The notes under the pieces: model-generated | Database searches by the model: none | Told to the model about the DNA's origin: nothing | Seen by the model: only the letters and a program-made list of their open reading frames with translations | Translations under genes and position numbers: made by a program | Shown: positions 1 through 4,828 of the stretch, piece by piece | Position numbering within the stretch: the first letter of the stretch is position 1 | Layout: every line of letters begins with the position of its first letter | Source of the DNA: a virus | Taxonomy: Duplodnaviria; Heunggongvirae; Uroviricota; Caudoviricetes | Length of the DNA stretch: 4,828 bases | Reading direction: 5' to 3' (one strand) | Virus record (IMG/VR): IMGVR_UViG_2526164661_000010 | Location: 1 to 4,828 of that record

Positions 1-1
1 T

Positions 2-1273
2 ACCCAAATCGCAAGCACGGCTTATGTGATGGCCGCGATTGCCGCCCTTGTAGATTCGTCACCTGATGCACTGAACACGCTGAACGAGCTGGCGGCGGCG
101 CTGGGAAACGACCCGAATTTTGCGACCACCATGACTAACGCGCTTGCGGGTAAGCAACCGAAAGATGCCACCCTGACGGCGCTGGCCGGGCTTGCTACTG
201 CGGCAGACAGGTTTCCGTATTTTACGGGGAATGATGTCGCCAGCCTGGCAACCCTGACAAAAGTCGGGCGGGATATTCTTGCGAAATCGACCGTTGCCGC
301 TGTTATCGAATACCTCGGTTTACAGGAAACGGTAAATCAGGCTTCTGGAGCATTACAGAAAAACCAGAACGGCGCAGATATTCCGGGAAAAGATACCTTC
401 ACCAAAAATATTGGGGCCTGCCGCGCATATGGCGCATGGCTGGATATTGGTGGCGATAATCAGGTCTGGACAACCGCGCAATTTATTTCGTGGCTGGAGA
501 GTCAGGGAGCATTTAACCATCCTTACTGGATGTGCAAAGGCTCATGGGCTTATGCAAATAATAAGGTCATTACAGATACAGGTTGCGGAGATATTTGTCT
601 TGCAGGTGCTGTGGTGGAAGTTATTGGCACTCGCGGCGCAATGACCATACGCGTTACCACGCCGAGTACGTCCAGCGGCGGCGGAATTACTAACGCTCAA
701 TTCACTTATATTAATCATGGTGATGCTTATGCTCCTGGCTGGCGACGGGACTACAACACGAAAAATCAACAACCTGCATTTGCTTTAGGGCAAACAGGAA
801 GCACTGTCGGAAATGATAAAGCTGTTGGCTGGAACTGGAATAGCGGGGTCTATAACGCAAGCATTGGTGGCGCAACAGCATTAATCCTCCACTTCAATAT
901 GAATACGGGGAGTTGCCCTGCCGTACAGTTCCGCGTGAATTACAGGAATGGCGGTATTTTTTATCGTTCAGCGCGTGATGGTTATGGATTTGAAGCTGAC
1001 TGGTCAGAGTTTTACACCACAACCCGCAAACCCTCTGCGGGGGATGTTGGTGCATATACTCAGGCAGAATGTAACTCAAGGTTTATTACAGGTATTCGCC
1101 TTGGCGGTCTGTCATCTGTTCAGACATGGAATGGTCCCGGCTGGTCTGACAGGTCAGGTTATGTCGTTACGGGTTCAGTTAACGGAAACCGTGATGCATT
1201 AATTGATACAACTCAGGCAAGGCCAATTCAGTATTGCATTAATGGAACGTGGTATAACGCGGGGAGTATTTAA
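2..1273 (+). CDS. Phage tail fibre protein, 5'-truncated at window edge: conserved shaft segment fused to variable C-terminal tip (Sv, currently in the expressed orientation)
   Basis: Reading frame is open from nt 2 with no stop before the TAA at 1271-1273, so the GTG/ATG at 26 in the ORF track is internal. Translation contains the segment [63 protein letters not shown], which I recognise as the conserved region of Mu S / P1 S / P2 H-type fibres. The 26-bp crossover site sits in-frame at 303-328. Confidence 0.9.
303..328 (+). repeat. Invertase crossover site, left (gix/cix/pix-like, 26 bp): ttatcgaatacctcggtttacaggaa
   Basis: Two mismatches to the Mu gix sequence TTATCCAAAACCTCGGTTTACAGGAA as I recall it. 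It is present as an inverted copy at 3537-3562 and lies inside the fibre ORF at the constant/variable junction. Confidence 0.85.
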
Positions 1274-1275
1274 TC

Positions 1276-1809
1276 ATGATGCACTTAAAAAACATTACTG
1301 CTGGCAACCCTAAAACAAAAGAGCAATACCAGCTAACGAAACAATTTAACATCAGATGGCTTTATACAGAGGATGGGAAAAACTGGTATGAGGAACAAAA
1401 GAACTTTCAGCCTGATACGTTGAAAATGGTCTATGACCATAACGGCGTTATTATTTGTATTGAAAAGGATGTTTCGGCAATTAATCCGGAAGGCGCAAGC
1501 GTCGTTGAATTACCTGATATTACAGCAAATCGCCGTGCTGACATTTCGGGTAAATGGATGTTCAAAGATGGCGTAGTGGTAAAGCGAACTTATACCGGGG
1601 AAGAGCAGAGGCAGCAGGCGGAAAATGAAAAGCAAAGCCTGTTGCAACTTGCCAGAGATAAAACCCAGTTATGGGACTCACAGCTACGGCTGGGCATCAT
1701 TTCCGACGAGAATAAACAAAAATTAACCGAGTGGATGCTCTATGCGCAGAAAGTCGAATCCACAGACACCTCCAGCCTGCCAGTAACATTTCCCGAACAA
1801 CCTGAATGA
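1276..1809 (+). CDS. tfa: Tail fibre assembly protein (Tfa chaperone) paired with the expressed fibre tip
   Basis: ATG at 1276 sits 2 nt after the fibre stop, with GGGGAG at 1261-1266 as RBS. The 177-aa product begins [18 protein letters not shown] and contains [12 protein letters not shown], typical of e14 TfaE / Mu U-like assembly proteins. Stop TGA at 1807-1809. Confidence 0.9.
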
Positions 1810-1812
1810 GAC

Positions 1813-1839
1813 AAGGCCCGATAGCGGGCCTTAATTTTT
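1813..1839 (+). terminator. Hairpin terminator between the convergent tfa genes
   Basis: Stem aaggcccg (1813-1820), loop atag, stem cgggcctt (1825-1832), followed by aattttt. It is flanked by the inverted final codons of the two tfa genes (cctgaat at 1801-1807 and attcagg at 1841-1847). Confidence 0.6.
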
Positions 1840-2365
1840 ATTCAGGCTTTTGTGGCCATTCAGGATTTGCCGTATCCACACGGCTTACCATAACACTGTA
1901 GCGTTCCCATGACTCCAGTCGTGCGCGTTCCTCATCCGTCGCCATATTCAGCCTGACGGCGCGTTCCAGTGGCTGAATAACGCTTTCCGCTTCGGAAAGT
2001 AACGTGGCCTTTTGTGATTCGGCCTGTTGTTGCTGTTCGTCTGCCGTATAAATCCGTTTAACCACAGCTCCATCCTTAAACATCCACTTCCCTGAATCAT
2101 CGGCCCGACGATTGGCTGTTATATCGGGGACTTCAACAACGCTAAAGCCTTCAGGATTAAGTGTGGAGGCATCTTTAGTGATGGCTACAATAATATTATT
2201 TTCATCGTAAACAATCTTTATTGTGTCTGGCTGAAAATTCTTTACCTCTTCATACCAGTTCTTCCCGTCTTCAGAGTAAAGCCAGATAACTCCGTGCTTC
2301 TTTGTTAACTCATACTGCTCCGGTGTTTTAGCATTACCAGCTTTTATGTTCTTTAAGTGCATCAC
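1838..2365 (-). CDS. tfa: Tail fibre assembly protein, alternative copy (tfa') paired with the silent fibre tip
   Basis: The 175-aa product begins [47 protein letters not shown], resembling e14 TfaE as I recall it. The N-terminal two thirds are similar to the + strand Tfa and the C-terminus is divergent. Start is GTG at 2365 or ATG at 2362. Confidence 0.9.
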
Positions 2366-2366
2366 A

Positions 2367-3536
2367 TTAAACGCTCGCTACATTATACCAGGTGCCATTT
2401 ATATACTTTTGAACAGGTCTGTAATAAACGCCAGCTATATTATCGGCAGAGTGGGACCCTGTATCCTGAACATTTATACCAGACAGTACATGACCTGAAG
2501 GGCACTGGAAATTCCATGTTTGCCAGTTGTTCACTCCATAATATTGCTGTGAACCAAGTCTGATATCTCTCACATAGCGGGAATCAATGTTACCCCAGTT
2601 GCTTGGTTGTATCTGACCGTTTACAGCAAATATCACTGAGTTATCTGTATTTCGCTGACTATAGAAATGCCAGCCTGAATCATCACCAAGCTCTGCAACA
2701 GTTGGTCTTGACGAATTTCCCCACAAGTTAAATGATGCATTACGGGCAGAGTTATTTGCACTTGCAAGAGTGAATAGCTTACTTTCCCCAGCCTGAATAC
2801 CCTTTAATGATATTGCTGAACCATTTCTAAAGCGGAATACATGCACACCATTAGCATAAGCATCCAGCACCCCATCACCATTTTGTTTAAACCCGGTATC
2901 GTTATCTCCTAAAACAATCGAGTTACCGCCAAGAGCACTGGATGTTCCGATGCCCAGTGCACCATTCAATTGACCGCCAGATAATGACAACGCCCCAACC
3001 TCAGCAGCAGTCGGTTTAATGTGCGAACTGTAAATTACATATACAGTTCCATCTGTCAGACCTGTTGGTTTATTCGCTGTATAAGATGGTGATGTATGAA
3101 TCGTTACGCTGGCGTTACTGGTATAATCCCACTGAATATTAACACCTGTGGCGTAATTACCTATTTCAACATAAACATCATAGGTATTACCGGATGTATT
3201 CACCCATGCAAAATTAGTAAATCCAACCGATGTCCGTCGCCATAATGCACCAGTAATACCTTTTGGATTCCCATTTCCGGCACGCAGAACCAGCTCAGAG
3301 ATGCCTGCTTGATGCGAGGAGCCAACGTTATACCCTGCACCACCAATCAGGCTTATGTAAACCACGGAACTGGCCTGTGGCATGGTTACAGTTGCCAGTT
3401 TGAACCATCCAGCACCACCACTAAAAGACATGGTTGTTGAATTTGTTGTGCCGATATTACGCAGGAATAGTTTTTTATCGGGAATATCTGCGCCGTTCTG
3501 GTTTTTCTGTAATGCACCAGAAGCCTGATTTACCGT
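2367..3536 (-). CDS. Alternative tail fibre C-terminal variable segment (Sv'), start-less; expressed only after inversion fuses it to the constant fibre region
   Basis: The minus-strand frame is open from the right crossover site through to TAA (reverse complement of 2367-2369). Reading from the site it translates [20 protein letters not shown], identical to the + strand fibre after the left site, then diverges. The ATG at 3431 given by the ORF track is an internal Met, not a true start. Confidence 0.8.
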
Positions 3537-3562
3537 TTCCTGTAAACCGAGGTTTTAGATAA
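3537..3562 (-). repeat. Invertase crossover site, right (inverted copy): reverse complement ttatctaaaacctcggtttacaggaa
   Basis: One mismatch to the Mu gix sequence as I recall it and 24 of 26 identical to the left site, in inverted orientation, 55 nt upstream of the invertase start. Confidence 0.85.
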
Positions 3563-3616
3563 TGGCCGTTTCTGGCCTGCATGGCATGATTTGCGCTTTT
3601 GGACGGGAGATTCAGT

Positions 3617-4207
3617 GTGCTGATTGGCTATGTAAGGGTATCAACAAATGACCAGAATACAGACCTGCAACGAAACGCTCTTGTTTGTGCAGGATGTGAA
3701 CAAATATTTGAAGATAAATTAAGCGGGACAAAGACTGACCGACCGGGATTAAAACGCGCTTTAAAGCGCCTTCAACAAGGTGACACGCTGGTTGTCTGGA
3801 AACTGGATCGCCTCGGGCGAAGCATGAAACATCTGATTTCTCTCGTCGGGGAACTACGGGAGCGAGGGATTAATTTTCGTAGTCTGACCGACAGCATAGA
3901 TACATCTTCTCCAATGGGGCGTTTTTTCTTCCACGTGATGGGTGCCCTGGCTGAAATGGAACGTGAATTAATTGTTGAACGTACACTGGCCGGACTGGCG
4001 GCAGCGCGCGCACGGGGGCGCACAGGCGGACGTCGACCGAAGCTGACAAAAGAACAGCATGAGCAAATAGCAAGGCTGATTAAAAACGGTCACGACAGAA
4101 AACAACTGGCAATAATTTACAGCATTGGTATATCGACAATTTATCGTTACCACCCCGCAGGAGAATCAAGTGGAACAATTGAGAAGAGTAAACAAAATAA
4201 CCGCTAA
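3617..4207 (+). CDS. pin: Site-specific DNA invertase, serine recombinase of the Gin/Pin/Cin/Hin family
   Basis: From the GTG at 3617 the translation reads (V)LIGYVRVSTNDQNTDLQRNALVCAGCEQIFEDKLSGTKTDRPGLKRALKRLQQGDTLVVWKLDRLGRSMKHLISLVGELRERGINFRSLTDSIDTSSPMGRFFFHVMGALAEMERELIVERT..., near-identical over the catalytic domain to Gin/Pin as I recall them. Catalytic Ser codon at 3641-3643, C-terminal HTH, RBS GGGAGA at 3605-3610. The TTG at 3599 in the ORF track is probably not the real start. The symbol is a family-level guess; gin/cin/pin naming depends on the host element. Confidence 0.9.
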   Translation: MLIGYVRVSTNDQNTDLQRNALVCAGCEQIFEDKLSGTKTDRPGLKRALKRLQQGDTLVVWKLDRLGRSMKHLISLVGELRERGINFRSLTDSIDTSSPMGRFFFHVMGALAEMERELIVERTLAGLAAARARGRTGGRRPKLTKEQHEQIARLIKNGHDRKQLAIIYSIGISTIYRYHPAGESSGTIEKSKQNNR

Positions 4208-4227
4208 TCTGGCCATTAGCGGTTTTT
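4199..4227. terminator. Bidirectional rho-independent terminator between the convergent invertase and tail genes
   Basis: Stem ccgctaat (4201-4208), loop ctggcc, stem attagcgg (4215-4222), then TTTTT (4223-4227) on the + strand. The reverse complement is followed by TTATTTTGTT on the minus strand. The stem overlaps the invertase stop codon. Confidence 0.7.
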
Positions 4228-4235
4228 GTGTTAAA

Positions 4236-4724
4236 TCAGAACAGCCCTTTAACGGAGCTGGCCGCGCTGTTAAGGGATGATGTGACCTTATCTTTGAAGC
4301 CGGACAGCATATCGCTGAACGATGAGGATTGCAGGCGCTCCCGCAAATCCTCATCACAGCGTTCAAGGGTCAGTGAAAATTCTATTTTTTTCGCCTTACC
4401 GTAGCGATCAAATTCAGAGCGGGTCGTATTCGTTCCGGTCAGGACATACATGCCGTAAATCTGCCCGACACCATCAATCAGAGGCCAGGGGCGTCCTGTA
4501 TATGCCTGCGTGGTCAGCAGCGACAGCGACACTTCGCCACCTGTAATTTCAGGATAAAGCACACCGGAAAGCACGATGCGATCATCACCTGCACCGATAT
4601 ACTGCCAGCTTGCTGAACGGTTAACGCGTTCATTTTTCACATGCCGCCAGCTTTTGTTTTGCTGTAACTGCTGATGCGGCAGCGTGCGCAGCTCAAAAAC
4701 AAACATGCCGTAGATCATCATCAT
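4236..4724 (-). CDS. Phage tail protein, P2 gpU-like
   Basis: About 162 aa, MMMIYGMFVFELRTLPHQ...SGVLYPEITGG...GRPWPLIDGVGQIYGMYV..., which matches my recollection of the P2 gpU family (size, MMM start, LYPE.TGG and WPL.DG..IYGMYV motifs). RBS GAGGAG lies 8 nt upstream of the ATG at 4724; the ORF track starts at the in-frame ATG at 4730, only 2 nt from the RBS. Product assignment is from memory, not a search. Confidence 0.7.
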   Translation of the reverse strand: MMMIYGMFVFELRTLPHQQLQQNKSWRHVKNERVNRSASWQYIGAGDDRIVLSGVLYPEITGGEVSLSLLTTQAYTGRPWPLIDGVGQIYGMYVLTGTNTTRSEFDRYGKAKKIEFSLTLERCDEDLRERLQSSSFSDMLSGFKDKVTSSLNSAASSVKGLF

Positions 4725-4736
4725 GACCATGACTCC

Positions 4737-4828
4737 TCAATCTTTATCGTAAAAACTGCCACGTCCGGCACGGGCGCGCCGTTCCATTTCTGCCCTGACC
4801 ATTTCACCGACCAGTTTCGCCAGTTCGC
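4737..4828 (-). CDS. 3' end of the upstream tail gene, partial; possibly tape measure (P2 gpT-like by position)
   Basis: The minus-strand frame is open from the window edge to TGA (reverse complement of 4737-4739), translating ...ELAKLVGEMVRAEMERRARAGRGSFYDKD*. The stop overlaps the RBS of the gpU-like gene (TGAGGAG), suggesting translational coupling. Identity is inferred from gene order only. Confidence 0.4.
   Translation of the reverse strand, partial: ELAKLVGEMVRAEMERRARAGRGSFYDKD

Follow-up and report, generated by a model that had tools for sequence, protein, structure and literature searches.

A Mu G-segment-type invertible tail-fibre locus in a P2-like prophage of Escherichia coli

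Known inversion switches and the layout of the locus

The G segment of phage Mu, with its S/U and S'/U' cassettes and the invertase Gin, has the same architecture and, as proposed below, the same mechanism as the locus described here. The C segment of P1/P7 (invertase Cin), the P segment of e14 (Pin) and the Hin/H segment of Salmonella are inverted at 26-bp sites by members of the same Fis- and enhancer-dependent invertase family. Hin inverts a promoter rather than a coding segment, and its gene is located within the inverted segment. Kindred invertible fibre segments have been described in the P2-like prophages of EPEC E2348/69 (Goldberg et al. 2014), where read-pair and PCR data demonstrated that fibre segments of P2-like prophages flip in E. 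coli cultures (PMC4272514).

The DNA analysed, hereafter the window, comprises 4,828 nucleotides (IMG/VR record IMGVR_UViG_2526164661_000010, positions 1 to 4,828). It lies in a P2-like E. coli prophage of the Xuanwuvirus type (Peduoviridae), and its switch belongs to the Mu G-segment class, being complete, ordinary and already known. Judged by similarity, the system combines Mu G-segment parts, as a mosaic, within a P2-like (Xuanwuvirus-type) tail module. The features are the following.

2-315, + strand: constant N-terminal part of the tail fibre (Sc), running past the 5' end of the window and fixed during inversion
303-328, + strand: left 26-bp crossover site, gix-like, within the fibre ORF, with the core TC at 315-316
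303-391: left inverted-repeat arm, encoding residues common to both tips
316-1273, + strand: variable tip 1, fused to Sc and so expressed as found; Mu S' (G(-)) orthologue, Pfam gp37_C
1276-1809, + strand: tail-fibre assembly chaperone of tip 1 (Tfa), Mu U'-like, Caudo_TAP (E=3.8e-37)
1813-1832: G+C-rich hairpin between the convergent Tfa genes; a T-run is present on the + strand
1838-2365, - strand: chaperone of tip 2 (Tfa'), Mu U-like, silent as found, Caudo_TAP (E=1.7e-37)
2367-3549, - strand: variable tip 2, silent, 393 codons plus stop, with no start of its own upstream
3474-3562: right inverted-repeat arm
3537-3562, - strand: right 26-bp crossover site, the outer half-site carrying a TAA in the fibre frame
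3617-4207, + strand: serine DNA invertase of 196 aa with GTG start, a Gin-like catalytic domain and a Hin-like, diverged DNA-binding domain
3639-3701: candidate Fis-dependent recombinational enhancer within the 5' end of the invertase gene, placed by prediction
4199-4224: hairpin resembling a bidirectional terminator, located between the stop codon of the invertase and gpU, which is convergent with it

An ORF and Pfam scan of the window recovered both Tfa genes, both tips and an invertase with Resolvase and HTH_7 domains, all without interruption. The window ORFs and the invertase alignment revealed neither a frameshift or stop nor a catalytic substitution in the switch parts, and an Rfam scan returned no match. 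The first-pass annotation had described a full fibre switch of the Gin/Cin/Pin type, and this description is upheld: every part is present and uninterrupted, and the flipped fibre frame is open in silico. Its view of the class as well known and not novel was equally sound. The neighbouring genes form a normal, intact P2-like tail module that includes baseplate genes, the tape measure and gpU, and related elements have been deposited as complete phage genomes. From its sequence, the locus is very probably a functional two-state Gin-type inversion switch of the tail-fibre gene, and this particular copy is presumed to be active.

Crossover sites and the inverted segment

A search with a 19-nt core pattern, allowing up to three mismatches, detected exactly two gix-like sites in the window (0.00 expected from 200 shuffles) and no third one. 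The presence of only two sites argues for a two-state switch and rules out a multi-site shufflon, whether of the Min/p15B type or like the three-repeat P2-like locus of EPEC. Both positions (303-328 and 3537-3562) and the inverted orientation are as previously annotated. The left site reads TTATCGAATACC TC GGTTTACAGGAA and the right site, in reverse complement, TTATCTAAAACC TC GGTTTACAGGAA. The two lie inverted to each other, share the identical 2-bp core TC and agree with Mu gix at 24-25 of the 26 positions. The right site has a single mismatch in 26 to the gin-proximal gix of Mu, and the left site carries two substitutions relative to Mu, both in the outer half-site. Within the open frame 2-1273, which spans Sc and tip 1, the crossover site falls at the codons V-I-E-Y-L-G-L-Q and splits the fibre into its constant and variable parts.

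The repeat had earlier been taken as 26 bp only. This proved too short: the arms are 89 nt long and 93% complementary, with the 26-bp sites forming their outer ends. They differ solely at 308 and 311, in the outer half-sites, and at 357, and match exactly over stretches of about 45 and 30 nt. Their length reflects the first approximately 25 codons, which are common to both tips. Apart from the homology between the N-termini of the Tfa genes, no further long inverted repeat was found in the window. The segment truly inverted is about 316-3549, because the outer half-sites remain with the flanks. A crossover at the outer repeat boundary was considered and rejected, since the fibre frame would then take in the TAA of the right half-site and since natural recombinants keep the outer half-sites flanking. 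That these half-sites stay in place is important, as the right one carries this stop in the fibre frame.

In the proposed mechanism, dimers of the invertase (3617-4207) would bind both inverted 26-bp sites and would be activated by host Fis bound to the enhancer in the 5' end of the invertase gene. Cleavage, presumably at the central TC (315-316 and 3549-3550), and strand rotation would then invert approximately 3.2 kb. As found, the fixed fibre N-terminus is joined to the Mu S'-type tip, followed by the U'-type chaperone; after the flip, the same N-terminus would be joined to the mosaic tip 2, followed by the U-type chaperone. Because the tips would alternate, a lysogen population is proposed to release phage with two receptor specificities.

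Both orientations occur among relatives. In complete E. coli genomes carrying relatives of about 95% identity, 36 shared the orientation of the window and 43 that of the window flipped in silico. The near-identical O145 strains RM9467-C1 and RM9872 are distinguished at this one locus by a clean inversion, with identical flanking proteins and mirrored Tfa accessions. In their DNA alignment the interiors are swapped and the outer half-sites fixed, the latter being the variants found in the window (GAATACC / CTAAAACC). A draft contig of 99.5% identity (GCA_001911555.1) contains the parental junction together with the recombinant junction exactly as predicted, its chimeric end being a possible assembler misjoin if a k-mer below 47 was used.

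The natural recombinants place the crossover only between 311 and 357, a resolution too coarse to establish that the central TC is used and one that would also accord with inversion by RecA-mediated homologous recombination between the 89-nt repeats, the invertase being dispensable. The exact runs shared by the arms would lend themselves to such a process. Nevertheless, the ends of the repeat coincide exactly with a gix-like 26-bp site beside a Gin orthologue whose presumed enhancer region is conserved, and the orientation split of roughly 1:1 (36 versus 43 genomes) fits frequent reversible switching. RecA recombination at repeats as short as 89 nt is very rare. Inversion by RecA is hence scarcely credible, and site-specific inversion by the adjacent invertase is the preferred reading.

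The invertase, its candidate enhancer and its expression

Of the invertase coordinates annotated previously, the end at 4207 stands. The start at TTG 3599 was replaced by GTG 3617, which matches the start of Mu gin in the alignment and is on this ground the most likely start. The protein affiliates with the Pfam families Resolvase (E=2.1e-50) and HTH_7 (E=3.5e-13), shares about 88% identity with Mu Gin and matches the Gin structure 4M6F with E=8.9e-101. In the alignment to 4M6F and 3UJ3, Ser9 and the YVRVSTxxQ motif are intact and residue 114 is the wild-type Met, so the earlier assignment to the Gin/Pin family with a catalytic Ser was correct. The roles of S9 and M114V in Gin have been described (PMC3575834); with the wild-type Met at residue 114, the enzyme would therefore be classed as Fis-dependent. 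Its DNA-binding domain is moderately similar to that of Gin and closer to that of Hin. In the alignment to 1HCR, residues Q150, R153 and L154 correspond to Q151, R154 and L155 of Hin, and these Hin residues (Gln151, Arg154 and Leu155) are Fis contacts unique to invertases (PMC3798978).

Over its first 110 nt (3617-3726) the invertase gene shares 100% identity with both Mu gin and an E. coli relative, although synonymous sites vary further downstream. In Mu, the enhancer is located in the 5' part of gin. Two 15-mers of the window matched the Fis consensus at 7/7 specified positions, with centres at 3646 and 3694 and thus 48 bp apart, the scan having used a loose consensus and being weak by itself. 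The proximal candidate lies 96.5 bp from the centre of the right crossover site. A similar geometry has been reported for the Hin enhancer, in which the Fis sites are spaced by about 47-48 bp and lie about 100 bp from the nearest crossover site (PMC3798978). Pairs matching 6/7 consensus positions were uninformative (26 observed versus 20 in shuffles). Inversion would probably depend on Fis and on this candidate enhancer.

With respect to expression, a consensus scan did not find a sigma-70-like promoter upstream of the invertase. Genes of the gin type are weakly expressed. The hairpin at 1813-1832 is likely the terminator for whichever cassette is active. The missing promoter-like site would suit a frozen relic, that is, a copy whose parts look intact yet which no longer inverts to a meaningful extent and provides the S'-type fibre only, if any. 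Possible causes would be a cryptic prophage, an unexpressed invertase or poor site binding by the diverged DNA-binding domain. The only moderate likeness of this domain to that of Gin and the two outer half-site substitutions of the left site relative to Mu point in the same direction, and the completeness and inducibility of the prophage lie beyond what the window shows. Against a relic stand the absence of any frameshift, stop or catalytic substitution, the occurrence of this type of invertase (96% identity in RM14723) beside segments seen both ways round, and the O145 pair, which inverted with the same outer half-site variants (GAATACC / CTAAAACC). A relic thus appears quite unlikely, and a functional switch remains the favoured reading.

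Fibre tips and comparison with described systems

Tip 1 shares about 97% identity over 322 aa with PDB 8JU3 ('Tail fiber protein S,Tail fiber protein S''), and its Tfa is identical to Mu U' at 171 of 177 residues (97%). In relatives, a fibre of 700-745 aa is annotated at the same place, after gpI. The frame of the silent tip 2 is open from 3548 downward and joins Sc in frame after inversion; within the window, the fibre would lengthen from 423 aa as found to 498 aa after the in-silico flip. The two tip and Tfa cassettes of opposite orientation noted in the first-pass annotation are thus both present, each in frame with Sc when flipped. Tfa' is identical to Mu U at 161 of 175 residues (92%) and matches PDB 5YVQ chain B with E=3e-104.

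For most of their length the two tips show no relationship. Tip 2 resembles Mu S over its last approximately 92 aa only (47% identity), ORFs of Yersinia Mu-like phages at about 80% and the C-terminal half of P2 gpH at 56%; copies of 100% identity occur in other E. coli. It carries a 235-nt insertion (2594-2829), and the tip with this insertion is missing from the records of Escherichia phages 520873, 503458 and P88 and from the closest complete genomes. By these similarities, tip 2 is a mosaic. It is paired with a Mu U-type chaperone though only about its last 90 residues resemble Mu S. Both tip specificities had been considered probably uncharacterised. Tip 1 is essentially Mu S' (97%) with a solved structure (8JU3), and therefore the description applies to the silent, mosaic tip alone.

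By analogy with Mu, the two orientations would differ in host range. Yersinia Mu-like phages use the LPS core as receptor (PMC10434027). A transfer of this receptor to tip 2 was considered and dropped, as the homologous tip in vB_YpM_5 is the invertase-proximal copy, silent as deposited and therefore not necessarily the tip used on Y. pestis. It is unlikely, and no specific feature of the sequence suggests, that tip 2 is an unstudied module for a host or receptor beyond those of the Mu, P1 and P2 fibres, or that the switch is a receptor-blocking defence of the lysogen similar to PinQ/StfE2. Very unlikely is a switch that mainly benefits the host, either through a fibre-like protein blocking the adsorption of other phages or as a tailocin with switchable targets. 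Precedents are the invertase-driven P-segment inversion reported for PinQ and e14, which yields StfE2, a protein that blocks T2 adsorption (PMC12529663), and the domestication of P2-type elements raised in an earlier study (PMC4272514). The features of the window, however, give no pointer to such a role, the surrounding P2-like tail module being intact and relatives being deposited as complete phages. A benefit to the host would, moreover, supplement the inversion mechanism rather than supplant it, so that a phage fibre switch is retained as the reading of the locus.

Beyond correct annotation, the significance of the locus is slight. The silent tip ORF, in RefSeq often labelled 'hypothetical protein' or 'incomplete phage tail protein', is no pseudogene but the alternative C-terminus of the fibre. 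An assembly records the orientation as a snapshot of a mixed population, and therefore host-range predictions based on the fibre should weigh both tips. The locus also illustrates modular exchange, with the Mu cassettes and the 5' half of Mu gin moved into a P2-like tail module.

In comparison with Mu, identity amounts to 97% between tip 1 and S', 97% between Tfa and U' and 92% between Tfa' and U. The invertase has an almost identical catalytic domain, and, as in Mu, its gene is placed immediately beyond the segment and points outward. Unlike Mu, the host element is a P2-like prophage and not transposable, with gpI upstream and gpU and the tape measure downstream. The com and mom genes are absent after the invertase, tip 2 is not Mu S, the C-terminal domain of the invertase has diverged and is nearer to Hin, and the inverted repeat measures 89 nt versus 34 nt in Mu. 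The inverted repeats of P1 are much longer, about 0.6 kb, and the S and U cassettes of P1/P7 share 89-93% nucleotide identity with window positions 347-2411. The Xuanwuvirus and other P2-like phages, such as 520873, 503458 and P88, share the order of fibre, Tfa, Tfa', silent tip, invertase and, on the opposite strand, gpU. Their flanks are 93-95% identical to those of the window at the nucleotide level, whereas the cassette content differs.

Gene layout and crossover sites

The locus is delimited by an inverted repeat of 89 nt (303-391 and 3474-3562, 93% complementarity in a repeat search of the window), all other repeats in the window being much shorter. The outer 26 bp of its arms are the crossover sites, listed here with the other features of the locus.

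window edge-1273, plus strand: fibre open reading frame (constant part and tip 1)
303-328, plus strand: left 26-bp site, TTATCGAATACC-TC-GGTTTACAGGAA
1276-1809, plus strand: Tfa gene (Pfam Caudo_TAP, E about 1e-37)
1813-1832: hairpin between the convergent Tfa genes
1838-2365, minus strand: Tfa' gene (Pfam Caudo_TAP, E about 1e-37)
3548 down to 2367, minus strand: tip 2 open reading frame
3537-3562, minus strand: right 26-bp site, reverse complement TTATCTAAAACC-TC-GGTTTACAGGAA
3617-4204 (match; gene to 4207), plus strand: invertase (Resolvase, E=2e-50, and HTH_7)
4199-4224: hairpin ending the invertase gene
4236-4730, minus strand: P2 gpU (protein family match)

The first-pass annotation had described two inverted 26-bp sites enclosing two tip and Tfa cassettes in opposite orientation. 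Both sites are present, each with a central TC, both cassettes are there, and the fibre frame is open either way. The tip 2 frame lacks any start codon ahead of an internal ATG. After inversion of the segment in silico, with strands exchanged at the central TC, the frame of the constant part continued into tip 2, giving 498 aa within the window versus 423 aa as found. The hairpin at 1813-1832 probably terminates the transcript of either cassette.

A 19-nt core pattern with up to three mismatches permitted matched the window twice, at the left and right sites, with 0.00 matches expected from shuffled sequence. Since there are just these two sites, the system is a two-state one and not a shufflon. 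The right site differs by one base from the gin-proximal gix of Mu in an alignment to the phage sequence; the Mu repeat, however, ends after 34 nt, whereas that of the window continues to 89 nt. The arms differ at three positions only, two of them within the outer half-sites (308 and 311) and the third at 357. Recombinases of this family exchange at or inside the site core and leave the outer half-sites in place. A TAA lies in the fibre frame within the right outer half-site, and the frame is therefore open only if the exchange occurs in this manner. RecA-driven inversion between the 89-nt repeats is unlikely because the repeat coincides exactly with the gix sites and is accompanied by a Gin orthologue.

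Both orientations among relatives

Near-identical copies of the whole locus occur in public E. coli assemblies, and the evidence on inversion of the window's own locus is comparative, drawn from relatives. Among 5,426 complete E. coli genomes searched by megablast, 36 matched the window as found and 43 the flipped window in one collinear place with at least 80% coverage; the counts distinguish the two states, a genome in the opposite orientation covering no more than about 67% in any single place. In the near-clonal O145 strains RM9467-C1 (5,385,895 bp) and RM9872 (5,385,924 bp), the element occupies the same coordinate, with identical repeat coordinates and identical accessions for the flanking proteins, while the two Tfa accessions are mirrored on opposite strands. 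In their DNA alignment, flanks and outer half-sites are identical and the interiors exchanged. Strain MSI001 (NZ_CP076645.1) has two related prophage copies, at 1572542-1577211 and 1262755-1267425, of which one is collinear by megablast with the window and the other with the flipped window.

The draft E. coli contig L008, 99.5% identical to window 1-3562, carries the parental junction and, in an inverted duplicate (1-548 and 3645-4192), an end at which a copy of the constant region is joined to tip 2. This end matches the predicted recombinant junction base for base, pairing GAATACC, the outer half-site on the left, with GGTGCA, the arm variant of tip 2. Reading it as derived from flipped molecules requires k-mers of at least 47 from such molecules, and the junction is counted as suggestive only because the assembler settings are not known. 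Two contigs from further assemblies, each of 3.2 kb, consist of exactly the invertible segment alone. Contig breaks at the locus in drafts are a mark left on the assembly by the repeat, and possibly also by cultures that contained both orientations when sequenced.

In RefSeq relatives, the silent tip is labelled 'hypothetical protein' or an incomplete pseudogene ('missing N-terminus'; 5367-6482 in L003 and 5367-6293 in L002). Such a reading frame encodes the other C-terminus that the fibre gene can take and is not a decayed gene.

Invertase and putative enhancer

The adjacent Gin/Pin-family serine invertase with its catalytic Ser, likewise proposed from first inspection, aligns with Mu Gin over its full length (E=9e-101), its GTG start with the gin start and its Ser9 with that of Gin. 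At position 114 it has the wild-type Met, a mark of the Fis-dependent form (PMC3575834), and Q150, R153 and L154 align to the Fis-contacting Q151, R154 and L155 of Hin, reported as uniquely conserved among invertases (PMC3798978). The gene itself is a mosaic: over nt 1-110 it matches Mu gin and an E. coli relative with 100% identity, nt 111-345 are about 92% identical to gin with scattered, mostly synonymous differences, and beyond about nt 345 (window ~3961-3976) the identity collapses to roughly 60%. For the DNA-binding domain that it encodes, the score with Hin (1HCR) is slightly higher than that with Gin. A megablast match to SfMu also stops at 3972.

The zero synonymous change in 3617-3726 fits a second, cis-acting constraint. 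A Fis-bound enhancer lies in the 5' part of the invertase gene in Mu, P1 and Hin (PMC3798978, citing Kahmann et al. 1985 and Johnson & Simon 1985). Two candidate Fis sites fully matching a loose consensus are centred at 3646 and 3694, the proximal one at 96.5 bp from the centre of the right site; in Hin, about 47 bp separate the Fis site centres and hixL is about 100 bp away (PMC3798978). These observations are consistent with, not proof of, the predicted enhancer in 3617-3726.

A promoter scan upstream of the invertase (3556-3616) found no sigma-70-like promoter, in favour of the possibility that this is a frozen copy which no longer inverts. Against this, the parts carry no lesion and the same site variants have inverted in the O145 pair. 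Visual inspection gives a candidate -10-like GATAAT at 3558-3563, overlapping the right outer half-site; if it is used, the invertase promoter would sit on the crossover site.

In an active switch, two invertase dimers would bind the inverted 26-bp sites and assemble an invertasome with host Fis on the predicted enhancer. Ser9 would cleave both sites at their central TC; after a turn of one subunit pair by 180 degrees, religation would invert about 316-3549, leaving the invertase and the constant part of the fibre unmoved. The expressed set would alternate between tip 1 with a U'-type Tfa and tip 2 with a U-type Tfa.

Fibre tips, host element and known systems

The inner cassettes are Mu-derived. 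Tip 1 is about 97% identical to Mu S' over 322 aa (solved structure 8JU3), Tfa is identical to Mu U' at 171 of 177 residues and Tfa' to Mu U at 161 of 175; with S'-like tip 1 and U'-like Tfa expressed, the window is in a 'G(-)-like' state. The suggested search against known fibres returned S' for tip 1 and partial matches to Mu S and P2 gpH for tip 2. The expectation of probably uncharacterised specificities fails for the expressed tip and stands for tip 2 alone.

Tip 2 is a mosaic and not Mu S, with which its last ~92 residues alone align (47% identity). Its best phage relatives are reading frames of Yersinia Mu-like phages (about 80% identity over 85% of the length); residues 26-249 match a P1-like phage at 90% and the C-terminal half P2 gpH at 56%. 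The closest complete E. coli genome gives 78% identity with a 56-residue gap, corresponding to 235 nt (window 2594-2829) absent from the closest complete genomes (RM14723, O169:H41). This stretch overlaps the part of tip 2 weakly matching T4 gp34-type fibre repeats and P2 gpH. Since copies with 100% identity were found in other E. coli assemblies, tip 2 is rare without being unique. In the vB_YpM_5 genome as deposited, the counterpart of tip 2 lies next to the invertase and is silent; for this reason, LPS core, the receptor of the Yersinia phages, was not assigned to tip 2.

Downstream (4236-4828, minus strand), gpU (164 aa) and the final part of the tape-measure gene are convergent with the invertase, with the shared hairpin alone between them, and no gpD homologue follows gpU at the locus. 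A host-defence role like that of PinQ/StfE2 is conceivable, but it found no specific support and the neighbours form an ordinary tail module.

The best-matching phage records, Escherichia phages 520873 and 503458 (genus Xuanwuvirus, Peduoviridae), share the gene order of the locus (gpI, fibre, Tfa, Tfa', silent tip, invertase), followed on the other strand by gpU, tape measure, tube and sheath. P2 itself differs: from the convergence of gpU and tape measure with the invertase, the sheath-to-gpU block of this element lies on the strand opposite to the fibre genes. As first noted, the class is well known and not novel, and publications also describe such switches in P2-like prophages and their activity in cultures; by read-pair analysis and PCR, Goldberg et al. 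(2014; PMC4272514) found the fibre segments of E. coli Mu and P2-like prophages in both orientations within single-colony cultures.

Follow-up and report, generated by a model that had tools for sequence, protein, structure and literature searches.

The only known requirements of Gin and Hin are 26-bp crossover sites and a distant enhancer. The fibre genes on which such invertases act are reportedly mosaics with conserved joint motifs, as is said to have been described by Sandmeier et al. in 1992 and 1994 and by Haggard-Ljungquist et al. in 1992. In-frame fibre-coding repeats that are longer than the core site are already known from phage P1, whose arms measure 636 nt at 98% identity. In phage Mu, the repeat has a length of 34 bp (PMC4406740), which places it at the short end of the known length range. 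Inversion of the fibre segment has also been demonstrated experimentally in P2-like prophages of E. coli (PMC4272514).

The locus described here lies in the window, i.e., the whole stretch of 4,828 nucleotides that was analyzed. It very probably represents a switch of the Mu G-segment type in a P2-like prophage, whose long repeat arms are due to a linker shared by both fibre tips, termed class A below, and not to an extended recombination site. By its inferred chemistry, the Gin-family invertase encoded at 3617-4207 would exchange strands at the dinucleotides 315-316 and 3549-3550. Inversion would flip a segment of 3.2 kb, thereby fusing the constant 5' part of the fibre gene to one of two tips, A1 or A2, together with the chaperone of that tip. 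The features of the window are compiled in Table 1.

Table 1. Positions of genes, crossover sites, repeat arms, and regulatory elements in the window.
Feature	Coordinates	Strand	Remarks
Tail-fibre constant part (Sc), 3' end, truncated by the window start	2..316	+	Frame open from nt 2
Left crossover site, 26 bp, gix-like	303..328	+	Two mismatches to Mu gix, both in the outer half
Left arm extension, encodes the class-A linker	329..384	+	Sequence shared by at least four tip families
Variable fibre end, expressed (Sv; tip A1 'GKDTF'); homologous to Mu S' (G(-) fibre)	317..1273	+	
Tail-fibre assembly chaperone of tip A1 (Mu U'-like)	1276..1809	+	Pfam Caudo_TAP, E = 3.8e-37
Hairpin terminator separating the two convergent cassettes	1813..1832	.	
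Tail-fibre assembly chaperone of the silent tip	1838..2365	-	Pfam Caudo_TAP, E = 1.7e-37
Silent alternative fibre end (Sv', tip A2 'DKKLF')	2367..3548	-	Open frame from the crossover to the stop at 2367
Right arm extension, same class-A linker	3481..3536	-	
Right crossover site, 26 bp	3537..3562	-	Central dinucleotide 3549-3550
Gin/Cin/Pin-family serine DNA invertase	3617..4207	+	Pfam Resolvase and HTH_7
Presumed recombinational enhancer, 5' end of the invertase gene	3635..3706	+	Assigned by homology
Two-way hairpin terminator between invertase gene and tail gene	4199..4224	.	
P2 gpU-type tail protein	4236..4730	-	Pfam Phage_P2_GpU, E = 1.5e-38

The gpU-type gene indicates that the host element is P2-like, and the related complete records with the same gene order comprise P2-like prophages of Xuanwuvirus and E. 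coli chromosomes. In homologous loci, a tail fibre of 700-775 aa with Phage_tail_fib and Phage_fiber_2 domains extends into the position of 2..316. The match between the window and Mu begins precisely at position 303, at the left site, which reads TTATCGAATACC-TC-GGTTTACAGGAA with the central dinucleotide at 315-316. The expressed end Sv matches PDB 8ju3, an entry for the Mu S-S' fibre, with E = 1.9e-215 over residues 102-423, and its DNA is 92-93% identical to that of Mu, D108, and P88. The same entry, which includes the linker, has been identified as the structure of the Mu S', or G(-), fibre (PMC11821841). The silent end Sv' lacks a start codon of its own at the junction, and its nearest phage relatives are Mu-like Yersinia phages, with about 80% amino-acid identity. 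Both ends are alike only in their first 37 and last ~76 residues, and the two chaperones are 59% identical to each other. Searches in Pfam gave no match for the last 151 residues around the junction, even at E = 10, and NCBIfam had no match for either fibre end.

The cassettes resemble each other at their inner ends too. The tip ends at 1230-1273 and 2367-2410 share the motif INGTWYN(A/V)(G/A)S(I/V), and the 5' ends of the chaperone genes form a 64-nt inverted repeat (1277-1340 and 2301-2364, 77%). The outer half of the right site contains an in-frame TAA (3555-3557, minus strand) two codons before the crossover (I*NLGL), which prevents read-through into the silent fibre frame. This 'I*N' outer half is frequent in P2-like prophages; Mu has Gln (IQN) on both sides. 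In one locus (L193, 150-3222), the stop-bearing outer half flanks the segment on both sides, and neither tip seems joined to a constant part. In RefSeq, the silent end of two related loci (L003, 3867-4793; L227, 2667-3782) is listed either as a 'missing N-terminus' pseudogene or, from an internal ATG onwards, as a 'hypothetical protein'. Neither label presents it as an alternative 3' end of the fibre gene.

As judged from its sequence, the locus is a switch of the Gin/Cin/Pin/Hin type and, within it, of the Mu G-segment type. The two sites are inverted, with centres TC and GA, and the right one has a single mismatch to Mu gix. The invertase contains the Resolvase (2.1e-50) and HTH_7 (3.5e-13) domains of Pfam and is 85% identical to Mu Gin and 74% identical to P1 Cin. 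The first 114 nt of its gene agree with Mu gin at 113 positions and span the stretch annotated as enhancer in P1, the record of which puts this element at cin nt 19-90. A putative cis enhancer may therefore be assigned to the 5' part of the invertase gene; its function is presumed. The contents of the segment fit a Gin-type switch as well, with two opposed 3' gene ends, each with a chaperone, and with the constant 5' part and the promoter lying outside. A search of the window allowing up to six mismatches to the consensus found just one pair of crossover sites. Multiple-inversion systems, such as Min of p15B and the shufflons, were ruled out, as there are only two sites. The long repeats of the P1 C-segment type are not present either: the arms measure 82-89 nt here versus 636 nt in P1, so that the principle is shared and both scale and sequence differ.

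A first-pass annotation of this DNA, made from the letters alone, had reported that 303-384 and the reverse complement of 3481-3562 are identical at 79 of 82 positions, with two mismatches in the core site and one at 349. Pairwise alignment of 280-440 with the reverse complement of 3425-3585 returned exactly this count. Identity starts at 303/3562 and ends at 384/3481 and is thus not confined to the 26-bp core. Two of the mismatches, 308 and 311, fall within the outer half-site of the core; at the third, 349, GGA stands opposite GGT and both code for Gly. Inside the invertible segment, the arms agree at 67 of 68 bases. A repeat search of the window recovered the same pair of arms as 303-391 and 3474-3562 (89 nt, 93%). 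Translation of both strands also bore out the claim that the two orientations encode one in-frame linker of about 19 residues, since the 19 residues past the core are identical, or 23 when counted from the crossover dinucleotide. The identity of the DNA ends abruptly at 385, and a weaker protein motif, P-x-K-x-x-F-x-x-N-I-G, goes on to about nt 415.

The chance probability of a match of at least 79 of 82 bases is ~1e-43 for a single placement and ~1e-36 over the window as a whole, and the top inverted-repeat score in the window was 73 compared with a maximum of 24 among 30 shuffles. Chance is excluded as the source of the arm match. The window is one entire 4828-bp contig (AIGT01000019.1) of the draft assembly GCA_000250075.2, which might raise the suspicion of an assembly error. 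However, complete genomes contain the same arms, as do metagenome and viral contigs of independent origin, and these independent assemblies refute an artefact; an origin of the repeat from misassembly of a short draft contig or from a random match has next to no probability. The breaks of the draft assembly on the two sides of the switch fall within the fibre gene and the tail genes. Position 349/3514 is a three-state synonymous site, with GGC in the common haplotype, GGA in the left arm of the window, and GGT in its right arm. Among the 80 class-A arms first surveyed, GGA at 349 occurred in the window alone, and it was later seen also in the near-identical elements L219 and L220.

The opposite orientation of the segment exists in nature. 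In a metagenome scaffold (L219), the counterpart of 303-3562 is 99.7% identical to the window and lies inverted between flanks of 97.9% and 98.5% identity. In a four-way junction alignment, positions 308 and 311 segregate with the flanks and the A/T difference at 349 with its tip. This behaviour places the exchange between nt 312 and 348, an interval that includes the dinucleotide 315-316 and leaves out the distal 35 nt of the extension. The same flipped state was found in a P2-like context in L177. Comparison of the window with these two loci indicates that the segment inverts and that exchange would occur at the core site. The predicted flipped junction (Sc, linker, and DKKLF tip) is present at full length and at least 98% identity in 19 complete E. 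coli genomes, and the unflipped type is present in 109 genomes. The first-pass annotation had put the true border of constant and variable fibre at about nt 385 and not at the crossover site. For the protein this limit stands, whereas the limit of the invertible DNA stays at the core site, given the exchange interval in L219.

The same tip pair has been encountered elsewhere. In a 188-kb draft contig (L220, 5028-8753), the same segment has the constant part (IEYLGL) on both sides, after which the contig ends; this looks like an assembler tracking both orientations of a mixed population. Plasmid pL25922_3 of E. coli ATCC 25922 (L232, 3231-8358) carries the tip pair on a replicon of about 48-94 kb. 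P2-like tail genes adjoin plasmid repA in this replicon, which suggests that it is a phage-plasmid. A lambdoid prophage (L218, 2755-8243) has the pair, in the flipped state, on a side tail fibre of 1057 aa beside gpJ and Lom. Its invertase is truncated to 64 aa, and the switch is probably frozen.

The last case bears on the idea that the extension serves as a back-up switch, in which general recombination of the host would invert the segment in frame without the invertase. An exchange anywhere in 317-384 would yield the same protein, and in L218 a flipped cassette pair lies beside a truncated invertase. Nevertheless, L218 may have been frozen after an inversion mediated by its invertase, the sole exchange that can be mapped falls in 312-348 and not in 350-384, and no sign of selection for such a property was seen. 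A back-up role of the arms is therefore regarded as highly unlikely, and any use of the extension as a substrate of general recombination would be incidental.

The length of the arms can be understood from a comparison across related loci. These were gathered from viral contigs with the core half-site and a degenerate linker pattern, and phage and E. coli records were added. For each locus, inverted sites were paired, and the inward identity was measured from the crossover. A scan of genome contigs with the degenerate linker pattern gave two matches, neither of them informative; the survey thus covers viral contigs, E. coli genomes, and a few assemblies, and it consists mostly of prophages of E. 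coli and Shigella with many close relatives among them.

The sequences flanking the sites on the inner side sort into few linker classes, A to D. Class A is a 20-residue sequence found before at least four unrelated tips (GKDTF, DKKLF, DKDRF, and NKDKF). Class B begins with ETVNRARNAVQKNGDTLSGG... and is of the Mu S type, class C is characterized by ...GDKMTGEL..., and class D by RELGTSGEK.... In 37 site pairs, repeat length tracks the pairing of linker classes with no exception. Inward of the crossover, identity extends over 70 nt in A/A pairs (8/8), 21-30 nt in A/B pairs (17 pairs, Mu among them), 29 nt in A/C pairs (five), 7-9 nt in B/D pairs (three), and 145 nt in the D/D pair (one). With E. 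coli chromosomal and metagenome loci included, the A/A count rises to 16/16, and the gapless extension rule reaches 80 nt in one locus (L228). The arms of the window measure 82 nt because both of its tips belong to class A. In L215, tip A2 (DKKLF) stands opposite a class-B tip and keeps its full linker, and the repeat is just 22 nt long. As the linker is retained there despite a partner of another class, it belongs to the tip cassette.

The first-pass annotation had attributed the identity of the arms either to selection for an in-frame constant linker or to homogenisation of the arms. In the latter case, gene conversion or repeated homologous exchange at the locus would keep the arms identical, in accordance with the 67 of 68 bases that agree within the segment; 68 nt suffices for RecA-dependent exchange. 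The arms of one locus are, however, no closer to each other than are those of different loci. Within loci, the mean number of differences over 68 nt is 1.6 (n = 16 loci), compared with 1.8 between opposite arms of different loci (n = 240 comparisons), the values of the first sample being 1.5 and 2.3, respectively. Among arm pairs from different loci, 49% differ at no more than one base. Since divergence within and between loci is so similar, local homogenisation is unnecessary for explaining the identity.

The distribution of variants points in the same direction. Rare variants are mostly confined to a single arm (L005, L077, L218, L228, and L232), the A2 linker is present even with the class-B partner in L215, and the window arms differ at 349, a difference that stays with the tip in the flipped L219. 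One linker haplotype accounts for 32 of the 56 A1 arms and is also found on A2, A3, and A4 tips. Two loci do carry the same rare variant in both arms (AAC>AAA in L225, TTA>TTG in L226), so that arm-to-arm conversion may occur occasionally, but it is not what keeps the arms alike. Homogenisation at the locus is accordingly a quite improbable explanation, and this half of the earlier proposal is disfavoured, the linker being intrinsic to each tip cassette.

The other half, selection on the linker peptide, is supported by codon diversity. In the linker, diversity at codon positions 1 and 2 is 0.009-0.011 and at position 3 0.045-0.054, i.e., about 5-fold lower at the former, which indicates purifying selection on the peptide. 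The observation made in the first-pass annotation is confirmed, and its interpretation is correct in part. Third positions are themselves conserved: in A1 cassettes, the linker (0.045-0.054) is 4-5 times less diverse than the adjoining tip (0.17-0.24), which could reflect a constraint at the DNA level or repeated exchange through the linker, beyond selection on the protein. In all linker classes, diversity climbs from the site towards the tip, and in the A2 lineage, the linker value of 0.070 does not fall below that of most of the tip (0.019-0.114). A DNA-level constraint on the linker was set aside, because the gradient is common to all classes and A2 shows no excess conservation. The gradient can be read as what is usual for fibres, whose shaft is conserved and whose tips evolve fast and are exchangeable.

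A function of the extension as DNA, either as an accessory part of the recombination site or as the promoter of the invertase gene, would agree with the low third-position diversity and with the position of the right arm, which lies 55 nt before the start codon of the invertase gene. However, 28 of the 37 site pairs, including that of Mu, have just 7-35 nt of inward identity, and the natural exchange maps to the core site. No sigma-70-like promoter was found in 3380-3700, and the whole window is poorer in promoter-like sites than its shuffles; a promoter in the right arm was rejected on the result for 3380-3700. Rfam gave no match anywhere in the window. Such a function is exceedingly improbable.

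According to the preferred explanation, that of a shared class-A linker, the repeat would exceed the core by 56 bp because both tips open with the same conserved 23-residue shaft unit, followed by x-K-x-x-F-x-x-N-I-G. Purifying selection would keep this unit, which phages of the Mu, P1, P2, and lambda types would share through common ancestry and the exchange of cassettes. The identity beyond the core would be superfluous to the site-specific reaction and would not depend on arm-to-arm homogenisation at the locus for its upkeep.

A putative structural role of the linker is suggested by the sequence of the shaft. The crossover site codes for F-I-Q-N-L-G-L-Q-E. The class-A unit ends with F-T-K-N-I-G, or with F-L-R-N-I-G in the second tip, and this end corresponds to the outer half-site, decayed at the DNA level. 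In the constant part of Mu, a tandem copy of the linker unit lies directly upstream of gix (AMDNANARLAKDRNGADIPNKPLFIQNLG, then 32 residues). In two other loci (L143, ~8000-8400; L207, ~2206), the entire unit occurs twice in tandem along with the site-like FIDNLGLRD, which gives two site-like sequences in direct orientation. The tandem copy in Mu and the duplication in L143 indicate that the extension constitutes a further period of a ~31-residue shaft repeat, with the site embedded in that repeat. It is conceivable, although on balance doubtful, that the site has a non-arbitrary place in this period (...NGADIP-x-K-x-x-F-I-x-N-L-G-L-Q-E-x-V-N-x-A...), that class-A tips keep a further period with a decayed half-site, and that the common register provides a ladder of in-frame joints for both the invertase and the homologous exchange of cassettes. 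If true, this would account for the tip pairs shared by Mu-, P1-, P2-, and lambda-type fibres, as well as for the discrete classes of repeat length.

For the annotation of the locus, the limit between the constant and variable parts of the protein should be set at about nt 385, while the exchange point of the DNA remains at 315-316. Neither "pseudogene" nor "hypothetical protein" is an appropriate label for the silent fibre end (2367-3548). The length of the repeat reports whether the two tips share a linker class, which is handy for reading such loci, and the class rule warns against taking long arms for extended recombination sites. The observations made here comprise the anatomy of the locus, a family-wide rule for repeat length, a natural flipped state, and the position of the exchange. 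They have little importance beyond annotation and represent an expected property of a known system.

Among the known systems, the Mu G segment aligns with 303-3562 from end to end and has the same 26-bp sites and central dinucleotide. The close similarity extends to the invertase, with its near-identical gene 5' end, and tip A1 and its chaperone correspond to the S'/U' pair of Mu. In contrast to Mu, the element in the window is P2-like (gpU, tape measure, and baseplate genes) and not a transposable phage. Its second tip is another class-A tip instead of Mu S, which explains the repeat of 82 nt versus 34-41 nt in Mu. The outer half-sites of the window are moreover unlike each other, and the one on the invertase side carries the stop codon.

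The C segment of P1, with its cix sites and Cin, shares repeats that reach far past the crossover into coding DNA, so that an in-frame stretch of fibre is common to both orientations, and its tips and chaperones are homologous to those of the window. On the other hand, the arms of P1 are eight times longer and stop just short of a remnant Mu-type junction (NLNLQETVN), its two tips bear different linkers, and Cin is the more distant invertase. The fibre segments of E. coli P2-like prophages (Xuanwuvirus; EPEC E2348/69) have the same succession of fibre, chaperone, chaperone, silent fibre end, invertase, and gpU, but their tip pairing and repeat length vary by strain, the inward identity being 7 nt in phage 503458 and 70 nt in E. 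coli O169:H41. The mosaic tail-fibre genes share with the window a conserved shaft motif ahead of unrelated receptor-binding tips. The cassette pair of the window occurs on P2-like, Mu-like, P1-like, phage-plasmid, and lambdoid fibres, and the window is one more combination of this kind, with no substantive difference.

Follow-up and report, generated by a model that had tools for sequence, protein, structure and literature searches.

Layout of the invertible fibre segment

The window, by which we mean the whole analysed stretch of 4,828 nucleotides, starts within a tail-fibre gene on the plus strand (2-1273) whose reading frame is open at the 5' end of the window. The gene comprises a constant part, which extends to a left inverted repeat, and an expressed variable tip of the Mu S' type; Pfam gp37_C matches residues 255-348 of the encoded fibre. 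The left repeat (303-391, 89 nt) lies within the fibre reading frame, contains the gix-like crossover site TTATCGAATACCTCGGTTTACAGGAA and is 93% complementary to a right repeat of 89 nt at 3474-3562, which also bears a gix-like site. The outer end of the repeat carries TTATC.AA.ACCTCGGTTTACAGGAA, which is gix-like when set against the gix consensus. Since the crossover sits inside the fibre reading frame, both tips are read in frame, and a common 22-residue peptide is encoded across the repeat by both strands.

As in other segments of the Mu type, two convergent cassettes, each made of a fibre tip and a tfa gene, face each other between the repeats. The plus-strand tip ends in a C-terminal module of about 68 residues (1067-1273), which contains SGYVVTG and is read here as a putative docking module for Tfa. 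It is followed by a tfa gene of 177 codons (1276-1809), the orthologue of Mu U', with an N-terminal domain at about residues 1-100 and a helical C-terminal domain at about residues 108-177. On the minus strand, a promoterless alternative tip (2367-3554) runs in frame through the right repeat. Its C-terminal module of about 74 residues (2367-2591), which contains SGHVLSG, was placed by alignment to the plus-strand tip, 5YVQ_A and 8JU3. The accompanying tfa gene (1838-2365, minus strand, 175 aa) was assigned as the Mu U orthologue from its similarity to chain B of PDB entry 5YVQ and a Caudo_TAP match. Only 1-4 nt separate the fibre stop from the tfa start on either strand: the fibre TAA lies at 1271-1273 and the tfa ATG at 1276 on the plus strand, and the fibre stop lies at 2367-2369 and the tfa start at GTG 2365 or ATG 2362 on the minus strand. 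A hairpin, AAGGCCCG-ATAG-CGGGCCTT, occupies positions 1813-1832 between the two tfa genes, where a terminator-like site was detected on the plus strand only.

Beyond the right repeat lies a serine DNA invertase gene of the Gin/Pin/Cin type (3617-4207, plus strand), for which the likely start is GTG at 3617, giving MLIGYVRVST. The product matches Pfam Resolvase (E = 2e-50) and HTH_7, as expected of the invertase of a Mu-type segment, and gin holds the equivalent position in the homologous Mu locus. A gene for a P2 GpU-like tail protein (4236-4730, minus strand; Pfam PF06995, E = 1.5e-38) provides the genomic context.

Nucleotides 303-3562 match Mu DNA in two pieces with 92.5% identity, and the Mu record annotates the matching genes as S', U', U, S and gin. 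The surroundings of the locus match E. coli prophages at approximately 95% identity, and those of its relatives comprise GpU, a tape-measure gene and Tail_P2_I. By its sequence, the locus is homologous to the G segment of phage Mu and lies within a P2-like prophage tail module. The order of elements is that of Mu (constant fibre part, gix, tip and tfa, inverted tfa and tip, gix, invertase). It differs from Mu in lying in a P2-like tail module instead of the Mu genome and in its second tip, which is not Mu S and is strongly S-like in the last ~85 residues only. Both orientations of the segment occur among relatives of the window (as distinct from the window's own strain), with the same Tfa cassette adjoining either the invertase or the constant fibre part (L086 versus L087; L091/L092 versus L093; L094/L095 versus L096). 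The serine invertase very probably flips the 3.2-kb segment between the two gix-like repeats inside the tail-fibre gene, so that the constant fibre N-terminus is joined to either of two tips, each with its own Tfa gene.

Shared and divergent parts of the fibre tips and Tfa proteins

A preliminary description of this DNA had stated that the two tips are dissimilar over most of their length and share a C-terminal motif, which it placed at 1084-1273 and at 2367 to about 2560. Our comparisons bear this out. A BLASTP search between the variable parts downstream of the inverted repeat returned a single significant alignment, covering the last 68-77 residues with 38% identity (E = 2e-7). In a shuffle test, the last 75 residues scored 104 compared with 27 ± 5 for shuffled sequences (z = 15), a score that none of 2000 shuffles equalled; the variable parts without these residues scored 30 compared with 42 ± 7, i.e., below chance. 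The shared block as measured here (1067-1273 and 2367-2591) is close to the one proposed before, and the fibre and Tfa motifs quoted at that time agree with the pairwise alignments.

Across both tips, the module follows the consensus RLG...SG[YH]V[LV][TS]G...RP[IV]Q..ING.WYN, and 9 columns of our alignment of the eight module types (A5) are invariant, namely R13, G15, G33, P55, Q57, I60, G62, Y65 and N66. Over the last ~70 residues the tips are homologous to the C-terminal domain of Mu S/S', and Mu S, Mu S' and the short tail fibre of Pectobacterium phage phiTE (PDB 9CUY) all end in this module. The plus-strand cassette is about 97% identical to Mu S'/U'. Residues 94-415 of its fibre are near-identical to PDB 8JU3 ('Tail fiber protein S, S''), and the tip aligns with residues 433-503 of 5YVQ_A. 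The C-terminus of the minus-strand tip aligns with the C-termini of 8JU3 and 5YVQ_A and with the phiTE short fibre 9CUY. This second tip is not Mu S itself: it strongly resembles Mu S in the last ~85 residues only, with a weaker likeness farther upstream, and in the minus-strand tip region the DNA matches to phages D108 and P88 end at nt ~2411-2426.

The two Tfa proteins of the window are 59% identical overall and align with one 2-residue gap. As described before, they share approximately their first 110 residues and then diverge: identity is 72% for amino acids (68% for nucleotides) over residues 1-112, and 35% (40% for nucleotides) over residues 113-177. The plus-strand Tfa is 97% identical to Mu U' (Mup51) and the minus-strand Tfa is ~92% identical to Mu U (5YVQ chain B, E = 3e-104). 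With 127.8 and 128.9 bits compared with a cut-off of 22.1, both proteins match Caudo_TAP (Pfam PF02413; E = 4e-37 for the plus-strand Tfa) to their last residue, and each gene lies immediately downstream of a fibre gene, as is typical of this family. The Tfa C-termini, although diverged, are still recognisable as homologues. Mu displays the same pattern: S resembles S' in the C-terminal module, and U resembles U' in the N-terminal region.

Two alternative origins of these similarities have to be weighed. The preliminary description spoke of unrelated tips that converge on a shared motif, which would imply that a similar C-terminus arose independently in each. While the upstream parts of the tips, which have no detectable similarity, would fit such a scenario, the likeness covers ~70 alignable residues and not a short motif, and the module is known in at least eight graded variants in addition to the solved fibres of Mu S, Mu S' and phiTE. 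Furthermore, a recurrent junction, (N/D)xDSRYV(R/K)D(I/V)RLG, connects the module to at least five different upstream regions. Among the variants, module type 7 was found joined to at least five unrelated upstream regions, and module type 5, that of the window's minus-strand tip, to at least four. Because the module is homologous and occurs at a recurrent junction with many upstream regions, it has the character of a shuffled domain, and we regard independent convergence as scarcely credible. For the Tfa proteins, the N-terminal similarity might stem from a recent exchange of sequence (gene conversion or recombination) between the two inverted gene copies and not from functional constraint. 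Their N-regions indeed form an imperfect inverted repeat (arms at 1277-1340 and 2301-2364, 77% complementary). However, with the 68% nucleotide identity over residues 1-112 and agreement in 43% of third positions of conserved N-region codons, synonymous sites are near saturation. For this reason gene conversion was rejected as the cause, and we hold it to be highly improbable. The 43% agreement at third positions indicates that the N-region similarity is old and was maintained by selection at the protein level. The fibre C-terminal module is best read as a homologous mosaic unit that is shuffled by recombination onto many upstream regions. A search of a set of 5.8 billion proteins with a profile of the eight module types returned short partial enterobacterial proteins only, from which no architecture could be read.

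Tfa domains and their association with fibre modules

An AlphaFold2 model of Tfa (mean pLDDT 74) displayed a mixed alpha/beta fold at residues 1-80, a low-confidence hairpin region at residues 84-103 and helices at residues 108-138 and 144-162. Consistent with a division at this point, PHROG families split Tfa at residues 93/101, and the matches of further Tfa families (phrog_105, phrog_188) are confined to residues ~101-177. Together with natural chimeras and the occurrence of the C-domain on an unrelated N-domain (both described below), the model and the PHROG split reveal the two-module architecture of Caudo_TAP proteins. For TfaMu, PMC9608196, which summarises North et al. 2019, describes an N-domain that binds the distal part of the fibre and a helical C-domain that is conserved family-wide and proposed to drive trimerisation. 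That fibre folding needs Tfa, which binds the tip, is likewise stated for Mu U in PMC9608196 and PMC8174754.

In order to see which part of Tfa follows the fibre tip, we surveyed 118 distinct cassettes from 107 sources, pairing each Tfa with the fibre ORF that ends beside it. The sources were IMG/VR loci and genome assemblies picked to represent Tfa N-domain variants, and they cover enterobacterial relatives retrieved by U- and U'-like queries; a scan of genome contigs with the U-type C-domain yielded at least one locus. Across the 118 cassettes, clustering gave 8 module types for the last 70 residues of the fibre (70% identity) and 10 N-domain types for Tfa residues 1-85 (88% identity), and Tfa residues 113-177 exist as two alleles only, the U-type and the U'-type. 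A Mantel test over all 118 cassettes is inflated by redundancy (every feature pair gave r = 0.47-0.82), and we therefore used type-level tests with one representative per type combination. Among the resulting 16 cassette types, module identity correlated with N-domain identity (r = 0.29, p = 0.003), and no correlation was found between module and C-domain identity (r = 0.02, p = 0.37).

The association between module and N-domain is many-to-one and modest. Module types 5, 6 and 7 retain one N-domain type throughout, and the S'-type module was seen with N-domain types 1, 5 and 6. It was also seen with N-domain type 9 on the 1.2-kb contig L084, and this odd pairing occurred on that contig only. 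Module types 2, 5, 6 and 7 were each seen with both C-domain alleles; module type 3, which is closely related to type 2, was seen with U' only. Of the 120 top-ranking homologues of U', all except four retain at least 90% identity in the C-domain, while their N-domains group into 15 clusters. Averaged over the ten N-domain types, nucleotide identity is lowest in the N-domain (74%), intermediate in the linker (87%) and highest in the U' C-half (93%).

Clear Tfa chimeras were found among the U' homologues, e.g., the N-domain of the window's U joined to a U' C-domain (P0046/P0111). Four predictions about such chimeras were fixed beforehand, namely that the upstream fibre module should suit the N-domain and not the C-domain. 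Three of the four held outright (P0111/L089, P0090/L090, P0036). In the remaining case (P0005), the fibre upstream carried module type 3, which is closely related to the type that had been predicted. The chimeras P0046 and P0009 were first encountered on contigs shorter than 2 kb, where misassembly is conceivable, but the same chimera types are present on complete chromosomes (L089, L090).

It had further been proposed that the divergent C-terminus of each Tfa is matched to its own tip, or itself takes part in receptor recognition. Within the window the C-termini are indeed the divergent part, with 35% identity, and the U' allele occurs mostly with the S' tip in the sample anchored on U'. In addition, according to PMC8174754 and PMC10579305, TfaMu is retained at the end of the fibre, where it assists the binding of LPS. 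However, the survey speaks against this proposal. Only two C-domain alleles exist among the 118 cassettes, the U' allele retains its mean of 93% nucleotide identity across ten N-domain types, and four module types occur with both alleles. At locus L090, both cassettes carry module type 7 and N-domain type 10, yet one has the U' and the other the U C-domain. At locus L097, a Tfa of 137 residues combines a U-type C-domain (74% identity over 69 residues) with an unrelated N-domain and adjoins a fibre with an unrelated end (...NMYWTAIGY). The match of other Tfa families to the C-part only points in the same direction. Since two C alleles recur across module types and one of them is fused to an unrelated N-domain, the Tfa C-domain appears to be generic and not tip-specific, and we consider a role of the C-termini in tip or receptor specificity very unlikely.

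By comparison, the other part of the earlier proposal, that a shared fibre module is recognised by a common Tfa domain, agrees with the Mu S-U structure as summarised in PMC9608196, and with the type-level pairing of module and N-domain. Taken together, it is very probable that this is an invertible Mu-type segment in which a homologous tip module docks the N-domain of Tfa and the C-domain is generic. Our own observations comprise the layout of the locus, the homologies, the mosaic structure and the way in which domain types go together, whereas physical binding of the TfaMu N-domain to the Mu S tip is taken from the literature, with the Mu S-U crystal structure as the direct evidence. On these grounds, the Tfa N-terminal domain (approximately residues 1-100) would dock on the ~70-residue C-terminal module of the fibre, and docking would start folding and trimerisation from the fibre C-terminus. 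The C-domain, with its two helices at about residues 108-162, is probably the generic oligomerisation and assembly module of the Caudo_TAP family and persists as two old alleles, U-type and U'-type, without tracking the tip type. Both tips bear related versions of the module, which would account for the relatedness of the two Tfa N-domains (72% identity). By analogy, we infer that N-domain binding of the TfaMu type applies to both cassettes of the window, extrapolating from secondary accounts of the Mu S-U complex. As the 3' end of the fibre gene and the 5' end of tfa are contiguous, their co-variation could also reflect recombination linkage instead of co-adaptation. The reading of a shared module with a shared Tfa domain restates what is known for Mu.

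The central block and comparison with known systems

The stop codons of convergent tfa genes are 26-29 nt apart, and the hairpin between them is conserved across loci, with paired changes in the stem (GGCCCG/CGGGCC versus GGCCCA/TGGGCC). The hairpin at 1813-1832 presumably serves as a terminator for both tfa genes. In the first sample, 78 of 78 complete convergent pairs combined one U-type with one U'-type C-domain, and after the loci retrieved with the U-type query were added, all 83 distinct pairs were heterotypic. This heterotypic C-domain pairing is a small regularity and possibly a new one.

The pairing of one U with one U' could itself be under selection. Long palindromes are unstable in E. 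coli, and homotypic pairs might be selected against because two identical tfa 3' halves, arranged tail-to-tail with a gap of 28 nt, would create a palindrome whose arms measure ~200 bp. Such selection is suggested by the uniform result for the 83 distinct pairs with their 26-29 nt spacers, by heterotypy at a locus with equal N-domain and module types on both sides (L090), and by the N-/C-domain chimeras, which record several past recombinations at the domain junction. However, descent explains the pattern equally well, with the U' C-half, the terminator and the U C-half kept as a backbone while the outer cassettes change. All loci are related, so the 83 pairs are not 83 independent trials, and the loci were collected through U- and U'-like queries. 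We therefore treat selection on the pairing as a tentative idea that is rather unlikely to be correct. The central block could instead be a conserved backbone, with the outer cassettes replaced through recombination that has the constant fibre/gix region at one end and the conserved linker at the other. The broader proposition that all Mu-type invertible segments keep a heterotypic U/U' pair around a conserved hairpin as a design constraint, through palindrome avoidance or as a fixed homology block, is similarly doubtful. If it were true, the divergent Tfa C-termini would reflect genome-stability architecture and not protein function.

Serine invertases combined with alternative fibre C-termini and Tfa genes are also known from the P1 C segment, the e14 P segment and p15B (Gin/Cin/Pin/Min). 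Among solved structures, PDB 5YVQ is the TfaMu-fibre complex, reportedly the work of North et al. 2019 (Nat Microbiol 4:1645), and PDB 8JU3 is the Mu(-) fibre, reportedly that of Mori et al. 2024 (Virology 593:110017). The window shares the two-domain Tfa with both entries, and the crystallised chains have close orthologues in it. In cyanophage Pam3, the gp24-gp25 fibre-chaperone complex is built on a similar modular plan (PMC9608196): a variable beta-sandwich at the N-terminus contacts the fibre, and a conserved helical domain at the C-terminus mediates trimerisation. It is a distant relative that does not belong to an invertible segment, and virions lack its chaperone. Across the Tfa family, the N-domain is called 'non-conserved' and the C-domain 'conserved', whereas the window's segment displays the reverse. 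This reversal arises because both tips bear related docking modules and the two C-domains are different old alleles.

The locus re-describes the Mu G segment and the published modular Tfa model, and near-identical proteins have already been crystallised. A Mu-type host-range switch with a shared docking module is real but ordinary, and already known from crystal structures. The results have some practical use for the engineering of fibres: they indicate that, when a fibre is retargeted, its final ~70 residues should be transferred along with the first ~100 residues of Tfa, and that the Tfa C-domain may stay unchanged.

Heterotypic pairing of the Tfa C-domains

The Tfa C-domain occurs as two alleles, U-type and U'-type, named after Mu U (here the tfa on the - strand) and Mu U' (the tfa on the + strand). 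Comparison of the convergent tfa genes of the window (1597-2110) with those of related loci revealed that every distinct pair (83 out of 83) combined one U-type with one U'-type C-domain, and a pair with two like C-domains was not found among the distinct pairs examined (83 related loci). Even at locus L090, where the N-domains and fibre modules are of the same type on both sides, the C-domains were still U-type and U'-type. This heterotypic pairing could reflect a conserved backbone or the avoidance of a palindrome.

At L089, on the chromosome of Salmonella Montevideo, stop codons and frameshifts interrupt the cassette opposite the chimeric Tfa protein P0111 (positions 3035-3700 of L089), indicating that one side of its invertible segment has decayed. 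The 1.2-kb contig L084 was the sole case of an S'-type fibre module beside a type-9 Tfa N-domain, which resembles that of the window's U; this may stem from misassembly of short reads or represent a true exception to the pairing of fibre module type with Tfa N-domain type.

Hairpins between convergent genes

The 28-nt gap separating the convergent tfa genes contains a hairpin at 1813-1832 (AAGGCCCG-ATAG-CGGGCCTT) with a trailing T-run. Comparison across loci showed that it is kept in relatives and that changes in its stem are paired, with GGCCCG/CGGGCC versus GGCCCA/TGGGCC. We infer that this hairpin is a terminator for both tfa genes; the terminator scan called it on the + strand only. The invertase and gpU genes also converge, and a second hairpin separates them (4199-4224); it has a 10-bp stem and is accompanied by T-runs on either strand, and it scored as terminator-like in both directions. 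At the other end of the invertase gene, mechanical calling placed the start at TTG 3599; an alternative start at GTG 3617 would give the N-terminus MLIGYVRVST, with the Pfam Resolvase match beginning at residue 3 of this version.

A motif common to both fibre tips

The two alternative fibre tips share the motif KP(S/T)A(G/A)(D/E)VGA(Y/L), located at 1012-1060 and, on the - strand, at 2985-3035; on its own it gave E=0.09 in the tip-versus-tip comparison. It lies immediately upstream of the C-terminal module in the + tip and about 130 residues farther upstream in the - tip, which therefore has an extra region between motif and module.

The inverted repeat, and inversion in relatives

At 89 nt, the inverted repeat of the window (303-391 and 3474-3562) is far longer than the gix-like site, which lies at the outer end of the repeat. 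Inward of this site, about 60 nt are identical on both sides and code for the same ~20 fibre residues on each.

Some relatives of the segment (L094-L096, L106) adjoin an IncFII RepA gene and hence lie on plasmid-like or phage-plasmid replicons, not in Mu-like or P2-like prophages.

Across genomes, a given Tfa cassette adjoins the invertase in some and the constant fibre part in others, as comparison of L086 with L087, of L091/L092 with L093 and of L094/L095 with L096 showed. The presence of a cassette in both positions provides natural evidence that these segments invert.

Follow-up and report, generated by a model that had tools for sequence, protein, structure and literature searches.

The right end of a 4,828-nt stretch of caudoviral DNA, called the window below at its full length, raises the question of why P2-type tail genes converge with a DNA invertase gene. 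The initial annotation of this junction placed a gpU-like gene and the end of a putative tape-measure gene on the strand opposite to that of the fibre and invertase genes, and gave for P2 the order in which the genes T and U are followed by D on the same strand as the fibre genes. Three explanations were considered there: a recombinational join of a P2-like tail module with a Mu/e14-style fibre-inversion module, a gene order other than that of P2, and a prophage remnant. The opposite strands (invertase on plus, gpU on minus) and the stated order were both confirmed, the latter against the P2 genome. The second explanation proved to be correct: in region 4199-4828 the late tail operon (FI-FII-E-E'-T-U) of a P88-like prophage (Peduoviridae, Xuanwuvirus type) very probably reaches its 3' end.

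The window is identical in sequence to a whole draft contig of 4,828 bp, AIGT01000019.1 (assembly GCA_000250075.2), and the following features were assigned to it.

26-1273, plus strand: C-terminal part of a tail-fibre gene
303-391: left inverted repeat of the fibre segment, with a gix-like crossover 26-mer at about 301-326
1276-1809, plus strand: fibre-assembly gene
1838-2365, minus strand: second assembly gene
2367-3431, minus strand: alternative fibre tip
3474-3562: right inverted repeat of the fibre segment, with a gix-like site at 3539-3564
3617-4207, plus strand: Gin/Pin-type serine invertase with Resolvase and HTH_7 domains, called at 3617-4207 on the source contig
4199-4224, both strands: predicted bidirectional intrinsic-terminator hairpin, from pattern and folding (z about -4)
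4236-4730, minus strand: gpU-family tail protein, last gene of the FI-FII-E-E'-T-U operon
4737-4828, minus strand: 3' end of the tape-measure gene T, cut by the contig end at 4828

All ORFs of the window are intact. Both contig ends cut genes, a fibre gene on the left and the tape-measure gene on the right, and presumably lie at repeats common to other prophages. Since the window is a complete draft contig, the absence of gpD from it marks an assembly boundary, and since both ends are assembly breaks, the missing gpD and the missing rest of the tail operon carry no conclusion. Overlapping ORFs of 51-74 aa on both strands in 4166-4546 were set aside as spurious, being inside or antisense to gpU and uncalled on the source contig. 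An Rfam scan (E <= 1) detected no RNA element in 4199-4828; its single match, which was sub-threshold, was IS009 at 1866-2061 (21 bits against a gathering score of 117).

The minus-strand gene that had been described as gpU-like is a full-length member of the Pfam family Phage_P2_GpU (PF06995; E 1.5e-38, 131.5 bits against a cut-off of 27.5, profile positions 1-120 of 120). Its ORF, 4236-4730, encodes 164 aa, or 162 aa from the RefSeq-style start at 4724, and the product is 46% identical to gpU of P2 and identical at 163 of 164 positions (99%) to gp44 of P88. A match to the R-type pyocin protein PA0626, "Ripcord" (PDB 6u5b_h), was also obtained (E 9.3e-5). The gene is located directly after the tape-measure gene, since only 6 nt separate the end of the gpT coding sequence from the start of gpU. 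The tape-measure identity proposed for the fragment 4737-4828 was likewise borne out: after the stop codon at 4737-4739 on the minus strand is excluded, the last 29 codons (4740-4826) give 29 aa identical to the C-terminus of P88 gpT. A frame read from 4828 is open yet wrong, and it is the frame 4826-4737 that matches P88 gpT. As first stated, no gene is present 3' of gpU on its own strand within the window. In relatives, namely P88 and a metagenome scaffold described below, the full contractile-tail cluster is present around gpU.

In the genome of Escherichia phage P88 (NC_026014), H-G-like fibre genes on the plus strand are followed by the invertible segment, the invertase on the plus strand, U, T, E', E, FII and FI on the minus strand, and gpD on the plus strand, with ogr beyond it. 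The same order is found in phage 520873 (L001), in a prophage of E. coli O169:H41 beside ihfA (L002), and in a 66-kb metagenome scaffold (L068), which has the full tail set with gpD and ogr and is 97.9-99.7% identical to the window over aligned segments spanning the whole window. The part of the order visible in the window, a fibre operon converging on U and T, matches that of these P88-like phages. In P2, the genes FI-FII-E-E'-T-U-D-ogr are co-oriented with H-G, and the Z/fun gene is in the slot between G and FI. Comparison of the two gene orders indicates that one inversion of the FI-U block would account for the difference between P2 and P88. FI-U is inverted and gpD is detached in P88, in SEN4, in Kp4860-2 and in 33 Enterobacterales prophages. 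In the P88 lineage, the whole FI-U block has been turned round relative to P2 and therefore reads towards the baseplate and fibre operon (V-W-J-I-H-G). The FI-U operon would end after gpU at an intrinsic terminator working in both directions; gpD is situated beyond FI, on the other strand and divergent from it.

Several of these relatives have peculiarities of their own. Because IS100 interrupts the tail-sheath gene in the record of phage 520873 (L001, 17839-23269) and its tape-measure gene is split, this "phage" is a decayed prophage. In the O169:H41 prophage (L002, 31138-34256), a GapS6a-family gene and a gene for a 930-aa hypothetical protein are located between gpD and ogr, an interval that looks like another cargo insertion site, and the annotation gives a shortened gpD. 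A 226-kb contig labelled Vagococcus sp. WN89Y (L006; NZ_JBQPOM010000071.1) also has a complete P88-type tail region, in which gpU is 96% identical to that of the window; the assembly is most likely mislabelled or contaminated with enterobacterial DNA.

Decay of this kind in 520873 and in the O169:H41 prophage, together with the absence of gpD from the window, would fit the explanation that the window is a prophage remnant from which gpD and the rest of the tail operon have been lost. However, the window ends are assembly breaks of a short draft contig, its ORFs are intact, its gpU differs at one residue from that of the viable P88, and the scaffold L068, a close relative of the same prophage type, holds the complete set including gpD. 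The same architecture is present in P88, a plaque-forming temperate phage of the genus Xuanwuvirus, family Peduoviridae (PMC5285337; PMC6456863). The proposal of a remnant is thus unsupported, and we regard it as very improbable.

The generality of the inverted order was surveyed by scanning one genome per species with gpU and typing the loci by tblastn with FI, FII, T, U, D, ogr, I, J and the invertase as queries. Thirty-eight loci were inverted, with FI to U reading towards oppositely oriented fibre genes and gpD pointing away from FI, and 11 were of P2 type, with FI to U and D on one strand; gpU was at least 53% identical to that of the window in all of the former and at most 51% identical in all of the latter. 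The inverted loci belong to Salmonella, Serratia, Enterobacter, Kosakonia, Pantoea, Klebsiella, Citrobacter, Edwardsiella, Providencia, Morganella, Photorhabdus, Xenorhabdus and others, and include phages SEN4 and Kp4860-2. The P2 order was found in P2, SopEPhi, 613R3, Klebsiella ST15-OXA48phi14.1, Idiomarina, Acinetobacter, Chitinimonas and Halomonas. All 38 inverted loci showed a single arrangement of the FI-U block with respect to D and the fibre genes. In a neighbor-joining tree of concatenated FI, FII, U and D (1,152 columns), which was a simple, midpoint-rooted one without support values, all 35 inverted loci included formed one clade. An invertase adjoins gpU in only nine species-level loci, and is convergent with U in every case. 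Because relatives having no invertase show the same convergence and an invertase also occurs with the P2 order, the convergent orientation is a property of the lineage and not a product of the invertase module.

The stop codons at the junction are separated by a gap of 28 nt (4208-4235; the gpU stop codon is at 4236-4238), rather than by the 29 nt first reported. The terminator that the invertase and gpU were said to share corresponds to the predicted hairpin at 4199-4224, which has T-rich tails on both strands, a 10-bp stem, a 6-nt loop and the arms AACCGCTAAT-loop-ATTAGCGGTT. Its folding energies on the two strands are -16.7 and -16.8 kcal/mol (z = -4.0 and -3.9), which were equalled by 0 and 1 of 200 shuffles, respectively; a consensus terminator scan is weak by itself (9 sites versus 4.9 +/- 2.0 in shuffles). 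The stop codon TAA of the invertase (4205-4207) sits within the left arm. In the window a C-terminal extension of the invertase reads into the terminator; the invertase of P88 likewise enters the hairpin, and those of L001 and L002 end just before it.

The same hairpin is present in P88, L001, L002 and L006, and also in an E. coli relative without the invertase (L064). Since L064 keeps the hairpin in this state, the hairpin is part of the P2-like backbone. In most loci of the inverted order a strong hairpin follows the gpU stop at a distance of no more than about 25 nt. P2-order loci continue directly into gpD. The hairpin would terminate the FI-U transcript and, from the other side, the invertase transcript, and would in this manner limit antisense read-through between the two units.

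Two E. coli prophages of the same backbone delimit the slot between the fibre genes and U. L064 has no cargo, its gpU being 120 nt after the fibre-assembly gene, and its homology to the window begins at 4195. L063 has a gene for serine acetyltransferase (4278-4850) and a different hairpin, and its homology to the window begins at 4230. Some P88-like prophages of E. coli have a serine acetyltransferase gene in this slot instead of the invertase cassette, and that of L063 may be a lysogenic-conversion gene. By these alignments, the cargo is joined to the backbone at about 4187-4199 or at 4230-4231. The invertase module is optional cargo in this slot. Variable in its cargo, the fibre/U interval corresponds in position, on the fibre side, to the Z/fun slot of P2, and that of the window is filled by an invertible fibre cassette resembling the Mu G segment and by a Gin-type invertase whose reading frame enters the backbone terminator. 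A published study of a P2 hotspot concerns a hotspot other than the fibre/U slot (PMC9122126).

Of 5,426 complete E. coli genomes, 1,406 have the U/T end (4100-4828) and 625 have the invertase-terminator-U join (261-nt probe, at least 80% covered). In many others the match to the join probe breaks at window position 4230-4231. These junction genes are routinely annotated by RefSeq.

The inverted repeats of the fibre segment, 303-391 and 3474-3562, are 89 nt long and 93% complementary. In L068 the segment 303-3562 is flipped (9028-12287) at 99.7% identity with both flanks in the same orientation, and the fibre switch operates in nature. The part of the segment shared with P88 (303-2411, 93.5% identity) is also inverted relative to the window. 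The alternative fibre tip at about 2411-3481 (ORF 2367-3431, minus strand) is a variable receptor-binding end; it is absent from P88 and partly shared with other relatives, of which L002 lacks 2594-2829. At the center of the segment, between the convergent fibre-assembly genes, a second, strong terminator-like hairpin was noticed at 1813-1832 (8 bp with 6 GC, then a T-run). A search for further gix-like sites (up to 7 mismatches in 26) in the window, the whole P88 genome and L068 found none besides the two that flank the fibre segment.

A domain search of the invertase gave Resolvase with E 2.3e-50 and HTH_7 with E 4e-13. The mechanically called ORF starts at TTG 3599; the true start is likely GTG 3617, giving 196 aa. 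The protein is 85% identical overall to Gin of the Mu-like Shigella phage SfMu, with a nearly identical catalytic domain and a diverged HTH domain. DNA homology to SfMu, at 91-93% identity, extends over 296-2587 and 3522-4005. It breaks off near 4005, within the invertase gene, whose 5' two-thirds it takes in at about 91% identity to SfMu gin. The invertase gene is itself a mosaic.

This homology bears on the proposal of a join, according to which T and U acquired their convergent orientation when a Mu/e14-type fibre-inversion module recently recombined with a P2-like tail module. As to the cassette, the proposal stands: the G segment and the 5' two-thirds of the invertase are of SfMu type, at 91-93% DNA identity up to the vicinity of 4005, and gpU and T are of P2 type. 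As to the cause of the convergence, it fails. The fibre genes converge on gpU without an invertase in SEN4, L063, L064 and most of the 33 species-level loci, and the hairpin is kept in L064. Conversely, the invertase of 613R3 and a putative invertase fragment of SopEPhi occur together with the P2 order, and the inverted order defines a deep clade in which gpU identity goes down to 53%. Such a recent origin of the orientation is, in our judgement, extremely unlikely. The possibility that the FI-U block is a large segment flipped by the phage invertase, as a second switch or its fossil, is practically negligible and was ruled out, because, although an invertase gene lies at one end of the inverted block, the only two gix-like sites in the window and the whole of P88 both flank the fibre segment, and therefore give no sign of the invertase flipping FI-U, most inverted-order genomes have no invertase, and all 38 typed inverted loci are in one state.

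Under the preferred reading, that of an FI-U block inverted in the P88 lineage, the promoters of the tail operon would be outside the window. The FI-D spacer of 157-250 nt contains a conserved TTGT...ACAA dyad, similar to the activator sites of P2 late promoters, at about 85-100 nt from the FI start codon and, in P88, at about 69 nt from the gpD start. FI-D spacers of the relatives (L003, 33175-33333; L005-L042) have the dyad plus the motif CACGCGCGCG, and these may be common Ogr-type late promoters. The strict pattern TGT-N12-ACA was found in only some FI-D spacers, that of P88 being TGT-N12-AGA, and its use as a test for activator sites was dropped, as it misses the annotated sites of P2 itself too. 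The FI-U operon would be transcribed late from a P_F-like promoter upstream of FI, and divergent late promoters of the Ogr type within the FI-D spacer would serve FI and D. A promoter of its own would be needed for gpD.

A wider reading that joins these points is possible, though we hold it as somewhat short of probable: a single ancient FI-U inversion would have changed the wiring of late regulation throughout a large clade of P2-like phages in Enterobacterales, making gpD a unit of its own and the junction a preferred place for cargo. gpD and FI would be served by one dyad-symmetric Ogr-type site, as in the P_P/P_O pair of P2, and the convergent fibre/U junction with its backbone terminator would be a preferred recombination point for invertase cassettes and the acetyltransferase. 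In the literature searched, no explicit description of regulatory rewiring by such an ancient inversion was found.

The architecture itself is already known from sequenced viable phages and hundreds of annotated genomes. Because the FI-U inversion is not discussed in the text of the P88 and SEN4 papers (keyword search of both), "known" rests here on deposited annotated genomes and maps. The junction is real but ordinary, and is neither an anomalous mosaic nor evidence of prophage decay. Its relevance is chiefly to correct annotation. A widespread lineage related to P2 has this architecture as its norm: the U/T end is found in about a quarter of complete E. coli genomes, and the exact invertase-U join in about 11%. 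The P2 gene order is not universal in Peduoviridae, and the orientation of FI-U marks the clade cleanly. Phage cargo genes may be sought in the fibre/U slot.

Among known systems, P88 has an identical gene order, a gpU differing at one of 164 residues, an identical T C-terminus, the same hairpin, and 97.5% DNA identity to the window over 3481-4828. It differs in having no counterpart of the alternative fibre tip and in having the invertible segment the opposite way round. The ICTV genus threshold is about 70% nucleotide identity over the genome. SEN4 of Salmonella (Senquatrovirus) and Kp4860-2 of Klebsiella (Reginaelenavirus) share with the window lineage the inverted FI-U block, gpD divergent from FI, and a GC-rich hairpin directly 3' of gpU, and their gpU proteins are 53% and 62% identical to that of the window, respectively. 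The fibre operon of SEN4 is annotated as converging on gpU, and for Kp4860-2, which is unannotated, the comparison covers the FI-U/gpD side. Unlike the window, SEN4 has neither an invertase nor an invertible segment.

The genes FI, FII, E/E', T, U and D all have homologues in P2, where Z/fun occupies a cargo slot next to the fibre-assembly gene G, on its far side, and the late operons are controlled through Ogr-type sites. The geometry of the FI-D dyad recalls the single annotated activator site between the divergent promoters P_P and P_O of P2. The difference is that the F operon of P2 runs in the same direction as H-G and that D comes directly after U, the stop and start codons overlapping by one base at 22791.

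The fibre switch resembles the G segment with Gin of Mu, being closest to SfMu, and the C segment with Cin of P1: genes of the S-U and U'-S' type are located between inverted repeats with gix-like sites, a serine invertase adjoins the segment, and natural inversion is seen, as in L068. The cassette of the window differs from both in being set in a P2-type genome and in an invertase whose HTH domain and C-terminus diverge from Gin, and it differs from Mu in that the P2-backbone terminator and gpU, not com/mom, come after the invertase. Escherichia phage vB_EcoM-613R3 has a fibre-inversion cassette with an invertase in the G-FI slot, and SopEPhi of Salmonella has a putative invertase fragment in the same slot. 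In these two phages, however, the P2 order is kept, and the next gene is FI on the same strand, with U followed by D.
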